Source of the DNA: a virus | Taxonomy: Duplodnaviria > Caudoviricetes | Direction: 5' to 3' (one strand) | Length of the DNA stretch: 64,000 nucleotides | IMG/VR virus record: IMGVR_UViG_3300033121_001118 | Location: 40-64,039 of that record | Part shown: positions 1 through 64,000 of the stretch, one piece after another | How positions within the stretch are numbered: the stretch's first letter is position 1 | How the letters are laid out: each line of letters opens with the position of its first letter | Notes under the pieces: model-generated | What the model was told of the DNA's origin: nothing | What the model saw: the letters and a program-made list of their open reading frames with translations, nothing else | Databases searched by the model: none | Made by a program: the position numbers and the translations under genes

Positions 1-53
1 GCCGATTCAAGCGGCGGCAACGTCGGCATCATGATGGCGCCCGATTCGCAGTT
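1..53. repeat. Terminal direct repeat (copy 1), circular-assembly overlap
   Basis: Identical to 63948-64000 (GCCGATTCAAGCGGCGGC...TTCGCAGTT); reading frame is continuous across the join. Confidence 0.95.
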
Positions 54-2106
54 TGCCCTTGATATCAACGGGCCGGCACGGGCTACGTACTGGATTGGTC
101 CGCATGCTATCCAGCTAAAGAACGTCCTGCTGCTCAGTCACTTTGACGGGCGCGCTCCGTATGAGACGAACTATAGTGGTGAAGTCAATGGTCACATGGG
201 ACAGGTTGCGATCATCAATGGCGGCCTGATATTTCGTCCCGGCAAATTTTACAAGGCGGCACAACTTGCAGAAGACACGACCAACTTAATCACCAACCCG
301 TCATTCGAGACAGGTATCACCGGCTGGACAGCCTACAGCGGCGGTTCGGTGGCACACTCTGGCGTGCGCTCGCTGTATGGCGTCAACTGCCTGCTGGCGA
401 CCGTATCATCTAATGGGCAAGGTGTACAAGCCAGCTCAAGCGGGCTGTCTGCCAGCACGAATTACACCCTCTCGGTTTACGTCTACACGACCACCGCGCG
501 CAGCATCAGCCTGCACGCGACGGACAATATTGATAAGGACATGGGGACGACCACAATCGCCATCCCTGCGTTTATCTGGACGCGCCTGAGCCTGTCGTTC
601 ACAACCGACTCGCACACGACGGTGTATTACCAGGTCACGGCTAACGGCAGCACCAACCTGTACGTGGATGGCGCGCAGCTTGAGGCCAAAGCCTACGCCA
701 CACCCTACTGCGACGGCACCTTGGGCGGTTACGATGTTAACGGCGTGCCGGATGGATCGGCCCATGCCTGGACGGGTACAGCACACGCTTCCACGAGCAC
801 ACGCGCTGCGGGGCGCCTGGCATATGCGCAGGCGGGGAACGTCGATTCGTCCGTTGGCACGCTGTCGGTATGGGTAAACTTTGCTTCGCTCGCCAACTAC
901 CGCTATATCCTGGCATCGTCAAGCAACGGCGGCATCGGCGTCTATGCAGGTGCTACAACGCTCAGTGTGGCGCGTGTCAACACAGAGACGGTCACCAACA
1001 CGACCGTCACATGGGCGGCCGAAACCTGGTATCACATCGCCGTCACGTGGTCAGGCACCGCCATCACCGTGTACCGCAACGGCGTGCAGATTGCGACAGG
1101 CACAGCGAGCGCCGGGTTCGCAACGCCGTCCAGCTACTATGTAGGCCGTTCGCTGGAGGGCACGTATTTCCTTGACGGGCTGATTGATGACCTGTGTATC
1201 CTGGGACGCGCAGCAGATGCTGCCGAAATCCGCAGCATATACGAGAGCAACGCCCCGGTGTTTGCCGAGACCTCGACATTCACTTTTCGCCCTACACCCA
1301 AGGGTTTGATTTGGGCCGACGATGAGGGACTGTGGATGCGCGACAGTTCCGGCAACAGCGTCTTGGGCATCTACGGCGGCGAGGCGGCGACCAAGAGCTG
1401 GGCCGGCTTCACTATGGCCGCCGGCGACATCGTGTTCGGGCGCAACGCCGTGGGCAGCTCGGCGATCTGGTGGGACCAAAGCGCCGGCACATTCGGCTTC
1501 TACGGGGCGGGTAGCGGGACGCCACAGGTGGAGATTGCGACAGACGGCAAGCTGACCGCCGGTGCCGGGAAGGTCAAGCTGGACAGCACCGGTTTCCATG
1601 CCTTCAACGCGTCCGCCGTCGCCACCATCGACATCAACGCCGATGGCATCTACCTGGGTGACGGTGGGGCGCGCACAACCATCGGCAGCTGGACCAGCGG
1701 CAACCGCATCAGGGCCTACAACGTAGGCGAGATTTACGAGGCCACGCCAGAAACCTACCTGGATGATTCATCCATCAGCCGCACGCTATATCCACTGGTG
1801 ATCAGGGGTATCCGGCAAGGCAACGAATCGACGTTGGTCGAGATCTCGGCTGTCAACACGTCGAACGTCGGTGCTCGAATTATCGTGGGCGAAGGCTTCC
1901 GGTTGAAGGGCTACTTCACGGGGTCGGGCAACAGCTATCAGACGAACAGGGTCGTCCATGCTCTAGCAGACGACGTCATCTTGGAGGCGAGCAATCTTCA
2001 GCTATACGGCATGACAACGAACGCAGGCGCCGTCGGCACTTACGCAGGCAAGATCAGGGTCCGGATTGCCGGCACGGACCGGTACATCCCGTACTACGCA
2101 TCATAA
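1..2106 (+). CDS. Tail fibre / receptor-binding protein, C-terminal part (carbohydrate-binding-like plus LamG domains); starts at 63306, ~915 aa in total
   Basis: TNLITNPSFETG CBM-like motif; LamG-like WYHIAVTW...LYRNG...GLIDDL; in frame with the ORF starting at 63306. Confidence 0.85.
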   Translation, partial: ADSSGGNVGIMMAPDSQFALDINGPARATYWIGPHAIQLKNVLLLSHFDGRAPYETNYSGEVNGHMGQVAIINGGLIFRPGKFYKAAQLAEDTTNLITNPSFETGITGWTAYSGGSVAHSGVRSLYGVNCLLATVSSNGQGVQASSSGLSASTNYTLSVYVYTTTARSISLHATDNIDKDMGTTTIAIPAFIWTRLSLSFTTDSHTTVYYQVTANGSTNLYVDGAQLEAKAYATPYCDGTLGGYDVNGVPDGSAHAWTGTAHASTSTRAAGRLAYAQAGNVDSSVGTLSVWVNFASLANYRYILASSSNGGIGVYAGATTLSVARVNTETVTNTTVTWAAETWYHIAVTWSGTAITVYRNGVQIATGTASAGFATPSSYYVGRSLEGTYFLDGLIDDLCILGRAADAAEIRSIYESNAPVFAETSTFTFRPTPKGLIWADDEGLWMRDSSGNSVLGIYGGEAATKSWAGFTMAAGDIVFGRNAVGSSAIWWDQSAGTFGFYGAGSGTPQVEIATDGKLTAGAGKVKLDSTGFHAFNASAVATIDINADGIYLGDGGARTTIGSWTSGNRIRAYNVGEIYEATPETYLDDSSISRTLYPLVIRGIRQGNESTLVEISAVNTSNVGARIIVGEGFRLKGYFTGSGNSYQTNRVVHALADDVILEASNLQLYGMTTNAGAVGTYAGKIRVRIAGTDRYIPYYAS

Positions 2107-2115
2107 GGAGACAGC

Positions 2116-2502
2116 ATGGCACAGGACGCACGTGCAATATCGATTCGAGTTCGTGACGCTCTTCTCTACTATGAAGAGCACGAACAGCAAGTCCCCGACA
2201 CACTCATGGGCGAGCTCGAGAAAGAAGCTCGAGCGGGTCTTCGGACGATCCAGAACGTGGTCGACGACATGGCTCGTCAACGTCGTCTTTGGATTGCTAA
2301 CGGGATGAACGAGATCATCTCGAACCCAGACGTCGTTGTCGACGGTGAGTTCTCCCGGGAACGGTGGCTGGAGATCAAGGAGGCGTTCGACCAGCTCGAA
2401 CAGTGGATGGCCACGCCCTTGCCCGAGTGTGGAGTCCCTCCCTTGGTCGTGATCTCTCGTCGAGGGAACCCGGTCGTCCCGCCTGCAGAAGGTGGTGCAT
2501 AA
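2116..2502 (+). CDS. Hypothetical protein in tail module
   Basis: AGGAG RBS, native codon usage, stop overlaps next start. Confidence 0.7.
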   Translation: MAQDARAISIRVRDALLYYEEHEQQVPDTLMGELEKEARAGLRTIQNVVDDMARQRRLWIANGMNEIISNPDVVVDGEFSRERWLEIKEAFDQLEQWMATPLPECGVPPLVVISRRGNPVVPPAEGGA

Positions 2503-2714
2503 TGCCGATCTCGATAGGCGATCGATCCGCACAAGACATTCGTTCGATCTTGAACATGATCGAGTCGGGGAAGAAAGCATCAGAGCATCTCCCGACTTAT
2601 CTCGAGGCTCTTGCATCCGCTCTCGACGTACCTAGAGGCTGGATGCTCGACCCCGAGACGATGACCTTTAGGCCGCCTCCTCAAGACGAGACGATAGCCG
2701 CACCCGAGGAGTAG
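2502..2714 (+). CDS. Small hypothetical protein (possible fibre chaperone)
   Basis: ATG at 2502 overlaps upstream TAA; MPISIGDRS...; position after fibre. Confidence 0.6.
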   Translation: MPISIGDRSAQDIRSILNMIESGKKASEHLPTYLEALASALDVPRGWMLDPETMTFRPPPQDETIAAPEE

Positions 2715-2718
2715 ATTC

Positions 2719-5700
2719 GTGGCACTTACGTTCAACGGCTCGGTCTCCAACTACGCGAGTAAAGCCATCTCCTTCTCGGCGAACAAGGGGACGCTGATGG
2801 GTTGGGTTAAGATGACCTCTGACCCGAACACCTATCAGTGCATCTTCGAGATGAACGCTGTCGACAACAATCAGATGGGATTGTACACCCAAGCTGACGG
2901 CACGACGATCTCGACTTACTTGGGGGCGTCGGACTCGACCGTTACGGGATCGTCCTTGACGATCGGGACGTGGTATCATCTCGCTGTCACCTGGGACGGG
3001 TCGAGCCTTCGAGCGTACGTCGATGCGACGTTGAACATCACTCACACGAACACGGGAACGACCTGGAACATGGTCCAGCTCGGGTTCGATGAGCCCTATT
3101 GGGGTGACACCTTCGTCGGCGCGATGGCTCATCTCAAGGCGTGGGACGCCGTCTTAACACAGACGGAGATCGCGACCGAGAAGGGATCGATCACGGCCGT
3201 TCGAACGTCGAACCTCCTAGGCCAGTGGGAAACGCCGTCGGGGGCTAGTCGGGCTGACGATACAAGCGGGAACGCCAATCACTTCACCGTCACGGGTACT
3301 TTGACGGACACGGCGAACCCCCTAGCATCGATCTCGGTTACGGACACTGCCAGTGGTAGTGATGCTCTCACGATCGACACTGGTGGAAGCTCGAGCAGCC
3401 TCTCGACCAACGAAGCTGCGGTCGGTCTCGATGCCGTAGTAGTCGGGAAGGGTCCCTACTACGTCAACAGTGCAACAGCATCGAGTGGACCAGGTGTTAC
3501 GGGCTTAACAGTCAACGTGCCGAGTGGAACAGCCGATGGCGATCTGATGCTAGCGATCATCGTCATTGAACTCTCGAGTGGTACAGCTACACCTCCTGCA
3601 GGGTGGACGCAACTCTGGAACGCGACCAACGCATCCCGGAGCCATACGCAGATCGTCTACGCCCGAACGGCCTCGAGCGAACCAGCCAACTATTCGTGGT
3701 CGTGGACGAGTGCGGAGTGTGCGGCTGCAATTATCACGTATCGGAATGCAGCGTACCCGAGCCAATACGGTGGTCAGTTCAACAACTCGTCGATAGCGAC
3801 CGCAGCAGCTCCATCGCTCACGACTGCTAGCCCGAACTCGATGTCGGTCTACTTCGGGAGTATCGCTTACGGCACGACCTGGAGTCCCCCGACGTCTCCG
3901 GGAACGTACACAGAACGTGTCGATATCCGAAGCAGCACGGCCAGCACGAACCTGGCTTTGACCATCGCAGAGTATGCCGTCTCAGTGAGTGGGACAGCTT
4001 GCTCTCCCGTCGGGACAGCAGCGAACGCTGACTATAACGCTGCAGGCCAGGTCATCATCCCGCCTCTTGCCGTCTCTGTCGTCTTGACTGAAACAGGTCG
4101 GGGTGCAGAAGGAGTTTCGTACTCTGCGGGGAGTGGCGACCAGTCGATCACGGTTACGGACACATCGTCAGGGTCGGATGCAATCAGCTCGTTAAGCGTC
4201 TCGCTAGCCTTGACAGACACGGGAGCTGGAGCAGAGAGCTTCGGCGGACCTTCGGCATCGGTCCCCGTCGGGGAGACAGGCTCGTCCATTGACGCTCTAT
4301 CGCGACTCATCGCATCGCTCCTGGTCGGGGAGTCCGGCGCGTCGACCGATCTACTATCGTCGTTGACTGCTGCGCTCCTTCTAGGGGACAGCGGTACATC
4401 GGTCGATGCAATCAGCAGTATCGTCGTCGCACTAGCTTTGTCCGATACAGCAGCGGCGACGGACCTTCTCAGCGTTCTCATCCTCAAAGCTATCGCTGAT
4501 ACTGCGTCGGGGACGGACTTGATCTCTTCGATCACGACCTCTCTGGCCATCGCCGACGCAGCTACGGCCGTTGACCTGCTCTTCGCTGTTCTCTATCAGA
4601 CGGTTACGGAGACGGGGTCGGGCACAGACATCGTCGCATCGATCGCATCGTCCCTGGCCGTAGTAGACTCCGGTGCAGCGACGGACCTCATCAGCATTCT
4701 CATCTCGAAGCTGATCGCTGAGTCCGCCAACGGGTCCGACCTCGTGGCTTCTATCGTCTCAGCACTGGTCGTTACCGACTCGGGTCTGGGACTCGAAGCA
4801 GCATCGATCGCAGCACTAGCCCTAATAGCGGACTCCGGTGCTGCGATCGATGCTCTGGCCGTCCTCTACCTCGTCTTCTTAACGGAGAGCGGCCAAGCCC
4901 AAGACTTCATCGCTGCCGTCGTCGCTGCGCTGACCCTCCAGGACAGCGGCGGTGCGATGGACGCTATCGCAAGCATCGGTGCTTCCGTGCCTGTTACCGA
5001 CTCCGGCACAGGAGCCGATAGCCAGTCGATCTCGGTGATCTTGACTATCGGCGATGCCGGGACGTCTACTGACAGTCTACTTCGTCTCGTTCTCGTAGCT
5101 CTCTCCGAAGCTGCGACAGGTGTCGACTCTCTGTCGTCGGTAGCAGTCACTTTCAGTCTGAGCGACAACGGGACGTCTTCCGACGCCGTATCGCTCCAAG
5201 CTTCCGTGGTCGTGGCCGATGCAGGGAGTGTCGTCGACGCTCTCTTCGCCTTGACGGAAGCCATCAAGCAGATCACCGAGACAGGTCTCGGATCTGATAC
5301 AGTTGTATCGCCTCTCGTCTCTCTAACCGTCGTCGAAGCTGCGTCAGGGAGTGACCAGTCGACGATCAGCGTGACGCTGTCAATTGGAGAGACGGGGCAA
5401 GGGTCGGATCTCCTCTCCCTAGCCGTGGTGACGATGATCACGATCGTCGAAGCTGTCACAGGCGTCGATCAGATCGTTGTCAACGTCTCGCCCATCGGGG
5501 TCCCGGAGATCGTGGTCGTGACCGATCAAGCGGGAATAGACGTCTCTCTGGCGATCACCGATTCGGGGTCGTCGAGCGATTCTCTCCTCCCCCAGATCCT
5601 GGTTGCGATCGTCGAGTCAGCTTCGGGGTTTGATTCTCCGCCAAGCGTTGCGGTCAATGCTCTAGTGGGGGATCTCGGAGAAGCTCTCGACCTAGTCGGA

Positions 5701-5943
5701 GGTCTAGCAGTAGCGCTGAGCGTCCTTGAAACGGGGTCGGCGGTCGACTTCGTTCTCTCGTACGACTCGGCAACGAGGATAGTCAAAGTCGACTTCTCGT
5801 TCAAACATCGTTCAGTGGAAGAAGAGTTCTCGATGCGGACGGTCGACCTGGCCGAAGCTGCTCGACAGATCGATAGTTCAATCGCCGGTCGAGAAGTGAC
5901 GTCCGAGTTCGCTTCGAGAACGTCTGAGATCTCAGGAGTCTAA
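2719..5943 (+). CDS. Virion protein: N-terminal LamG domain plus ~29 repeats of 18-19 aa
   Basis: WYHLAVTWDG LamG motif; recurring (D/E)(S/T)GxGxD units. Confidence 0.8.
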   Translation: MALTFNGSVSNYASKAISFSANKGTLMGWVKMTSDPNTYQCIFEMNAVDNNQMGLYTQADGTTISTYLGASDSTVTGSSLTIGTWYHLAVTWDGSSLRAYVDATLNITHTNTGTTWNMVQLGFDEPYWGDTFVGAMAHLKAWDAVLTQTEIATEKGSITAVRTSNLLGQWETPSGASRADDTSGNANHFTVTGTLTDTANPLASISVTDTASGSDALTIDTGGSSSSLSTNEAAVGLDAVVVGKGPYYVNSATASSGPGVTGLTVNVPSGTADGDLMLAIIVIELSSGTATPPAGWTQLWNATNASRSHTQIVYARTASSEPANYSWSWTSAECAAAIITYRNAAYPSQYGGQFNNSSIATAAAPSLTTASPNSMSVYFGSIAYGTTWSPPTSPGTYTERVDIRSSTASTNLALTIAEYAVSVSGTACSPVGTAANADYNAAGQVIIPPLAVSVVLTETGRGAEGVSYSAGSGDQSITVTDTSSGSDAISSLSVSLALTDTGAGAESFGGPSASVPVGETGSSIDALSRLIASLLVGESGASTDLLSSLTAALLLGDSGTSVDAISSIVVALALSDTAAATDLLSVLILKAIADTASGTDLISSITTSLAIADAATAVDLLFAVLYQTVTETGSGTDIVASIASSLAVVDSGAATDLISILISKLIAESANGSDLVASIVSALVVTDSGLGLEAASIAALALIADSGAAIDALAVLYLVFLTESGQAQDFIAAVVAALTLQDSGGAMDAIASIGASVPVTDSGTGADSQSISVILTIGDAGTSTDSLLRLVLVALSEAATGVDSLSSVAVTFSLSDNGTSSDAVSLQASVVVADAGSVVDALFALTEAIKQITETGLGSDTVVSPLVSLTVVEAASGSDQSTISVTLSIGETGQGSDLLSLAVVTMITIVEAVTGVDQIVVNVSPIGVPEIVVVTDQAGIDVSLAITDSGSSSDSLLPQILVAIVESASGFDSPPSVAVNALVGDLGEALDLVGGLAVALSVLETGSAVDFVLSYDSATRIVKVDFSFKHRSVEEEFSMRTVDLAEAARQIDSSIAGREVTSEFASRTSEISGV

Positions 5944-5944
5944 C

Positions 5945-6463
5945 ATGGTACCAGAGAAGTTCAACTACGCAACACGGTGGGTCATTCGTCGCTACGCCAA
6001 CGACGAGGCCTTCCTTAACGACACCCCTTCCGAGGTCGTGTCACCCGATGGCGAGATTCTCCCCGCAGAGACCGTCGTCGATGGCAACCTCCTTCTCAAC
6101 GAAGGGATTCAGCTGCTCGAGGATCTGTTGATCGGTGCTGGCGGCACGGCGTACAACAACGCCAACTCGTACCTCGGGGTCGGTGATTCGACCACGGCGG
6201 AGAGTGCTGCACATACCGGTCTTCAAGCCGCGACCAATAAGACCTACAAGGCGATGCAGGCCACATACCCCTCCCGGAGTAGCCAGACCATCACTTGGCG
6301 TGCGGTGTTCGCTTCCGGCGATGCCAACTACGCCTGGCAGGAGTTCACGATCGTCAACGCCTCGTCCGACACTGGCACGAACCTGAACCGGAAGGTCAGT
6401 GCTCAGGGGACGAAGGCGTCCGGTCAGACGTGGACCCTCGACATGACCTTGACGATTAGCTAG
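5945..6463 (+). CDS. Phage structural (baseplate/collar-like) protein
   Basis: YLGVGDSTTA...WQEFTIVN...LNRKV pattern typical of fibre-associated proteins. Confidence 0.65.
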   Translation: MVPEKFNYATRWVIRRYANDEAFLNDTPSEVVSPDGEILPAETVVDGNLLLNEGIQLLEDLLIGAGGTAYNNANSYLGVGDSTTAESAAHTGLQAATNKTYKAMQATYPSRSSQTITWRAVFASGDANYAWQEFTIVNASSDTGTNLNRKVSAQGTKASGQTWTLDMTLTIS

Positions 6464-6464
6464 T

Positions 6465-6776
6465 ATGATCAAGGTCAACGAGGGGACGACCGCATACGTC
6501 ACGTTCACGTTTCGGGACAAATCGGGGGCCCCAGAAGCCCCCGAGGCGATCCAGTACTGGATTGACGACGTCTCTTCGGGCCGGCGTGTACGCGAGTCAA
6601 CAGCCATCGACACTGGGTCATCGGTCGAGGTCAAGCTGACGACAACGGACACGCAGATCTTGAACACGTCGTCGGTGTCAGAAGAGAGACGAATCACTGT
6701 TCGCGGCACGTACGGGGAAGCCGACGCTGTCGTGGGGGAAGCGTTCTACGAGGTCGTGAATCTAGCGGGAGTGTAG
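6465..6776 (+). CDS. BppU-like/Ig-fold baseplate-associated protein
   Basis: Beta-rich 103 aa protein, tight coupling to neighbours. Confidence 0.5.
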   Translation: MIKVNEGTTAYVTFTFRDKSGAPEAPEAIQYWIDDVSSGRRVRESTAIDTGSSVEVKLTTTDTQILNTSSVSEERRITVRGTYGEADAVVGEAFYEVVNLAGV

Positions 6777-6781
6777 TTAGC

Positions 6782-7423
6782 ATGAGGGTCCTGGTCATCG
6801 CTCCCGACCAGCCCGGCATCGATACGTTGCCTGAAATCCGGTCTATTCAGCGACGTCATCACATGTCAATACTGGGAGGGATAGTCAAGCCGCAGGACAT
6901 CTACGATGCATGCAGGGACACGAGATTCGACGTTCACCACTACGCCACACACTCCGGGCCAACGGGCGCTCTCCTCTCCGACGGAGTCTTGTTCACCGAA
7001 GAGGACATCGCTCAAGTCGCACGGATCAAAGGGACAGAGACTCTGTTCTTCAACTCCTGCGACTCAGGTCGACTCGCTAGCTATGCAGTACGTCACGGCG
7101 CTCGGTTCGCGATTCACACGAACGTCGACTTGGCAGAAAGTGACGCTTGGAAGCCGGCTCTGTCGTTCTACAGCTACTTGGAGAACGGTCATAGCCGCGA
7201 CATCGTCGGTGCCTTCGTAGTCGCCGATAACGGCGACGGCGACTACGGGCTTCAGATCTCGCCGCCTTACGTACAAGAACTCCAGAGGCAGTCGGAGGTT
7301 GCTATCCTCCCCCGACCTGGGACTGTGGTCATCTCTCGGGTACAGATGGTCTTGGTCGGACTTGGCATCCTCGCAGCTTCGGGACTATGGACAGCCTTTC
7401 TCAACATGCTGTCCGGGAGGTAA
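6782..7423 (+). CDS. CHAT (caspase-like) domain protein with C-terminal transmembrane helix
   Basis: HHYATHSG...LLSDG and LFFNSCDSG match the CHAT His-Cys dyad motifs; hydrophobic C-terminus MVLVGLGILAASGLWTAFL. Confidence 0.75.
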   Translation: MRVLVIAPDQPGIDTLPEIRSIQRRHHMSILGGIVKPQDIYDACRDTRFDVHHYATHSGPTGALLSDGVLFTEEDIAQVARIKGTETLFFNSCDSGRLASYAVRHGARFAIHTNVDLAESDAWKPALSFYSYLENGHSRDIVGAFVVADNGDGDYGLQISPPYVQELQRQSEVAILPRPGTVVISRVQMVLVGLGILAASGLWTAFLNMLSGR

Positions 7424-7425
7424 AG

Positions 7426-7758
7426 ATGCATGTCGGGATTCTCGCCCAAGAATCTACGACGATCGCGAGTACACTTTCTCTTGTCTTCAGTGTCTTGCTG
7501 CTGTATACGTTCTGGATCGGGTTTCGTGGTCAGTACTTGCTGTGGATGTCTCTCGGCTTCTTCGGCTTGGCGCTGTACTTCGGTCTCCTGACCATCAGCA
7601 GCGGACCGCAACCCCTCATCAGTCGAGGGGAGATCGCTCGGGCCGTGAGGGAAGTGTTGATCGTTTCGTACCTTCTTCTAGCAGTCGGGTTCGTTCGAGT
7701 CGGACGTCGTCTGTGGCGTTGGACAGGCAGCAACGCCTGCGACCACAAGACGAAGTAG
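7426..7758 (+). CDS. Membrane protein with ~3 TM helices (holin-like candidate)
   Basis: Three hydrophobic segments, basic C-terminal tail; last gene before terminator. Confidence 0.65.
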   Translation: MHVGILAQESTTIASTLSLVFSVLLLYTFWIGFRGQYLLWMSLGFFGLALYFGLLTISSGPQPLISRGEIARAVREVLIVSYLLLAVGFVRVGRRLWRWTGSNACDHKTK

Positions 7759-7764
7759 ACAAAG

Positions 7765-7793
7765 GAAGACGGCGCCTACGCAGCGCCGTCTTC
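7765..7793. terminator. Hairpin between convergent operons
   Basis: GAAGACGGCGC-CTACGCA-GCGCCGTCTTC, perfect 11-bp stem. Confidence 0.8.
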
Positions 7794-7801
7794 TCTACCC
7801 T

Positions 7802-8317
7802 CTACAAGCACTTGGTCGTATCGATCTCGAACCAAGGATTGTCCTCCTCACCATCCACCTCGTCGATCGTGGCAGGTTCACCATTGATCTCAACGTTGTA
7901 CTGAGAGTTCATCTCCCCGTACCGGACGTTGCCATACTTCTGGCCTCGGAAGTGGACCAGCACCGGCTTCGCCCAATCGACGATCTCGCCTTCCTCATTC
8001 ACGATTGCGTAGAAGCCGTTCAGCTTCTCAACCATCTTGTACCCGAAGTCCACCATCCCCGCTCGCTCTACTGCGAGGTCGAATCCGAACCGCTTGATCG
8101 TCGGGATCGTGCTCTTCACGATCACTACCTTCTCGCGGTTGAGGTAAGCGTTGGTGTCCGCTGCCAGCTTCGTGAAGCGATCGATCTTCTCCGGAATGTC
8201 CTCTTCCTGCGCCTTCGCGAGCATCTTGCCTGCCCACTCGTTGAGGAAAGTGACCTCTTCGCGGTCGAGTCCCTGCTTCCGGTTCCACTTGATCTCGAGC
8301 TTGCTGCCTGTTAACAT
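7802..8317 (-). CDS. Hypothetical protein
   Basis: GGGGAG RBS before ATG 8317; native codons; repeat-type promoter upstream. Confidence 0.75.
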   Translation of the reverse strand: MLTGSKLEIKWNRKQGLDREEVTFLNEWAGKMLAKAQEEDIPEKIDRFTKLAADTNAYLNREKVVIVKSTIPTIKRFGFDLAVERAGMVDFGYKMVEKLNGFYAIVNEEGEIVDWAKPVLVHFRGQKYGNVRYGEMNSQYNVEINGEPATIDEVDGEEDNPWFEIDTTKCL

Positions 8318-8356
8318 TGTCGTCTCCCCTTGTTGAATCTCGTTGAAAACCATCGT

Positions 8357-8418
8357 CCTCTTAATGATAACGGACCAAGATAAAGGCCCGATTAAGGCGA
8401 GATTAGAGGACGATTAGA
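8357..8418 (-). promoter_or_regulatory. Phased-repeat promoter, copy 1
   Basis: -10 TATCAT (8364-8369); GAT(T/A)A units at 8379, 8390, 8401, 8412. Confidence 0.8.
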
Positions 8419-8448
8419 CTCTCGTGATCTACAGATGACCATCAAGCA

Positions 8449-8685
8449 TCACCTTGGGTAAGAAGAGAAGCGGCAGTGGCTTCGGTTCGGGTCGATCGTC
8501 TTTCTCACAACCGCACGGGTGTGTCGGAGGCTGAGGGAGAGGGGTCGATCGACCGACTCCGAGTCGATCGGAGAGTTGCATGAGTACTCCGGCGTGGGGG
8601 TCGGCATGACGTCAGCCGGAGCGACGTTGAAGCACCTCCCCGAGAGAACAACTGACAGGTACAGCATGACTTCGACTATGGGCAT
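8449..8685 (-). CDS. Hypothetical protein
   Basis: AGGAG RBS before ATG; otherwise unsupported. Confidence 0.4.
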   Translation of the reverse strand: MPIVEVMLYLSVVLSGRCFNVAPADVMPTPTPEYSCNSPIDSESVDRPLSLSLRHTRAVVRKTIDPNRSHCRFSSYPR

Positions 8686-8873
8686 TCACGTCTCCTATGA
8701 CATGCCAGGAGAGCGTTCCCACCCGGAACGCCCTCCCAGGGCCTGATGGCGCAGGTTCTTCTTTCCAACGTATGCGAGCCCGACCTGCGGCGTTCCTCGC
8801 CTCTCGAACGACGTGATACTTAGCAATCACGTGAGCTTCCACGGTAGACGCCGTGGACCCGTATTAAGTTGAA

Positions 8874-8948
8874 AGCCCCCAGGCGAGTATCGACTCCCGC
8901 CTTCTCCGGATCATCTCCGGTGTCCTACCATCGCTAGACGATGGGGAG
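8874..8948 (-). ncRNA. Degenerate tRNA-like cloverleaf
   Basis: Acceptor CTCCCCA/TGGGGGC, U8, D-arm GTCT-AGCGATGGTA-GGAC, CCGGA-GATGA-TCCGG arm, T-like arm GGCGGG-AGTCGATA-CTCGCC; no encoded CCA. Confidence 0.5.
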
Positions 8949-9007
8949 CTGGCAGCTAGTGCGGAGCATCTTCCCTCAACGCACCACCGCTTCGCAGCAT
9001 TGATATT

Positions 9008-9029
9008 GGGAGGCTGTCACCAGCCTCCC
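9008..9029. terminator. Hairpin downstream of 9040-9549 gene
   Basis: GGGAGGCTG-TCAC-CAGCCTCCC; weak U-tract. Confidence 0.5.
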
Positions 9030-9039
9030 GTTTGTGAAC

Positions 9040-9549
9040 CTACTTCATCCCGAACCTGTACCAGATGTCACCACGCTGCTCATCGATCTCCACCAGCCGC
9101 TTCTCGGCGTCTACTGCTTGGAGTCCCATCGCTACCTGCTGTTCGAAGGCCCACTTGCGGTCCTGCGTACCTGCGATGTAGCTGAAGTAGATGTCATCCA
9201 GACTGTTGACGTTCGGGTCCACTCCTTCTGCACGTTCGAAGCCGAAGATTTGGTCCACCTCAGCTTCTGTGGTCGGGAAGAATGAGGTGCTGCCCCACTC
9301 GCTCGCCCACTGGCTGACGTCGTACCGCTGGGTCAGCGCTGAATTGACTCGTGGGAACATCTGCATGGCCCACAGCTCCTTCCAGACGCTGATGATCTCT
9401 TCGCGGCTCCCTGCTGGGAAGGCGCTGCTGTAAAAGTCCGTTGCCCACTCGATCACGTCTCCACCATACACTGCGGGGACCCCTTCTCCGAATAGGCGTG
9501 TGATCTGACCAGCTGCCTTCACTGCGTACTTCGAGAGTTCCTTCGTCAT
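9040..9549 (-). CDS. Hypothetical protein
   Basis: AGAGGAG RBS, native codons, own promoter. Confidence 0.75.
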   Translation of the reverse strand: MTKELSKYAVKAAGQITRLFGEGVPAVYGGDVIEWATDFYSSAFPAGSREEIISVWKELWAMQMFPRVNSALTQRYDVSQWASEWGSTSFFPTTEAEVDQIFGFERAEGVDPNVNSLDDIYFSYIAGTQDRKWAFEQQVAMGLQAVDAEKRLVEIDEQRGDIWYRFGMK

Positions 9550-9591
9550 GATCGTCGTCTCCTCTAAGCTTGGTTGGTAATGTGCATCCTA

Positions 9592-9656
9592 CCTCTTAAT
9601 TATAGCGTCCCAAGCTTAGAGGCCTATTAAGACGAGATTAGAGGACGTTAAGACTT
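9592..9656 (-). promoter_or_regulatory. Phased-repeat promoter, copy 2
   Basis: -10 TATAAT (9599-9604); units at 9614, 9625, 9636, 9647. Confidence 0.75.
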
Positions 9657-10349
9657 CTCGTTCTGTGGGATGATGGTCATCATCTTGGGAGGCTCCTCGT
9701 ACCACTCCACACCTGGGAAGGAGGTGAAGGGCATGATGAAGCGATCCTCGCTCACACGTGAAAGACGCGGGATCTGATCTATGATCGTCGTCGGGACGTA
9801 CCAGCCTGGGCCTTCCCAGACGATCTCACGGAGCTCACGGTACACACGCGACTCCGCGGAAGACGTTGACGTCTCCCAACAGGTCACCGCGACCTGATGG
9901 ATGTTGTGAGGCATCCGCTGAAGGATCATCTCCGCAGCCAAGCGTGAGAGGTTCTCAGCGGTCGTGACCACGCCTAGTGGGATGATCTTGCTGACGTCGG
10001 AAAGACCCAGCAGCTCCGAGACGCAGATCAAGCCCTTGTTCTCCTCCATAGGTGGCATCTCGAGCGACCCTTGGAACAGCTCGTTGACTGTCAGCGCGGT
10101 GTGAAGGTTGCGGACCTGGATCGGGTTGTAGTGAACCAGCAAGGCGTGATCCCACTTCCCGATCGTGTGGGCCATCGCAGCCTTCAGGTCCCCGAAGTCG
10201 ATCAAGAAGTTGGTCGCGGGGTTGACGACGCCTACGACTGTCACCACGAACTTGTAGTTGTGACCGTGGAGATGCTGGCACTTGCCGCTGTGAAACGGCA
10301 GCCAGTGAGCTGCGGAGAGTTCCATCTCCTTGGTGATGCTTACTGCCAT
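9648..10349 (-). CDS. queD: 6-carboxy-5,6,7,8-tetrahydropterin synthase with C-terminal extension
   Basis: SAAHWLP...CQHLHGHNY, IDFGDLK, DHALL, TTAENL, WETSTS motifs. Confidence 0.92.
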   Translation of the reverse strand: MAVSITKEMELSAAHWLPFHSGKCQHLHGHNYKFVVTVVGVVNPATNFLIDFGDLKAAMAHTIGKWDHALLVHYNPIQVRNLHTALTVNELFQGSLEMPPMEENKGLICVSELLGLSDVSKIIPLGVVTTAENLSRLAAEMILQRMPHNIHQVAVTCWETSTSSAESRVYRELREIVWEGPGWYVPTTIIDQIPRLSRVSEDRFIMPFTSFPGVEWYEEPPKMMTIIPQNEKS

Positions 10350-10444
10350 ATTTGAAAGCTCCTCATAACGAGATTGATGTCTGTGAGTAGCAGGGCGAAG
10401 AAAGCTACGACCAACAACAAGACGAAAATATGAACGACTCTCAT
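10340..10444 (-). CDS. 34-aa single-TM peptide (not in ORF track)
   Basis: MRVVHIFVLLLVVAFFALLLTDINLVMRSFQIWQ; ATGA overlap with upstream gene. Confidence 0.5.
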   Translation of the reverse strand: MRVVHIFVLLLVVAFFALLLTDINLVMRSFQIWQ

Positions 10445-10746
10445 GGCCAGTCATTGTAGGCGAGATAGCCGTTTCCCTGCCCATCGAGCAGTTCGACTGC
10501 GTTGATGCCGTCTACTTCGTCTGCGATCCTCTTCGCGATCAAGCTGGAGTGGCACTTGTCGACCAACTCTCGGGCGATGGCTGCTGCTTCCTGCTGTGCC
10601 GCAACCAAGACTGCTGTGGCCACATCCGAGCCAATATACGCTTCCGGCAGACGAATCCACAACCGCAAGACGTACGTGAAGTACTTGCCGGGGATCTCCG
10701 ACCGTCGCATTCCCTCGTAGATTCGACCTCGATCTTCTTCTGGCAT
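10441..10746 (-). CDS. Hypothetical protein in deazaguanine cluster
   Basis: AGAGG RBS, coupled to neighbours; C-terminus loosely resembles a T-fold end. Confidence 0.65.
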   Translation of the reverse strand: MPEEDRGRIYEGMRRSEIPGKYFTYVLRLWIRLPEAYIGSDVATAVLVAAQQEAAAIARELVDKCHSSLIAKRIADEVDGINAVELLDGQGNGYLAYNDWP

Positions 10747-10797
10747 AGATCTACCTCTTTCGTTGACGAACGATGCCTAACTAAGCCCCTGCGTGTC

Positions 10798-11385
10798 TCA
10801 CAGGCTAAGCAATGACATCAGTTCAGCACGTGTCTCGGGTTCGGTCATGAAGCAACCCCGGAGTGCTGAGGTCGTGGTCGTGGAGCCGTGTGCCTTGACG
10901 CCTCGGATCGTCATGCACGTATGCTCGGCCGTGATGATCACCGCGACCCCACGAGGCTCGAGCTTCTCCATCAGGAAGTCGGCAGTCCGAGCCCCGATGT
11001 TCTCCTGGACGTTCGGTCCCTTCGCGAACATCCCCAGAGCCCGTGGTAGCTTCGACAGGCCGGCCAGCTTCTGGTCGGGGATGTAGGCGATCGTCGCCTT
11101 CCCCGTGAACGGGGCGAGATGATGTGCACAGGTGGACTCGAAGCCGATATCCCGGACGATGACGATTCCGGGATCTCCTTCGACGTCGAAGGTCGTGAAC
11201 TTCCACGGCTTGTCGAAGAACAACTCCCGATACATCCCGACCACACGATGCGGAGTGCCCTTCATGTGAGGGCTGTTGATGTCGACGCCTAGTGCGGTCA
11301 GCATCGACGATAGATGAGCTTCGGCTCGAGCGATGTCAATTGCATCGAGCTTGTCAGGGTTCAAACAGACGGTCTCCGTGGTCAT
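10798..11385 (-). CDS. folE: GTP cyclohydrolase I
   Basis: TPHRV, FESTCAHHLAPF, GLSKL, VQE, AEHTCMTIRGV motifs. Confidence 0.95.
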   Translation of the reverse strand: MTTETVCLNPDKLDAIDIARAEAHLSSMLTALGVDINSPHMKGTPHRVVGMYRELFFDKPWKFTTFDVEGDPGIVIVRDIGFESTCAHHLAPFTGKATIAYIPDQKLAGLSKLPRALGMFAKGPNVQENIGARTADFLMEKLEPRGVAVIITAEHTCMTIRGVKAHGSTTTTSALRGCFMTEPETRAELMSLLSL

Positions 11386-11621
11386 ACTCTCTCCAGACGT
11401 TTCGTGACTTGATTCCACCGGAACCCGACGTTCCGGATGGTGATGAAGTCGTCTCCCAAGCCTGTCGGGAACGGCAAGTAGCGAATGATCTCGAGGATCC
11501 TGTCGGGACGATGAACGACCATCGATCTCAAAGTTTGATCTAGAGCGTCAGGGTCCTGACGACAGACCGCATCGCGAATCAACGACTCTTCGAGGACGTT
11601 CGGGGCGAGTTCGTCGTACAT
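11382..11621 (-). CDS. Hypothetical protein
   Basis: Overlapping start/stop with queE and folE. Confidence 0.6.
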   Translation of the reverse strand: MYDELAPNVLEESLIRDAVCRQDPDALDQTLRSMVVHRPDRILEIIRYLPFPTGLGDDFITIRNVGFRWNQVTKRLERV

Positions 11622-12421
11622 TAGACCCCCCGACGACGCCCGTAGATCAAGGCGTGAAGCTGAGGCAGGATCCGGAAGCGGTACTGCTTCCCGATGTCCA
11701 TCAGGTCTTCGAAGTGGAAGTGCTCGGTGATCGTCTCCTGGAGCTCACGAAGATCGTTCAGGATCGTACCGCGCATGATCTCGTCGGACTGGCCAGTGTC
11801 GACCGGCGTACACACCTGGAAGATCACGTCCACCATCCTCGACGGTTCTGCGCCCTTGAGCTGCTTCATCAACTGCTCGTTCACGAACCCGAGGTCCCCG
11901 CTGTTGCCGATGACGAACTTCAGCTGTACGTCGTGACCCATCCCCGTAGTGTACTCCACCCAAGTCTTCAGGTTGGGGAAGGGCTTGGTCGTCTTCGATG
12001 ACGGGAGCTTCGGCGATAGTGACCACAGCATGCCCCCGGGGTGGAAGTTGAGGGGTGCAGATCCGTCTACGCCCATGCCCGACGTCTCGACCGTCACGTG
12101 ATAGTGACGCCTCTGGAGTCCACGGATGAACTCCATCAAGAGCGGCATCGGATGCTCTAACGGCTCGCCACCCGTCACCACCACGTGACGATGTGTCGTC
12201 TTCGACATGACCTCGTTGATCAACGCGATCGGGGTGTACTCCGTGCCTTGAGCGGCCTTCCAGGAGTACTTCGTATCACACCACTCACAGCCGACTGTAC
12301 AGCCGGTCAATCGGACGAAGGTCGAGGGCACGCCAACGAGGGTGCCTTCGCCTTGCACTGCGGGATAGAGTTCGATGACCTTCAGATGAGCGCCATCGCT
12401 TACATCGACTGCTGTCTTCAT
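11621..12421 (-). CDS. queE: 7-carboxy-7-deazaguanine synthase (radical SAM)
   Basis: VQGEG, FVRLTGCTVGCEWCDT (CxxxCxxC), VTGGEP, VETSG, SPKL, PQLH. Confidence 0.95.
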   Translation of the reverse strand: MKTAVDVSDGAHLKVIELYPAVQGEGTLVGVPSTFVRLTGCTVGCEWCDTKYSWKAAQGTEYTPIALINEVMSKTTHRHVVVTGGEPLEHPMPLLMEFIRGLQRRHYHVTVETSGMGVDGSAPLNFHPGGMLWSLSPKLPSSKTTKPFPNLKTWVEYTTGMGHDVQLKFVIGNSGDLGFVNEQLMKQLKGAEPSRMVDVIFQVCTPVDTGQSDEIMRGTILNDLRELQETITEHFHFEDLMDIGKQYRFRILPQLHALIYGRRRGV

Positions 12422-12427
12422 ATGACC

Positions 12428-12485
12428 ACCTCCTTCACTAAGTGTAACGGATCAAGATTAGAGACGGATTAAGCGATGACTAGTC
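12428..12485 (-). promoter_or_regulatory. Phased-repeat promoter, copy 3 (before queE)
   Basis: -10 TACACT (12441-12446); units at 12456, 12467, 12478. Confidence 0.7.
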
Positions 12486-14867
12486 TTTCATTTGAGACCA
12501 GCGTTGTCCGACCGCAATCTCGGCCTTCAAGGGGACGTCGAACCCGTCGATCGGCGGCGTCTCCATGATACGGTGAACGACCTCTTTCGTCTCCTCGATG
12601 CAGTCGTCCCGAACAAGGAGCATGATCGAGTCGTGCACCGAGGACACTACGTAAGCCTTGTCGGGGTCGAGAAGATCGACCAGACGGATGATGGCCGTCA
12701 AAGTGCAGTCTGAAGCGAACGACTGAATCGGGGTGTTCACCGACTTCCGTTCCATCGAGCCCCGAGACCGATTGTCCACGTAGGGGAATCGACGACGACG
12801 CCCTGTCGGAGTCTCCACGTACAAGTTCGCATTCACGAAGCGATGTTGAGCTTTGATGTACTCGACCAGTCCCGGGAAGGCGTCGAAGAAGTCCTTCTGA
12901 AGAGCGTCCGCCTCCTTCTCGGTCATCGCCTTGCCCGTCGTCTTGACGATGTAAGCTGCCTCCATGCCTTCGAGGAGGCCTCGAGCGGATCGACCGTACA
13001 GCAAGCCGAAGTCGAGGTACTTGGCTAGGTAGCGTTCGAAGCTCGTGATCTCTTCCATCGGCTTCTTGAACATCAACGAAGCAACCCATCGATGGATGTC
13101 ACGTCCCGTTCGGAAGGCCTCGATCAGCGTATCGTCTCGGGAGAACCAGGCTGCTACACGAAGCTCCAGCTGCGAGTAGTCACAGTTGAACAGCTTCCAG
13201 CCTTCTGGCGCCACGAACGCATGCTTGATCTTCGGCCCCATGATGGTCGGGATGTTCTGCAGATTGGGGTTGCGGCAGCTGAGACGGCCGGTGTCCGTTC
13301 CGTGGAGCTGGAAGTCGGGATGGATGCGATCGTCAGGCCCGAGTCGATTCAAGATGCCGACGATGTACGTCTGGAGCACCTTGCTGATCTGTCGATACTC
13401 GAGAAGCTTCGAGAAGAAGGCCTTGCACGCTTCCGGCCACTTCCCCAGCTCGATCTCAACTTGCAAGATGTCCTTCTCAAACGACGGCGGTGTGAAGTGC
13501 CAGACCTTGGCCATCTCCCGGACTTGCTTGGGGGAGGACGGGAGGAAGTCGTCGATGACACCCCCAGACGCCTCTCGAGCCATCTGCTTCAACTCGTCAG
13601 CGATCGCCTGGACCTGCTGTTCCGTCTCGACCTTCAGCTCCTCTAGGTACAGACGGTCTATCGGGAAGCCTCGAAGTTCGATCTGCGAGAACGCTAGAGC
13701 CCCGGGAGTCAAGAGGTTCTCGATCAAGGGCATCAGCTTCGGCGACTCGGCGTCGAGCTCTGACGACAGCTCCCAGTAGAGCTTCAACGTACAGATGACG
13801 TCCATCGCTAGGTAGGCGTAGAACTGTCCCCAATCTCGGGCGTCTTCGGGAAGAGCGTAGAACTCATCGAAGTCCCAGTGGTAGTCGGGAATGTCGAAGC
13901 GAAGCCTCGACTGGTCCTTCAAGCCCGCGGTGAAGTAGGCCTGACCCTTCTGCTCCTGAGGGATGCCACGTTCGTCTTGAGCGTAGACCATCAGCATCGA
14001 GTCGACCGCACGTTTCAGCTTGTAAGACGTCTGCTCGGCCCATACGCGGAGGAACGACACGTCGAACTTGATGTTGTGAAAGACGACTCGTCCCGTGAAC
14101 TGCGAGAGGGAGGTCAAGATCGACCACTTCATGATCTCGACCATCTCTCTCGGGAAGATGATCCCGATCTCCCCGTAGCCCTCGATACTCACCCCGAACC
14201 CGACAGCGATGATCTTGTCGTGGAGGGGATCCGTCCCGGTCGTCTCGAGGTCGCAGGAGATGACGGATGCGGACTTCATCGCCTCGAGCAAGTTCGAACC
14301 CTGCACCTTGTCTTCGACGATCAGGAACTCGGGGACGAGACGTTCAAGAGGCTGAGATCGATAGGCAAGCTTCTGAAGATCGTACGAGAAGTCCCGAAAC
14401 AGGTCGGGGTTGCGAAGGATGGCTGCGGGGTGATACGTCGGCACTGTGAAGGCGCCGTTGTACATTCGCCCGAGCCCCCTCGTTCGGGAGACCGACTGCT
14501 TCGGGCCGAGGAGAGATAGAGCGGTCGAGCCGAGTAGAAGAATCTTCTGAGGCTTGACGTGATCGAGCTCGGTCACCAACCGGTCGTGACAGCAATTGAT
14601 CGCTTCCGTCGATGGCGTAGCGTTGTCTTCAGGGTGACAAAGAACCGTGTTCGTGATGTAGACGAAGTTCGGATCGATCCCGACCGAGCGGAGAGAAGCT
14701 CGGAGGAGCTTCCCCGACGGCCCGACGAACGGGACGCCATCTCTCGCTTCGGTCTGGCCAGGTGCTTCACCGATCACGACCACACTAGCATTGGTCGGGC
14801 CGGAAGGTCTCGTCCCCGGGCGATCCCGGAGTGGACACTTCTCGCACCCAGCGTAGCCGGGAATCAT
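12480..14867 (-). CDS. polA: Family A DNA polymerase with N-terminal family-4 uracil-DNA glycosylase domain and 3'-5' exonuclease
   Basis: CxxC...GEAPG...HPAAILR (UDG); CDLETTG, HNIKFD (exo); TGRLS, DYSQLELR, KYLDFGLLYG, VHDS (pol). Confidence 0.93.
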   Translation of the reverse strand: MIPGYAGCEKCPLRDRPGTRPSGPTNASVVVIGEAPGQTEARDGVPFVGPSGKLLRASLRSVGIDPNFVYITNTVLCHPEDNATPSTEAINCCHDRLVTELDHVKPQKILLLGSTALSLLGPKQSVSRTRGLGRMYNGAFTVPTYHPAAILRNPDLFRDFSYDLQKLAYRSQPLERLVPEFLIVEDKVQGSNLLEAMKSASVISCDLETTGTDPLHDKIIAVGFGVSIEGYGEIGIIFPREMVEIMKWSILTSLSQFTGRVVFHNIKFDVSFLRVWAEQTSYKLKRAVDSMLMVYAQDERGIPQEQKGQAYFTAGLKDQSRLRFDIPDYHWDFDEFYALPEDARDWGQFYAYLAMDVICTLKLYWELSSELDAESPKLMPLIENLLTPGALAFSQIELRGFPIDRLYLEELKVETEQQVQAIADELKQMAREASGGVIDDFLPSSPKQVREMAKVWHFTPPSFEKDILQVEIELGKWPEACKAFFSKLLEYRQISKVLQTYIVGILNRLGPDDRIHPDFQLHGTDTGRLSCRNPNLQNIPTIMGPKIKHAFVAPEGWKLFNCDYSQLELRVAAWFSRDDTLIEAFRTGRDIHRWVASLMFKKPMEEITSFERYLAKYLDFGLLYGRSARGLLEGMEAAYIVKTTGKAMTEKEADALQKDFFDAFPGLVEYIKAQHRFVNANLYVETPTGRRRRFPYVDNRSRGSMERKSVNTPIQSFASDCTLTAIIRLVDLLDPDKAYVVSSVHDSIMLLVRDDCIEETKEVVHRIMETPPIDGFDVPLKAEIAVGQRWSQMKD

Positions 14868-15697
14868 ACTGTCTCTCCACACAAGCTTCGATAGACACGA
14901 ATGTTCGTTCGGAGGAGATCGTCGAACTCGGTGGGGACGGCCTGGTTGAAGAAGTCCGGCGGACGCTTCGGGTACTCGGCATTCAGGTCCTTGGAGAGGT
15001 CGATCCCGTACATCGCGAAGGTGAACGGGCGAGCCGAGTCAGTCGATCGGATGCGATGGTCGAACCGACACGAGATCTCTTCGAGGATCGTCAACGGCTT
15101 CGGCCACCCGAGAAGATGAACTTCGGCGTTCAGCCACTGCGCTCGAGGCATGACATGATCGCGGAGAAAGCCGAGAAGGAAATTGTCGCACGGCCACCAC
15201 AGATCGTTGTAGTCCTTCGAGATACCGATCGTGAAGTTGTTGTAGACTTCGACATCGTCCGACCACAGACGGGCCATCGCCACCATCTCGGTCAAGCACC
15301 GTTGAAGGTCTTCCGGGGTCTTGCCTTGCGGGACGATCATGAACTTGGGAAGGGACGGACGAAGATCGATCTCTCGGGACACCCGAATCATCGTCTCGAC
15401 GGTCTCGAGAGACCGACGACAGCCTTCGATGGTAGCGTCGGCATCGAACAGCGTGTCCGGGAGAACGACTTCAGAAGCCCCGACCTGAGAAGCCTGGACG
15501 AGGAGACGTTCGATCCTCTCCCCGGCCTTCGTCTCGTGTGCGGAGTTGTCCAGAATGAGGTAGGTGCCTCGCTGCCGCTCCTGTCGATAGAACTCGCGAT
15601 GAGCTGGATCGACTAGGTTGTGGCTCAGCATCAAGTGGTAGGGTTGTCCCGTCGACATAGCGAGGTGAGGTGTCGTTGGGATGATTACGGATCTCAT
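14864..15697 (-). CDS. dpdA: Divergent TGT-fold protein, putative DNA 7-deazaguanine transglycosylase (DpdA-like)
   Basis: LILDNSAHE, VLPD, IVPQG, VHLLG, STDSARP resemble TGT/DpdA barrel motifs; embedded in Que cluster. Confidence 0.65.
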   Translation of the reverse strand: MRSVIIPTTPHLAMSTGQPYHLMLSHNLVDPAHREFYRQERQRGTYLILDNSAHETKAGERIERLLVQASQVGASEVVLPDTLFDADATIEGCRRSLETVETMIRVSREIDLRPSLPKFMIVPQGKTPEDLQRCLTEMVAMARLWSDDVEVYNNFTIGISKDYNDLWWPCDNFLLGFLRDHVMPRAQWLNAEVHLLGWPKPLTILEEISCRFDHRIRSTDSARPFTFAMYGIDLSKDLNAEYPKRPPDFFNQAVPTEFDDLLRTNIRVYRSLCGETV

Positions 15698-15699
15698 AC

Positions 15700-15758
15700 T
15701 CTTAGTATATCCTCTTTGCCTTAGAACGACCTTAAGGGAAGACTAGCGTCTGATTAGG
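15700..15758 (-). promoter_or_regulatory. Phased-repeat promoter, copy 4 (before dpdA-like)
   Basis: -10 TATACT (15704-15709); units at 15719, 15730, 15741, 15752. Confidence 0.65.
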
Positions 15759-16484
15759 AACGCGTCCCTCATGGTGCACTTTGATCAGACGATCGATGAT
15801 AGTTTCGATACGCTCGAACGCCGGTAGCAGATGGAGAATCTCGGCCCACTCCTGAAGGCGAATGAACAGCTTGATGTTCTCCTCGATATCGGGTTTGTCG
15901 ACGGTCAGGAACTCGCATTCGGGAGCCGGGTGATATCGCCACGACCGTGACATCCCCTGCTTCGTGATTCGAACGGTCCGACGCTCGTGACGAACTTGCT
16001 CGGTCACTCGCATGTTGTAGGACGTCGCACAACCAAGAGGTGAGCCGCTCTGCCACAGATCGCAGCCTAGGCCACCGCCGGGGCGAATCGGCTTCAAGAA
16101 GGTGCAGTACGGCGAGCCATCTGTCTCCCGAGGTTGATGAGGCGGGCCTCGACGCTTGCTCTTCGACATGAAGAGAACCTTCTGACCGTTGACATCGACC
16201 ACCCTCGTGTGGTCGAACAGCTCTTGCTTCTCGTCGGGCATCTTGGTCCACGCCGACTCTTCGACCAAGTAGTCGAGAGTGACGGACAGGACTGCACAGC
16301 AGACAAAGCAACCGTCGACGCACGTGAACTGACGGAAGAACGAGTTCGTGATTTCGACGGGGAGGCGACCCTCCCCGTCAGTCACGAGCTTGCCGTCCAC
16401 ACGTACTTCGCGATCACCCAGGAGCGACAGCCACCCGATCATCCTGGGCAGCGAATCGAGAACGAGGGGATCGACGACTGACAT
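15732..16484 (-). CDS. Cysteine-cluster protein (YkgJ/CxxCxxCC-like, putative Fe-S or Zn binding)
   Basis: FTCVDGCFVCC ... YCTFLK ... GCDLWQSGSPLGC. Confidence 0.7.
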   Translation of the reverse strand: MSVVDPLVLDSLPRMIGWLSLLGDREVRVDGKLVTDGEGRLPVEITNSFFRQFTCVDGCFVCCAVLSVTLDYLVEESAWTKMPDEKQELFDHTRVVDVNGQKVLFMSKSKRRGPPHQPRETDGSPYCTFLKPIRPGGGLGCDLWQSGSPLGCATSYNMRVTEQVRHERRTVRITKQGMSRSWRYHPAPECEFLTVDKPDIEENIKLFIRLQEWAEILHLLPAFERIETIIDRLIKVHHEGRVPNQTLVFP

Positions 16485-16485
16485 C

Positions 16486-17229
16486 TCAGCCCTCCTTCGC
16501 CTTCAACAGCTCGAGGGCGTAAGCATAGCCCGCCGTGTCGTAGACCGTTGGATCGGGGACCCCGGCGAGTCGGAAAGCTTCGATCCGCTCGACGCAAGTC
16601 CCACATCGACCGCAGTGAACGTCCCCGCCCTTGTAGCACGACCACGTGAGATGGTACGGGACGTCGAGTGCGTGGCCGATCGATACGATCGCTGCCTTCG
16701 AGTCGTTCTTGAACGGAGCGTAGAGGCCGACAGGCTCGTCGTTTCCGATCTGAAGCGCTTCCTCCACCGCGTGAAGAAACTCGGGGCGACAGTCGGGATA
16801 GATGAAGTGGTCGCCTGCATGAGCGGCAACGACGACGGCACCGCCTCCCTTCGACACGACCAAACCGGCAGCGATCGAGAGGAGGATCATGTTCCGGTTC
16901 GGCACGATCGTCTTCTTCATGTTGTCCTCGGCGTAGTGGCCATCGGGGACGTCCTGGCCGTAGAGAAGAGACGACGAGGCGTTGTTAGACTGAAACAGCT
17001 GTCCCACCGACGTCAAGTCCAGCACGTAGTGGGGGACGTTGAAGAACTCGGCTACGCGGTGAGCCGCTCGAAGCTCCCGAGCGTGACGCTGGCCGTAGTT
17101 GACAGACAGCGCAGTGATGTTCCGGAATCGGTTCTGGGCTACGGCGAGAGCGGTTGTGGAGTCGAGCCCTCCTGACAGGAGGACGACTGCGTTCTGAGCG
17201 TTGGGATTGAAGTTCATTTCGAGCTCCAT
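16486..17229 (-). CDS. queC: 7-cyano-7-deazaguanine (preQ0) synthase
   Basis: LLSGGLDSTT, VPNRN, YPDCRPEF, TWSCY...CGRCGTC. Confidence 0.96.
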   Translation of the reverse strand: MELEMNFNPNAQNAVVLLSGGLDSTTALAVAQNRFRNITALSVNYGQRHARELRAAHRVAEFFNVPHYVLDLTSVGQLFQSNNASSSLLYGQDVPDGHYAEDNMKKTIVPNRNMILLSIAAGLVVSKGGGAVVVAAHAGDHFIYPDCRPEFLHAVEEALQIGNDEPVGLYAPFKNDSKAAIVSIGHALDVPYHLTWSCYKGGDVHCGRCGTCVERIEAFRLAGVPDPTVYDTAGYAYALELLKAKEG

Positions 17230-17621
17230 CGTGCGACGACGTCGGTCGTTACTCCACCCCGAACCTTCTGGGTGAGATGAACGATGACTTCGAGAGGGTC
17301 CAGTGCTTCTGCGATCTCGGCTGCGATCTTGTCCGCCAGGGTTTCAGCGAAGATCCCCACGTTACGATACGAGGCGAGGTACAGCTTGAACGTCTTGGTC
17401 TCGACGATCCACTTGTACGGACGGTACGAGACTTCGACCTTGTAGAAGTCGGGCTGCCCTGTGATCGGGCAGTGGGCGATCAACTCTTCCGAGCTCAACG
17501 TCACCATCGCAACGTTCGTCGGAGCTTCGATCCGATCGAAGCCCTCGAACTCGGTGACACGATTCCCCAAGGCCAGCTCGGGTGAGGGGTCGGTGATACT
17601 GCCTAGAACGATATCTGCCAT
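17214..17621 (-). CDS. queF: preQ0 reductase (NADPH-dependent nitrile reductase)
   Basis: CPITGQPDF catalytic Cys/Asp and ETKTFKLYL, close to the QueF E(S/L)K(S/A)hK(L/Y)(Y/F) motif; RGG. Confidence 0.85.
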   Translation of the reverse strand: MADIVLGSITDPSPELALGNRVTEFEGFDRIEAPTNVAMVTLSSEELIAHCPITGQPDFYKVEVSYRPYKWIVETKTFKLYLASYRNVGIFAETLADKIAAEIAEALDPLEVIVHLTQKVRGGVTTDVVARWSSK

Positions 17622-17685
17622 GCGCTTGTCTCCTCAAGAGGACTAGGGTCCCTTGCGGGGCCCACGAAACGAAAGGGGAAGGTAC

Positions 17686-18225
17686 CTAGCGAAGCTTGAG
17701 GCCGCCGGTAGTAGGCTTGGCTGCGGGCGGCTTAGCACCACCGTTGACAACTGCGGGGGTCTGGACGGCGATCGTCGGCTTGTCGTTCTTCTTCTTGAAC
17801 GCCGTGACGGCCTGGATCAAGGCCGGGTCTTCCGGGCCGTAGATCGTGGAGACCTGCGTCCGCATACTGCCGTTGTACTCCTCGTTGTAGACCTCAGCGA
17901 CAGCGGCCAGCCCGACCATCGACGGCTCGACCAAGATGTTCGTGTCGGGGTCGACCTCGAAGTTGACGGTGCCGTCAACTGAGAAGCCGAGGCTGCGCAT
18001 GATGCCCTTGAGGCGCCACTGAACGTTCGGCTTCAGCGAAGTGCGGAGCGTGATGTTCGAGCCCTCGCTCTCGCCCTCGGAGACCGTGAGGTTCCACTGG
18101 ACGTAGAGCGACTGCTTGTCGCTAGCTTCCTTCACTTCGACCTTGCCGATGACCACCGGGTAGAAGCCCGGCTCGAGGGTCGAGGATTCGTTGACAGTGC
18201 TGAAATCGATCGAGAAACCTGGCAT
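17686..18225 (-). CDS. DUF669-like ssDNA-binding protein
   Basis: LEPGFYPVVIGKVEVK ... EEYNG pattern; next to Sak4-like ATPase. Confidence 0.7.
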   Translation of the reverse strand: MPGFSIDFSTVNESSTLEPGFYPVVIGKVEVKEASDKQSLYVQWNLTVSEGESEGSNITLRTSLKPNVQWRLKGIMRSLGFSVDGTVNFEVDPDTNILVEPSMVGLAAVAEVYNEEYNGSMRTQVSTIYGPEDPALIQAVTAFKKKNDKPTIAVQTPAVVNGGAKPPAAKPTTGGLKLR

Positions 18226-18275
18226 GAGAAAATCTCCTCTTCGTAACTGAACGGGAACGGAATCGAGTGAAATGC

Positions 18276-18977
18276 TTACGTGATGTTCAACGCATCGAGC
18301 AGAGAGCCGATCGTTGGGTCGGGGAGTAACGACGGCGGCTCCACACCCATCGCTACCCGAGTCTTAGCACGAATCTTGGGCATGTTGTTCATGACCAGGA
18401 CACGGCTGACCGTCTTGTCCTCGTTGTCCATCAGGGCCAGGTAGGCCACGCACTCGAACAGGCCGAGGACTTCATCCGCGAACGAACCGGACAGTGCCGG
18501 CTTCTTGACGAGCCCTTCACGTACGTCCGTCTCTTCCTTGGCCAACGACGTGGCGAAGAAGTGCATCGGGAGATCACGGAAGGCCCGAACCAAGCGACGC
18601 ATCTGGACCAGTGCCGAGCCGTAGTCTTGCTGCTCGATGAGCGTCGGGTCTTGACGACTCCGACCAGTGTCCAGACGGGAAAGGAGAGCAGCGATGTGGG
18701 CTTCGGAGATCGAGTCCAACGCCACGCTCTTGTACTTGTGCTGTCCACGTGCGAGGAAGTCGCGAACTTCGTCGAACTCCTTCGGTGTGGTCACGCGGAC
18801 GACATCGATCTCTCGACCGACTAGGGAGCTGGTGCCCCCTTCGTAGTCGATCAGCAGCATCGGTGCTGTCCGCTCGTCATCGTTCGCCGAGGCGACGAGA
18901 CGTGTCTTCCCTTGCCCAGAAGGCCCATAGATGAGGACCTTCGCTTTGCGGTCTGTTGTAGGTTGCGAAATCTGCAT
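18276..18977 (-). CDS. Sak4-like AAA ATPase / ssDNA annealing protein
   Basis: LIYGPSGQGKT Walker A, VALDSISE, QDYG; start corrected from ORF track. Confidence 0.85.
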   Translation of the reverse strand: MQISQPTTDRKAKVLIYGPSGQGKTRLVASANDDERTAPMLLIDYEGGTSSLVGREIDVVRVTTPKEFDEVRDFLARGQHKYKSVALDSISEAHIAALLSRLDTGRSRQDPTLIEQQDYGSALVQMRRLVRAFRDLPMHFFATSLAKEETDVREGLVKKPALSGSFADEVLGLFECVAYLALMDNEDKTVSRVLVMNNMPKIRAKTRVAMGVEPPSLLPDPTIGSLLDALNIT

Positions 18978-19021
18978 AGACTGCCTTTCGTCGCTTCGAC
19001 TTTTGTTGCTCGGTGTTAACT

Positions 19022-19085
19022 CACATCTTAATTGTAGCGTATCAAGCTTAGACGGACATGAAGCGGAGATTAGAGGTTGCTTAGA
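19022..19085 (-). promoter_or_regulatory. Phased-repeat promoter, copy 5
   Basis: -10 TACAAT (19031-19036); units at 19046, 19057, 19068, 19079. Confidence 0.7.
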
Positions 19086-19380
19086 AGTCTTCGTCGTCCC
19101 CGTTCTCAGTCTCCAGCTCGAGCTCTTCCCGTTGTTCGTCTGTGAGCTCTTCGACGACGACCTCGATCTCCTCGAGAACTGCATCGCAGCCTCCGGGACA
19201 GCCGTGATCGCCGAGCTTCCTCGAGAACCGACCACAGCAGGGGGATCGATGGTTGCCCGAGTCACTTTCGCTCCTCAAGAAAGTGCTACCGCAGCCCGGA
19301 CACTCGTACCGAGGGTCGTCGGTGGGCTCTTTATAGAGCGTCTCGCAGTCGGGACATCGCCATACTCGCATCGTTGTCAT
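19081..19380 (-). CDS. Zn-ribbon protein with acidic tail
   Basis: CPDC, CPGC, PCC, CPGGC. Confidence 0.65.
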   Translation of the reverse strand: MTTMRVWRCPDCETLYKEPTDDPRYECPGCGSTFLRSESDSGNHRSPCCGRFSRKLGDHGCPGGCDAVLEEIEVVVEELTDEQREELELETENGDDEDF

Positions 19381-20396
19381 TTGTAGTCGTCCTCCCATCG
19401 AACGAACCGATTGTCCATGATCGCTTCATAATCGCCACCCTCGTCTAGCACCTTGCACGGAGCTAGGAACGGGCAGTAGCTGCACGTGAATGTCGACGGG
19501 GACGGGTAGCCCTCAATCGACGGGTTCGTGACGATCGCTTGGATGTCACGGAGCTTCGTGGCGCATCGCTTCTCGAAGGCTTCGAGCTCTTCGTTCGTTC
19601 GAGAGGAGGCGACACGAGCAAAGTACGGATCCCAACCTCGCTCTTCGAGCTCTTGAAGGATCGGGGCGTAGTCGCTCTCCTTCAGACCCAGCTCAGCGAT
19701 CTTCGCTCGATAGAGGGCGGCCGTTGTGGACTGTCCCTTCGCCTTCGACAGTCCCCCGCTCTTCAAGACTTCGGGCTCTTTCGGCATAGACTTGACCACG
19801 ACGTTGTAGACCACCGCTTCGGGAATCTCTCCGTACAGCTGCTTAACCGCCCAGCTGTAGGCGGTGATCTGCTCGTCGACGTCCAGACCAGATAGCGTCG
19901 GCTTCGACGACATCGTCTTGTGGTCCACGACCAAGAGCCCGCCTGTCGGGGCCCGGAGGACGAGGTCGATCCGTCCCGAGAGAGCGTACGTCGGGTTCGA
20001 CGGTAGCTTAATCTTGAACGGACGCTCGACGGTGATGACCTCGCCGTTCAGTCGCCACTCAGCGTCGTAGATCGAGTAGTTGTACACGTACCCGACCGCT
20101 TCCTCGGCTTGGTCCATCAAGAGGTTGTAGACGTCACTGAACGGGAACTGATGCTTCAGCTTGTCACACTCCGTGGTCGCGTACTTCTTCATCGCCTCGA
20201 AAGCTGCGTCGAACGATCGGTCTTGACGATAGTACGCATCCAGCCCAGCATGCACGACCTGACCGATCCAGAGAGGCTTCGGCGGAACGGCCTGTCGCCA
20301 GATGCGGTTGAAAAGCCACTGACGACGACAAGACGAAAATCCCGAGATGTCGGAGACGCTAGCTTTGAACGGTTGAGGCGACTTCGGCGTGGCCAT
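19377..20396 (-). CDS. PD-(D/E)XK RecB/Cas4-like exonuclease
   Basis: SDISGFSSCRRQW, GQVVHAGL, GRIDLV, VVDHKT, QITAYS, CSYCPF. Confidence 0.88.
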   Translation of the reverse strand: MATPKSPQPFKASVSDISGFSSCRRQWLFNRIWRQAVPPKPLWIGQVVHAGLDAYYRQDRSFDAAFEAMKKYATTECDKLKHQFPFSDVYNLLMDQAEEAVGYVYNYSIYDAEWRLNGEVITVERPFKIKLPSNPTYALSGRIDLVLRAPTGGLLVVDHKTMSSKPTLSGLDVDEQITAYSWAVKQLYGEIPEAVVYNVVVKSMPKEPEVLKSGGLSKAKGQSTTAALYRAKIAELGLKESDYAPILQELEERGWDPYFARVASSRTNEELEAFEKRCATKLRDIQAIVTNPSIEGYPSPSTFTCSYCPFLAPCKVLDEGGDYEAIMDNRFVRWEDDYK

Positions 20397-20745
20397 TGAC
20401 GAGACCTTTCGTGAACTGATAGTAGGCGCCCAGACCGTAGGCGTCACGTTGGTGGATGGACGGCAGATCGGGAATCGATCGCGTAGTCATGACAGGCTTC
20501 CACGTCCCCGGCCCGATCAAGATAGCATCGGGGAACCACGTCTTGAGGGTCGTGACGACTCGGGCCAGAACGGGCTCGACCTTCTCTGGCAGACGCTCCA
20601 TCACGATCACATCGGCCAGGAGTGCCGTCGTCGTCAGAGACGAGAGGGAATGCTCGGCCAAGGTGTGAGCTTGAAGGACTGACCCGTCGCTCTCCAAGAG
20701 CACCACGCCCGTCGAGATGCCGGGATCGATTGCTAGGACTCTCAT
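20359..20745 (-). CDS. RuvC-like Holliday junction resolvase
   Basis: VLAIDPGISTG, VIVME, HQRDA. Confidence 0.75.
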   Translation of the reverse strand: MRVLAIDPGISTGVVLLESDGSVLQAHTLAEHSLSSLTTTALLADVIVMERLPEKVEPVLARVVTTLKTWFPDAILIGPGTWKPVMTTRSIPDLPSIHQRDAYGLGAYYQFTKGLVNGHAEVASTVQS

Positions 20746-22280
20746 ACTAGGAACTCCTTGATCAGCTGATCGTTTGTCAAGCGTTCGAGACTGAACGACT
20801 TATCGGCGAGGTTCTCGATGATCTTGGCCTCGATCGAGTCGGTCGTCACCAGCTTCATGACGACGGGAGTGTGATCCAGACCGATTCGATGAACCCGGTT
20901 GACGCTCTGGAGGAGATCGTCGAAGTTGTACGTGAGGTCGAAGTAGATCATCGTCCAGGCGTTCGTCAGGGTCAAGCCGTACTTCCCGACCGAGACGCCC
21001 ATGATCAAGAAATCGAGCCCGTTGTTCCGGAACCGCTCGAGGATCGTCGCTCGATCTGCTTCGGAGGTCTCGCCCATGATCATCTCGACGTCTTGCTCCT
21101 CTTCGACGAGCATGTCGTAGATCTGGGCCGTGGTGACGACGAAGCGTGCCCAGATGATGCACGGCGTCTGGATCATCCCGTCTCGAACGAGACTCCGGAG
21201 AGCATCGAGTTTGGCTGAGTCCGGCTCCGAGGAGACTGTCCCGAGCGAGCTCGCAACTTGACAGAGGCGAACCAGCTGGGAGATCTTGGACGTGACGGGC
21301 ATCAAGCTGGTGCCGAGATCGAGGATGAACTGGTCGCGGACCTTGTCGTAGACCTCGCGTTGACGCTTGGTCATATCGACCCACACCGTTTCATACGCAA
21401 GCTCGGGGATATCAAGACCGGCTTCCTCTTTCGAGACCGAGAGCAAGATGTCCGAGAAGTCCTCGCGGGGCTCGATGGTCGGGTTGGAGCCGACGACGAC
21501 TGTCCCGAAGTTCGTCTCCTGGACGATGCAGTACTCGTTCACGAAGCGCCAGTAGCTTGAGTAGCCCTGCGAGTAGATCAGATTCAGCTGACTCCAGAGG
21601 TCGCTGATGTCCCGCGTGATGGGTGCACCCGAGAGCAACCAGAGCCGATTCGTTCGATGTCGAATCTTCTTGAGAGCCTTGAACCGCTTCGTGTCGCGAT
21701 TCTTGATCATGATCGACTCGTCGATGATGATGAGATCCCACTTCCGATCGAACAGGTCGACGTTCCTCGTGAAGAAGTCGTAGTTCGTCACGAACCATCG
21801 AGAGTCGAACTTCCCCTGTCGGCTGCGAACCTCCTGTGTGGAATCGCCCTTCTTCGACCAGCGATGAATCTCATGACGCCAGGTCGGCAGGAGCGTGAGA
21901 ATGGTCACGACCAAGATCTTCTGAGCATTGATGAGATCAGCAGCCACGATCGAGGTTGCGGTCTTGCCCAATCCCGGTGCGAACGAGAGGATGCCGTCTC
22001 GTGTCGACAAGAAGCCGACCCCGTTGTTCTGGTGGGCGAACAAACGGTCGTCGTAGACGTCATCGCACGTTCGATCCCAAGCCATCCTGATCACGTCGTT
22101 CGACAGGGTCAGGTCTCGGGGGAATCTCCGACGAATCTGCTCGACCGAAGCGTAGGTTCGAGCGAGAGTGAAGCTCCCCGGGACGACCTCCTTGCCGCCC
22201 AGGGAGTGTAGCACTTCTCGCTGAAGCTTCGTTCGAACGTCTTCGACTAGAAGATGCTTCGGCGTGAGAGAAGCTTTCAT
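20742..22280 (-). CDS. SNF2-family helicase
   Basis: PGLGKT, IIDES, LSGAP, QSVNRVHRIG. Confidence 0.9.
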   Translation of the reverse strand: MKASLTPKHLLVEDVRTKLQREVLHSLGGKEVVPGSFTLARTYASVEQIRRRFPRDLTLSNDVIRMAWDRTCDDVYDDRLFAHQNNGVGFLSTRDGILSFAPGLGKTATSIVAADLINAQKILVVTILTLLPTWRHEIHRWSKKGDSTQEVRSRQGKFDSRWFVTNYDFFTRNVDLFDRKWDLIIIDESIMIKNRDTKRFKALKKIRHRTNRLWLLSGAPITRDISDLWSQLNLIYSQGYSSYWRFVNEYCIVQETNFGTVVVGSNPTIEPREDFSDILLSVSKEEAGLDIPELAYETVWVDMTKRQREVYDKVRDQFILDLGTSLMPVTSKISQLVRLCQVASSLGTVSSEPDSAKLDALRSLVRDGMIQTPCIIWARFVVTTAQIYDMLVEEEQDVEMIMGETSEADRATILERFRNNGLDFLIMGVSVGKYGLTLTNAWTMIYFDLTYNFDDLLQSVNRVHRIGLDHTPVVMKLVTTDSIEAKIIENLADKSFSLERLTNDQLIKEFLV

Positions 22281-22759
22281 TCGCTCAGGTCCACTCCTTG
22301 AGCTACCATCTCGTCGACGGTGATGGGCGACGGGTGGTCCGGCAAGTCCCGGCAGGCCAGGATGGAGCGGAGAGAGGCGAGGATCATGATCTGGGCCATC
22401 ATGACGCTGGACAGTGCGATGCCGATCCCGAAGACGGGGTCGCTATCGGACACCTCAGGCTGAGCTTCGCCGAGGGGCGTGATGGAGATCTCCATCAAGG
22501 CCTGGGTCGCGTAGATAGCCCCGTCGATCGCCTCTTGATACGCTTCCTTGATCGGGTCCGACGTGTCGAAGGGCCGGAGCGGAACGCCGTACTTCTGGAG
22601 CCCGTACTCTGCACGTGCTTGGATGTCAGCGAGGACTTCCCCGACGAAAGGCGGCTCCAGTCTCTTGATCATCGCATCCAAGACCTCGACCACGGGTGGG
22701 AGATAGGGTGCATCGTCGGTCTGTCGAGCAGGTGTGTTGGTCGTCGTGTAATCTGGCAT
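22277..22759 (-). CDS. Putative all-alpha nucleotide pyrophosphohydrolase
   Basis: RAEYGLQKYG...EAYQEAIDGAIY resembles phage NTP-PPase-like proteins. Confidence 0.45.
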   Translation of the reverse strand: MPDYTTTNTPARQTDDAPYLPPVVEVLDAMIKRLEPPFVGEVLADIQARAEYGLQKYGVPLRPFDTSDPIKEAYQEAIDGAIYATQALMEISITPLGEAQPEVSDSDPVFGIGIALSSVMMAQIMILASLRSILACRDLPDHPSPITVDEMVAQGVDLSE

Positions 22760-22825
22760 GTTGATCCCTCGAGAGAACAAGGCCTGGCCGGAGGTCGTCC
22801 GACCAGACCGCCTTTGGTAGGTAGG

Positions 22826-23899
22826 TTACTTGCTGCCCTTCTTGCTGCGGGAAGGCCGCTTGGGAGTCGACACGACCGAAACCGTATCGAACTCATTCGG
22901 GTTGGCCATGTAGTCGACCATCGTCGTGAAGGCCCGTTCCGAGATCTTAGCACGCTCGCCAGCGATCATGTCGTAGCCGGCTGCAGCCGAGCTGGAGCGG
23001 TACTGCTCGAGCTCACAAGCGGCGTTGAAGAGGCCCCACGCCGTGCCCTTGGCTGCACGAGTGTCCTGCCCGACGCCTGCGCCGTTGAAGACTGCCTTCA
23101 GCTGACGACGGCGAAGCTTCGCCTGGTCGAGGTACCACTCATAGTCCTGTATCCGACGAGCCATCGTCTCGATGTTCGGGTGATTGCCCGGGAGGTTGGG
23201 GTCGGCGTAGATCTTCGATGCGATCGAATCGAGGGCACCGCTGGCGATCTGCGTCTCCGTCATCCGGACGAAGACGTCGCGGATCTCTTCCGTCTTCTTC
23301 TCGACGCGACCCATCAGCTCCTTCATCCAGGCGCCGAGGTTCTCAGCTGCGCTATCGTCGTGGCGAATGCGGTAGGTCTCTGACGACTGACGCTTGGCGG
23401 CCATCAACGTGTTCTTGCAGACGGCCCTGACCTGGGTGATGCGAATCGAGAGAGCCTCACCACCGGTGTAGGGCGAGATCGTGAGCATGTAGTTCTCGAC
23501 CTCGTCGCCTGCTACGTCGAACTTGGGGAGCATCGTGCTGAAGAAGAAGGTCTCGCCGTCTCTGAGAGCCGCCATCGTCTCGATCGGAGCCGAGACGTTA
23601 TCGTCGTAGATCTGGCAGAGTGTCGCCGGATCGATGAGACGGTACTCGGGGCCAACCACGCCCAGGAGCTTCGGCTCGGGATCCGCGGGAACAGGGTGAC
23701 GGAAGATGCCACGCTGAGCCGTCTCGTACTTTTGTCCGAGGAACTCGGCGTAGAGGGGCTCTAACGTGAGAACGTAGGGCATCGTGTGTGCGTGAGCTTC
23801 CTGGGCGCCCATCGGCGTCTCGGAGACGAAGCCGTAACGATGCCACGCCGGCTTGCGAAAGCTGTAAAACGCTTGCCCGAAGGCGATGTCGTCTGACAT
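22826..23899 (-). CDS. DUF932 family phage/plasmid protein
   Basis: RKPAWHRYG, LRDGETFF, RAVCKNT, IRHD, GTAWGLFNA. Confidence 0.8.
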   Translation of the reverse strand: MSDDIAFGQAFYSFRKPAWHRYGFVSETPMGAQEAHAHTMPYVLTLEPLYAEFLGQKYETAQRGIFRHPVPADPEPKLLGVVGPEYRLIDPATLCQIYDDNVSAPIETMAALRDGETFFFSTMLPKFDVAGDEVENYMLTISPYTGGEALSIRITQVRAVCKNTLMAAKRQSSETYRIRHDDSAAENLGAWMKELMGRVEKKTEEIRDVFVRMTETQIASGALDSIASKIYADPNLPGNHPNIETMARRIQDYEWYLDQAKLRRRQLKAVFNGAGVGQDTRAAKGTAWGLFNAACELEQYRSSSAAAGYDMIAGERAKISERAFTTMVDYMANPNEFDTVSVVSTPKRPSRSKKGSK

Positions 23900-23937
23900 G
23901 AGAGTGCTCCTTGAGAGGGCTTGGAACGAACCATCTA

Positions 23938-24000
23938 CCTCTTCATTATAGCGTGTCAAGGTTAGACACACCTGAAGGGTAGATTAGAGGACGTTAAGAG
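23938..24000 (-). promoter_or_regulatory. Phased-repeat promoter, copy 6
   Basis: -10 TATAAT (23945-23950); units at 23960, 23971, 23982, 23993. Confidence 0.75.
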
Positions 24001-24009
24001 TCTCTCGAG

Positions 24010-24120
24010 CTAGAACTTACCGAGCAGTCTCAAGATCGCCAGACCGACACAGCAGATCACGATCAGTGCGAGGGTACCTTCACGAGGATCGGAAAAGAGG
24101 CGTTGGATGGTACGAATCAT
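24010..24120 (-). CDS. 36-aa single-TM peptide (not in ORF track)
   Basis: MIRTIQRLFSDPREGTLALIVICCVGLAILRLLGKF. Confidence 0.5.
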   Translation of the reverse strand: MIRTIQRLFSDPREGTLALIVICCVGLAILRLLGKF

Positions 24121-24125
24121 GATGG

Positions 24126-24596
24126 CTACTTCCTACGTCGACCGAACAGCACGAGTGCAAACATCAAGGCGATGACTATCGCTCCGACGATAACTGACAT
24201 CGTCCATTGAACAGCATGAGTAACGCCGTCTATCACAGCGTCTGTCGCTGATGCTACAGGATCGAGAACTGCAGCAGCAGGGACTTCACTTGGACGTGAC
24301 GAGAAGAGGTCCGCTACCCACAAGTCGAACCCTGTCACGTAGATTACGATCCCGATCAAGACGATCCCGAGGAGCAGCAAGAGCAACTTCTTCGGGAGAC
24401 GCCAACGTCGCTTTCGCTTGTAGCCGAGAACCTGTTGGAAGATCGACTGGGCCTCAGCAGGAGCACGAACAGCTAGACCGCCCGTCTCGGGGTCAGGGCG
24501 GGTGTCAAACGGGAAGTTCGCAGACGACAACTCCCGAAGGAGCCTCGGGACTCTCTCGGGAGGGACTCGAACGATGATGACTTGGCTCTCTGTCAC
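24126..24596 (-). CDS. Membrane protein, 2 TM
   Basis: GGAGG RBS plus GTG; two hydrophobic segments with basic flanks. Confidence 0.7.
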   Translation of the reverse strand: MTESQVIIVRVPPERVPRLLRELSSANFPFDTRPDPETGGLAVRAPAEAQSIFQQVLGYKRKRRWRLPKKLLLLLLGIVLIGIVIYVTGFDLWVADLFSSRPSEVPAAAVLDPVASATDAVIDGVTHAVQWTMSVIVGAIVIALMFALVLFGRRRK

Positions 24597-24606
24597 GATC
24601 GACCTC

Positions 24607-24996
24607 CTACTTGCACGTGCCGTCTGTCTGCATCTGCTGGGACGGGTCGACGCAGAATCGAGCCCCGTCGATCGGCGAGATGTAGACCGTATTTCGATCG
24701 CCATCGATCCGAGTCTGCGATGTGGTCGTGTTCGTTGTCACGGTCGTCTGGTCTCCGACGTTGATGGTGCAGGCGTTCGCACCCACGCAGTCGAAGTTGT
24801 TCACGTCGCTGAACAGGTTCAGCTGATTGTCACTCATCACGTGATTCCCCGAGAAGACCTGGGCGGTGTCATTCCCGGGTGAGTCGGTCGTTCTCTTGGC
24901 TGACCTCAACGCTGCCACGACCAGTAGACAGCAGATGAGAGCGATGAACAGGATACCGAAAAAGCCACAGCCAGACTTTGCCGACGATTCATCCAC
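24607..24996 (-). CDS. Membrane-anchored protein with N-terminal TM
   Basis: GCGFFGILFIALICCLLVVAAL then N/T-rich domain. Confidence 0.7.
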   Translation of the reverse strand: MDESSAKSGCGFFGILFIALICCLLVVAALRSAKRTTDSPGNDTAQVFSGNHVMSDNQLNLFSDVNNFDCVGANACTINVGDQTTVTTNTTTSQTRIDGDRNTVYISPIDGARFCVDPSQQMQTDGTCK

Positions 24997-25008
24997 GATG
25001 CGATCTCC

Positions 25009-25293
25009 TTAATCTTCTTCGGGGAGCTTCTTCTTCCCCTTGCTCTTGCTCTTGATCTCGGCTAATCGCCTCAGCTCCTCTTCTGGGTCGTACAGGCCCT
25101 GCTTGAACAGCTCCCACGTGTTACTCAGTTTCGCAAAGTCCGAGAATGCGATTGTAGCTCTCTTCTCGTCACCAGAGAGCTTCTTGACTGCGACTGGGAT
25201 GGAGTCCGCAGCCTTCGGACTGTGTTCGACGACCTCCTTCTGGAGCGTATCGCCATTGATCGTGATTCTGTAGCTTTTCGTGTTTCCAGCCAT
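25009..25293 (-). CDS. Hypothetical basic protein
   Basis: Native codons; follows long structured leader. Confidence 0.7.
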   Translation of the reverse strand: MAGNTKSYRITINGDTLQKEVVEHSPKAADSIPVAVKKLSGDEKRATIAFSDFAKLSNTWELFKQGLYDPEEELRRLAEIKSKSKGKKKLPEED

Positions 25294-25294
25294 C

Positions 25295-25465
25295 TGTGAT
25301 CTCGTCTTAGTCGGGTCTGTCGTGTCGGACTGCTGTTCGTAGCTTTCTCACTGCATGTCCTTCACGACAGACCTGACAGGTGATGCCCCTTAAGTCCTCT
25401 CCGGTCAGACTCGTGGGTGCGGTATGATGGGGCTTAAGTTGTGGACCTGGCACACAGCCCCTTCT
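25295..25465 (-). ncRNA. Structured 5' leader or small RNA
   Basis: 11-bp inverted repeat 25314-25324/25363-25373 with inner GGAC/GTCC and TGC/GCA pairs; GGGGCT/AGCCCC stem; no ORF. Confidence 0.4.
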
Positions 25466-25520
25466 CTCCTAATTATAACGGAGGCCGACGGGGAGAAACC
25501 TTAAAATTAGATTAAAATTT
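25465..25520 (-). promoter_or_regulatory. Phased-repeat promoter, copy 7 (AT-rich variant)
   Basis: -10 TATAAT (~25472-25477); TTAAAATTAGATTAAAA upstream units. Confidence 0.6.
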
Positions 25521-25545
25521 GAGAGGCTCATCTCAGATGTCGTTT

Positions 25546-25598
25546 CATCGACCCTACGGTAGCATAGCATCGACCCTATACGGCCACGGGGGTCGACG
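25546..25598. repeat. CRTCGACCC repeat cluster A
   Basis: CATCGACCCTA at 25546 and 25568; inverted copy at ~25588. Confidence 0.65.
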
Positions 25599-25604
25599 AC
25601 CAAT

Positions 25605-25642
25605 GAAGACAAAGGAGAACCGTACCTTTCGGTACGGCCTCC
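25605..25642 (-). terminator. Rho-independent terminator
   Basis: GGAGGCCGTACC-GAAA-GGTACGGTTCTCC followed by TTTGTCTT. Confidence 0.8.
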
Positions 25643-25657
25643 TTGCTGCTTCGCTGC

Positions 25658-26323
25658 TTACCGGATGGCCTTCGCAAGAGCCATCTGACGTGCCTCCTCC
25701 TTGGAGAACCCTGTGCTGAAGTACGTGCTCGACCACATCCGCTCCTCCAGCCGGTCCTTACACTGCCAAGTGACGTACACGCTCACCTTCGCGGTGTAGC
25801 TGAAGTCGATCTCGTTGTACTTCTCGTTGTACACTGTGCCACTGACGTCTCTCCAGACGTCGCCGTCTTCCCAGGCTACGCTTACGAAATCGAGGACGTT
25901 GTGGTTGCCTGTCCACCGCTCCGTGATCTTGAGGTTCTCCAGGAACATTGCCGTGGTCCCCATCTTCTTCACGTTTGCGATCGACCGCTCCGCTTCGTCC
26001 CGGATGAACTGCTTGGTCCAAGCTTCGACCTCAGCCTTCTGCTTCGCTACGACCTCTTCGTTGTGCTTGGTCAACCACTCGTCGGTCTCGTTGCCTGCTC
26101 GGCTGTACCAGCTCTCCGCAACCTGCAGTGCCAGCTGCTTGCTGTACCAGGGGTTCGGTGTCGCCTGACCATCGCTGTGCAGGAGGACCCAGAACCCTGC
26201 TACGGTGCTCTCGGGCTGATCGATCTGTGCACTCGCCGTGCCGTCCTTGTGGACGTTCTTGATGGTCGCGGCCAAGAGCCTGCCGTTCCGGACCTTGATG
26301 ATAACCTGCTCGTTGCGTTTCAT
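25658..26323 (-). CDS. Hypothetical protein
   Basis: GAGGAG RBS, native codons. Confidence 0.75.
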   Translation of the reverse strand: MKRNEQVIIKVRNGRLLAATIKNVHKDGTASAQIDQPESTVAGFWVLLHSDGQATPNPWYSKQLALQVAESWYSRAGNETDEWLTKHNEEVVAKQKAEVEAWTKQFIRDEAERSIANVKKMGTTAMFLENLKITERWTGNHNVLDFVSVAWEDGDVWRDVSGTVYNEKYNEIDFSYTAKVSVYVTWQCKDRLEERMWSSTYFSTGFSKEEARQMALAKAIR

Positions 26324-26361
26324 GACTCGATCTCCTCTTTGCTACCTGCTTGAAAACTACC

Positions 26362-26425
26362 GTTCTCTTAATGATAACGGACCAAGATAAACCCCCGATT
26401 AAGACAAGATTAGAGAACGATTAGT
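26362..26425 (-). promoter_or_regulatory. Phased-repeat promoter, copy 8
   Basis: -10 TATCAT (26371-26376); units at 26386, 26397, 26408, 26419. Confidence 0.8.
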
Positions 26426-26478
26426 GTTCACGAGACAGACGAAGACGTCGTCTCTCGACGACGTCTCCTTCGCTGTAG

Positions 26479-26673
26479 CTAGAGAATCTTCCAGACGCCC
26501 TTCCCGTCTTGGACGAGTGTCACGGTCGACTTGTAGCCGCTCTTCCACTCGAGAAGGACTCTGTCGCCACTCTTGCAATCCGTTCGTTTGGCGATCGTGT
26601 TGATCGTCTTCGACTTCGCCGGGCCGTCCGCAACCTGTGCTGACTTCTTGTTTGAGAGGTTTGTCGCTTTCAT
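26479..26673 (-). CDS. Small basic hypothetical protein
   Basis: AGGAG RBS before MKATNL. Confidence 0.6.
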   Translation of the reverse strand: MKATNLSNKKSAQVADGPAKSKTINTIAKRTDCKSGDRVLLEWKSGYKSTVTLVQDGKGVWKIL

Positions 26674-26687
26674 CTCGATTGCTCCTG

Positions 26688-26834
26688 TTAGAACCCTGTC
26701 GTCCCTTGCAGCAGCTCCGGCATCAAGCCGATCGCCAAGACTGCGAGGACTACGAAGACGATGAGGACGATGCACCCCGGGGGGATGCCAGCTGGGTCGC
26801 CTTCGACTGGTGCGTTGTTGTTGATGTCGCTCAT
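26688..26834 (-). CDS. 48-aa single-TM peptide (not in ORF track)
   Basis: MSDINNNAP...GCIVLIVFVVLAVLAIGLMPELL; AGGAG RBS. Confidence 0.55.
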   Translation of the reverse strand: MSDINNNAPVEGDPAGIPPGCIVLIVFVVLAVLAIGLMPELLQGTTGF

Positions 26835-26889
26835 TGATCGCTGCTCCTGTGAATAGGGGAGGGCCGATGCTACGTCCCTCCCTCGCTGC

Positions 26890-27231
26890 TTACTCGACGT
26901 CGCTGAACCAACCGGTGGACTCGATGAACTTCACGACTGCTTCCACGATCGACGGGGCCTGGCCGGACGTCGACCCCCACGACCCCGTCCGCGGATCGTA
27001 ATCCGCCATTCCCACGCTGTACATCCCGACCCCGTACATCTCCGCATCCCACTTGGCCGTTGCGATCGTCGTTCGGGCGTTGCCTGCCTTGTCGGTCCAC
27101 TGCCAGATGGTCGTGCCGTCGGGCAGACCTTCGGGCTTCTCTACGACGTTGACCATCGCGAGGTCCTTCACGCGGGTGAGTCGAGCTTCGAGCTCTTCTG
27201 CGGTCATGTTCAAATACTTGCTGCGTGCCAT
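26890..27231 (-). CDS. Hypothetical protein
   Basis: GAGGAGACGAACGATG start motif. Confidence 0.75.
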   Translation of the reverse strand: MARSKYLNMTAEELEARLTRVKDLAMVNVVEKPEGLPDGTTIWQWTDKAGNARTTIATAKWDAEMYGVGMYSVGMADYDPRTGSWGSTSGQAPSIVEAVVKFIESTGWFSDVE

Positions 27232-27284
27232 CGTTCGTCTCCTCTTGATGATTGGGGTCGCCGTCTCCGACGACCCCGTGAACT

Positions 27285-27428
27285 CTACTCGTCCTTGTCC
27301 GCTCCGGTCACGGCTACGATCACCAGGACCGCGATGAGAATGAAGAGGAACGTGCCTCCTGCGAGGACTGCGTCCGCTTCGCTCCCTGGCATCGTGTTCT
27401 GGAGCACGTTCACTGCTACTGCTACCAT
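27285..27428 (-). CDS. 47-aa single-TM peptide (not in ORF track)
   Basis: GAGGAG RBS; GTFLFILIAVLVIVAV. Confidence 0.55.
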   Translation of the reverse strand: MVAVAVNVLQNTMPGSEADAVLAGGTFLFILIAVLVIVAVTGADKDE

Positions 27429-27460
27429 CTCGTCTCTCCTCTTGCTCGGGGAGTACCTCT

Positions 27461-27527
27461 CCCCTCTTAATGATAACGGTTCAAGATAAAGTCCCGATTA
27501 AGGCCAGATTAGTAGACGATTAGAGGA
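27461..27527 (-). promoter_or_regulatory. Phased-repeat promoter, copy 9
   Basis: -10 TATCAT (27470-27475); units at 27485, 27496, 27507, 27518. Confidence 0.8.
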
Positions 27528-27598
27528 CGTGAGAGGAGAAGAAGCGACGATCGTGGGAGATCGATCGTCGCTGCGGTGAGGCCTGGGGTCCGATGCTA

Positions 27599-28339
27599 TC
27601 AGCCAGTCAGCTGATCGGGTCGATGTCCCTCGATGCCTGGCCGGACGTCCATGTCGCGACCTTCCTTGTAGCCGCGGTTGTAGGCACCGTCGTGGCCAGC
27701 TGTCATCTGAAGATCAACAGCTCGGATCTTCGCGTACTTCTCGTTCACGTACTTCTCGACCGCCGTGTGTCGGACCACGACCAGGGTAGTGACTTCGGGA
27801 GAGTCGTGCTTCATCATCTCGCGGAGCTTCGACTTGATGCCGTCGACTACGCCTGCGACGTACGCCATGCGCCATGTCTTCGGGTGCTCTGGTCCGAACA
27901 GCTGCCCACGAACCGACTCCAAGCCGTACTTCCTCTTCATCGCTTCTGTGTGCTGGCCAGTGGCGTGATACGCCATGTCGCGGATCCGAAATCGGAGCTG
28001 CTCGAAGGTGTAGGTCGTGATCTCGAGGTCCTCGGGAGTGCCGTAGAAGAAGAGCGTGTACTTGTTGAACAGACACTTGCAGTTGAAGGCTTGAGCGACT
28101 GCCGTCCCCAGCTCCGTCTCCCAGATCTGTCGGGGCGTCTGGATGTTCGGAACCTTCGCGTCTGTGATCCTCGACTTCTCGGTCGTGAAAGCTACGTCGC
28201 CTTCGCCCAGCTGATACTCGATCATCAGCTCACGGGCCTTCGTAAGGGCAGCGGCTGCTTCGTTGGGATTGGCGCTCTCGCTGAGAGCCATCAGCTTCGC
28301 GACTTTAGCTTTGACTGACTCAAGATTTGGCGTTGTCAT
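27599..28339 (-). CDS. DUF2786-domain protein
   Basis: KVAKLMALSESANPNEAAAALTKARELM. Confidence 0.8.
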   Translation of the reverse strand: MTTPNLESVKAKVAKLMALSESANPNEAAAALTKARELMIEYQLGEGDVAFTTEKSRITDAKVPNIQTPRQIWETELGTAVAQAFNCKCLFNKYTLFFYGTPEDLEITTYTFEQLRFRIRDMAYHATGQHTEAMKRKYGLESVRGQLFGPEHPKTWRMAYVAGVVDGIKSKLREMMKHDSPEVTTLVVVRHTAVEKYVNEKYAKIRAVDLQMTAGHDGAYNRGYKEGRDMDVRPGIEGHRPDQLTG

Positions 28340-28698
28340 TTCACGTCTCCTTTGAAATGCTTCTCCCAGTACTTGCGGAGAGCGATGGGCAGTGCATATT
28401 GCATCACTTCACCGTCGTCGTCAACGAACTTCACGACTACCCACAGTCGGTGAGGTCGGCCGTTGAGCCTGATGCGGAAGTCGGCGTCATCCGAGCCGTC
28501 GCCGAGAACGTTCCCGAATGGGAAGGGCCGAGGCGGATCGATGTATCGACCCACCAGCTTCGCCCACTGCTCGAACGTCCCTCGGATGATCGGCGTGACT
28601 GCGAGCTTCTTCTCACGCGCTAACCACGGAGCGATCAGCGCTGCAACTTGTGTGTCCTTCGTGATGTGGATTGCCATCTTAGCCTCGACGTGCTCCAC
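28336..28698 (-). CDS. Hypothetical protein
   Basis: Coupled ORF, native codons. Confidence 0.6.
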   Translation of the reverse strand: MEHVEAKMAIHITKDTQVAALIAPWLAREKKLAVTPIIRGTFEQWAKLVGRYIDPPRPFPFGNVLGDGSDDADFRIRLNGRPHRLWVVVKFVDDDGEVMQYALPIALRKYWEKHFKGDVK

Positions 28699-28882
28699 GA
28701 CCTTTGGGCATCGGCAGGACGATCGGCTTGTCCCAGCCCAGCTGCTTCCGCATCACGCTGTCCCACTGATCGGGGAGCTCCGCAGCTGGTGAGAACCCCA
28801 TCAGCAGCTCGATTGCGTTCTCGATCGTCATCTGCTGGTCCTTCATGCTCTCCAGCGCTTTCCTCAACTCTCCTGCTTTCAT
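28679..28882 (-). CDS. Hypothetical protein
   Basis: GAGGAG RBS before MKAGELRK. Confidence 0.6.
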   Translation of the reverse strand: MKAGELRKALESMKDQQMTIENAIELLMGFSPAAELPDQWDSVMRKQLGWDKPIVLPMPKGRGARRG

Positions 28883-28920
28883 CGTCGTCTCCTCTTGATG
28901 TACCATAAAAATGACCGTCA

Positions 28921-28980
28921 CACCTTAATTGTAACGGTCACAGACTAAGAGGACATTAACGACAGATTAGAGGACGATTA
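28921..28980 (-). promoter_or_regulatory. Phased-repeat promoter, copy 10
   Basis: -10 TACAAT (28928-28933); units at 28943, 28954, 28965, 28976. Confidence 0.75.
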
Positions 28981-29265
28981 GCCCAGCTGCTTGTAGTAGA
29001 TCTTCAGCGCCTCCTCGAACTCCGCTTGTTTGCCGTTGGTCCCGGGCACCCACACCTTCACGTTCGCGGGGTGGGGGACTTTGTTGAGCTTGACGTTAGT
29101 TCCCTTCTCGACGAGCTTCACTCCACGGACGAGGAATGGGCCGTAGCGTCGAGCAATGGTGCCGAAGCTGCTGTTAAGCTTGTAGCTCGACATCCCCATC
29201 GCCTTCCGCATCGCTTCAGTGACTGTGCACTCGATCCGAGTGCCTTCCTGCATGTTGTACATCAA
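28978..29265 (-). CDS. Hypothetical protein
   Basis: GGAGG RBS, coupled. Confidence 0.65.
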   Translation of the reverse strand: MMYNMQEGTRIECTVTEAMRKAMGMSSYKLNSSFGTIARRYGPFLVRGVKLVEKGTNVKLNKVPHPANVKVWVPGTNGKQAEFEEALKIYYKQLG

Positions 29266-29444
29266 CCACCTCCCGCGATTGCTACGTATGCGATTGCTCC
29301 GAGAACGATCAGCCCGAGGAGGATCAAGATCGTCTTCATCGACGCTGGTTTCTCCTCGTAGGGGTTGTTCACGATGCGGTCAGCCAGCTCCTGCTGGGTC
29401 TTGAGAAGCTTCCCTTCGAGCTCCTCACGAATGGGGTCGCGCAT
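29262..29444 (-). CDS. Small protein with C-terminal TM
   Basis: TILILLGLIVLGAIAYVAIA. Confidence 0.65.
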   Translation of the reverse strand: MRDPIREELEGKLLKTQQELADRIVNNPYEEKPASMKTILILLGLIVLGAIAYVAIAGGG

Positions 29445-29445
29445 G

Positions 29446-30012
29446 TTAGTTGCTCCTCGCGATGGACATCATCTTCATCTTGAGCGGGAACGAGAGAGTA
29501 CCGAAGACGCCGATCCGCTCCTCGACGGCTTCGAAGACGACTGGTTCGTCGGGGATGGGGATAGCCGTGCCGCCACGACCATACACCCACACCCAGTAGT
29601 GGTACCGAGCGATCAGGCGTCCCAAGAGAATCTCCAGGTCTTCGGGACGCTTGTGTAGGACAAGACCATCAGTAAGCTGGATCATCAAGGCCTTAACGTC
29701 CTCCTGCGAAGACCAAGGCGACTCTGCAGTGTCCTTCGACACGGCGCCGTCGATAGTCCACGTCTCCCGATTGATGTACAGGTAGGTAGCATGGCCGATG
29801 ACTTCGTCGTCGTACAAGCTGTCGAAGGTCGCTGAACAGTTCTGGCACATCGGCTGCGAGGCATCAGTCGGCAGTGAGCAGCGTGGGCAGTGTTTCCAGA
29901 CGATGTGAGCGATCGGCTCCCCGCAGAGCGGGCAGACGTCAGTCGGCATCTGGTCCTCGAAGATCCAGGCGTTGCACTTCGGGCAGATGCAGTGAAGAGG
30001 TACACGTTTCAT
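29446..30012 (-). CDS. Double zinc-ribbon protein
   Basis: CICPKC, CPLC, CPRC, CQNC. Confidence 0.7.
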   Translation of the reverse strand: MKRVPLHCICPKCNAWIFEDQMPTDVCPLCGEPIAHIVWKHCPRCSLPTDASQPMCQNCSATFDSLYDDEVIGHATYLYINRETWTIDGAVSKDTAESPWSSQEDVKALMIQLTDGLVLHKRPEDLEILLGRLIARYHYWVWVYGRGGTAIPIPDEPVVFEAVEERIGVFGTLSFPLKMKMMSIARSN

Positions 30013-30167
30013 TTCGAGGACCTCCAGTCGCTCGTAGCAAGGATGATGACGATTCCGATCAAGCCGACGACGAACTTGGCAACCACCGAGAGCCAGAAGC
30101 TCTCGGGGTTGTAGGTGCTGCCGACGATCATCCCCAGAATGAGGAATGCGATTTCACGGGATTTCAT
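30009..30167 (-). CDS. 52-aa two-TM protein (not in ORF track)
   Basis: MKSREIAFLILGMIVG...FVVGLIGIVIILA; ATGA overlap. Confidence 0.55.
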   Translation of the reverse strand: MKSREIAFLILGMIVGSTYNPESFWLSVVAKFVVGLIGIVIILATSDWRSSK

Positions 30168-30168
30168 C

Positions 30169-30753
30169 TCACCACCCCATGTAGCTTTCTTCGAGCGACT
30201 TCATCTCGCTCTGGTAGTTGCGGCGAGCCTGATGGTAGAGCTCCTTCGGTGCGATGGTCGCGAGAACGTCCTCTTCGCTGTGCACTCCGAAGTACTCGGG
30301 TTCCGGGATGAACTGAGTGCCGAACTCACGTGCGATGAGGCGAACGATGGTCCGCTCGCCTGGGGCCGGTGAGTAGCCCCGCTCTTCGATCGGGTACGCA
30401 CGTTCGCCTGCATCGACTGCCCAGCTGTAGTGGTTGACCTGGTGTCGGTCACGAACGATGCGCTCGGGGCGTCGCAGCGGCGTCACCTTGCTCCAGCGGC
30501 AGGTCTGGCCGTCGGAAGCGTAGTAGGTAGCTCCGGGCTCCATCACGACCATGCCCTTGACTTCGAGGACGTTGACTGCTGCCAAGACGTACTCCCGCTT
30601 CGCTGTGGACGTGAAGACTGCTTCCGCCCGCTCGATCGCTTCATCGAGCTCGGTGTAGATCTCGACTTCGTCGAGGATCCCGCCGTCGACCGTGTAGACC
30701 TTCTCCAGGCCCAGGTCGGTCTCAGTGTGCATCGCGGTCGTGTCGATTTTCAT
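30169..30753 (-). CDS. Hypothetical protein
   Basis: GAGGAG RBS, native codons. Confidence 0.7.
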   Translation of the reverse strand: MKIDTTAMHTETDLGLEKVYTVDGGILDEVEIYTELDEAIERAEAVFTSTAKREYVLAAVNVLEVKGMVVMEPGATYYASDGQTCRWSKVTPLRRPERIVRDRHQVNHYSWAVDAGERAYPIEERGYSPAPGERTIVRLIAREFGTQFIPEPEYFGVHSEEDVLATIAPKELYHQARRNYQSEMKSLEESYMGW

Positions 30754-30789
30754 GATTCGTCTCCTCTTGCGAGCGTTGAAATGAACTCC

Positions 30790-30855
30790 GTCCTCTTAAT
30801 GATAACGCCTCAAGATAAAGCCCCGATTAAATCGAGATTAGAAGACGATTAGAGG
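30790..30855 (-). promoter_or_regulatory. Phased-repeat promoter, copy 11
   Basis: -10 TATCAT (30799-30804); units at 30814, 30825, 30836, 30847. Confidence 0.8.
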
Positions 30856-30925
30856 TCGTGACATAGCGGGGCCCCAGCGGTGACGAGTCGCCAGGGCCCC
30901 AAAGCAAAGAGGAGAGAGGTGATAG

Positions 30926-31207
30926 CTAGATGATTCGGAAGTTCGGCGTGATGGCCGAACGGAGCTCACGGGTGAGGATCGCATGATCGTCGATGTACCT
31001 CGCACCACCGTGAGACACGAAGATTGAGACCACACCACGCTCCGTCTGAATCGAAGCGATCGGTGTTGCGGGTAGGACGCTTTCGACCTTCCTGACGCGG
31101 ATCATGTCGTCGGGACTCTGCTCGAGTGTGTACGGCAACCCCTCCAAGCGACGTCGAAGGTCGATCATCAAGTCTTCCGTGAACTGCGCGTTCGTCTTCT
31201 GTTTCAT
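30926..31207 (-). CDS. Hypothetical protein (possibly leaderless)
   Basis: ATG ~6 nt after the -10 of promoter copy 12. Confidence 0.6.
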   Translation of the reverse strand: MKQKTNAQFTEDLMIDLRRRLEGLPYTLEQSPDDMIRVRKVESVLPATPIASIQTERGVVSIFVSHGGARYIDDHAILTRELRSAITPNFRII

Positions 31208-31209
31208 AG

Positions 31210-31260
31210 TCTTATTGTACCTCCGAGAGATTAAAGGCAGATTAAGAGAGTCTAATGAGA
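31210..31260 (-). promoter_or_regulatory. Phased-repeat promoter, copy 12
   Basis: -10 TACAAT (31214-31219); units at 31229, 31240. Confidence 0.65.
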
Positions 31261-31297
31261 TGCTAAGAAGGGGCCCGATAACGAGCCCCTTGCTTCA

Positions 31298-31597
31298 CTA
31301 CGCCTTCACGTCGCCGTTGATGACCCGGACGAACCAGCGGTAGATCATGCGGACGAGCTGACGAATGTCGCTCTCCGTCTCCTGACCGATCGCCCACTCC
31401 TCGAAGCGGAGCTCCGCGATGAGCGTGCCAGGGTTCTTCGTCTGGTGCATCCGCTCCATCCACTCCTTCACGGTGTACAGCAGCACGCTGTACTTGCCAT
31501 CGCCGCCACCGATGAGGACGCGATACTCGAGACCGTCGTTGAACGCCAGCTCTTCCTCAACTCGCTCTGCAATCGACTGACCTGTTGCTTCTTTCAT
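31298..31597 (-). CDS. Hypothetical protein
   Basis: AGGAG RBS. Confidence 0.7.
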   Translation of the reverse strand: MKEATGQSIAERVEEELAFNDGLEYRVLIGGGDGKYSVLLYTVKEWMERMHQTKNPGTLIAELRFEEWAIGQETESDIRQLVRMIYRWFVRVINGDVKA

Positions 31598-31649
31598 GAT
31601 CGTGTCTCCTTGTGATGAAGGGGCCCTCGCGGGCCCCTCGCTAGGTTGC

Positions 31650-31852
31650 TTACTCGGCGTCGCTCGCCATCTCTTCGGCTTCGAAATTGGGGTCGATGAA
31701 AGCGGTCCACTTACTCCCCGTGAAGATCTCCTGCACGTCTTTCACCACCTGAATCGTCGAGATGGACCAGTCGCCGTCTCTGTCCGTCTCCACGTCGAGG
31801 ACCGTGGTGAGCTCTCGACCTGGATCCGTACGACGATCTGCTTCTTCGTCAC
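31650..31852 (-). pseudogene. Small gene broken by a 2-bp AG duplication
   Basis: GTC GAG [AG] CTC ACC; removing AG gives 66 aa MTKKQIVVRIQVELTTVLDVETD...ASDAE with native codons. Confidence 0.65.
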
Positions 31853-32052
31853 TTGGCTGCCCCTTCCTGAATCGCCTGCTTCGCCCAATCGATCAGCTTG
31901 CCGCGCTCGTCCCGACCGATGGTCCGGCTGGTGGGGTCCGCGAATTCTCGCATCGCACTGCAGAGGCCGTGGAAGTCCACTTCGCCCGTCGTGCTGGTGA
32001 AGTTCTTCACCTGCTCCTTCCCGTATGCTAGCACTTTCGCCTTGCTCTTCAT
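31849..32052 (-). CDS. Hypothetical protein
   Basis: GAGGAG RBS before MKSKAK. Confidence 0.65.
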   Translation of the reverse strand: MKSKAKVLAYGKEQVKNFTSTTGEVDFHGLCSAMREFADPTSRTIGRDERGKLIDWAKQAIQEGAAK

Positions 32053-32089
32053 CGCTTGCTCCTCTCGCTCGCTTGAAAATGAACACCGT

Positions 32090-32152
32090 CCTCTTAAGTA
32101 TAGCGTACCAAGATAAACCCCCAATTAAGGGAAGATTAGAGGACGATTAGAG
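32090..32152 (-). promoter_or_regulatory. Phased-repeat promoter, copy 13
   Basis: -10 TATACT (32097-32102); units at 32112, 32123, 32134, 32145. Confidence 0.8.
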
Positions 32153-32772
32153 TTCCCGAGAAGACGTGAACGATGTGAGCGGAAGGAGCGAGCTGTCAAT
32201 CTGACTCGCTCGCGGATGAAGGCTACGGGGTGATCGGTCGCGAAGGGAGCGAAATGAGGCTTCTGTCGCGTCTTGATGATCCGGCGACGTCCGATGGGTG
32301 CGCCATCCATCAGCCAGTGCACTATATCGGGCACGCACCAGCCTAAGAAGAATGCGCTGAAATACGCAGAGGCAAAGAGCTCCTTGAAGACATCAGTAAG
32401 ATGGATGGTTGATAGCCACAGTCCTCTGGACCACAGCCAAGAATACGCAGTTGCGTACAAGATCGCGATGAACGTCCCGAGAAAAGGCAGGTGGGAGAGC
32501 TTCGATCGATGCGGGAGGATGAGCGCGAGGGGGAACCAGAAGACGAGGAAGATGATCTCGATCAACCAGCCGATAAGCGGGATGGTCGAGAGAAAGAACG
32601 ACGGGTAGGTCTTGCGTTCGATGTCCCTGACATCAGGTGTCACGACCCAGCCGACAACACTCCCGACCGTGAAAGCGATCGCGTAGTCAGGCTGAAGGTA
32701 GTAGAAGGCAAGCGGGGCTGCGATTGCAGTCGCAGCCACCGAAGCCTTGAAGTGCGTAGAGCCGTCGGACAT
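32125..32772 (-). CDS. DUF2227-like metal-binding multi-pass membrane protein
   Basis: GSTH, PDVRD, HRSKLSH, HWLMD motifs with TM helices. Confidence 0.7.
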   Translation of the reverse strand: MSDGSTHFKASVAATAIAAPLAFYYLQPDYAIAFTVGSVVGWVVTPDVRDIERKTYPSFFLSTIPLIGWLIEIIFLVFWFPLALILPHRSKLSHLPFLGTFIAILYATAYSWLWSRGLWLSTIHLTDVFKELFASAYFSAFFLGWCVPDIVHWLMDGAPIGRRRIIKTRQKPHFAPFATDHPVAFIRERVRLTARSFRSHRSRLLGNSNRPLIFP

Positions 32773-32773
32773 T

Positions 32774-33229
32774 CTAGAACCGGAGCACCGAGTCGCCTGG
32801 CTTGGGGAGCTCGATGGGCGTGCCTACGATCGCTGCAGGAGGTTGCAGAGCAGTCGTCTGGGTCTGCTCGGGTAGGGCGTTGTTCGAGGACCAACCGCCG
32901 CCACGACGGCCAGCACCGAGACGGACGTTGTCCGTGTAGGCATCGACGATGTCCTGCTGCATGAACACCTTCGCTGAGGACTCGGTCGCACGAAGAGCGA
33001 TGTCCGCTCCACCGCGAATCAACAGGAAGATGACGCCGACGACTGTGAGGAGGCCGCAGAAGATGAGAGAGATCTGGACGCCGCCCTCGCCGAAGGCGAA
33101 GTAGACTGTCAAGCCGACCACGACGAAAGCCAAGAGTCCCATCGACACGAAAGGGACGATCTTCTCCGGCAAGCTCTTCTGCGATACGAGCGGTTCGAAC
33201 TCGAACTCAGACTGCTTCTTCCGACCCAT
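32774..33229 (-). CDS. Two-TM membrane protein
   Basis: Two hydrophobic segments; coupled to FtsK-like gene. Confidence 0.7.
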   Translation of the reverse strand: MGRKKQSEFEFEPLVSQKSLPEKIVPFVSMGLLAFVVVGLTVYFAFGEGGVQISLIFCGLLTVVGVIFLLIRGGADIALRATESSAKVFMQQDIVDAYTDNVRLGAGRRGGGWSSNNALPEQTQTTALQPPAAIVGTPIELPKPGDSVLRF

Positions 33230-34520
33230 GCTGTCTCTCCTTTGCTAGAACCTCGAGCGCTCGTCTCAAGCGCCCGTCTGTGGAGCCTCCCGGCTCCGTT
33301 CCTAGAGCTCGAGCGAGTGCACTCCACCCGCCCCGTTTCATTGCCCTGCCCTTGAAGTCGTACCAACTGTCGACCACCGACCGAAGGGCTTCCGCGTCGG
33401 CGTTGACATCGAATTTCGGCGGTTCTTCCGCGATTCTCTCTTCTCTCTCGGGGGTTTCTCGCACTTTGGTCGGGAGAATCACCGGGGACTTCAGCGTCCC
33501 CCACCGCTCGAGAGGGAGAGAAGAGTGCTTGTCGTTCGTCATGAAAGCCTGGAACTTGACGACGTCGGAGCCGACCTTCGCGAAGAGCATCGCGCCCTTC
33601 CCAGGCAGACGATCGGCGCCTCCACCGCTCACTCCAAGCACGTCCGTGCTCTCTCTGGGGTTGCGCAGTCGACCGACTAGACGCAGACCGAACTGCTGAA
33701 GCAGGTCCGTGCCGACAGTCGAGCTGTCCGGCTTGTGAACTGTCGCGACCAAGTGAACTCGGAGCTCTCGACCTTGACGTCCGATCGTCACGAGCTCCTT
33801 CAGCATCAGGTCGGTCAACCCCTGCGTGTGGAACTCGGCTATCTCATCGATCGCGAGAACGACGATCGGGCCGGACGTCTCGGAGGCCTTCCGATACTCG
33901 AGGATGCCGCTGACCTTCTGCACGACCTCTCTGACCTTGTCGGGAGCCGTGACGACCTCGCCCTGCAGGTGCGGCATCCCTTTCAAGAACATCAGTCCGC
34001 GACGCTTCATGTCGCAGGCGAAGATCTGCAGCTGGTCGGGAGGCGTGGAGTACATCAAGCTCGTCAAGAAGGTTCGCGTAGCGATCGACTTCCCCGAGCC
34101 AGTCATCCCAGCGATCAAGACGTGAGCGGTCTCGGGTGAGGCCAAGTCCACGCCTAGCGTGATGGTCTCGCTCACGAGGAACCGCTGACCGATGATTGCT
34201 GTTCCCGTCGGGAGTCGGTCTAGCTCACGCTTCGAGAGCTCGATCGGCTCGGGGACCGGGCGGAGCACTTCGATGATCGCAGGCGAGGACGACTGAAGGA
34301 TCAGCTTCAAGTCGGACCGACCTAGACGAGCGTTCGTCTCTCGTTCGATGTCGTCGAGAGCGTCCTGCAAGGTCCGGAGACGCCCACCGCGAAGCACCGA
34401 TACCGGGAAGAAGATCCCGGTCGGTGTCTCGCGATAGACGTATCGTTTCCGTTCTAGGTCATAGCCGATGACCGCTGGGATCCGGAGCTCCTGAGCGATC
34501 GTCGACATGGTGTAGGCCAA
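33207..34520 (-). CDS. FtsK/SpoIIIE-family ATPase with C-terminal HTH-like tail
   Basis: HVLIAGMTGSGKS, CDMK, IDEIAE, GRELRVHLVAT, LPGKGAM; start uncertain. Confidence 0.88.
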   Translation of the reverse strand: MAYTMSTIAQELRIPAVIGYDLERKRYVYRETPTGIFFPVSVLRGGRLRTLQDALDDIERETNARLGRSDLKLILQSSSPAIIEVLRPVPEPIELSKRELDRLPTGTAIIGQRFLVSETITLGVDLASPETAHVLIAGMTGSGKSIATRTFLTSLMYSTPPDQLQIFACDMKRRGLMFLKGMPHLQGEVVTAPDKVREVVQKVSGILEYRKASETSGPIVVLAIDEIAEFHTQGLTDLMLKELVTIGRQGRELRVHLVATVHKPDSSTVGTDLLQQFGLRLVGRLRNPRESTDVLGVSGGGADRLPGKGAMLFAKVGSDVVKFQAFMTNDKHSSLPLERWGTLKSPVILPTKVRETPEREERIAEEPPKFDVNADAEALRSVVDSWYDFKGRAMKRGGWSALARALGTEPGGSTDGRLRRALEVLAKERQHGSEEAV

Positions 34521-34530
34521 GATGTCGACG

Positions 34531-35088
34531 TTACACCCTCCCTTCGGTCTTCCCTAAACGTGATGGCGGACGACGTCCACTAGCTTTAGCTCTCTCGCTC
34601 ATCTGAGCTCTGACTTCTGGCGAACGGGTCTTTCCACGAAGCTTCTCCACTCGCTTTTGGATAGTCTCTGGACTCTGCTTCCTCCCGGAATTAGCCCTAC
34701 GTGACATCTCGATATGAGCAGCCTTTCGGTCCTCAGTCCAAGATGCACTCAGCTTCTCCCGATGTTCTTTGGAATGACGAGTCCCTCGAGCACTAGGCGG
34801 CTTCCCCGCGATGGGGTTGACGTTATACAGCATTCCCGAGTGCCAACTAGTATCCAGCCAAACTTGTTCACGGTCGAGGAGATGCGATTCCTCGCATTGC
34901 TCCACGATCGTGAACTCGAAGGCTTCAGCTCCGTATTTCGCCCAAGCGTTGGCGAGAGGCGGATTGAAGTGATCTCCTACATTCAGGCTCTTCCGATGCA
35001 TCAACCAACGAGACTCGATGTTGACGGAGCTCCCGATGTAGCGCCTCCCCGAAGCTTTGTGGACGATTGCGTAAATGCCTGATGTCAT
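34531..35088 (-). CDS. GIY-YIG homing endonuclease with NUMOD3-like repeats
   Basis: SGIYAI...RYIGSS...RWLMH, REQVWLD, YNV, HSKEHREKLS. Confidence 0.9.
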   Translation of the reverse strand: MTSGIYAIVHKASGRRYIGSSVNIESRWLMHRKSLNVGDHFNPPLANAWAKYGAEAFEFTIVEQCEESHLLDREQVWLDTSWHSGMLYNVNPIAGKPPSARGTRHSKEHREKLSASWTEDRKAAHIEMSRRANSGRKQSPETIQKRVEKLRGKTRSPEVRAQMSERAKASGRRPPSRLGKTEGRV

Positions 35089-35442
35089 CTATTCTCCTAG
35101 GTAGCGCTTGACTGCCTTCCGAGCCAGCTTCTCAGCTTCCTTCTCGACGTTTACGCCCTTCGCTAGCTTCACTACGCCCTTCGCGACTAGCGGGGATTCG
35201 AGCTCGAAATCCTTCACTGTCCACGTGACCGAAGCATCGGCGTTCGTGACCATCTCGACTTCGCAGCCCTTCACGTTCATCACTACGGTCTTCGGCTTCA
35301 GCTCCTGGCGCTTCTCTTCCAGCTTCGCTAGCTCTGCTGCTGCCTCCTTGTCCAGGAGCTCCGTCGCCTGCTTCAGAATCTCTGCCAGCATCTCGTTGAA
35401 CTGCTGTGCCCGCTCCCGATCCGTCTCCAGCCCTGCGCTCAT
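35089..35442 (-). CDS. Hypothetical protein
   Basis: AGGAGACGAACGATG start motif. Confidence 0.7.
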   Translation of the reverse strand: MSAGLETDRERAQQFNEMLAEILKQATELLDKEAAAELAKLEEKRQELKPKTVVMNVKGCEVEMVTNADASVTWTVKDFELESPLVAKGVVKLAKGVNVEKEAEKLARKAVKRYLGE

Positions 35443-35490
35443 CGTTCGTCTCCTGTTTCCTTTGCCTGCTCACGTTGCCTTATGTATGTC

Positions 35491-35518
35491 AGTATAGCAC
35501 ACTGTATCCCATTGTCAA
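35491..35518 (-). promoter_or_regulatory. Canonical sigma70-type promoter at island edge
   Basis: TTGACA-16-TATACT with TGn extension. Confidence 0.7.
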
Positions 35519-35555
35519 TAGGTGCAATGTAAATCTTTTGCGCCGTTCCGCAACG

Positions 35556-35580
35556 AAAACCCCGGCTGCGGCGGCCGGGG
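35556..35580 (-). terminator. Rho-independent terminator
   Basis: CCCCGGC-CGCCGCA-GCCGGGG-TTTT. Confidence 0.7.
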
Positions 35581-35606
35581 CGGGGGTGCGGCGTTGGGGA
35601 AGTCGC

Positions 35607-35963
35607 TCACGGCAGCACCGCCCTCATACCCTTCTCCGTCAACCACCATTTGCCGCCAAGTCCAAGATGCGACCTGACGTGTACGCGCTTGTTCTCTGTC
35701 CAGCCTAAACGCAGCCGCCGCAGTGGGCGCTTTTGTCGAAGCACCGGCCACGCGCTCGCCCGCTTCAGGTAGCCACGGGCACATAGGCGCTCGGCGATGG
35801 TTGCCTCAATAGAATAGGCACACGTAGCGTAACTATCCCACTCATAGAACACCCTCCCCGCCGTGTCGTCCATTCCGCCCAACACGGCGTACACCGGTCG
35901 CGACTGCGCCCTCTTGACGCGACGCAACAGACGTAATTGTCGTTCGCTGAGTTTGCTTGTCAT
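35607..35963 (-). CDS. Hypothetical protein (island)
   Basis: ATGA overlap with upstream gene. Confidence 0.55.
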   Translation of the reverse strand: MTSKLSERQLRLLRRVKRAQSRPVYAVLGGMDDTAGRVFYEWDSYATCAYSIEATIAERLCARGYLKRASAWPVLRQKRPLRRLRLGWTENKRVHVRSHLGLGGKWWLTEKGMRAVLP

Positions 35964-36685
35964 GATACAGTCGCCTTATCACCGAAACACAAACGCCCGT
36001 TCGTGTCGGTCCACACAAGCCCCACGCCGCCCGTGATAGTGCCGCCTACTACGGTGTCGCTGCTGACCGAAGAATCGCCTGTGCCCGAAACGGTAAGCGT
36101 AGTAGGCGGATTGGTGCCATCACTTACCCAACCGGATACTACGGACGCGGCCGGCTGTAGTGCCGCCAACTTCGCCTGCAATAGTGCCACCATCGCCTCT
36201 GCCGCCAATAGTTCGTCGTACACCTGGTAGGCGTGTAGTCGCGTCTGTATCTCCGTCCACTTGTCCAGTGGCACCCACACGCCCGTTCCCTTGCCGGGGG
36301 TGCTGCCGGTGGTCAGGGCCAGCGCGGCTTCTGCCGCGTCGCGCTCGGCGGTGAGGGCGGCGGCGATCTCGCGGGCGCCTGCTATTGCCCGCATATACGA
36401 ATCCCGTTCACGCCGCGCCTTGTCGCGGTCACTCTCCATTTTTCCGGCTAGTTTTTGCAGGGCGTCACGCTCTCCCGTCAGCCGTTCCACCTCGGCCAGC
36501 AGCGTGTCAATGTCGGCGGGGGCGGCGGCGATGTGTACCGCAATTTCAGGTGAGTAGCAATCGGCAACCCATAGCCCGTCACTATCAACAACGGTACGCC
36601 TGTACTGGTTCGGCTTGATAGTCAACCCGTCACAGTCGGCTTTTGCTGCCTCCCGCCGCGCCTTGATTGCCGCCATGTCGTTCAT
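35960..36685 (-). CDS. Ead/Ea22-like domain protein (island)
   Basis: AVHIAAAPADIDTLLAEVERL followed by coiled coil. Confidence 0.65.
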   Translation of the reverse strand: MNDMAAIKARREAAKADCDGLTIKPNQYRRTVVDSDGLWVADCYSPEIAVHIAAAPADIDTLLAEVERLTGERDALQKLAGKMESDRDKARRERDSYMRAIAGAREIAAALTAERDAAEAALALTTGSTPGKGTGVWVPLDKWTEIQTRLHAYQVYDELLAAEAMVALLQAKLAALQPAASVVSGWVSDGTNPPTTLTVSGTGDSSVSSDTVVGGTITGGVGLVWTDTNGRLCFGDKATVS

Positions 36686-36855
36686 GCTGCCTCCTGTTGG
36701 CTACCAAATCGGCTGACGAGAAAGTGCAACTCTGCCTTGAACTGGTCTAGCGTCATCAGTTCACTCAATACCCATTGCCTCATACCTGTCTACATCTCCG
36801 CGTATAACTGTTATTGTCGCTCGAACTGTAGGGCGGTCGCACTCCGCCCCGTTGC

Positions 36856-36999
36856 CTACCGTCCCTCGTCATGTTCGTGGTTGTCGAGCGCGACGCAGGC
36901 GAACCCGCAGAACATCAGCGCGAACCCAACGATAAACGTGTATGGCGTGAGCATACACGCCAGTCCCAAAATCATCAGTAACACTGCAACGCCTGTCAT
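36856..36999 (-). CDS. 47-aa two-TM protein (island, not in ORF track)
   Basis: GGAGGG RBS; MTGVAVLLMILGLACML... Confidence 0.5.
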   Translation of the reverse strand: MTGVAVLLMILGLACMLTPYTFIVGFALMFCGFACVALDNHEHDEGR

Positions 37000-37173
37000 A
37001 TTATCCCTCCTTTACCTGAACCACTTCGCCAACGTGCTGAGTACGTCGCCGTCGGTTTCCTGATGCCGCCGCTGCCGTGCGCTGTTCCTCAGTTGCGAAC
37101 ATTGCTGTAATCTTGCTGATGTCTAGCTTGCTCATCGTTCGTCTCCTCTGCTTGCTTCGTGATTTTGAACTTC

Positions 37174-37238
37174 GTCCTCTTAATGATAACGGTTCAAGAT
37201 AAGACCCCGATTAAGCCGAGATTAGAGATCGATTAAAC
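37174..37238 (-). promoter_or_regulatory. Phased-repeat promoter, copy 14
   Basis: -10 TATCAT (37183-37188); units at 37198, 37209, 37220, 37231. Confidence 0.8.
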
Positions 37239-37256
37239 TTTGCGGAGACGGGAACG

Positions 37257-37448
37257 CTACTTCCAGTCCGCGAAGTGACGCGAGATCTGACGCTTCGCTG
37301 CGATGAGAGCGTCATCGCGGCAGGAGCAGTCGTCTCCGACAGCGAACGGCCAAGGGCTGTAGCAGTCGAAGAGGCTCCACCAGTAGGTCGCGTTCGTCCC
37401 GAACCAGATCTTGATCGTAATGCCACGATACTCGAACGTCTCAACCAT
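37257..37448 (-). CDS. Small hypothetical protein
   Basis: Coupled ORF. Confidence 0.55.
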   Translation of the reverse strand: MVETFEYRGITIKIWFGTNATYWWSLFDCYSPWPFAVGDDCSCRDDALIAAKRQISRHFADWK

Positions 37449-37546
37449 CAGCGACGCCTCCGATACTTGATCGCTACTTCGGCTACGAGAATAGCGAGAA
37501 TAGCGCTGATTGCCACGAGCAGGAACGGGGAAGCCTCCATCGTCAT
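37448..37546 (-). CDS. 32-aa single-TM peptide (not in ORF track)
   Basis: PFLLVAISAILAILVAEVAIKYRRRR. Confidence 0.5.
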   Translation of the reverse strand: MTMEASPFLLVAISAILAILVAEVAIKYRRRR

Positions 37547-37638
37547 CTCCTTCGGATCATCTCGTCGATCATTATGAACAGTGCGAAGATCATGAGCAGG
37601 AGAACGATTGCTCCCAAGACGTTGATGATGTTCTCCAT
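37543..37638 (-). CDS. 31-aa single-TM peptide
   Basis: MENIINVLGAIVLLLMIFALFIMIDEMIRRR; TGATG overlap. Confidence 0.55.
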   Translation of the reverse strand: MENIINVLGAIVLLLMIFALFIMIDEMIRRR

Positions 37639-38870
37639 CACAACGACTCCAACGGGAAGGTCGCTGAGGCGACCGTAATCAGCTGCTCGGCCATTCTCGT
37701 CTTCTTCTGCGTCAAGCCAGCCTCGCCCCCGTGGATGTGACCGTACGAGAGCCACTTCACGCCTTCTTCGTGGAGCTTGACGCACGTCTTCCACAGTGTG
37801 TAATCTGTAGTGCCCGACCGTCCACCTGGCTGAGAGGCGTAGTTCAGCGACTTCTCGGTGATCTCCGCGTACACATCATCGCCGATCTTGTCCACGACCG
37901 ACAGGCAGACGGGAAGGCCTTCGCGGAGGCCAACGAACGTCTTCTTGGTCGGGAGCTGAATGATGACGGAGTGATAGTCACGACGAATCGCGAGCTGACG
38001 CTGCTTCTCTTCGTTCACCTTCCGCCACTCGTCGATGATCGTGCCTGCGAGGGTCTCGCCTCCCCACTCGAGCTGAACGAACTGCGTGAGCTCGTCCTGC
38101 TTCCGACGCTTCCGATCGTCATCCCCGTGCCAGAGGCTCTTGGGATTGGTCGCGAACCGTTCGACGTCGTAGATCGCCTCCGTGGCCCTTTCGATGGTAC
38201 AGGTCGGCCAGTCGTCCTTCAAGTCGACTGCCCACGAGTCGGGAATGTACATGAGCTTGGCCGGCTTGAAGCTGATCGGGAGAAGCCACTCGAGAAGATC
38301 GATCGACTCGGAGTAGCTCAACGAGATCGGGATGACCCGAAAAGACGGCGTCCGCTTGAACTTCCTCACGACGATGGCTACGCCGGTCTCGCCTTGGTAG
38401 ACGTAGGCATCGTTCCCCGAGATGTCGTAGCAGAGAAGGCTCAGCAAGCTCCGCTCGTGTGCCAGCGGGTGGATGCCAACGCGTTCGCCCTGGAGCATCG
38501 GGAGAATCGTATCGACCCGACGCTGGTCGACGGTGAGGAGAGGCATGCTCTCGAGCTGCTCCAGCTTCGAGCGTTGATCGTCGGAGAAGTTGTCCGTCGT
38601 CCGTTCGGGACCCTTCGGCTCTTCCCAACCGACGATCTGGTAGATCTTCCCGCCTCGACGACCACCAGTGACCTGGAAGCCTTCAGCGCGAAGACCACCG
38701 ATCAAGTTCATCCGCTTGATATCGAGAACCTGCTTCGAGAGGGTCTCCGAGAGGCTCATCTTGATGAGCAGGAGTTCTAGCTCGTCCTTCGTAACGCCCC
38801 CGAGAAGGGCGTTGGCAAGCTCGGGCGGGAGCTTGCCTTTCTGAACGACGAATTCTGTTGTCGGTGTCAT
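37638..38870 (-). CDS. DUF2156 (MprF/LPG synthase C-terminal-like, GNAT-fold) aminoacyl-transferase-like protein
   Basis: AIYDV, IIDEWRK, GLPVCLSV...AEITEKS, GTTDY, GGEAGLTQKK match my recollection of the DUF2156 pattern; start corrected. Confidence 0.65.
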   Translation of the reverse strand: MTPTTEFVVQKGKLPPELANALLGGVTKDELELLLIKMSLSETLSKQVLDIKRMNLIGGLRAEGFQVTGGRRGGKIYQIVGWEEPKGPERTTDNFSDDQRSKLEQLESMPLLTVDQRRVDTILPMLQGERVGIHPLAHERSLLSLLCYDISGNDAYVYQGETGVAIVVRKFKRTPSFRVIPISLSYSESIDLLEWLLPISFKPAKLMYIPDSWAVDLKDDWPTCTIERATEAIYDVERFATNPKSLWHGDDDRKRRKQDELTQFVQLEWGGETLAGTIIDEWRKVNEEKQRQLAIRRDYHSVIIQLPTKKTFVGLREGLPVCLSVVDKIGDDVYAEITEKSLNYASQPGGRSGTTDYTLWKTCVKLHEEGVKWLSYGHIHGGEAGLTQKKTRMAEQLITVASATFPLESL

Positions 38871-38878
38871 GCCACCTC

Positions 38879-39655
38879 CTAGGATAGCTGCTTGTAGTTC
38901 TTGGTCAAGCCTTCGAACGTGACGGTCCGCTTGTACTTCCCGCCGGTCCAGGAGATCACGGCCGTCTTCACTTCCAGATTCACTTCCACGACCTCGTAGA
39001 CGTCTCCGTTCTTCAAGGTCGCGTACATCGCCCCGATTGCTGGCGTAGGCACCACCGCAGCTGGCTTCTCGCTCTTGCGGTCTTGACCGGACTGACGAAC
39101 GGTCGGAGCCTTCTCGGCTTCCGGATTCACTTCGTCGTTGCCTGCTTCCACGAAATCGTATCGAGCTACCAGGTTGTCGATCGTGCACTGACGCTTGTCT
39201 CGCCCGTCGACCCACGAGAGCTCTACCTGGTCGCCTACGACCGACATCACACGATAGACGTAGCCGCCCTTCCGTGTCTTCCACTTGGAGCCGGGCCGCA
39301 CCTCGACGTCGATCTTCTTCGCTTCGCCAGCTCCTCTCGAGAGCTGGGAAGGACGACGCTTCATCGCACCTTCGGCACCTGCCACCACCTCGGACCAGCT
39401 GGCCGTGTGATACCGCTTGGGATTGAGGACCTTCGCTGGCGTGGCCAACGGGACGAGGTCGGCGACTTCGACTTCGAAGCTGACCGTCGGGCCGTTCTTC
39501 GGGCTAAGCTGCATCCACTGGTCTTCGGTGTACTCCGAGCGACCGAGGCACATGAGGACCTTGGTCGTGTTCCAGATGCGACCTTCGATGTAGCCGTGCA
39601 GGCCGGTCTCGACCTGTTGCACTCTCGTGCGGTACTTGACTTCTGACATCTCCAT
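38879..39655 (-). CDS. Hypothetical protein with repeated SH3/Tudor-like beta domains
   Basis: GSKWKTRKGGYVYRV and GAMYATLKNGDVYEV units. Confidence 0.7.
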   Translation of the reverse strand: MEMSEVKYRTRVQQVETGLHGYIEGRIWNTTKVLMCLGRSEYTEDQWMQLSPKNGPTVSFEVEVADLVPLATPAKVLNPKRYHTASWSEVVAGAEGAMKRRPSQLSRGAGEAKKIDVEVRPGSKWKTRKGGYVYRVMSVVGDQVELSWVDGRDKRQCTIDNLVARYDFVEAGNDEVNPEAEKAPTVRQSGQDRKSEKPAAVVPTPAIGAMYATLKNGDVYEVVEVNLEVKTAVISWTGGKYKRTVTFEGLTKNYKQLS

Positions 39656-39691
39656 GAGAGAACCCCTCCTGCTGAGTGAGAATTGAACCTT

Positions 39692-39745
39692 CTACCTTAA
39701 TGCTAACGGATCAAGATAAAGACCACATTAAACGAAGATTAGAGT
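39692..39745 (-). promoter_or_regulatory. Phased-repeat promoter, copy 15
   Basis: -10 TAGCAT (39700-39705); units at 39715, 39726, 39737. Confidence 0.7.
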
Positions 39746-39770
39746 CCCAGGGTCGCTGCAAGATTGATAC

Positions 39771-39834
39771 CATCGACCCCCGTTGTCGACCTCATCGACC
39801 CCCGATAGCATCGCATCGACCCCCGGTATAGGGG
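39771..39834. repeat. CATCGACCCC iteron-like cluster B (candidate origin)
   Basis: Copies at 39771, 39793, 39814 (22/21-bp spacing) between divergent promoters, upstream of primase-helicase. Confidence 0.7.
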
Positions 39835-39851
39835 CGGTGCGACGACGGTCC

Positions 39852-39895
39852 TCTAGTCTTGCTCTAATGATTTCTGTCGCGGATTCCATTATACT
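39852..39895 (+). promoter_or_regulatory. Phased-repeat promoter, copy 16 (rightward, primase-helicase)
   Basis: TCTAGTC-N4-TCTAATG then TATACT 27 bp later, the same geometry as leftward copies. Confidence 0.6.
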
Positions 39896-39938
39896 TAGGA
39901 CAGGCCGTTTCCAATTAGCGAGAGGAGCAGCGACGACG

Positions 39939-41948
39939 ATGGCCGAAGTAGACTTCATGCTCGATATCGAGCAGATCCTCGATCGTGTCGAGGGTTTAGT
40001 ACCGAGAGGACCACGTGAGTGGATGTGCAAGTGTCCCGCTCACGAGGACAAGAACGCGAGTTTGTCAATCTGCGAGTTAGACGACGGGAGCCCGCTGATC
40101 CACTGCTTTGCGGGTTGCTCGTACGGTGCGATTCTCGAGGCTCTCGAGGTTGCACAGCCGAAGGCAGTGACGATCACCTACTCGTCTCCACCGCTGAAGG
40201 ACCTGAGCAAGTCGGGTCTGGGGTTGTGGGCCGAGCTGTTCCAGTTCGATCATCGAGAGCTGGATCCGTACTTCATCGGCGGGATCGATCGTCACTTGTC
40301 AATCGAGGCCGATCGGATCGAGTTCCTGTGGCCGGGGATGCCCTCCGCGGTGAAGTACAGGCTCTCGAATCCGGGCGAGACGAAAGGCTACTTGTGGGGC
40401 AAGAATTCCCCGCATCCGCCGATCTGGCCTCAGCTCGAGGAGCAGCTAGAAGAAGAGATCTACTTGACCGAGGGCGAAAGCGATTGCATCGTCTTACGTC
40501 GGGCCGGTCTGCCAGCGTACGCCATCACCACAGGTGGCTCGAAGAGCACACTCCCGAGGTTCCCCACGAACGTCATCCAGGCTCTCATCGCAAGAGGGGT
40601 CCGGACGATCTACCTAGCATTCGACGATGATGATGTAGGCCACAATACGGCAGCTGTCGTGTACAACCAAATCCTGGCGTACGAGAAGCAGCTACCGCTG
40701 GACCAGATCATCGACGTTCGAGTCTTGCGAGTGAACGAGCTAGCGTTGTCCTTCTTGGGCGAGAAAGACCTCCGCCAGGTCTGGTTGCGGATCCGCGATC
40801 CCGAGGCCTTCAGCGATGGGCTGTTAAGCATCAAGCAGGACGCCGATACGGACTCGCCAGCCACGATGCTGTGGGATCATTGGGCGTACGTCAATCGGCC
40901 AGTGCAGGAGCTTCAGTGGATCGTGAAGGACGTCGTTCAGGCTGGCGGCATCGGGTGGATCAGCGGCTATCCGAAGCGAGGGAAGAGCTGGATTGCTCTC
41001 GACCTGGCCTTCGCGATAGCGACTGGCGACCCGTTCCTCAAGCGGTTCGAGGTGCTCCTGCCTGGAGACGTGGTGTACGTAGTGAAGGAGAACAGTGACG
41101 CTTCGACGGTCGGGCGGATCAAGAAGATCCTCGGGTCGAAGAAGTCAGGCTTCTCGGTCTCGATGGGAGGCAAGGAGATCGACACGGAGCTCCAGAGCCG
41201 CGTGATGATCGATGCCTCGAGAGACTTCTACTTCGAGCCTCAAGCAGTCGAGGCGTTGATCCAGAAGGTGCTTCGCCACAAGAAGCGGACAGGTCGAGAG
41301 GTTCGGGCGATCATCATCGACCCGTTGTCATTCAGCTTGCCGAAGGGGAAGTTCGATCTCAATTCGTTCGCCGACTTCCAGCGGTACGTGGTCGACCTCG
41401 TCGCTCACATCACTCGCCGGACCGGAGCAGCGGTCTTGGTCGTGCATCACCAGAACAAGAGCGACGACAACAACACGATGCTAGGGAGTGTCGCTGCTGA
41501 GGCGTCGTACGACAACAAGATCATGTTCCTGACAAAGGCCAAGGATCACGTGCCAGGCGACCCTGTCCGGATCCAGATTGAGCATCGTGATGGGCAGGCC
41601 GTCGTCTTCGATCTCCAGATCAAGATCGACGATACGTCGTACGAGACCATCGTCACAGACGTCGACGTCGAAGATCTTCGAGACGGTGGGATGAACATCA
41701 AGGTGAGCTACGTCGAGAAGCAGAAGAAGTACGGCTCGATGGTGAAGCCCTTGCTTCAAGACCTCGCCGAGGAGTTCCAGTACAAGGACTACGTCGATGT
41801 GGTCCGTCAGCAGTACGACGAAGACGACATCTCAGCATCGTTGCTCGAGAACGTCTTCAAGTGGTTGAAGGATGGCCAGGAAGGCCCGCCGGTCATCGAA
41901 CAGCACAAGAAGGGGTGGTATCGTCTCTTCAAGGGCCTTCAAGCGTAG
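39939..41948 (+). CDS. Primase-helicase (Zn finger, TOPRIM, RepA/AAA_25 helicase)
   Basis: CKCPAHEDKNASL..HCFAGC; YLTEGESD; AFDDDDVG; GYPKRGKS; IIIDP; VHHQNK. Confidence 0.9.
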   Translation: MAEVDFMLDIEQILDRVEGLVPRGPREWMCKCPAHEDKNASLSICELDDGSPLIHCFAGCSYGAILEALEVAQPKAVTITYSSPPLKDLSKSGLGLWAELFQFDHRELDPYFIGGIDRHLSIEADRIEFLWPGMPSAVKYRLSNPGETKGYLWGKNSPHPPIWPQLEEQLEEEIYLTEGESDCIVLRRAGLPAYAITTGGSKSTLPRFPTNVIQALIARGVRTIYLAFDDDDVGHNTAAVVYNQILAYEKQLPLDQIIDVRVLRVNELALSFLGEKDLRQVWLRIRDPEAFSDGLLSIKQDADTDSPATMLWDHWAYVNRPVQELQWIVKDVVQAGGIGWISGYPKRGKSWIALDLAFAIATGDPFLKRFEVLLPGDVVYVVKENSDASTVGRIKKILGSKKSGFSVSMGGKEIDTELQSRVMIDASRDFYFEPQAVEALIQKVLRHKKRTGREVRAIIIDPLSFSLPKGKFDLNSFADFQRYVVDLVAHITRRTGAAVLVVHHQNKSDDNNTMLGSVAAEASYDNKIMFLTKAKDHVPGDPVRIQIEHRDGQAVVFDLQIKIDDTSYETIVTDVDVEDLRDGGMNIKVSYVEKQKKYGSMVKPLLQDLAEEFQYKDYVDVVRQQYDEDDISASLLENVFKWLKDGQEGPPVIEQHKKGWYRLFKGLQA

Positions 41949-42109
41949 ACGACGGGTACCGACGTTGTCGATAGACCGAGAGCTAGCAGCTAATCAACTA
42001 TCAAACCATCAGAAAGAAGCGTTGTGAGCCTAGGGTGAGGGCACGAGCGGGTGACTGAATCGGGGATCGTACGAGCTGCTAGCTCTCGAGCATCAATCAA
42101 GGAGCAATC

Positions 42110-42355
42110 ATGATAAAGGGTGTAATCGTAACTATCCACGTCGACGACTACGACGATGAACGTCAAGACGACGACGGTACGCCGATGTTCGAAGGGGTCG
42201 TCGTTCATCGAGAGGTCGAGCTTACCGGCCTGCTTGATTGGAGAGAAGTCGGTCAAGCGATCCGGATGCTGTTAGAGATCGTCGGTCAAGACAAAGCGAT
42301 CGAACGAATTGAGAACGACGTCAGCGACTACGATACGTCGAAGGAGGACGAATGA
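42110..42355 (+). CDS. Hypothetical acidic protein
   Basis: AAGGAG RBS. Confidence 0.6.
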   Translation: MIKGVIVTIHVDDYDDERQDDDGTPMFEGVVVHREVELTGLLDWREVGQAIRMLLEIVGQDKAIERIENDVSDYDTSKEDE

Positions 42356-42561
42356 GGTACAAGCTTAGCATCGTCGTCGTTGTCGCTTCGGTTTCCGATA
42401 TAGCAGGCGAAGAGGCCGTGTTCACGAAAACGAGGATCGTCGATGGTCTGGACACCGTACAGGAGACGGTCGATGCAGCACAGTCAACGCTACGGACGTT
42501 GAAGAGCGAGGTCGAGGTCCCTCTCCGAGACGCTCTCTCGAAGGTAGAGCGAGGCTGGTGA
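42352..42561 (+). CDS. Hypothetical protein
   Basis: ATGA overlap. Confidence 0.55.
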   Translation: MRYKLSIVVVVASVSDIAGEEAVFTKTRIVDGLDTVQETVDAAQSTLRTLKSEVEVPLRDALSKVERGW

Positions 42562-42660
42562 TGGCACAAGCTGCTCTCCTTCTTCTCTGTTGCGTCTTCC
42601 CGATCTTGTTCTGGATCGGGCTGTTCACTTGGATGGCACGTACGACCGCATAGCCGCACC

Positions 42661-42805
42661 GCATCGTCGACCCCCGACCCTATAGGGGTCCGATGCGATG
42701 CTATCACGCACCGATGGGGGTCGATGATCCTCGGCCCTCTCCTCCCACAACACAGCTGATCGCATCGTCGCTGCGCTCCTTTTTTAGGGTCGATGCTATG
42801 CGACG
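42661..42805. repeat. CRTCGACCC repeat cluster C
   Basis: Copies at ~42665, 42716 (inv), 42786 (inv); shares an inverted 15-mer with cluster B and an inverted 17-mer with cluster A. Confidence 0.65.
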
Positions 42806-42821
42806 ATGATCGACGATGGTC

Positions 42822-42850
42822 TTGACCCCTTCCCGTTTCTCGGTTATAAT
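42822..42850 (+). promoter_or_regulatory. Canonical sigma70-type late-operon promoter
   Basis: TTGACC-17-TATAAT. Confidence 0.8.
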
Positions 42851-42887
42851 CAAAGGGTAGGGGTTAAGACTCGTCGTCTGATTCGAG

Positions 42888-43163
42888 GTGCTAGTGTACG
42901 ATTCGTCCATCCAACAACCCGAGAAGCAGTCTCTGCCGGCCTCCCTGCCTAGGAAGGTCGTCGGTGCCGTGACCCAAAACACGACATGGGTTTTCGGGAT
43001 CTCCTTGCTGTTGATCATCGTGGGAGTGTTCGTACTGGCATGGTTCGAACGACCTATTCCCGAGCTGATCAGCGTCTTCGGCGGCGCCATCATTACTGCC
43101 CTCAGTCGGGTCTTCGAGCCGAACAACACCTCGGGAACGTCCGGAGGCGGCAATGCCAATTAA
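42888..43163 (+). CDS. Two-TM membrane protein (holin-like candidate)
   Basis: WVFGISLLLIIVGVFVLAW and LISVFGGAIITAL; first gene of late operon. Confidence 0.55.
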   Translation: MLVYDSSIQQPEKQSLPASLPRKVVGAVTQNTTWVFGISLLLIIVGVFVLAWFERPIPELISVFGGAIITALSRVFEPNNTSGTSGGGNAN

Positions 43164-43680
43164 GAAGATGAGCCCCCGCGTTCGGACGTTCATCGAGACG
43201 TATCTCGCTACATGGAACGCTACAGAGGCCGCCCGGGCTGCTCACTACAAGAACCCCGGGATCATCGGTGCTCGTTACCTGCAAGAACCCATCGTCAAGG
43301 CAGCGGTCGAGGCTCGACTGTCTGAACTGGCGATGTCTGCCAACGAGGTCGTGTTGAGGCTCACTCAGCAAGGTCGAGCTTCGGTCGAGGACTTCGTCAG
43401 CTTCACGGACGCCCAGGGGAATCCGGTCGCCCCGTACATCGATCTAGATCGTGCTCGCCGGGAAGGCAAGCTACATCTGCTTCGTCGTATCAAGTTCGGC
43501 CCCCAGGTGGAGATCGAGCTTCACGACTCTCAAGCAGCTTTGACTCAGCTCGGTCGTGTCCACAGTCTCTTCACGGACAAGTCCGAGATCTCGGGAGTCG
43601 GTGGCGAAGCTCTCCAAGTCCACATCTACATCCCTGACAACGGACGCGGGACGGATTCCGGTGACGACAAAGTCGATTAG
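43153..43680 (+). CDS. terS: Terminase small subunit
   Basis: FIETYLATWNATEAARAAHY HTH pattern; ELHDSQAAL..LGR. Confidence 0.88.
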   Translation: MPIKKMSPRVRTFIETYLATWNATEAARAAHYKNPGIIGARYLQEPIVKAAVEARLSELAMSANEVVLRLTQQGRASVEDFVSFTDAQGNPVAPYIDLDRARREGKLHLLRRIKFGPQVEIELHDSQAALTQLGRVHSLFTDKSEISGVGGEALQVHIYIPDNGRGTDSGDDKVD

Positions 43681-45034
43681 ACCCCAGCGGGGTCCCCAAG
43701 AACAGTTTCTCGCCACTCCGGCAGACATCGCCTTCTACGGCGGTGCAGCTGGTGGCGGGAAGACTTGGGCCTTGCTTCTGGAGCCTCTCCGACACAAGGA
43801 CGTCCCGGGCTTCGCCTGCGTGATCTTTCGCCGGACGTACCCTCAGGTCACGAACCCGGGAGGACTCTGGGACGAGTCGGTAGCGGTCTACTCGCTTATC
43901 GGCGGTGTCCCTCGTCAGTCCGACTTGCTCTGGAAGTTCCCGTCTAACGCGGTGATCAGGTTCGCCCATCTCCAGCACGAGCAGAATCGCCTCGACTGGC
44001 AGGGCTCGCAGATCCCGCTGATCTGCTTTGACGAGCTGACACACTTCACGAGAGGGCAGTTCTTCTACATGCTCTCACGTAACAGGTCGCTCTGCGGTGT
44101 CCGTCCGTACATCCGGGGGACGTGCAACCCCGTGACGGACGATGACGAGACAGGTGGCTGGATCCACGACTTCGTCAGCTGGTATCTCGACGAGGACGGG
44201 TACGCCATCCCAGAGAGGTCGGGCGTGATTCGATGGTTCGTGAACCTGTCAGGCAAGCTCGACTGGGCTGATTCGAGGGAAGAGCTCCTCGAACGATACA
44301 GCGACATGACCGACCCGCCGATCCCGATGAGCTTCACGTTCATCCGGAGCTCGGTCTACGACAATCAGATCTTGCTGAAGGAGAACCCGAGCTACCTCGC
44401 GAACCTCAAGGCTCTCGATCCAGTCGATCAAGGTCGTCTGCTCGGGGGCAACTGGCACGTGAGGCCCGAGGCGGGGAAGGTGTTCAATCGGTCGTGGTTC
44501 GAGATCGTGGATGCAGTGCCTGCCGGTGGTCGAGAGATTCGCTTCTGGGACTTCGCAGCGACCGAGAAGCAGGTAGCAGGCGACGACCCCGACTTCACAG
44601 CCGGTGTCAAGATGAAGCGGGTAGGCGATATCTACTACGTGATGGACGCCATCTCGGAACGGATGGACCCAGCACGAACGAACAAGACGATCGAGAACAC
44701 AGCGTCTCAGGACGGCATCCAGACCGCTATCCGTTTCGAGCGGGAAGGCGGTGCCTCCGGCGTACGTGACAGCAGAGCGATCGTCTCATTACTGACCGGC
44801 TACGACGTCCGAGGCTTGATCCCGCAAGGCGACAAGGTCATGAGAGCGAAAGGTCTCTCGGCCCAAGCCTACGCCGGGAACGTGAAGCTACTCCGAGGCC
44901 CGTGGAATAGACGCTACTTACAGACGCTCCACGACTTCCCGGACGGTGCACACGACGACGAAGTAGACGCCTCTAGTGGGGCGTTCAACGAGCTAGCTAA
45001 AGAGGTTCGTGAGAACCGAAGTCAACGAGGATAG
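43661..45034 (+). CDS. terL: Terminase large subunit
   Basis: YGGAAGGGKT Walker A, FDELTHF, TCNP, WDFAAT..DFTAG, HDDEVDA; GTG start at 43661. Confidence 0.95.
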   Translation: MTTKSIRPQRGPQEQFLATPADIAFYGGAAGGGKTWALLLEPLRHKDVPGFACVIFRRTYPQVTNPGGLWDESVAVYSLIGGVPRQSDLLWKFPSNAVIRFAHLQHEQNRLDWQGSQIPLICFDELTHFTRGQFFYMLSRNRSLCGVRPYIRGTCNPVTDDDETGGWIHDFVSWYLDEDGYAIPERSGVIRWFVNLSGKLDWADSREELLERYSDMTDPPIPMSFTFIRSSVYDNQILLKENPSYLANLKALDPVDQGRLLGGNWHVRPEAGKVFNRSWFEIVDAVPAGGREIRFWDFAATEKQVAGDDPDFTAGVKMKRVGDIYYVMDAISERMDPARTNKTIENTASQDGIQTAIRFEREGGASGVRDSRAIVSLLTGYDVRGLIPQGDKVMRAKGLSAQAYAGNVKLLRGPWNRRYLQTLHDFPDGAHDDEVDASSGAFNELAKEVRENRSQRG

Positions 45035-45036
45035 CG

Positions 45037-46458
45037 ATGGCACCGAAGACGGACCTCCAAACAGCGATCGATGCGATGGTCGCGAAGAGAGCCGAACAGA
45101 CGCTCTACTACGAGTACGCCGATGGCATGCAGCCGTTGGTCTACTCGTCGACCAAGCTTCGGGAGATCTTTCACAAGCTCGACGCTCGGTTCATCAAGAA
45201 CATCTGCGCCGTAGTCGTTGACAGCGTGACCGATCGGCTTATCCTCGATCAGCTCGTCGTCGATGGCAACGAGGACATGACCGCCCAGCTCCAGGCCGTT
45301 CGAGAGTCCTCGGGACTGCTAGACGACGAAGCCCAGATCCACGAGGACATCGCCATCACGGGCGAGGCCTTCGTGATCATCTGGCCCTCGCAAGACCAGC
45401 CTGATCAGGTCGTGCTCCCAGACGGGACGCCGGCCGACATCTCGACCATGGGAGGGCCCGAGAACGTCATCATCGAAGCCTTCAGGAACGATCCGAGGAT
45501 GTGTCACGTCGAGTACGAGTTCTCCAACCCCCGCCGTCCTCGCTTCGCTGCGAAGTGGTGGGGGGAAGACGAGTACCTCCGCATGACGCTCTACTATCGA
45601 GATCATCTGGAGAACTACACGACCCGAGGCAAGGTCGTCAACGACATCCTGCCGGACGACAAGGCCTTCATCCCGTGGTCGGACGAGAACATGGACCCGA
45701 TCGTGGAGAACCCGTTCGGCATCATCCCGGTGTTCCACTTTCGCGGGAGTCGACGTCGGCCAGCCTCCCAGCTTCAGAACGTGATCCCTCTTCAGGACAC
45801 GATCAACAAGCTGATCGCCGACATGATGGTTGCGGCCGAGTTCGGAGCCTACCCCCAGCGGTACGTCATCTCGCAGGCGGGCATCCAGAACTTGCAGAAC
45901 GCGCCCAACACCATCTGGGACCTGGTAGCATCGGACCAGGGGTCCCAGCCGACCTCCGCCGGGCAGTTCGATGCTGCGGACCTCGACAACTACTTGAAGT
46001 CGATCGACGCCTTCACGAACGACGTCGGTGTGATCACGAGGACTCCGAAGCACTTCTTCTACGCGCAAGGCGGGGACCCGTCGGGCGAGGCTCTCATCGC
46101 TATGGAGGCCCCGCTCAACAAGAAGGTCACGAAGATCCAGACGGCCCTTCAGCCGACGTGGCGAGACGTCGCCTCGTTCCTGCTCCAGCTGATCGGCTTG
46201 AACAAGGGAACGGCGAAGCTCTGGGCACAGTACCAAAGGCCCGAGACGGTCCAGCCGAAGACTGAGGCCGAGATTCGCAAGCTCGATAAAGAGACCGGGA
46301 TCCCGTTGAAGTCGATTCTCCGCAACAGCGGCTACTCGACCGAGGACCTAGCCTTGATCGAGCAGGACATGGAAGAGGAGCAGAAGAAGCAAGCTGACTA
46401 CGCTGCGGCCACTCTCGAGCAGGCACAGCGGAACTTCGATAGAGGCCAGGCGGCCTAA
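45037..46458 (+). CDS. Portal protein (SPP1 gp6-like)
   Basis: NICAVVVD, NPFGIIPVFHF, SGEAL; position after TerL. Confidence 0.9.
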   Translation: MAPKTDLQTAIDAMVAKRAEQTLYYEYADGMQPLVYSSTKLREIFHKLDARFIKNICAVVVDSVTDRLILDQLVVDGNEDMTAQLQAVRESSGLLDDEAQIHEDIAITGEAFVIIWPSQDQPDQVVLPDGTPADISTMGGPENVIIEAFRNDPRMCHVEYEFSNPRRPRFAAKWWGEDEYLRMTLYYRDHLENYTTRGKVVNDILPDDKAFIPWSDENMDPIVENPFGIIPVFHFRGSRRRPASQLQNVIPLQDTINKLIADMMVAAEFGAYPQRYVISQAGIQNLQNAPNTIWDLVASDQGSQPTSAGQFDAADLDNYLKSIDAFTNDVGVITRTPKHFFYAQGGDPSGEALIAMEAPLNKKVTKIQTALQPTWRDVASFLLQLIGLNKGTAKLWAQYQRPETVQPKTEAEIRKLDKETGIPLKSILRNSGYSTEDLALIEQDMEEEQKKQADYAAATLEQAQRNFDRGQAA

Positions 46459-49400
46459 TGCCGTCGAGGGCAGTTGATGCGATCAACGCCCATCGGGACG
46501 CCCTGCTGCTTCGAGAACAAGCAGCGATGCAGACTCAAGCACGGGCGTGGTTGGGTGTGGAGGCGGAGCTCAATCGTGTAGCCGTCCCCTTGATCGAGCA
46601 GGCGAGAGCCGGCAATCTTACTCGGAACCAGATCGTTCAGCTCGAACGATACCGGGCATTGATGGACCAGACTTCGACGCAGCTCAAGGGCTACGAAGGC
46701 TTCATGGGAGAGCAAGTGCGGGACGGTCAACGAACGGCCGCCTCGTTGGCGATCGATCATGCGGTCGGGGCGATCAACGCCTCGGCTCAAGAGGTCGGAG
46801 CCATGTCCGTGCAGTTCAATCGGTTGCCAGTTGCAGCCGTGGAGAACATGGTGGGGTCGACGACAACGGGGTCGCCGCTCTCATCGGTCCTAGCCGATGC
46901 CTCCCAAGGCGCTCCCGAACGGCTAGGACAAGAGCTCATTAACAGCATCGCACTCGGACGGAACCCTGTCGAGACCGCTCGTCTAGCAGTACGGCGAGGC
47001 CTCGGCCCCACGTTCACCCGGATGCGGACTATAGCTAGAACGGAACAGCTGAGAGTCTACCGAGAGGTCAGTCTCGCTACGTACAGCCACAGCGGTGTGG
47101 TCGACGAGTACCGGAGGCTCTCAGCTAGAGATTCACGAGTGTGTCCAGCCTGTCTGTTCTCGGACGGGCGAACCTACCCGATCTCCAAGCCCTTCGCCGA
47201 ACACCCCCAAGGTCGGTGCACAACGGTGCCGGTGATTAGAGGCTACAAGGCCCCTGCGTATGAGACCGGCGAGGAATGGTTCAAGAGACAGAACGTCGAC
47301 ACCCAGAAGAAGATCCTCGGCAACACTCGATACGATCTATGGAGAGAGGGCAAGGTCAAGAACCTCGGCGACTTCATCGAAGAGACCCACAATGACGAGT
47401 GGGGCGACTCGATGACTACACGATCGCTGTACGACGTGGTCGGACATCGACCGGTACGGCCCGATCGGAGCCCGAGCATCGTCGACGAGTCCCGAATGGA
47501 CTACTTCAACGCTAGCTCGGGCAGTGGCTTGCCCGAGATGTCTCCCGAAGCGGCCGAGGCTTGGTCGAAGGGGACAGCAATCCCGGACGAGCTCTGGGTT
47601 GTGAAAGCATCGTCAGGTGCGGACAAGATCCGAATGAACGGCTTCGGCGGGACAGTCATCCTCGACGCCGACCCGAATGCGGTCGCCAAGAAGATGTCGA
47701 ACAACGTCGATGCCCAAGCGGTCCTCGTCAAGGTCAACGTGGCGAAGCCTGCTGTGGTCGCGATCAACCCGATGTCGAGTTCGAAGGACATCGCCGAGAA
47801 GTTCTTCGGTCGGCCTCTCGCTGATCTTCAAGCGGAGACGGGCGAGACGGACGTCTACAAGATCTTCGCTGCGAAGGGCTACGATGCTCTAGACTTGCGA
47901 CCGCCGTCCGGTAAGGGACGCATGGTCATCGTCTTCGACCCCTACGACGCAGTCCCCGTCAAGGCGAAGAAAGAGGGCGGAGGAGGGGGAGGCGGCGGTG
48001 GGATCCGTCTAGGCCCGAAGCGGTGGGAGCCCACGATGTCCAGGAAGGACGCAGACGAGTGGGCCTTCTCGAGTGCTGCGGGACGGGACTTCTATTACGT
48101 CTCGGGGCCGTATCACAAGAGCGGCTTCGACCCGATCGAGGGCTTCAGCACGAAGAACGGGCCCTTCGAGCATCGCTTCGGCAACGGGGTGTACCTCATC
48201 TCCGATCAGGACAAGACGCTGGCTCATTTCCAGGACCTAGCCGGGCCGAACCAGAAGACGATCGTGACGAGGGTGAAAGTCACCAAGATCGCTGTGATCG
48301 AAGACGAGGGGTGGACGATGACCGACGACGAGATGCTACGTCTCGCCTTGAAGGTCAAGCCCAAAGAAGCTCGGGAGATGGTCAAAGCTCACGGTAGTGC
48401 TGAAGCGGCTTTGAAGGCTCGAGGGTACGATGCGATCGAGTTCAAGTCGACACATCTCAAGTCAGTCGGTGGCAACCGCTTGATCGTCTTCAACAAGGAG
48501 AACGTGGTCGCGATCGACGGAGAGACCGGACCTCACGTCCCGAAGGCCGGCAAGCCGAAAGCTCCTGAACCACCGCCGAAGCCGCCGACACCTCCTAAGC
48601 CACCTCCCTCGCCGCCGAAGCCACCGACGACCCCGATCCAGGCCCAAGAAGCTGCACTGAAAGCAGCTGATAAGAAGAAGCGACTCGAGACGCCGAAGAC
48701 ACATTTGACGGCCAAGTATCCGACCGAGGAGTACGGCTTCTACGTTGACGATGAAGAGATCTCGAAGGCCAAGACGACGTCGGAGATCGAGAAGATCCTC
48801 GAGAAGCGATACCCCGGGACGTCATTCGATTTCCAGGGAGCCCACTTCGAGGTAGCACAGACGACGGCGGACGAGTTTCATCGACTGGCCCAGAAGTACC
48901 CGAACGTTGCAGGAGAGCTCAAGTACGTGGGAACGTACGGCACGAAATCGAAAGTCCCAAAGATGGCCTCCGGGACGTTCGGGGATTCGAAGACGATCGC
49001 CCACGCTTCCCGAGATGGCAAGTACATCGGTCTGAATCTTCAGTCGTACGCCAACCCTGAGAAGATGATAAGGGATAACAAGAACAGTGCTTGGTCGGGG
49101 TGGACAGTTCAGCACGAATCGGAAGTCTATCCTGCATTGACCCACGAGTTCGGCCATCACGTCGAGAACTACTACTACAACAAAGCCACACCTCGATCGG
49201 TGGTGACCCCGTACGTTACGAAGTCCGAGTGGGAGGTCAAGAAGACGTACGGCAATCGATCTCGAGGCGGTACGATCAATCATATGCTCTGGGAGTTCAA
49301 CCGATGGACGAAGCCGACCACGGAGCTCTCTAAATACGCTGTAACGACGAATGAAAGTGTTCTCGGGCAGAACGAAGAGGGTTGGGCGGAAGCCTTCACG

Positions 49401-49601
49401 AAAGCCGAACTCTATCCCGAAGAGGATTGGGACCCGTACACTCGGGCTCATCGCCAGTTTATCACGGTCGTGAAGCCGGATATGTCGTTATACGAGAAGC
49501 CGTCTACAGAGATTAGCACGCTCCCGGAGAAGAAGCAAGTCGAGGCTCGAGGTGTGATCCAGGATTTCTACAAGAAAGCGGGGATCCTCTTTAGAGGCTA
49601 G
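46458..49601 (+). CDS. MuF (gp7-like) minor head protein fused to two ART-like domains and a HEXXH metallopeptidase
   Basis: RTIARTE, RVCPAC, HPQGRC (MuF); FGNGVYL..GYDAI..LIVF (ART-like); THEFGH..SKYA..EGWAEAF (zincin). Confidence 0.8.
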   Translation: MPSRAVDAINAHRDALLLREQAAMQTQARAWLGVEAELNRVAVPLIEQARAGNLTRNQIVQLERYRALMDQTSTQLKGYEGFMGEQVRDGQRTAASLAIDHAVGAINASAQEVGAMSVQFNRLPVAAVENMVGSTTTGSPLSSVLADASQGAPERLGQELINSIALGRNPVETARLAVRRGLGPTFTRMRTIARTEQLRVYREVSLATYSHSGVVDEYRRLSARDSRVCPACLFSDGRTYPISKPFAEHPQGRCTTVPVIRGYKAPAYETGEEWFKRQNVDTQKKILGNTRYDLWREGKVKNLGDFIEETHNDEWGDSMTTRSLYDVVGHRPVRPDRSPSIVDESRMDYFNASSGSGLPEMSPEAAEAWSKGTAIPDELWVVKASSGADKIRMNGFGGTVILDADPNAVAKKMSNNVDAQAVLVKVNVAKPAVVAINPMSSSKDIAEKFFGRPLADLQAETGETDVYKIFAAKGYDALDLRPPSGKGRMVIVFDPYDAVPVKAKKEGGGGGGGGGIRLGPKRWEPTMSRKDADEWAFSSAAGRDFYYVSGPYHKSGFDPIEGFSTKNGPFEHRFGNGVYLISDQDKTLAHFQDLAGPNQKTIVTRVKVTKIAVIEDEGWTMTDDEMLRLALKVKPKEAREMVKAHGSAEAALKARGYDAIEFKSTHLKSVGGNRLIVFNKENVVAIDGETGPHVPKAGKPKAPEPPPKPPTPPKPPPSPPKPPTTPIQAQEAALKAADKKKRLETPKTHLTAKYPTEEYGFYVDDEEISKAKTTSEIEKILEKRYPGTSFDFQGAHFEVAQTTADEFHRLAQKYPNVAGELKYVGTYGTKSKVPKMASGTFGDSKTIAHASRDGKYIGLNLQSYANPEKMIRDNKNSAWSGWTVQHESEVYPALTHEFGHHVENYYYNKATPRSVVTPYVTKSEWEVKKTYGNRSRGGTINHMLWEFNRWTKPTTELSKYAVTTNESVLGQNEEGWAEAFTKAELYPEEDWDPYTRAHRQFITVVKPDMSLYEKPSTEISTLPEKKQVEARGVIQDFYKKAGILFRG

Positions 49602-49603
49602 AG

Positions 49604-49822
49604 ATGACATTTCCACCACCCATCTGCATGGTGTGCAGACACGTTAACGAATCGGGAATCTCGTGCACAGCTTACTCGACGAGAATCCCAGACGCTATCT
49701 TACGTAGTGAGGTCGACCATCGACGTCCGTACAAGGACGACAACGGCATCCAGTTCGAGCCGAACCCCGCGATGCCAGCAGATCTGGTCGAGTCGATTAT
49801 CGAGGGCGCAGTAGTCAACTGA
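49604..49822 (+). CDS. Small Cys/His protein, candidate immunity protein for MuF toxin
   Basis: CMVCRH..CTAY..IPDAI..DHRRPYKDDNGIQF directly after the toxin. Confidence 0.6.
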   Translation: MTFPPPICMVCRHVNESGISCTAYSTRIPDAILRSEVDHRRPYKDDNGIQFEPNPAMPADLVESIIEGAVVN

Positions 49823-49845
49823 GTGAGAAGCTCAAAGGAGAAGCA

Positions 49846-50409
49846 ATGGAAGGCACGCCTCCGGAGAACGGAGCACCCCAGAACGAAGGCCAGGGAGGCC
49901 AGACGCCACCGTCGAACGAGACTCCCGAGGTCGTGAAGTTCGACGAGTGGTACAGCACGCTCGGCGAGCCCTATCAGGAAGCCCTCGACGAGCACATCGC
50001 AGGGCTGAAGTCCGCTTTGACGAACGAGCGTGAGGGGCGAAAGGCCCTTGAACGTCAAGTTCGGGACCTGTCGAAGAAGGCAGATGCGGGCTCCGAGGTA
50101 CAGAAGCAGTTGGATAGCATCGCCGCAAACCTGTCACAGGAGACGCAGCGATCGACGTTCTACGAGACAGCCCACAGCGCCGGGGTCAAGAATCTCAGGC
50201 TCGCTTGGCTGGCTGCTCAGGACGCGAAGCTAATCAACAACGATGGCAGCGTAGATATGGCGAAGCTCAAGGAGACCGCACCTGAGCTCTTCGCTTCATC
50301 TAAACCGGTCATCCCATCCGCTAACGGCGGGACTGGCTCGGGCAATCCACCGGCTTCCCAGAGGTCGATGAACGACGTTCTGCGGTCAGCAGCCGGCATC
50401 AAGATCTAG
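49846..50409 (+). CDS. Head scaffolding protein
   Basis: Low-complexity N-terminus, coiled coil, PELF; precedes major capsid. Confidence 0.8.
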   Translation: MEGTPPENGAPQNEGQGGQTPPSNETPEVVKFDEWYSTLGEPYQEALDEHIAGLKSALTNEREGRKALERQVRDLSKKADAGSEVQKQLDSIAANLSQETQRSTFYETAHSAGVKNLRLAWLAAQDAKLINNDGSVDMAKLKETAPELFASSKPVIPSANGGTGSGNPPASQRSMNDVLRSAAGIKI

Positions 50410-50485
50410 CCCGGGAGGGGTCGGGTCACAAGGCGAGACGCCTTCACAGGACAATCGTCGTCAGTAGCATTCGGAGGTTTGAACA

Positions 50486-51439
50486 ATGCCTTACAACAGC
50501 CTTATCGACCGCACAGGGGTCGAGGCTCTCATTCCGGAAGACGTCTCGAGGGAGATCATTCAGGGTGTTCCCGAATCGTCTTTCATCATGCGGATGGCAC
50601 GCCGCCTTCCCAACATGACCCGCGACCAACAGCGTCTGCCGGTCCTCTCGTCCTTGATCACGGCCTACTTCGTGGCGGGCGACACTGGCCTGAAGCAGAC
50701 TAGCCGGGCCCAGTGGGCGAACAAGTACATCAACGCGGCCGAGCTGGCCGTCATCGTTCCCATTCCCGAGGCTGTCCTGGCCGATGTCGACTACGACATC
50801 TGGTCGGAGATCCGGCCCCGCATCGTGGAAGCGATCGGCGTAGCCTTCGACCAGGCGGTGATGTACGGCACCAACGCTCCCGCTGACTGGCCTACCGCTC
50901 TCGTTCCCGGCGCCGTCGGGGCAGGCAACGCCGTGACGATCGGCACCGTCGGTACCGACCTGTACGACGACATCATGTCCGAGAACGGCGTGTTGTCGAA
51001 GGTCGAGCTCGATGGGTTCGATGTCACCGGCCACCTCGCAGCGATGCGCATGAAGTCGAAGCTCCGCGGTCTTCGTGACCTCCAGGGCCAGCCGCTCTTC
51101 GTTCGGACGATGCAGACTCGGACGCCTTACGAGCTCGATGGCTCGCCCCTGGACTTCCCGAAGAACGGCGCCATCGACGACACCCAGAGCCTGATGGTCT
51201 CGGGCGACTGGACGCAATTGGTTTACGCGATCCGTCAGGACATCACGTACAAGCTCTTGACGGAAGCCGTGATCCAAGACAACACAGGGGCGATCATCTA
51301 CAACCTGCCTCAGCAGGACATGGTCGCCTTGCGTACCGTCATTCGTTTGGGCTGGCAGCTGCCCAACCCGATCAACCGCATGCAGCAGGTCGAGGCCAGC
51401 CGCTATCCCTTCGGCGTCCTTCTGCCCTCGGGTAGCTAG
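50486..51439 (+). CDS. Major capsid protein (HK97 fold)
   Basis: LIPEDVSREII, ELAVIVPI, NLPQQDMVALRT..RLGW. Confidence 0.92.
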   Translation: MPYNSLIDRTGVEALIPEDVSREIIQGVPESSFIMRMARRLPNMTRDQQRLPVLSSLITAYFVAGDTGLKQTSRAQWANKYINAAELAVIVPIPEAVLADVDYDIWSEIRPRIVEAIGVAFDQAVMYGTNAPADWPTALVPGAVGAGNAVTIGTVGTDLYDDIMSENGVLSKVELDGFDVTGHLAAMRMKSKLRGLRDLQGQPLFVRTMQTRTPYELDGSPLDFPKNGAIDDTQSLMVSGDWTQLVYAIRQDITYKLLTEAVIQDNTGAIIYNLPQQDMVALRTVIRLGWQLPNPINRMQQVEASRYPFGVLLPSGS

Positions 51440-51486
51440 GGCTCAGTTGACTCGATCGAAGAGTTCTCTAGAGGAGATTCGCTAGT

Positions 51487-51972
51487 ATGAAGACAAGCAC
51501 ATCCAAGATCGCCATCCTCGCCTTGACCGTAGCATTCCTGATGGTCGTGGGCGTAATGGCGATCTCGTTCAGCACGGCCCAGGCCGACATTCCCGGGCCC
51601 TTGGCAGCTCCGACTCCCGTCAGCGTCAACCCTGGCTCGGGCGCAGGCCAGACCGCCGTCCTCTGGACGTCGAAGGTCATCACGCAGGACACCGCGACGG
51701 GCTCGATGAGCGTCCAGAACTACGGCAAGGCCGACATCCAGTACTTGGTCGATCAGACGATCGTCAACGCCGCAGCCAACACGACCACGGTAAAGCTTCA
51801 GTTCTCGAACGACGGGACTAACTGGGTGGACGGGATCAACCTCGTCGCTTCGAACATCGCCGATGGCGGGGACATGAACCAGTTCGCCGTCTTCGGCTCG
51901 AAGATGCGTCTGTACGCGGACGTCAGCAACACCAACCCGGTCACTTGGACGCTGAGCGTCGCCGCTAAGTAG
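51487..51972 (+). CDS. Putative decoration protein with signal-peptide-like N-terminus
   Basis: MKTSTSK + hydrophobic core + AQA; KLQFSNDGTNW..RLY jelly-roll-like pattern. Confidence 0.65.
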   Translation: MKTSTSKIAILALTVAFLMVVGVMAISFSTAQADIPGPLAAPTPVSVNPGSGAGQTAVLWTSKVITQDTATGSMSVQNYGKADIQYLVDQTIVNAAANTTTVKLQFSNDGTNWVDGINLVASNIADGGDMNQFAVFGSKMRLYADVSNTNPVTWTLSVAAK

Positions 51973-51980
51973 GAGGAGAG

Positions 51981-52409
51981 ATGGCTTCGCCAACCCCGTC
52001 AGCTGAGATGGTCGATCTCGTAAGACGTCGAACCGGAGAGGTCGAGACCTCGACGTACACCCTGAGTGACATCCAGGAGTACATCGCACGGTACCCTCTC
52101 GTCGACTCCGAGGACCGCGAACCAAGCCACGACGAGTGGTCGGGGGAGTGGGACCTCAACCAAGCTGTTGCTGACATCTGGGAAGAGAAGGCGAACAAGT
52201 TCGTCACCGACTTCGACTTCTCAGCTGACGGCGGGGACTACTCCCGAAGCCAAGTCCATGCCCAGATGCTGGCCATGGCCCGCTTGTATCGGTCTCGTCG
52301 TTCAACGAAGGCCGTTCGTGTGACAGTTCGACCGAAGCCCGACCGCAGGTGGGATCGTGAGCTTTGGGTCGGGAACCTACCGGAGTTGACAGATGATGAC
52401 ATATCGTAA
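51981..52409 (+). CDS. Head-tail connector/adaptor
   Basis: WDLNQAVADIWEEKA..DFSADG..YSRSQ; synteny. Confidence 0.75.
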   Translation: MASPTPSAEMVDLVRRRTGEVETSTYTLSDIQEYIARYPLVDSEDREPSHDEWSGEWDLNQAVADIWEEKANKFVTDFDFSADGGDYSRSQVHAQMLAMARLYRSRRSTKAVRVTVRPKPDRRWDRELWVGNLPELTDDDIS

Positions 52410-52635
52410 TCCCAAAACGGGTCGAGAACAACAGGTCGGAGAGAATGAGTCGGTTCGCCGTCGCATGTTGGAGCAACTCGGATGGAAAGCAGTCGGCACT
52501 GAGGGACAGGACGCCCCGGCAGAGCAGCCCGCAGCTGCCCCAAAGGCAGCAGAGACAAAGGAGCCCACGAAGCTCCCGAGCCACGGACAGCCCCCTGCCA
52601 AGAACGTTCCGGCTAAAGAGGAGAAGACCGAGTGA
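52393..52635 (+). CDS. Small low-complexity protein
   Basis: Coupled ORF. Confidence 0.55.
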   Translation: MMTYRNPKTGREQQVGENESVRRRMLEQLGWKAVGTEGQDAPAEQPAAAPKAAETKEPTKLPSHGQPPAKNVPAKEEKTE

Positions 52636-53024
52636 ACCCGTTCTCGTCGTCAGAACTCGAGAGGATGCGATCGACGCAATCGAACGCGATGATGGACCTA
52701 TGCACGGTCCGATCGTGGTCGCCTACAATCGATTCTCTCGGGTCTGAGGTCGAGGGCTGGACGCTTCGGACGAACGTTCCCTGTGGCCTCGACGTCAGTG
52801 CAAACGTCCAGGCCGAGCAACGTCGGGAGATCGGGACGGCCGTAACCGTCTCGGCTACCCTTCGTCTATCGGTCGAGGACGGTGAGGGCTTGACGGCGAA
52901 GGACTCGATCGTCGTGACCCATCGGAATGGCGAGCTTCTAACGCCCGCTCTTTCGTTCGGTCTCGACGGTCCTCCCAAGCGAGGGCCTACAGGGGTCGTG
53001 CTATCTCTAGTGAGGGTTGACTAA
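52632..53024 (+). CDS. Head closure protein
   Basis: Synteny, NVPCGL motif. Confidence 0.7.
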   Translation: MNPFSSSELERMRSTQSNAMMDLCTVRSWSPTIDSLGSEVEGWTLRTNVPCGLDVSANVQAEQRREIGTAVTVSATLRLSVEDGEGLTAKDSIVVTHRNGELLTPALSFGLDGPPKRGPTGVVLSLVRVD

Positions 53025-53407
53025 TGCCTTCGATGGACATCTCGACACGAATCGACGGCCTCGACGAGCTCTTTCGAGTGCTCGGTCAGCTGTCCGGTGA
53101 GGAGCTTCGGCAAGCTCAACGACAAGGTCTCTATGCAGGGGCCTTCGTGGTCGAGACCGAGGCGAAGGTGAACGCTCCCGTCGACACGGGGTTCTTGAGG
53201 AACTCGATCACGGTCGATGACGTGACGGACACAGAGGCGGTCATCGCCCCTCATACCGAGTACGCTATCTATCCCGAGTTCGGCACGATCCACATGGCGG
53301 CACGTCCGTACCTTCGACCGGCTCTTCTCGAGCATCAGGACGAGGTGAGGGAAGCCATCCGGGCTGTCCTAGCCGACTTCCTTCGTTCACGAGGAGCTGC
53401 AGTATGA
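53024..53407 (+). CDS. HK97 gp10-like neck protein
   Basis: APVDTGFLRNSI, YAIYPEFGT, RPYLRPA. Confidence 0.88.
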   Translation: MPSMDISTRIDGLDELFRVLGQLSGEELRQAQRQGLYAGAFVVETEAKVNAPVDTGFLRNSITVDDVTDTEAVIAPHTEYAIYPEFGTIHMAARPYLRPALLEHQDEVREAIRAVLADFLRSRGAAV

Positions 53408-53799
53408 TCTTGGAAGAGGGCATTCGGGCAACGCTTCTGGCTGACGCGGGAGTCTCGGCCTTGATCGGGACGAGGGTCTACCCGAGGAAGGCCCCGCAGA
53501 CGCCCGGACTGCCCTTGATCACGATGACGAGAGTAGCCACTGGTCGGGGCCATGACATGCAGGGGTCTGACGGTCTCCCGAACAGCACCATCCAGCTCGC
53601 CTGCTGGGCTGTCACGCCTCTCGAAGCGTCTTCGGTGGCGACCGCAGTGAAGGGTCGGCTCGAAGGTCGTCTCTGGGAGACGTGGGGTGACGTTCTAGTG
53701 GAGAGCAGTTTATGTGTAGGTGAGCGAGATCTAGACGACCCCGATACCGGCCGTGCTGGTGTGGGACTGGACTTCGCCATTCAGTATCAGGAGACGTAA
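53404..53799 (+). CDS. Tail terminator (DUF3168-like)
   Basis: LIGTRVYP..AP..LPLIT, IQLACWA. Confidence 0.82.
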   Translation: MILEEGIRATLLADAGVSALIGTRVYPRKAPQTPGLPLITMTRVATGRGHDMQGSDGLPNSTIQLACWAVTPLEASSVATAVKGRLEGRLWETWGDVLVESSLCVGERDLDDPDTGRAGVGLDFAIQYQET

Positions 53800-53801
53800 C
53801 C

Positions 53802-54242
53802 ATGCCGGGAAAGGCAGCTTTCGGGTGTGTGGTGAACTTCGGTACGACGACCGGGACTACGACGACCGGGACGTTGACCAACGTCACTAACATCAGCGGC
53901 TTGGACGGCGAGACGGAAGTCATCGACGTTACGAGCCATGACAGCGGTAGTGCCTATCGAGAGAAGGTCGCCAGCTTCCTCGATGCAGGCCAAGTCACGT
54001 TCGAGTTGAACTTCGACCCGAACGCGACTAGCCATCGGGCCACTACTGGCGGCATCATGTGGATCAAGGATCAGCGTATCATCGTCCCTTGGGTCGTGAC
54101 GTTCCCCGGGACGCCGATCCACAAGGTCTCGTTCAGTGGCTTCGTCAAGAGTGCCCCGTTCGACGCACCCTTCGACGACAAGCTGTCATCGACAATCACG
54201 GTCGAGGTCACGGGCTCGGCCACTTGGACGTACGGCACGTAG
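53802..54242 (+). CDS. Major tail tube protein
   Basis: VIDVTSHDS..YREKVASFLDAGQVTFELNFDP. Confidence 0.85.
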   Translation: MPGKAAFGCVVNFGTTTGTTTTGTLTNVTNISGLDGETEVIDVTSHDSGSAYREKVASFLDAGQVTFELNFDPNATSHRATTGGIMWIKDQRIIVPWVVTFPGTPIHKVSFSGFVKSAPFDAPFDDKLSSTITVEVTGSATWTYGT

Positions 54243-54722
54243 ATGGATCTAACAACGTTCAGCGGCATTCGCTTGGACGTAGGCAGCGGGGCACAGACTC
54301 GTCAAGGTTGGGTAGGTCTAGACAACCGGAGTCACCCCGCTGTCACTCTCGTCCATGATCTCGATGTCCGGCCGTGGCCGCTCCCGGACGAGTCAGCTGT
54401 GGAGGCGTTTGCCGGGTTCGTTATAGCTCGTGTGACGCCAGTACGTTGGGGCTTCTTCCACTTCATGAACGAGATCTGGCGGATCTTGAAGCCAGATGGC
54501 GTGTTGACAGCTACCACGTACTACGGCGTCAATGCTCGGTATCTCGGTGACCCTGCGGCCTGCAACCCAGTGGTCGAGTCGACGTTCTATCACTTCGATC
54601 CGTCCCATCCCTCGGAGCTGTGGTACGTCTACCAGCCGAAGCCTTGGAAGATTCTCGACCTCAGATGGTCGGTGGATGGGAACATCGAAGCAGCTATGCA
54701 GAAGGTCGTGATCGATGACTAA
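54243..54722 (+). CDS. Class I SAM-methyltransferase-like protein
   Basis: LDVGSG, GLD, HDLDVRPWPLPD, EIWRILKPDG; usual EH motif replaced by AR. Confidence 0.75.
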   Translation: MDLTTFSGIRLDVGSGAQTRQGWVGLDNRSHPAVTLVHDLDVRPWPLPDESAVEAFAGFVIARVTPVRWGFFHFMNEIWRILKPDGVLTATTYYGVNARYLGDPAACNPVVESTFYHFDPSHPSELWYVYQPKPWKILDLRWSVDGNIEAAMQKVVIDD

Positions 54723-55527
54723 GCCCGTTCGAGAGAGTCGAGTGATTATCGAGAGGAACGACGACCCCGGCTACACGAACAGGCTGATGGTCGGGACGGC
54801 CTGTACTGGGCTGCTTCGAGTCGAGTGGTACGCAGCTCGAACGAGCCAGGTGACTCCCTTGAACTGGTCGGCGACCGATCAGCTGCAGATGATTTCGGGC
54901 TACATGCCTCTCAAGTACTTGGTCGACGACGCTCAGAACTTGATCGTAGCCAAGGCGATCGAGCTGGACATGGAGTGGCTCTTCCTTCTCGAACACGACG
55001 TCGTGATCCCGAGAGACACCTTCGTGCAGCTGAATCGCTACTTGAAGGACCCGACGTACCCGATCGTTAGTGGTCTCTACTTCAGCCGAGCCTTCCCGAG
55101 CGAACCGATGGTCTTCCGTGGTTGGGGGAATGGCTGCTTCACGGACTGGAAGCTAGGCGACCTCGTCTTCTGCAGTGGTGTCCCGACAGGCTGTCTCCTG
55201 ATCCATGTCTCCGTCCTCAAGGCGATGTGGGAAGACAGCGAAGAGTACGTCCTCGGGGGCAAGACGATCCGACGGATCTTCAATACGCCGAGATCGAGTT
55301 GGTACAATCATCAAACGAACATGACGAACTTCTCGATCGGGACCAGCGACTTAGAATGGTGCCGACGAGTGATCGACGGGGACTATCTAGCTCGTGCTGG
55401 CTGGGCTCAATCGTGGCCTGACGGGTTCCCGTTCCTCGTAGATACGAGGCTATTTTGTCAGCACATCAACCCTGACGGCACTATGTATCCCGATCCCGAG
55501 TCTCTCAAGGAGTTCTTGAATGCATGA
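54715..55527 (+). CDS. GT-A fold (GT2-like) glycosyltransferase
   Basis: WLFLLEHDVV (DxD-like), IVSGLY, TGCLLIH, DLEWCRR, VDT..CQH. Confidence 0.75.
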   Translation: MTKPVRESRVIIERNDDPGYTNRLMVGTACTGLLRVEWYAARTSQVTPLNWSATDQLQMISGYMPLKYLVDDAQNLIVAKAIELDMEWLFLLEHDVVIPRDTFVQLNRYLKDPTYPIVSGLYFSRAFPSEPMVFRGWGNGCFTDWKLGDLVFCSGVPTGCLLIHVSVLKAMWEDSEEYVLGGKTIRRIFNTPRSSWYNHQTNMTNFSIGTSDLEWCRRVIDGDYLARAGWAQSWPDGFPFLVDTRLFCQHINPDGTMYPDPESLKEFLNA

Positions 55528-56059
55528 CGAAGCTCGACAGGAGATGCGACGTCTCCTGGGCATGTACACCGTGCCCGAAATCCCGACAGTTCTCGATGTC
55601 GGCAGCTACGACGTCAATGGGTCGTATCGATCGGATGTCGAGATTCGGGGGTGGCGATACGTCGGGGTCGATATCCGTCCCGGCCCAAACGTCGATTTCG
55701 TGATGGAAGACAGCGCTGTTCTCCCCTTCGAGGAAGCGTCGTTCGACATCGTGATCAGCGGTTCGACTCTCGAGCACGTCGATCGTCCTTGGCTCCTAGT
55801 GCCCGAGATGGTTCGCGTTCTGAAGCCCGACGGGATGATCGCGATCATCACGCATTGGCAGTATCCGTACCACCCGTACCCTCGAGACACGTTTCGGTAC
55901 CTGCCGGACGGCCTTCAGGTCTTGTTCGACGACACCGGTCGTCTTCGGGACTACGACATCAACTTCGTGAACCAGACCGACGTACGAGCCGTCGGGTGGA
56001 AGACGTCCGGGCCCTACGTCGGTAAGAAGAGACTCGTGAAAGAGCGGTCCAAGGTATAG
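55520..56059 (+). CDS. Class I SAM-dependent methyltransferase
   Basis: VLDVGSYDVNG, GVDIRPGPNVD, FDIVISGSTLEHV, LKPDG, HPYPRD. Confidence 0.85.
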   Translation: MHDEARQEMRRLLGMYTVPEIPTVLDVGSYDVNGSYRSDVEIRGWRYVGVDIRPGPNVDFVMEDSAVLPFEEASFDIVISGSTLEHVDRPWLLVPEMVRVLKPDGMIAIITHWQYPYHPYPRDTFRYLPDGLQVLFDDTGRLRDYDINFVNQTDVRAVGWKTSGPYVGKKRLVKERSKV

Positions 56060-56097
56060 TTGATCTAAGTCAGGTCTATCTACGTGTACAACAAGGC

Positions 56098-56119
56098 CTC
56101 TGCGTGTGGCAACGCAGAG
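56098..56119 (+). other. Intergenic hairpin after MT-GT-MT cassette
   Basis: CTCTGCGT-GTGGCA-ACGCAGAG. Confidence 0.5.
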
Positions 56120-56142
56120 AATAGATTTGAGAAGGGACAGGA

Positions 56143-56553
56143 ATGACTACAAAACGGTACCTCACCAGAGGCGAGATCCTCGCCGCAGACGATCTGAAGG
56201 TCGAAGAAGTCCACGTCCCCGAGTGGGGCGAGGATGTCTGGGTCCGCGTTCGGACGTTGAAGGCGTCCGAACGGGACTACTTTGAATCGACGACGCTCCG
56301 ACAGAACGGCCGGGAGGTCTCGACCAACCTGCAGAACATTCGGTCGCGTCTGTGCTTGCTCTGCATCGTCGACGAGACCGGTGAACGCATCTTCCAGGAG
56401 GAGGACGAGTACCCTCTCGGCGGCAAGTCTGCAGCGGCTCTCAGTCGCATCTTCGACATAGCTCAGCGACTGAACGGCTTCACGAAGAACGACGTGGAGG
56501 AGCTGGCAAAAAACTCGAACGCCGACCAGTCCGACGATTCGCCTTCAAGCTAG
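56143..56553 (+). CDS. Tail assembly chaperone (G-like)
   Basis: VHVPEWG..VRVRTL; precedes tape measure. Confidence 0.85.
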   Translation: MTTKRYLTRGEILAADDLKVEEVHVPEWGEDVWVRVRTLKASERDYFESTTLRQNGREVSTNLQNIRSRLCLLCIVDETGERIFQEEDEYPLGGKSAAALSRIFDIAQRLNGFTKNDVEELAKNSNADQSDDSPSS

Positions 56554-56846
56554 CACTCGCACTAGGTCGGCTAGACGTAGACCAGATGCTCGAGGAGATC
56601 ACGAGTCGAGAGCTCTCCGAGTGGATGGCCTACAACGAGATTGAACCCTTCGGGGAAGATCGAGAGGACTTGAGAATGGGCATCATCGCATCGACGATAG
56701 CGAACGTCAATCGGGCATCCGGCAAGAAGCCGTACAAGCCCCAAGACTTCATGCCTGTCTTCAAGGTCGGGACCGAATCGGAAGCGGAAGCCGGACGTCG
56801 GCTAGCTGAACGGGCCCGTCGAGCGTTGGGAGGTAGGCGACGATGA
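56508..56846 (+). CDS. -1 frameshift extension of tail chaperone (GT-like)
   Basis: Slippery A AAA AAC at 56508-56514; -1 frame reads KKLERRPVRRFAFKLALALG...ELSEWMAY. Confidence 0.85.
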   Translation, partial: KKLERRPVRRFAFKLALALGRLDVDQMLEEITSRELSEWMAYNEIEPFGEDREDLRMGIIASTIANVNRASGKKPYKPQDFMPVFKVGTESEAEAGRRLAERARRALGGRRR

Positions 56847-59800
56847 GTACAGTAGGCACGATCGCCAAGATGAACGTGATGCTCGGGATGGACAACTCGG
56901 GCTTCACGTCAGGAGTAGAGCAGGCGAAAGCCTCGGCCGAGTCTCTTAGTCAGAAGATGAAGGCCGTCGGCACGATGATGTCGGTCGCAGTGACGACCCC
57001 GATCGTAGGGGTTGCCGCTGCGGCGATCAAGTCCGCTGGCGACTTCGAACAGTCGATGAACGTCATGGCCCAAGTCTCGGGAGCTACGGCCGATCAGATG
57101 GCCACGCTTCAGGCACAGGCCCTGAACTTGGGTGCCGTAACGAGCTTCTCGGCAGGCGAGGCAGCCGACGCACAGTTGGAGCTAGCCAAGGCTGGTCTCT
57201 CGGTCAACGACGTCATCGCCGCGACCCCTGGTGTCTTGGACATGGCTGCTGCTGGCGGGCTCGGTCTAGCACAGTCGGCCGAGATCGCAGCGAATGCCTT
57301 GAACTCGTTCAACCTGCCCGCTACAGAGGTCGGGACGGTAGCCAACATGCTCGCAGCTGCTGCTAATGCTTCGAGCGTGGACGTCACAGACCTAGCCGAT
57401 GCGATGAAGATGTCCGGCTCGGTCTTCGCTGCTAACAAGCAACCGATGGACGACATGGTCACGGCCTTGGCGATGTTGGGTAACGCCGGCATCAAGGGGT
57501 CGGACGCTGGTACGGGCTTGAAGACGATGCTCTTGAGCTTGGCTGCCCCGACCAAGGAGGCGTCGGGAGAGCTGTCGAAGATGGGCTTGGAGGTGTACAA
57601 CGCCGACGGCTCGATGAGAGGGTTCCAGGCCATCTTGGCCGATCTCGCAACCTCGACGGCGAAGATGTCCGACTCACAACGAAACGCTGCGTTGAGTACG
57701 ATCTTCGGCTCGGACGCCATTCGCGTGGCTACGATCCTAGCCCGTGACTATGGTGACTCGTGGGACGGGCTTAGTGATGCCCTCGGGGACGGAAGTGCTG
57801 CAGCGAACGTAGCGAATTCGAGGATGAAGGGCGTTGCCGGTGCGATCGAGTACCTCAAGGGCTCGGTCGACTCGTTCTTGATCGGGGCCGCTCTCCCGTA
57901 CTTGAACACGATCGGTGACTGGATTCGACAGGGTGCCGACCTCTTGACGATGATCGGGAGCTTGCCGAAGCCGACTCTCGACATGGCGGTGGCCTTCGCA
58001 GCTGTCTTGGCCGCAGCAGGTCCTCTCATGGTCGCGTTGAGTGGTCTGGGCGCCGTCATCGGCTTTCTTACTGCCCCGATCGGGCTGGTCATCATCGCCG
58101 TCGGAGCCTTAGTTGCCGTCTTCACGACCGACTTCATGGGCATCCGAACGATGGTGGTCGATCTTTCGAAGGCCCTGTGGGATATGTCGGGGATCGACCT
58201 CAATGCCATCACGAGTGCCTTCTCGGCCTTCGGGCAGTACATTCAAGCCGTCCTCGAGGACGGTGACTACCTAAATGACTGGATCACGCATCTGCCCGAT
58301 TCACTCCAGCCGGCAGTCATCGCCCTCGGACAATTCATCTCGATCGTCACGGGATCGGGAACGGTGTGGGAGAAGCTAGCTCAGCTCCGGGACATGTTCG
58401 GGGAGATGATCACGAGCGTCACCCAGATCGACTGGGGTGGCTTGTGGGAGTCCTTCCAGACGTGGGTCGACACGTGGGCGAAGAACGTAGCCGACAGCTT
58501 GTCGACCTTCAACTGGGAGGGGACGGTTGGAGCAGCTACTTCGACCTTCGACTCCCTGAAGGCAGCCGTCGTCGGTGCGGTGTCCAGTATAGACTGGGTC
58601 GGTGCGATCTCGTCAGCCGGTGAGATCTACGCTAACTACGTGGCCTTGGTCGTGGACAAGCTGAAGACGATCGACTGGGTTGGGGCGTTGTCTGCTCTCG
58701 GCGACATCTACGCTGCCTATTGGGGAGCGGTCATCGGCGCTCTCCAGACGATCGATTGGGGCGGGCACTTGACGGCCGCGGGCGACTTCCTGATAGGTCT
58801 CTGGAGTGCTGTCCTAGCGAAGATCCAGACGATCAACTGGGGCGGGATTATCGCCGGAGCAGGCGACTTCCTCGCTTCTCTGAAGACGGGAGTCGTGACA
58901 GCGATCCAGACGATCAACTGGGGAGCTGCCATGCAGACGGGGAAGGATTGGCTCGAGACACTCCGTCAGATGGTCGTCAACAAGATCACGTTGATCGACT
59001 GGGTAGGAGCTTTGACAGCGGTCGGGGACTTCCTCGGTGGGTTGAAGAACAAGGTCGTCGCCGAGATCCAAGCTATCGATTGGGCAGGGGCCCTCGAAGC
59101 TACGACCGATCTCTTCAAGCCCCTCGTCGACACAGTGACGACGAAGATCCAAGGGGTCGATTGGGGTGGCGGTGCTGTCTCTCTCGGGGACATCTTCACG
59201 GGCATGAGGGATACGATGCTCGCTGAGATGACGACCTCGTTGTCGGAGTTCAGCTTCACGGACGCCATCACGAAGTTCAACACCAACCTAACGACGGCTA
59301 TCAACGACGTCGATTGGGCGGTCGTCGGCCAGGCCATTCGGGACTCGTTCGTAGCGTTCATCACGGCACCGGCCTTCCTGGCTCTGTGGACGATCGATAG
59401 CAAGAATTGGTCGAGCTTTGCTACGACGGTCAAGACCTCGATCTCAACTATCGACTGGGGCGAGGTCGGAGCTAGCTTCTACCCGTTGAGAGACGCTATC
59501 GTCAAAGCACTCGGTGAGTTCGCTTCGGGCTTGACAAAGGGCTTCTCGACGCCTGAGTGGCTAGCGGACTTTCTCGCTTGGAAGTGGCCGGACCCGACGA
59601 AGCTGCTCGAGTGGAAGTGGCCCGATCTGACCGACTTGCTCAACTGGGACTGGCCGTCCTTGCCATCTTGGGAGTGGCCCGAGATCGGGATGCCGGATTG
59701 GGTCAACAACCTCTTGAGCTGGAACCCGTTCGGTGGCCCGAAGGCCGAGGGTGGAGCTGTGAAGGCGGGGACGACGTACACGGTGGGGGAGCAAGGCACC

Positions 59801-59986
59801 GAGCTCTTCACTCCGAATCGATCGGGAACGATCATCCCTAGTCACGAGCTGAATCAGTGGATGGCGGATCACGTTCAAGGCGATACCTCGAGCGGGCCGA
59901 TGATCGGAGTGGCCAACGTCTACAATCAGCTCGACGTCCTGGATGTCGCTTGTCAGGTCGCGACCTATCAGAAGAGGTGGAAGTAG
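56843..59986 (+). CDS. Tape measure protein
   Basis: TP901-like core (LAKAG, GIKGSDAGT), periodic IDW repeats. Confidence 0.93.
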   Translation: MSTVGTIAKMNVMLGMDNSGFTSGVEQAKASAESLSQKMKAVGTMMSVAVTTPIVGVAAAAIKSAGDFEQSMNVMAQVSGATADQMATLQAQALNLGAVTSFSAGEAADAQLELAKAGLSVNDVIAATPGVLDMAAAGGLGLAQSAEIAANALNSFNLPATEVGTVANMLAAAANASSVDVTDLADAMKMSGSVFAANKQPMDDMVTALAMLGNAGIKGSDAGTGLKTMLLSLAAPTKEASGELSKMGLEVYNADGSMRGFQAILADLATSTAKMSDSQRNAALSTIFGSDAIRVATILARDYGDSWDGLSDALGDGSAAANVANSRMKGVAGAIEYLKGSVDSFLIGAALPYLNTIGDWIRQGADLLTMIGSLPKPTLDMAVAFAAVLAAAGPLMVALSGLGAVIGFLTAPIGLVIIAVGALVAVFTTDFMGIRTMVVDLSKALWDMSGIDLNAITSAFSAFGQYIQAVLEDGDYLNDWITHLPDSLQPAVIALGQFISIVTGSGTVWEKLAQLRDMFGEMITSVTQIDWGGLWESFQTWVDTWAKNVADSLSTFNWEGTVGAATSTFDSLKAAVVGAVSSIDWVGAISSAGEIYANYVALVVDKLKTIDWVGALSALGDIYAAYWGAVIGALQTIDWGGHLTAAGDFLIGLWSAVLAKIQTINWGGIIAGAGDFLASLKTGVVTAIQTINWGAAMQTGKDWLETLRQMVVNKITLIDWVGALTAVGDFLGGLKNKVVAEIQAIDWAGALEATTDLFKPLVDTVTTKIQGVDWGGGAVSLGDIFTGMRDTMLAEMTTSLSEFSFTDAITKFNTNLTTAINDVDWAVVGQAIRDSFVAFITAPAFLALWTIDSKNWSSFATTVKTSISTIDWGEVGASFYPLRDAIVKALGEFASGLTKGFSTPEWLADFLAWKWPDPTKLLEWKWPDLTDLLNWDWPSLPSWEWPEIGMPDWVNNLLSWNPFGGPKAEGGAVKAGTTYTVGEQGTELFTPNRSGTIIPSHELNQWMADHVQGDTSSGPMIGVANVYNQLDVLDVACQVATYQKRWK

Positions 59987-61309
59987 ATGTATCTCGACAT
60001 CTCCGACGGAACAACAACAACGGTCTTGAGCGGGACGTCGCCTGTCATGGGCTGTACGTTCTTCCCGATCACGTCTCAGTACAAGAACGGCGATTGGCAG
60101 CCCGTTACCGAGAATGCGATCGTGAATCTCCGAGGGACCCACACGGCTATCCGATCGACGATCAACTCGATCGAGACTCTGATCTCGGCTGCTATCCGAC
60201 GACAAGAGACGGGCGTCGGTCCTCGAGTGTTCGTCGATTACAAGCCCGTCGACTCGGACTCGACCTACCGGAGCGAGGTCATCGACGGTCGGGTCAACTG
60301 GTCGAGCGAGCCCGGTCTTCGTCGTCTCGGTGATACGAACCCGACCGTTCAAGTCCAAGTTCTCTGGACGAGACGTCCCGGGTGGGACGGACCGGAAGCG
60401 GAGCTAAGCATCTCGTCCAACGGCCAAGCTGCAGCTACAGGAGGTCGAACAGTCACGAACAACCCGGCAGGAGCCAACTGGGTACAGTGGGCGGCCGCTC
60501 AAGTCGGAGGCGTCCTCCCGACCCCGGTCAGGATCGAGTTGACGAATACCTCGGGCTCCGGCCAAGCCTATCGAAAGCTGGTCGCGAATGTGAACGCCTT
60601 CAGCGACCCCGCGAACCTCGTCTACTATCTCCAGGGCGAGTCGAGAATCTCGGGTGGAACCGTTACGAGTGATGCTACCTGCAGTGGTAGCAGTCGTCTC
60701 GACTTCTCTGCGACATCGTCGATCACGACCTTCCAGTGGACTCTCCCCGCAGCAGACATGCAGCGGACCGACGGTCGACGAGCTCGTCTCGTAGCTCGGA
60801 TGAATTCGATCACAGGTGCTCTGTACGTTCGTCCCAAGATCCTCGATAGCGGTGGTACTCAAGTCTTGTGGCAAGGCGACGAGCTGAGTCTCGGGAACCT
60901 CTCGGACGCTACACTGTGGGATCTCGGGATAGTTCCCCTGCCCCCGGGCGGCTACGGGACGTCGTACGGAGCGGCTCGTCTCGGGCTGGACGTTCGAGGA
61001 GCTTCCACGGCCTCCCTTGACGTCCTCCAGCTGTCGATGATCGACGCTTACAGGTTCTACGAGCTACCCAGCGTCTCGGTAGCGAACAACGCCACGCTCG
61101 TTCTCGATAGCATCGACGAAAGGAACTACGTGTCGACTAGTGGCGCTTGGATGCCCTTGCCTGTGGCTTTCGGCGAGCCGATCCTCGTTCAAGCCAACAC
61201 GCTCCAGCGGATGTACTTCTTGTACGAGATCGCCGCGACTGCTGGAGTACCGATTACGGGGACGTTCAGTGCTCGTCTCTACGCACGACCTCGGAGACTG
61301 ACAGTATGA
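59987..61309 (+). CDS. Distal tail protein
   Basis: Synteny after tape measure. Confidence 0.7.
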   Translation: MYLDISDGTTTTVLSGTSPVMGCTFFPITSQYKNGDWQPVTENAIVNLRGTHTAIRSTINSIETLISAAIRRQETGVGPRVFVDYKPVDSDSTYRSEVIDGRVNWSSEPGLRRLGDTNPTVQVQVLWTRRPGWDGPEAELSISSNGQAAATGGRTVTNNPAGANWVQWAAAQVGGVLPTPVRIELTNTSGSGQAYRKLVANVNAFSDPANLVYYLQGESRISGGTVTSDATCSGSSRLDFSATSSITTFQWTLPAADMQRTDGRRARLVARMNSITGALYVRPKILDSGGTQVLWQGDELSLGNLSDATLWDLGIVPLPPGGYGTSYGAARLGLDVRGASTASLDVLQLSMIDAYRFYELPSVSVANNATLVLDSIDERNYVSTSGAWMPLPVAFGEPILVQANTLQRMYFLYEIAATAGVPITGTFSARLYARPRRLTV

Positions 61310-63309
61310 CGAGCTTCTACATCCAGGTCTATACGCCGACAGGGACGACTTCGAGGGTAGCCGTTCCCATCCCGTCCGTCTTGAAGGTCGAGCCTCGGGG
61401 CTGGTCGGCTGTTGCCGAGGGAGGGATGTGGGATGCCGAAGTCATCTTGACGGGCCCTCTCCCGGAGCTACTAGGCTTGACATCTTGGTTGGGACACCAG
61501 ATCGAGATCTTCAACGATCGGGGGACGATGGTCTGGTGGGGAGACATCGATACAGTCGAGGTCGTCGAGCGGGGACTCCGACGAGGCATCGACCTCTCCC
61601 GGACGTCGAACCGCATCAGCGTTCGATACTCCCAGAAGCAGGCCGGCGGGAACGTCATCTCCGCGGACACGACTTGGCTCGACGACACTCTCAGCCAAGC
61701 CCTCTACGGGGTTCGAGAGAAGCGATTGACGCCCCAAGGGCCGATGAGTTCGAATGAAGCGACTGCATATCGAGCTTCAGAGCTGGCCCGACGAGCTTGG
61801 CCATCGTACACTCTCGGGATCGACTCGTCCTCGTTGATGGTTCGTCTCTATTGTCGAGGGTACTATCAAGAGGCCAAGCGACGGTACTACACCAATCTTG
61901 CAGGCTTGGAAGACCACGTAGTCGTGAGTTCGACCCCGTACCCTCTCGGACTGGGAGTGGTTGCGAATACGTCCATAGCCTTTGCTCGTCGGTGTTCGGC
62001 TATCGCTCAGCTCAACGGCTACTTCAAGAACTTCAGCACGGGCTACAAGTTTCGAGTCACCGGTGCTGGAGCCTCGAACAACCAGACCTATCAAGTCGTG
62101 GGAGCTGACGAGAGGGACGCTGTAACGTATACGTCGACTGGAGTGACGTTCTCCCCCAACGACGACATGGTCGATGCCAATGGCGGTCTCGGCTTCATCG
62201 AGACGAACGACATGTTTCAGATCACAGGGTCGGCCAGCAATAACGGCACTTGGATCATGGACAAGCCCGGAGCTGTAGCGATCGAGATGAACGGGACGTT
62301 CCACGGGTCTCTCGTAGCTTCGGAAAGCCCGGGAGCGACCGTTCAGTACTATCGAGGCAATCAAGTTCGCATCACGCCCGTCCCAGGGGCGAACGAAGTG
62401 GCCGGGAACACGATAACGGCGACCGTCTGGGGACAGCGCTACTACCAGACGTTCACACTCTCGGCCAACACGACCTGGACGGTCGACACAATCGAGATCC
62501 AACTCCAGACGATCGGGGGGCCGACTGATGGTGTGAAGATCGATCTCTACTCGGACTCGAGTGGCTCCCCGGGGTCCCTCTTGAAGACGTCGACAGTGTC
62601 AGCTTCGAGCATCCCCACCGCTCTCGGCTGGGTCTCGTTCGATTTCGACAATGCTCAACAGCTCACGTACGGGACGACCTACGGTCTAGTCATCTCCCGA
62701 ACAGGGGCTAACGATTGGGACGACTACTACATGGTCGGGATGGACCTCTACGGCCAATACTCAGAGGGGAGTTGCAAGGCGTACGACGGGACAGCTTATC
62801 AAGCAATCGGTGCCGACCTTATCTTTCGAGTTGCAGGAGGCGTCGATACTGGGTCCCAGATAGCGTCGATGCTTCAATCTCTTAACGGCTTCGTCAACGT
62901 CCAAACGATCGCATCGGGCGTTGTCTCAAATCAGTATCGTGAAGGAGAGCTGATCGTCTTCGACGAGCTCCAAGTTCTCCTTCGGGCGGGCACCAGTGCG
63001 GGGTCACGAATGATAGCCCGAACGACACGGGACAAGTCGATCTTGATCGCTGTGAAGCCTGACAAGTCAACAGTTCGATGGTCGTTGCAAGGACCGAACG
63101 CGTTGTACGATCTTCACGGGCAGTTGGCCGAGCCCGGTCTCTTGCCTGCAGGCGAGTGGGTGAAGCTCGGAGATGCTTCCGATCTTGGCCCTTGGGCTGC
63201 GTTGTCTCCCGTCTTCGTTGAACGTGCAGAGTTCAGTCCCGGACGAGGTTGGACTCTCACGCCCGAGAACACGGACGACCTTTTCGACACAGGAGCGTCA
63301 CAAGGATGA
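61306..63309 (+). CDS. Tail tip/hub protein
   Basis: WWGDID, DTLSQALYGVREK; ATGA overlap; start corrected. Confidence 0.75.
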   Translation: MTSFYIQVYTPTGTTSRVAVPIPSVLKVEPRGWSAVAEGGMWDAEVILTGPLPELLGLTSWLGHQIEIFNDRGTMVWWGDIDTVEVVERGLRRGIDLSRTSNRISVRYSQKQAGGNVISADTTWLDDTLSQALYGVREKRLTPQGPMSSNEATAYRASELARRAWPSYTLGIDSSSLMVRLYCRGYYQEAKRRYYTNLAGLEDHVVVSSTPYPLGLGVVANTSIAFARRCSAIAQLNGYFKNFSTGYKFRVTGAGASNNQTYQVVGADERDAVTYTSTGVTFSPNDDMVDANGGLGFIETNDMFQITGSASNNGTWIMDKPGAVAIEMNGTFHGSLVASESPGATVQYYRGNQVRITPVPGANEVAGNTITATVWGQRYYQTFTLSANTTWTVDTIEIQLQTIGGPTDGVKIDLYSDSSGSPGSLLKTSTVSASSIPTALGWVSFDFDNAQQLTYGTTYGLVISRTGANDWDDYYMVGMDLYGQYSEGSCKAYDGTAYQAIGADLIFRVAGGVDTGSQIASMLQSLNGFVNVQTIASGVVSNQYREGELIVFDELQVLLRAGTSAGSRMIARTTRDKSILIAVKPDKSTVRWSLQGPNALYDLHGQLAEPGLLPAGEWVKLGDASDLGPWAALSPVFVERAEFSPGRGWTLTPENTDDLFDTGASQG

Positions 63310-64000
63310 CCGACACCATCACATCCCTCGCCCAACAGATTCGTCCCTTCTGGTTGAGGGATCTCGGGGCGTCTTCCCCGTTGCAGAATGGGGGCGGATC
63401 GGGCATGATCGCCCACGCGTTGAACGGGCCCTACCATACGGGGACGCTCGACCAATCTCAAGCTCCGTGGGCTGTCGATACGACGACCTTCACAGCCCAC
63501 ACGGGCAACCCGGATGCTCACCACACGAAGCTCCACGGGATCGTCGATACTGCTCATCACAGTGGCGCTGGTGGGCTTCAGTATCAGATCGTCGGCTTCC
63601 CGACCAATGGTGGGCTCGGGCTACTGACTCCTGCTTCGTCTCCCGGCGCGAATGCCATCGTCAAGACGGACGGGGCTAGCTCGGTCACGCTGGTCGACCT
63701 CACCGTCACGTCGGATCTCTTCATCGTAGGTGTTGCCGACTTCGGGACGAACACGATCTACGAGGACGCTAGCTACCTTCAAGTGACGGGAAGCAAGACA
63801 GTTCGATTCGGACAAGCCGTCGGCACGCCGAACTGGCAGATTGCTCTGAACGGCTCAGCCCAGTTTCACGGGACGGTAGACATCTCGAACGGTGGAGACC
63901 TGACCGTTGCCGGGAGTGGGAGTTACGCAGGGAATCAGGTGCTGTTCGCCGATTCAAGCGGCGGCAACGTCGGCATCATGATGGCGCCCGATTCGCAGTT
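63306..64000 (+). CDS. Tail fibre N-terminal part (continues at position 1)
   Basis: ATG overlaps upstream TGA; open frame MTDTITSLAQQIRPFW...FADSSGGNVGIMMAPDSQ through window end. Confidence 0.85.
   Translation, partial: MTDTITSLAQQIRPFWLRDLGASSPLQNGGGSGMIAHALNGPYHTGTLDQSQAPWAVDTTTFTAHTGNPDAHHTKLHGIVDTAHHSGAGGLQYQIVGFPTNGGLGLLTPASSPGANAIVKTDGASSVTLVDLTVTSDLFIVGVADFGTNTIYEDASYLQVTGSKTVRFGQAVGTPNWQIALNGSAQFHGTVDISNGGDLTVAGSGSYAGNQVLFADSSGGNVGIMMAPDSQ
63948..64000. repeat. Terminal direct repeat (copy 2)
   Basis: Identical to 1-53. Confidence 0.95.

Follow-up and report, generated by a model that had tools for sequence, protein, structure and literature searches.

A tail-anchored minimal CHAT protease and a holin-like partner at the end of a phage late operon: a possible protease-based lysis module

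Nearly all tailed phages are thought to leave their hosts by means of a holin and a wall-degrading endolysin. What role, then, could a caspase-fold protease have when its gene occupies the place of an endolysin gene in a phage in which no endolysin can be recognised? We examined this question in virus record IMGVR_UViG_3300033121_001118 (Duplodnaviria; Caudoviricetes), of which a stretch of 64,000 nt, corresponding to positions 40 to 64,039 and called the window below, was analysed. A first-pass annotation of the window had described a late operon ending with a CHAT-type protease with a C-terminal membrane helix, a membrane protein of about three helices and a terminator, and had suggested, as one option, that the protease acts on the S-layer of a host in which peptidoglycan is scarce or missing. 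The description of the locus was largely borne out, while the proposed host and target were not. The features relevant to the argument are the following:

5945-6776, plus strand: two small genes of the tail-fibre module, encoding 172 aa (phrog_23653) and 103 aa (PHROGs, E 9e-55)
6782-7423, plus strand: gene of the tail-anchored minimal CHAT (caspase-fold) cysteine protease, 213 aa (translation, AlphaFold, Foldseek, profile search)
6950-6952, plus strand: codon of the predicted catalytic His57, in ATHSG (conservation, alignment to 8tl0, model)
7058-7060, plus strand: codon of the predicted catalytic Cys93, in FNSCDSG (conservation, alignment to 8tl0)
7337-7411, plus strand: C-terminal transmembrane anchor, residues about 186-210 (helix 186-210 of the model, three residues following)
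7415-7420, plus strand: GGGAGG, Shine-Dalgarno sequence of the partner, situated within the final protease codons (sequence read)
7426-7758, plus strand: gene of the three-helix membrane protein (holin-like partner), 110 aa, with a basic C-terminal tail (alignments, AlphaFold)
7765-7793, no strand: terminator-like hairpin, 12 bp, GC-rich (consensus scan and sequence read)

The source record is a single contig of 64,039 bp with a CheckV completeness of 100%. A 77-nt repeat is located near both contig ends, in frame with a tail-fibre ORF. Although the ends do not form a clean circular overlap, the genome is probably whole, as had been stated earlier. Rightward from approximately 42.1 kb, the late operon encodes terminase, portal, capsid, tail tube, tape measure and tail fibres; it then wraps round, resumes at the beginning of the window and stops at position 7758, with the genes of the protease and its partner as its last two members. 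Intergenic gaps from 5945 to 7758 are only 1-5 nt, which places the pair in the late (tail-fibre) transcription unit, and a consensus scan detected no promoter-like site immediately 5' of the pair. The hairpin at 7765-7793 separates the convergent late (plus strand) and early (minus strand) operons, and with this spacing and this hairpin the pair indeed closes the late operon ahead of a terminator. The leftward block (7802-39284) harbours replication and 7-deazaguanine DNA-modification genes; in its early promoters, phased TAATC repeats precede a TATAAT-like -10 box, and ribosome sites of the form AGGAG come after it. As for the two small genes directly 5' of the pair, their counterparts were found by tblastn in one related genome, G001 (40% and 50% identity), while tblastn returned no match to them in another, G003.

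Pfam gave the protease a CHAT (PF12770) score of 13.8 bits (E 0.04), below the gathering threshold of 24 bits, and a Peptidase_C25 match with E 0.086. Elsewhere in the family the CHAT assignment is stronger: the copies in G002-G004 scored 23-28 bits and nine distant relatives 30-42 bits, i.e. above the threshold, and a precomputed PF12770 match is present in most close homologues. The AlphaFold model of the 213-aa protein, built on 46 homologues, reached a pLDDT of 89. When it was compared with known structures by Foldseek, the top match was the SAVED-CHAT protease 8tl0 (E 3e-9), followed by TPR-CHAT of Craspase, the CHAT anti-sigma factor DdvA, gingipain, C11 proteases and caspases. Structural re-alignment to 8tl0 gave a Z score of 16.4 (rmsd 2.7 A over 155 residues, 20% identity), with DdvA at 12.8-13.2 and Craspase, gingipain, separase, legumain and caspases at 10-11.7. 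At the sequence level, a profile of 113 family members matched the CHAT domain of PDB entry 8tl0 with E 2e-14. The model, the Z scores and the Foldseek matches thus agree on the caspase-hemoglobinase alpha/beta fold of clan CD and PF12770, and the CHAT fold assigned by the first-pass annotation is confirmed. Neither Pfam nor PHROGs found any lysin family in the window protease at E 1 or better; its fold is that of CHAT and not a muralytic catalytic domain such as an endolysin possesses.

The two motifs which had been noticed in the sequence, HYATHSG and FNSCDSG, cover residues 53-59 and 90-96, respectively. Strands 51-54 and 87-90 of the model precede His57 and Cys93, respectively. Aligning the family profile to 8tl0 placed the family motif H-x-x-x-H-G on HFIGHG, with His57 on the His of GHG, and N-S-C on NAC. 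Cys93 is invariant in the 113-sequence alignment, in which His57, His53 and Asn91 are kept at 90% or more; counted over distant relatives, Cys is present at position 93 in 145/147 and His at position 57 in 139/145 sequences. Among close relatives, 38 of 45 have His at the latter position, and in six of the 45 Asp replaces it while Cys93 is retained. With this exception, the order typical of CHAT enzymes, a conserved His and then a conserved Cys, each located after a core strand, was found across the family, and the expectation that homologues keep the His/Cys dyad proved correct. We conclude that the gene encodes a minimal CHAT protease of a phage-specific sub-family and, as far as can be judged from its sequence, probably an active one.

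This family comprises 46 close and 241 distant clusters, the latter obtained by an exhaustive profile-free search at E 0.001 or better and nearly all 200-250 aa long. In ESM Atlas, the closest clusters bear the name CHAT, and Viruses/Uroviricota make up 75-95% of their content. Searches for better-known carriers were less productive. No relatives were found in isolated phages by tblastn with three family members, and a search for prophage copies among 185,579 species genomes yielded just one distant cellular CHAT protein, from a Chloroflexia MAG. Scanning of viral contigs with single proteins and with an alignment of the long forms, aimed at the genomic context of distant members, returned nothing. 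A literature search brought up no description of phage CHAT proteins that are tail-anchored or associated with lysis, nor of such a gene pair, and the family of tail-anchored viral CHAT proteases appears to be undescribed.

The C-terminal membrane helix of the earlier description is evident both in the sequence and in the model (residues approximately 186-210), and 124 of 150 distant relatives likewise end in a hydrophobic helix, beyond which a median of five residues follows. Its mean Kyte-Doolittle value is 2.3 family-wide; in the close sub-family the helix is moderately hydrophobic and contains about 38% Gly, Ala, Ser and Thr. A releasable helix of the SAR type was considered and dropped, as the helix is strongly hydrophobic across the family. 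SAR endolysins have a weakly hydrophobic signal-anchor-release helix at the N-terminus, whereas the sole hydrophobic helix of the phage protein is C-terminal. No signal peptide was detected in the window protein or in any of the 150 distant relatives. The mean net charge of the 12 residues flanking the helix is +1.2 before and +0.4 after it (169 members). In long forms of 350-450 aa, the helix is followed by a low-complexity, Pro/Thr-rich stretch of about 200 aa, which in most of them terminates with a Cys-containing motif and resembles an extracytoplasmic stalk. From the flanking charges, the Pro/Thr-rich tails after the helix and the lack of a signal peptide, we infer that the catalytic domain lies on the cytoplasmic face of the membrane. 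This predicted topology is the main argument against a protease digesting the S-layer, and the corresponding proposal of the first-pass annotation is therefore disfavoured.

The partner gene had originally been read from position 7387 as a protein of 123 aa with about three transmembrane segments. The three helices were confirmed, but the start had to be revised to the ATG at 7426, three bases past the protease stop, giving 110 aa; relatives begin at the equivalent place. As the ribosome-binding sequence of the partner is situated within the last protease codons, and as partners in relatives start 0-9 nt after the protease stop, translation of the two genes is predicted to be coupled. The AlphaFold model of the partner (pLDDT 81.5) contains helices 3-31, 36-58 and 67-104. 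Its N-terminus is short, a conserved loop LLAxSAGPAP...R..I connects helices 2 and 3, and the basic C-terminal tail follows a conserved LxR. A profile search with the partner collected 64 clusters of approximately 100-115 aa, all metagenomic and all unnamed; two of them (P0250 and P0256, represented by typical members) have a precomputed match to the Pfam family PF23778, Phage_holin_2. For the window's own partner, neither Pfam (at E 1 or better) nor the six-frame search gave a holin-family match. ESM Atlas returned only unnamed clusters for it, all below 0.9, and the best named BFVD matches of its model, actinophage holins, were non-significant (E 0.16-0.5). As a small transmembrane protein with a charged C-terminal tail, encoded beside an enzyme gene, the partner has the attributes of a holin, while as a bundle of three transmembrane helices it lacks the fold with a cleavable inhibitory C-terminus that characterises gasdermins. 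We call it holin-like as a reasoned description rather than as demonstrated membership of a holin family. Other small membrane proteins which could be holins are encoded in the window as well, for example at 42888-43163.

We then considered how faithfully the two genes stay together and in the same place, examining the genomic context of close sub-family members (identity of at least 45%). Room downstream of the protease gene was available in six viral contigs and in another 22 distinct metagenomic ones, and in 24 of these 28 an ORF of the partner type (101-122 aa, two to three predicted helices) begins a few nucleotides past the protease stop. The partner proteins are homologous to one another. 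Wherever context was available, the pair closes a tail-fibre operon and a strand switch follows. The end of the tail-fibre operon is the classic slot of lysis genes in temperate siphophages, and the pair holds this position in three unrelated phage backbones, so the suggestion that homologues would keep the place of a lysis cassette was right. A completeness of 100% is assigned to G001 (52 kb, with terminal repeats) as well as to G003 (64 kb). Pfam detects an integrase-family ORF in each of them (Phage_integrase in G001), and a tyrosine-recombinase-like ORF lies a few genes beyond the pair in G001. The pair is 67% (G001) and 51% (G003) identical to that of the window, while the backbones share almost nothing else with it, namely the terminase at 49% (G001) and a few tail genes at 27-39% (G003). 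The pair is thus a mobile module whose conservation exceeds that of the surrounding virion genes.

No endolysin was recognised in the window, in agreement with the earlier reading, even though the search was widened in several ways. Pfam detected no muralytic or wall-binding family in 85 window ORFs at E 0.01 or better, PHROGs revealed no lysin in 34 window ORFs, and PDB sequence searches of four unannotated ORFs likewise found none. A six-frame search of the window and four related records with 13 lysin or peptidoglycan-binding families (PF00959, PF01464, PF01510, PF01520, PF13539, PF08291, PF05838, PF00182, PF01183, PF05257, PF00877, PF01551 and PF01471) was negative too, at a sensitivity low enough that it overlooked the CHAT genes of the window and G001, which score below the Pfam threshold. 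Full Pfam searches of mid-size ORFs in G001 (51 ORFs) and G003 (62 ORFs) gave no lysin. An SH3_3 match in G003 was considered as a lysin candidate and rejected, since it belongs to a secreted SH3-SNase-LTD nuclease. About half of the window ORFs have neither a Pfam nor a PHROG match, and these genomes may contain a cryptic endolysin elsewhere. According to a survey, a lytic protein is detectable in 97.4% of classified dsDNA phages (PMC12596118). At the level of detection by sequence, three unrelated complete genomes which bear the pair and have no detectable lysin amount to a pattern rather than to a single gap.

As to the host, the notion of an organism with little or no peptidoglycan found no support. 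Two related pair-bearing phages encode sigma-70/ECF-type factors as well as DnaA-like and ParB proteins, which indicates that the hosts of those phages are bacteria. The window itself carries genes for a DnaG-type primase, a family A polymerase, FtsK and the queuosine-precursor (7-deazaguanine) enzymes QueC and QueF; neither a tRNA nor an Rfam family was detected in it, and it has no close isolate. Its large terminase shares 50% identity with that of viruses of Methanoculleus, a host enveloped by an S-layer only. An archaeal host was nevertheless rejected, as only the terminase is common with the Methanoculleus virus and the genes listed above are of bacterial type, as are the early promoters with their ribosome sites. 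Similarities of the capsid, and weak ones to holins, lean loosely towards phages of Gram-positive bacteria.

How might these observations be reconciled? We tentatively favour, as a reading that may well but need not hold, a two-gene lysis module made late in infection and composed of a holin-like protein and a tethered CHAT protease facing the cytoplasm. If, as its operon suggests, the pair is expressed late, the protease would build up at the membrane beside the holin-like protein. When the latter clustered and permeabilised the membrane, the protease molecules would be brought together and activated by proximity, as caspase-fold enzymes are, and would then cleave membrane-proximal targets. 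Such targets could be i) the basic cytoplasmic tail of the partner itself, in which case proteolysis would set the timing of lysis, or ii) host proteins responsible for wall maintenance or for holding autolysins in check, in which case it would execute lysis. In both cases it is the pair, and no classical phage-encoded muramidase, amidase or endopeptidase, on which lysis would depend. The holin function, the activation of the protease and its targets are putative elements of this scheme, and a protease facing the cytoplasm has no obvious route to breaking the wall. A bolder version would hold that phages of at least three unrelated genome types lyse bacteria without any peptidoglycan hydrolase of their own, by means of a portable cassette of a holin-like protein and a caspase-type protease in which the protease licenses or executes the lethal step; this we consider doubtful.

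The same pair could serve a purpose other than exit, in line with the alternative named in the first-pass annotation, a signalling or counter-defence protease. In counter-defence, host takeover or superinfection exclusion, the protease would cleave host proteins located on the inner membrane face, for example immune effectors of the membrane, sensors of abortive infection or components of DNA entry, the three-helix protein would be an anchor, regulator or co-effector, and the lysin would be hidden elsewhere, for which the many unannotated ORFs leave room. This would suit the top structural matches (SAVED-CHAT, Craspase and DdvA), given that the characterised bacterial CHAT proteases act in immunity or signalling. 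It would also suit the movement of the pair among unrelated backbones in the manner of a host-specific accessory module, and its place next to the host-range (tail-fibre) genes. However, no PADLOC defence model matches the pair, which is tightly coupled to the late operon and lacks a promoter of its own, whereas genes for counter-defence or exclusion tend to be expressed early or from the prophage; moreover, lysins went undetected in all three of the unrelated complete genomes. On balance we hold a role of this kind to be rather unlikely; if it nevertheless applied, the protease would represent a new kind of membrane-targeted anti-immune enzyme.

Less probable still is the original proposal, taken in a wider form by which the protease is itself the exit enzyme, passes through the holin lesion or is exported, and degrades the S-layer or peptide links of the wall in a peptidoglycan-poor host. 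The proximity to a holin-like gene in the lysis slot, the lack of any muralytic or peptidoglycan-binding domain even among the tail proteins, the moderate hydrophobicity of the anchor in the close sub-family and the terminase similarity to Methanoculleus viruses would all agree with it. Yet the flanking charges, the Pro/Thr-rich tails and the absence of a signal peptide point to a cytoplasmic domain, the similarity to the Methanoculleus virus ends with the terminase, and bacterial hosts are indicated by the genes of the two related phages, with DnaG-type primase, family A polymerase, FtsK, QueC and QueF in the window itself. In addition, we know of no clan CD enzyme that cuts peptidoglycan. 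The remaining explanation, a role in the virion or its assembly unrelated to exit, would have the pair mature or assemble tail fibres or ride on the tail tip. Its constant place as the last element of the tail-fibre operon, and its travelling together with the two small upstream tail-module genes in G001, could be understood in this way, but integral membrane proteins with one and three helices would make poor parts of a soluble virion, the G003 pair is preceded by different tail genes and no PHROG structural family was matched, all of which makes such a role very improbable.

A caspase-fold protease in the place of an endolysin, carried by a mobile cassette in genomes that are lysin-free by detection, raises the question of whether proteolysis can drive or time lysis. 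Independently of its function, the analysis defines a large viral sub-family of minimal CHAT proteins, with about 240 clusters at 50% identity, mostly 200-250 aa in length and most of them tail-anchored. To our knowledge, they would be the smallest forms of the CHAT catalytic domain in nature, and they could reveal how such proteases are activated without sensor domains.

Compared with known CHAT proteases, the phage protein shares its fold and the arrangement of His and Cys (HG after one strand and NxC after the next) with SAVED-CHAT (8tl0) and with TPR-CHAT/Csx29 of Craspase. These are, however, soluble cellular immune proteins of 480-720 aa equipped with sensor domains (SAVED, TPR), whereas the phage protein of 213 aa is a bare catalytic domain with an anchor, paired with a small membrane protein. 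The transmembrane anti-sigma factor DdvA (8rot/8rw5) likewise combines a CHAT domain with a single membrane pass. DdvA is a cellular protein of approximately 900 aa in which the CHAT domain lies C-terminal to the membrane helix, while the protease domain of the phage protein is N-terminal to its helix and predicted to be cytoplasmic.

Among lysis systems, canonical holin-endolysin cassettes (lambda S/R, or the lysin A-holin order of actinophages) likewise couple an enzyme gene to that of a multi-helix protein of about 100 aa with a basic tail, and they are also late, located after the tail fibres and exchanged as a module. Unlike in these cassettes, the enzyme of the phage pair belongs to no known peptidoglycan hydrolase family and is predicted to be anchored C-terminally and to face the cytoplasm. 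In SAR endolysins working with pinholins (phage 21, P1 Lyz), a helix similarly keeps the lytic enzyme at the membrane until holin action, but their SAR domain is N-terminal and places a muralytic domain in the periplasm, whereas the phage CHAT protein has a protease domain and a C-terminal helix hydrophobic enough for a stable anchor. The pseudomurein endoisopeptidases PeiW and PeiP of methanogen viruses set a precedent for viral cysteine peptidases that serve exit in place of glycosidases or amidases; they are, however, soluble proteins with wall-binding repeats and a fold different from CHAT, and the hosts of the phage CHAT proteins appear to be bacterial. Finally, in bacterial operons of gasdermins and caspase-like proteases, the gene of a caspase-fold protease likewise adjoins that of a membrane permeabiliser, with the protease proposed to license the pore. 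The phage pair differs in that the partner, a putative cleavage target, is an integral membrane protein of 110 aa and not a soluble gasdermin fold, and in that the pair resides in a late operon, not in a defence island, with no PADLOC match. On the bolder version set out above, this cassette would amount to a viral analogue of the protease-to-pore logic known from gasdermin systems.

Among the close homologues of the window's tail-anchored CHAT protease (alignment A4), the predicted catalytic residue His57 is replaced by Asp (ATDSG) in 6 of 45, while Cys93 is kept; P0008, P0010, P0014 and P0018 are relatives of this kind. Those of the Asp57 homologues that were displayed carry His-His at positions 52-53. 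Such proteins may lack activity or rely on a different base. The family also contains long members (proteins P0140, P0141, P0153, P0155, P0166 and P0180), in which the CHAT domain is followed by a transmembrane helix and then by a Pro/Thr-rich extension of approximately 200 aa, ending in most cases with a Cys-containing motif. No Pfam domain was found in this extension, which may represent a wall-spanning stalk or a sensor.

Several other putative membrane or exported proteins are encoded in the window. A 91-aa protein (42888-43163) with one or two hydrophobic helices heads the late operon, just 5' of the small terminase gene, and is a candidate for an alternative holin. Directly after the major capsid gene, the same operon encodes a 161-aa protein (51487-51972) with a signal-like hydrophobic helix at its N-terminus and a cleavage-like AQA-D sequence; no family match was obtained for this protein. 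In the early region, a multi-pass membrane protein resembling DUF2227, a family of predicted metal-binding hydrolases, adjoins a two-helix membrane protein (32125-33229, minus strand).

The early promoters have a common architecture, found at 16 sites on the minus strand between 8357 and 39895. Each comprises, in order, three TAATC repeats at 11-bp phase, TTTATC, TTGnnCCG, a TATAAT-like box and TAAGAGG, and the ribosome site AGAGGAGA lies approximately 30 nt downstream of the last element. The arrangement resembles a -10 box of bacterial type whose -35 partner has given way to an activator site.

Near both contig ends, an exact 77-nt repeat is present (window 1-53 and 63924-64000, corresponding to bases 16-92 and the final 77 bases of the contig). 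It is in frame with the tail-fibre ORF, which runs off both ends. In the 15 nt 5' of the repeat the two copies differ, mostly at synonymous sites (AGSGS versus AGSGA). The repeat would be expected if a circular genome had been assembled from variant strains, or if a domain of the fibre is repeated.

The ancestry of this phage is strongly mosaic. Its large terminase (43556-45034) shares 50% identity with that of the archaeal Methanoculleus viruses L4768/Blf4 and about 51% with Rhizobium phages, and the nearest relatives of its capsid protein belong to Acutalibacter and Arthrobacter phages. As for other viral records with the CHAT pair, the temperate phage G003 additionally encodes a secreted protein (61874-62986; L048:1874-2986) consisting of a signal peptide and SH3_3, staphylococcal-nuclease and lamin-tail domains. 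In G001 (loci L042-L044), Peptidase_C26, a class-I glutamine amidotransferase and Amidoligase_2 co-occur, a set familiar in predicted phage peptide-ligase systems.

Follow-up and report, generated by a model that had tools for sequence, protein, structure and literature searches.

A compact putative DpdA3 7-deazaguanine transglycosylase whose gene overlaps polA in a phage with a complete preQ1 pathway and a DpdM homologue

The window analysed here, a stretch of 64,000 nucleotides from a Caudoviricetes phage represented solely by a metagenome contig (IMG/VR record IMGVR_UViG_3300033121_001118), carries on its minus strand a dpdA3-type gene (14864..15697) whose 277-aa product, P0001, is predicted to form a minimal TGT-fold barrel. 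The preliminary description of this DNA had reported a reading frame with three motifs and no obvious CxCxxC site, and both observations hold. LILDNSAHE (residues 47-55; 15533..15559), HLLG (residues 194-197; 15107..15118) and TDSARP (residues 219-224; 15026..15043, containing the proposed nucleophile D220) were all located in the translation, and P0001 has five cysteines in all and no CxCxxC. C134 alone is invariant among 50 homologues, and is only nearly invariant once the homologue set is widened. The structural zinc site CXCX2CX22H is absent from P0001, and no conserved cysteine follows strand 8 in the homologues. A further motif on strand 6, SKDY (residues 160-163; 15209..15220), is a candidate determinant of preQ1 specificity. 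All these motifs are encoded on the minus strand. The three motifs reported earlier are far beyond chance: the family profile finds matches at E ≤ 1e-3 in 4669 cluster representatives, about 500 of which reach E ≤ 1e-30.

Directly downstream on the same strand lies polA (12480..14867), with N-terminal family-4 UDG-like, 3'-5' exonuclease and family A polymerase domains. As previously described, the two genes overlap by ATGA (14864..14867, minus strand), with the dpdA stop codon TGA at 14866-14864, the polA start codon ATG at 14867-14865 and GGAGA before the ATG. The 4-nt overlap is kept in an 87%-identical relative (L003) and is found in at least 13 related loci. Of 61 related viral contigs, 60 have polA downstream of dpdA in the same orientation, and in 41 the two are at most 60 nt apart. 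This agrees with the earlier suggestion that dpdA is co-expressed with the polymerase, and the two genes are very probably co-transcribed and translationally coupled through the ATGA. What speaks for the further suggestion, that base exchange may be coupled to replication, is this gene order. A complex prediction for DpdA and PolA residues 170-795 (the UDG domain left out) gave a score of 0.00, below the mark, which argues neither for nor against an association.

A 63-nt upstream element recurs on the minus strand only, in 12 strong copies, one of which (12434..12496) lies between polA and queE. Using a position weight matrix built from these copies, which themselves score 58-98 bits against a background mean of -96.6 (sd 16.8), we find a degenerate 13th copy at 15697..15759 on the minus strand; it scores 10.7 bits, and no further site on the two strands exceeds 5 bits. 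The proposal that dpdA has a repeat-type promoter copy directly upstream, inside the 3' end of the neighbouring gene, holds in part: a copy exists, and its distal half (15735-15759) does lie within the 3' end of that neighbour (stop codon at 15732-15734), but the copy is degenerate and weak. A sigma-70 consensus scan near the dpdA gene, the element included, found no promoter.

The dpdA3 gene is surrounded by a complete preQ1 pathway, encoded on the minus strand by a queD-like (PTPS) gene (9648..10484), folE (GTP cyclohydrolase I; 10798..11418), a queE-like radical SAM gene (11621..12421), queC (16486..17229) and queF (17214..17621), and it adjoins the gene for a DpdM-like eight-cysteine protein, P0003 (15732..16484, minus strand). 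The same module is found in 64 viral contigs, where the linkage between dpdA and que genes is strict. P0003 is a homologue of the DpdM of Vibrio phage VH7D (hhalign 99.2%, E 3e-19, 211 columns); at an identity of about 26%, the two share eight conserved cysteines in the same order, which in DpdM bind metal, and these are at least 90% conserved in the P0003 family (18 homologues). The VH7D reading frame was picked by its cysteine positions, which agree with those published except for one (49 here, 50 in PMC10516641). VH7D DpdM is a validated preQ1 methyltransferase, with very low modification levels (PMC10516641); its partner is a DpdA2, whereas in the phage studied here the partner is of the DpdA3 type. 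The main text of PMC10516641 contains no instance of a DpdA3 paired with a DpdM. A separate observation is that the strand-6 motif SKDY tracks QueF, being present in 36 of 36 distinct QueF-positive relatives and in 0 of 6 QueF-negative ones.

The AlphaFold model of P0001 (pLDDT 94.6) consists of eight strand-helix units. TGTs make up all of the 50 matches listed in a Foldseek search against the PDB (best E 1e-6, probability 1.0), and the top three of the VIA wide structure search are arcTGT (1iq8, Z 16.2), bacterial DpdA (7ui4, Z 15.6) and TGT (3unt, Z 15.2). The predicted structure, a compact TIM barrel of the TGT fold without the zinc site, is in keeping with the DpdA-like enzyme of the preliminary description. 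The margin is a modest one, as generic TIM barrels reach Z 13.9, and this counts against a DpdA3 assignment. The bacterial DpdA of S. Montevideo (bDpdA, 7UI4) and TGT/arcTGT (3UNT, 1IQ8) share with P0001 the barrel fold (Z 15-16), and their three invariant aspartates may correspond to three in P0001. However, they run to 375-580 aa, have a zinc site (CXCX2CX22H) and bear large insertions or additional domains, all absent from P0001. The absence of a zinc site and insertions that TGT and bDpdA use is a second point against the assignment. bDpdA also needs the DpdB ATPase, and none accompanies P0001. P0001 had no match among Pfam or NCBIfam models, and Pfam PF01702 matched neither P0001 (hmmscan) nor anything else in the phage genome; because the same model finds nothing in phages phiST, CP220, 9g, CAjan and HVTV-1 either, its silence does not discriminate.

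The gene had been put forward as an unclassified DpdA subfamily. Instead, P0001 groups by hhalign, HMM and tblastn with the published DpdA3 proteins of Cellulophaga phage phiST (CGPG_00065, YP_007673446.1; phrog_20335) and Campylobacter phage CP220. DpdA3 is defined operationally, by psiBLAST from phiST CGPG_00065 with at most 3 iterations (PMC10516641, NAR 2023), and a tblastn search with P0001 matched that same protein at E 1e-5; against phrog_20335, the phiST family, P0001 gave E 6.6e-7. A 50-sequence alignment of P0001 homologues (A1) aligned by hhalign with the phiST protein over residues 1-257 of 259 (99.4% probability, E 9e-22) and with a protein of Weizmannia phage Youna2 (99.5%). The HMM made from A1 matched phiST (8.4e-29), Youna2 (5e-29) and CP220 (1.7e-12), whereas the genomes of 9g (DpdA1), CAjan (DpdA2) and HVTV-1 (DpdA4) yielded nothing up to an E of 10. 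The closest viral structure match of P0001 is also the phiST protein (E 6e-15, TM 0.73/0.78). Judged by its sequence, P0001 is a new member of the published DpdA3 subfamily and not a new subfamily.

This placement is mirrored in size, motifs and gene neighbourhood. Like P0001, the phiST and CP220 proteins are TGT-like barrels of about 260-280 aa without a zinc site, their genes lie amid 7-deazaguanine synthesis genes and near a polymerase, and the three share a common series of motifs, one per strand (LDN[SG], PD, QG, HxLG and D[ST]). The strand-6 motif differs among them, reading SKDY in P0001, SKLA in phiST, SGDY in CP220 and PKAV in Youna2. The pathways differ as well: phiST, which lacks both QueC and QueF, stops at CDG/DG, and the product in CP220 is ADG, unlike the full preQ1 route and DpdM homologue of the phage studied here. 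In Youna2, the P0001 homologue (UKM63149.1, annotated only as hypothetical) is encoded directly upstream of DNA polymerase A and beside FolE, QueE, QueD and QueC; unlike our phage, Youna2 has no QueF or DpdM. A known phage with a DpdA3, a complete preQ1 pathway and an aminomethyl-tailoring enzyme, likened here by description only, has the same combination of functions, but tailors with the formyltransferase DpdN and not with a DpdM-like methyltransferase. Flavobacterium phage immuto_2-6A was not among our QueF tblastn matches.

Candidate active-site residues come from an alignment of 39 diverse members (A4), phiST, CP220 and Youna2 among them, in which D50, D81 and D220 are invariant, as are L49 and N51. 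Each of the three aspartates lies within two residues of the end of a predicted strand. The active site of bDpdA has three invariant aspartates, D95, D130 and D256 (PMC10164549), to which these three may correspond. By analogy with bDpdA Asp95, we propose D50 as a general acid/base, with H54 at the +4 position that would stack on the base (role from PMC10164549). Direct sequence links of P0001 to TGT and bDpdA are not significant in hhalign or HMM comparisons, which also counts against the DpdA3 reading. A phmmer search with P0001 and the A1 HMM found nothing relevant among PDB sequences, and when A1 was compared by hhalign with E. coli TGT as a single sequence, no meaningful alignment resulted. 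The best match of a widened family profile among PDB sequences is 7UI4, at a non-significant HMM E of 0.17; this weak alignment sets HLLG on the HLLG of bDpdA, and the D220 motif, of the D-x-x-x-P type, on the aspartate of the bDpdA SIDS motif. Comparison by hhalign with an 80-sequence gammaproteobacterial TGT alignment was again not significant (E 0.11 and 0.23), with the motifs colinear, and illustratively places D220 on E. coli TGT D264 and D81 on TGT D143.

On the evidence of its homology and fold, together with the invariant residues and the gene context, P0001 is probably the DpdA3 7-deazaguanine transglycosylase of a complete phage of about 64 kb, which would put preQ1 into DNA that the DpdM homologue would then methylate, protecting it from restriction. 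Most likely, guanine in phage DNA is swapped for a phage-made 7-deazaguanine of the preQ1 type, in evasion of host restriction; the activity itself, the substrate base, DNA and not nucleotides as the target, and how far replacement goes are all inferred. In the double displacement of TGT and DpdA enzymes, D220 would attack C1' of deoxyguanosine and D50 would help guanine leave. The edge of the base would be read by D81 and Q124, and H54 and L196 would stack on it. The covalent intermediate would be resolved by preQ1, giving dPreQ1 in phage DNA, some or all of which the DpdM homologue would then probably methylate to mdPreQ1. The dpdA3 gene would be expressed together with polA, through ATGA-coupled translation, and the purpose of the modification would be protection from restriction. 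No DpdA3 enzyme is known to have displayed activity, and tests in E. coli failed (PMC10516641), which weighs against this reading.

An enzyme of the same family could instead act before replication: a free deoxynucleotide would have its guanine exchanged for preQ1, and the coupled PolA would then incorporate it. We regard this as unlikely, even though the conserved dpdA-polA order, seen also in Youna2, and the lack of the zinc subdomain and insertions found in nucleic-acid-binding relatives would suit it. So would three reports from PMC10516641: replacement of G is 100% in DpdA3 phages, cells infected with CP220 contained ADG as a nucleoside, and plasmids in E. coli were not modified by DpdA3. 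However, the window encodes no small P-loop kinase, Walker A motifs being confined to an AAA_24 protein, an FtsK-like protein, a primase-helicase and the terminase; no MazG, dNMP-kinase or dGTPase domain was found among 40 proteins scanned; and the DpdM to which the neighbouring gene product is related was validated alongside a DpdA2 that acts at the DNA level (PMC10516641). A broader and similarly doubtful scenario is that the minimal DpdA3 of this PolA-linked clade works with the polymerase, either on deoxynucleotides before replication or at the fork, in a genome fully substituted with dPreQ1/mdPreQ1, and that SKDY is a switch for preQ1 specificity.

Assignment of P0001 to DpdA3 could also be questioned on the grounds of divergence, as identity to phiST is only 23-28%, HMM scores fall from 200-340 bits within the clade to 96 for phiST and 43 for CP220, and a quick tree places phiST outside the P0001 clade. 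A truly separate, unclassified DpdA subfamily nevertheless appears improbable, given that plain tblastn already joins P0001 to the very protein from which DpdA3 is defined, that the family aligns with it over its full length, and that the clade shares with phiST and CP220 the motif set, invariant residues, size, missing zinc site and gene context. Least probable of all is that P0001 is no base exchanger on DNA, but either a TGT specific for tRNA or a TIM-barrel enzyme that is unrelated and serves deazapurine metabolism: the lead of only about 2 Z units over generic TIM barrels and the lack of a Pfam TGT match are outweighed by the absence of tRNA genes from the phage (ARAGORN) and of the zinc and tRNA-binding parts from P0001, by top structure and profile matches that are all TGT or DpdA, by the strict que linkage over 64 contigs, and by the lack of a second transglycosylase in the genome (PF01702 search) that could use the phage-made preQ1.

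Of the DpdA subfamilies, DpdA3 is understood least; it is credited with complete (100%) replacement of guanine (PMC10516641). The clade to which P0001 belongs is large, and P0001 supplies a compact, confidently folded representative with D50, D81 and D220 as catalytic candidates. SKDY, given how it tracks QueF, offers a testable candidate for a specificity motif. Cooperation between DpdA3 and the polymerase, if true, would explain how guanine replacement in DpdA3 phages becomes complete. The DpdA3 reading also predicts that DpdM can pair with a high-efficiency DpdA3, in which case phage DNA fully substituted with methylated preQ1 would be expected to exist in nature.

The minus-strand gene at 14864-15697 encodes a 277-aa protein, P0001, whose N-terminus lines up with those of its homologues, so that its start is correct. 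The three motifs quoted for it in a preliminary description are all present (LILDNSAHE at residues 47-55, HLLG at 194-197 and TDSARP at 219-224). CxCxxC does not occur, and C134 is the only conserved one of five cysteines. Searches of Pfam, NCBIfam and PDB sequences with P0001 gave no match. We found 147 full-length homologues of ~270 aa, all annotated as “hypothetical”; when 1.84 billion representatives were searched with the profile, 4669 passed E<=1e-3, and 504 of them passed E<=1e-30. An AlphaFold model built from a 50-sequence alignment (pLDDT 94.6, pTM 0.92) consists of eight strand-helix units, and all 50 of the 50 Foldseek matches listed against the PDB are tRNA-guanine transglycosylases (best E 1e-6, probability 1.0). 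An independent all-against-all structural search with the model ranked arcTGT 1iq8 first (Z 16.2 over 230 aligned residues, rmsd 3.5), the DNA preQ0 insertase DpdA 7ui4 second (Z 15.6) and bacterial TGT 3unt third (Z 15.2), with generic TIM barrels beginning at Z 13.9. The structure prediction that had been proposed as a check yields a confident TGT-like model, and the earlier reading as a compact DpdA-like transglycosylase is right in kind.

The closest viral structural match (E 6e-15), from Cellulophaga phage phiST and itself uncharacterised, was identified as CGPG_00065. This protein is the prototype of DpdA3, a subfamily that Cui, Hutinet et al. established in NAR 2023 (PMC10516641). They report an HHpred probability of 98.8% for the match of the phiST protein to PF01702. 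It was also reached from P0001 by tblastn (E 1e-5), through its PHROG, and by hhalign of the family alignment, which matched it end to end (99.4%, E 9e-22). The family HMM recovers phiST (8e-29), Weizmannia phage Youna2 (5e-29) and Campylobacter phage CP220 (1.7e-12), and finds no match in the genomes of 9g (DpdA1), CAjan (DpdA2) or HVTV-1 (DpdA4). By the operational definition of PMC10516641, homology to the phiST protein makes P0001 a DpdA3, and the earlier suggestion of an unclassified DpdA subfamily finds no support. Judged by HMM scores of 200-340 bits within the clade versus 96 bits for phiST, P0001 and its homologues form a distinct, large clade inside DpdA3.

With the most divergent contig members and the phiST, CP220 and Youna2 proteins included, only eight columns of the alignment remain invariant (L24, L49, D50, N51, D81, H194, G197 and D220). 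In the AlphaFold model, D50, D81 and D220 each lie at most 2 residues from the ends of predicted strands 3, 4 and 8, a placement that fits the three invariant active-site aspartates of TGT and bDpdA, namely D95 (general acid/base), D130 (base-binding) and D256 (nucleophile) (PMC10164549). Against 177,635 PDB sequences, the top match of the widened profile is 7UI4 (E 0.17), pairing HLLG with HLLG and the D220 motif with a SIDS motif, whose Asp would be D256 by position, provided that the chain carries a 20-residue tag. An hhalign comparison with a TGT alignment is likewise not significant but colinear, pairing D81 with D143, QG with QG, HLLG with YLMG, and D220 with D264. Because these alignments are not significant, we regard the residue equivalences to TGT and bDpdA as well-motivated inference. 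Both of those enzymes carry a zinc site and insertions, whereas P0001 has neither.

The motif at strand 6, SKDY (15209-15220, minus strand), is found in 36/36 distinct relatives with QueF on the contig and in 0/6 of those without it, which have PKHF, PKAL, PQHL, GMGY, SKLA and PKAV instead. A quick tree places most rows lacking QueF on long, basal branches, and one such locus (L060) nests, with modest support, within a QueF-positive clade. This placement, taken with the basal rows, suggests at least two changes, although the counts are not corrected for kinship. The equivalent strand-6 loop of TGT touches the 7-substituent of preQ1. This makes D162 and Y163 candidates for reading the aminomethyl group, and SKDY is a candidate preQ1-specificity determinant, with kinship among the relatives only partly allowed for.

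The gene lies in a single leftward run ordered queF, queC, an 8-Cys protein, dpdA3, polA, queE, a small ORF, folE, a small ORF and queD, so that preQ1 synthesis is within the capacity of the phage. The 8-Cys protein, P0003 (15732-16484, minus strand), is a homologue of DpdM, the Vibrio phage VH7D version of which is a validated preQ1 methyltransferase (PMC10516641). We recognised the VH7D gene by its Cys positions, all of which agree with that paper but one (49 here versus 50), and hhalign of the P0003 family against it gave 99.2% (E 3e-19). Eight Cys are at least 90% conserved in this family, and the protein sits directly upstream of dpdA3 in about half of the related contigs. The main text of PMC10516641 names DpdA1 or DpdA2 as partners of DpdM, with very low modification levels, and describes no pairing with DpdA3 such as that seen here.

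The IMG/VR record is complete (64,039 bp), and the window, with 58% G+C, covers almost all of it; neither a second TGT-like gene nor tRNA genes were found in the genome. The two ends share an exact 53-bp direct repeat (1-53 and 63948-64000). It is either an overlap left by assembly, in which case the genome is circular or circularly permuted and ~63,947 bp long, or a pair of short repeats at the termini. At least six tandem 81-nt (27-aa) repeats (58566-59115, plus strand) lie within a 1047-aa ORF (56843-59986) that probably encodes a protein of tail or tape-measure type, and the replication region holds a GIY-YIG + NUMOD3 homing-endonuclease-like gene (34531-35088, minus strand).

The ATGA overlap with polA was confirmed (dpdA stop TGA 14866-14864, polA ATG 14867-14865); GGAGA lies 6 nt upstream of this ATG, and M1, C8 and C11 of the resulting PolA are invariant among 27 relatives. 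The family is present in 64 IMG/VR contigs, and polA is downstream on the same strand in 60 of the 61 holding both genes, an order identical in Youna2; the earliest polA start is at most 60 nt from the dpdA stop in 41 contigs, with a 4-nt overlap in 13. This conservation supports co-expression, in agreement with the proposal that the enzyme is expressed with the polymerase; a physical or kinetic coupling of the two would go beyond this evidence. Base exchange could instead occur at the nucleotide level, before replication, with host enzymes filling the missing roles; however, the window encodes no small P-loop protein, and MazG, kinase and dGTPase domains are absent from the 40 proteins scanned, which lowers the standing of this alternative. 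In about a third of related contigs (L008, L011, L015, L023, L039 and others) dpdA3 and polA are separated by an insertion of 150-1400 nt, suggesting that the junction there hosts small mobile or accessory ORFs. The N-terminal ~160 aa of PolA (12480-14867, minus strand) form a family-4 UDG-like domain with GEAPG and HPAA motifs, retained in most relatives; three cysteines (Cys8, Cys11 and Cys93) are invariant and a fourth, Cys77, is almost so, a pattern resembling that for a 4Fe-4S cluster.

A “repeat-type promoter copy” had been described before dpdA3. The repeat is a 63-nt element whose 12 strong copies all lie on the minus strand and span 8357-39755 (at 8357, 9592, 12434, 19024, 23938, 26364, 27463, 28921, 30792, 32090, 37176 and 39693). 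Three TAATC-type boxes spaced by 11-12 nt are followed by TAnnCTTG and then TTATCATTAAGAGG; the 3' end is a ribosome-binding-like AAGAGG, with ATG/GTG a few bases on in several copies. These copies resemble a phage promoter equipped with binding sites for a regulator, and they do not fit the sigma-70 consensus. With a PWM trained on them and scored on both strands, 15697-15759 reaches 10.7 bits; apart from it and the training copies (58-98 bits), no site exceeds 5 bits (background -96.6 +/- 16.8). The copy, whose distal half falls within the 3' end of the upstream gene, is therefore real but degenerate: the boxes are retained, the CTTG...CCGTTA core is gone, and a sigma-70 scan of this element found no promoter.

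P0001 is thus a further DpdA3, and what it adds to the subfamily is modest: the pairing with DpdM, the covariation of SKDY with QueF, and a quantified linkage to PolA.
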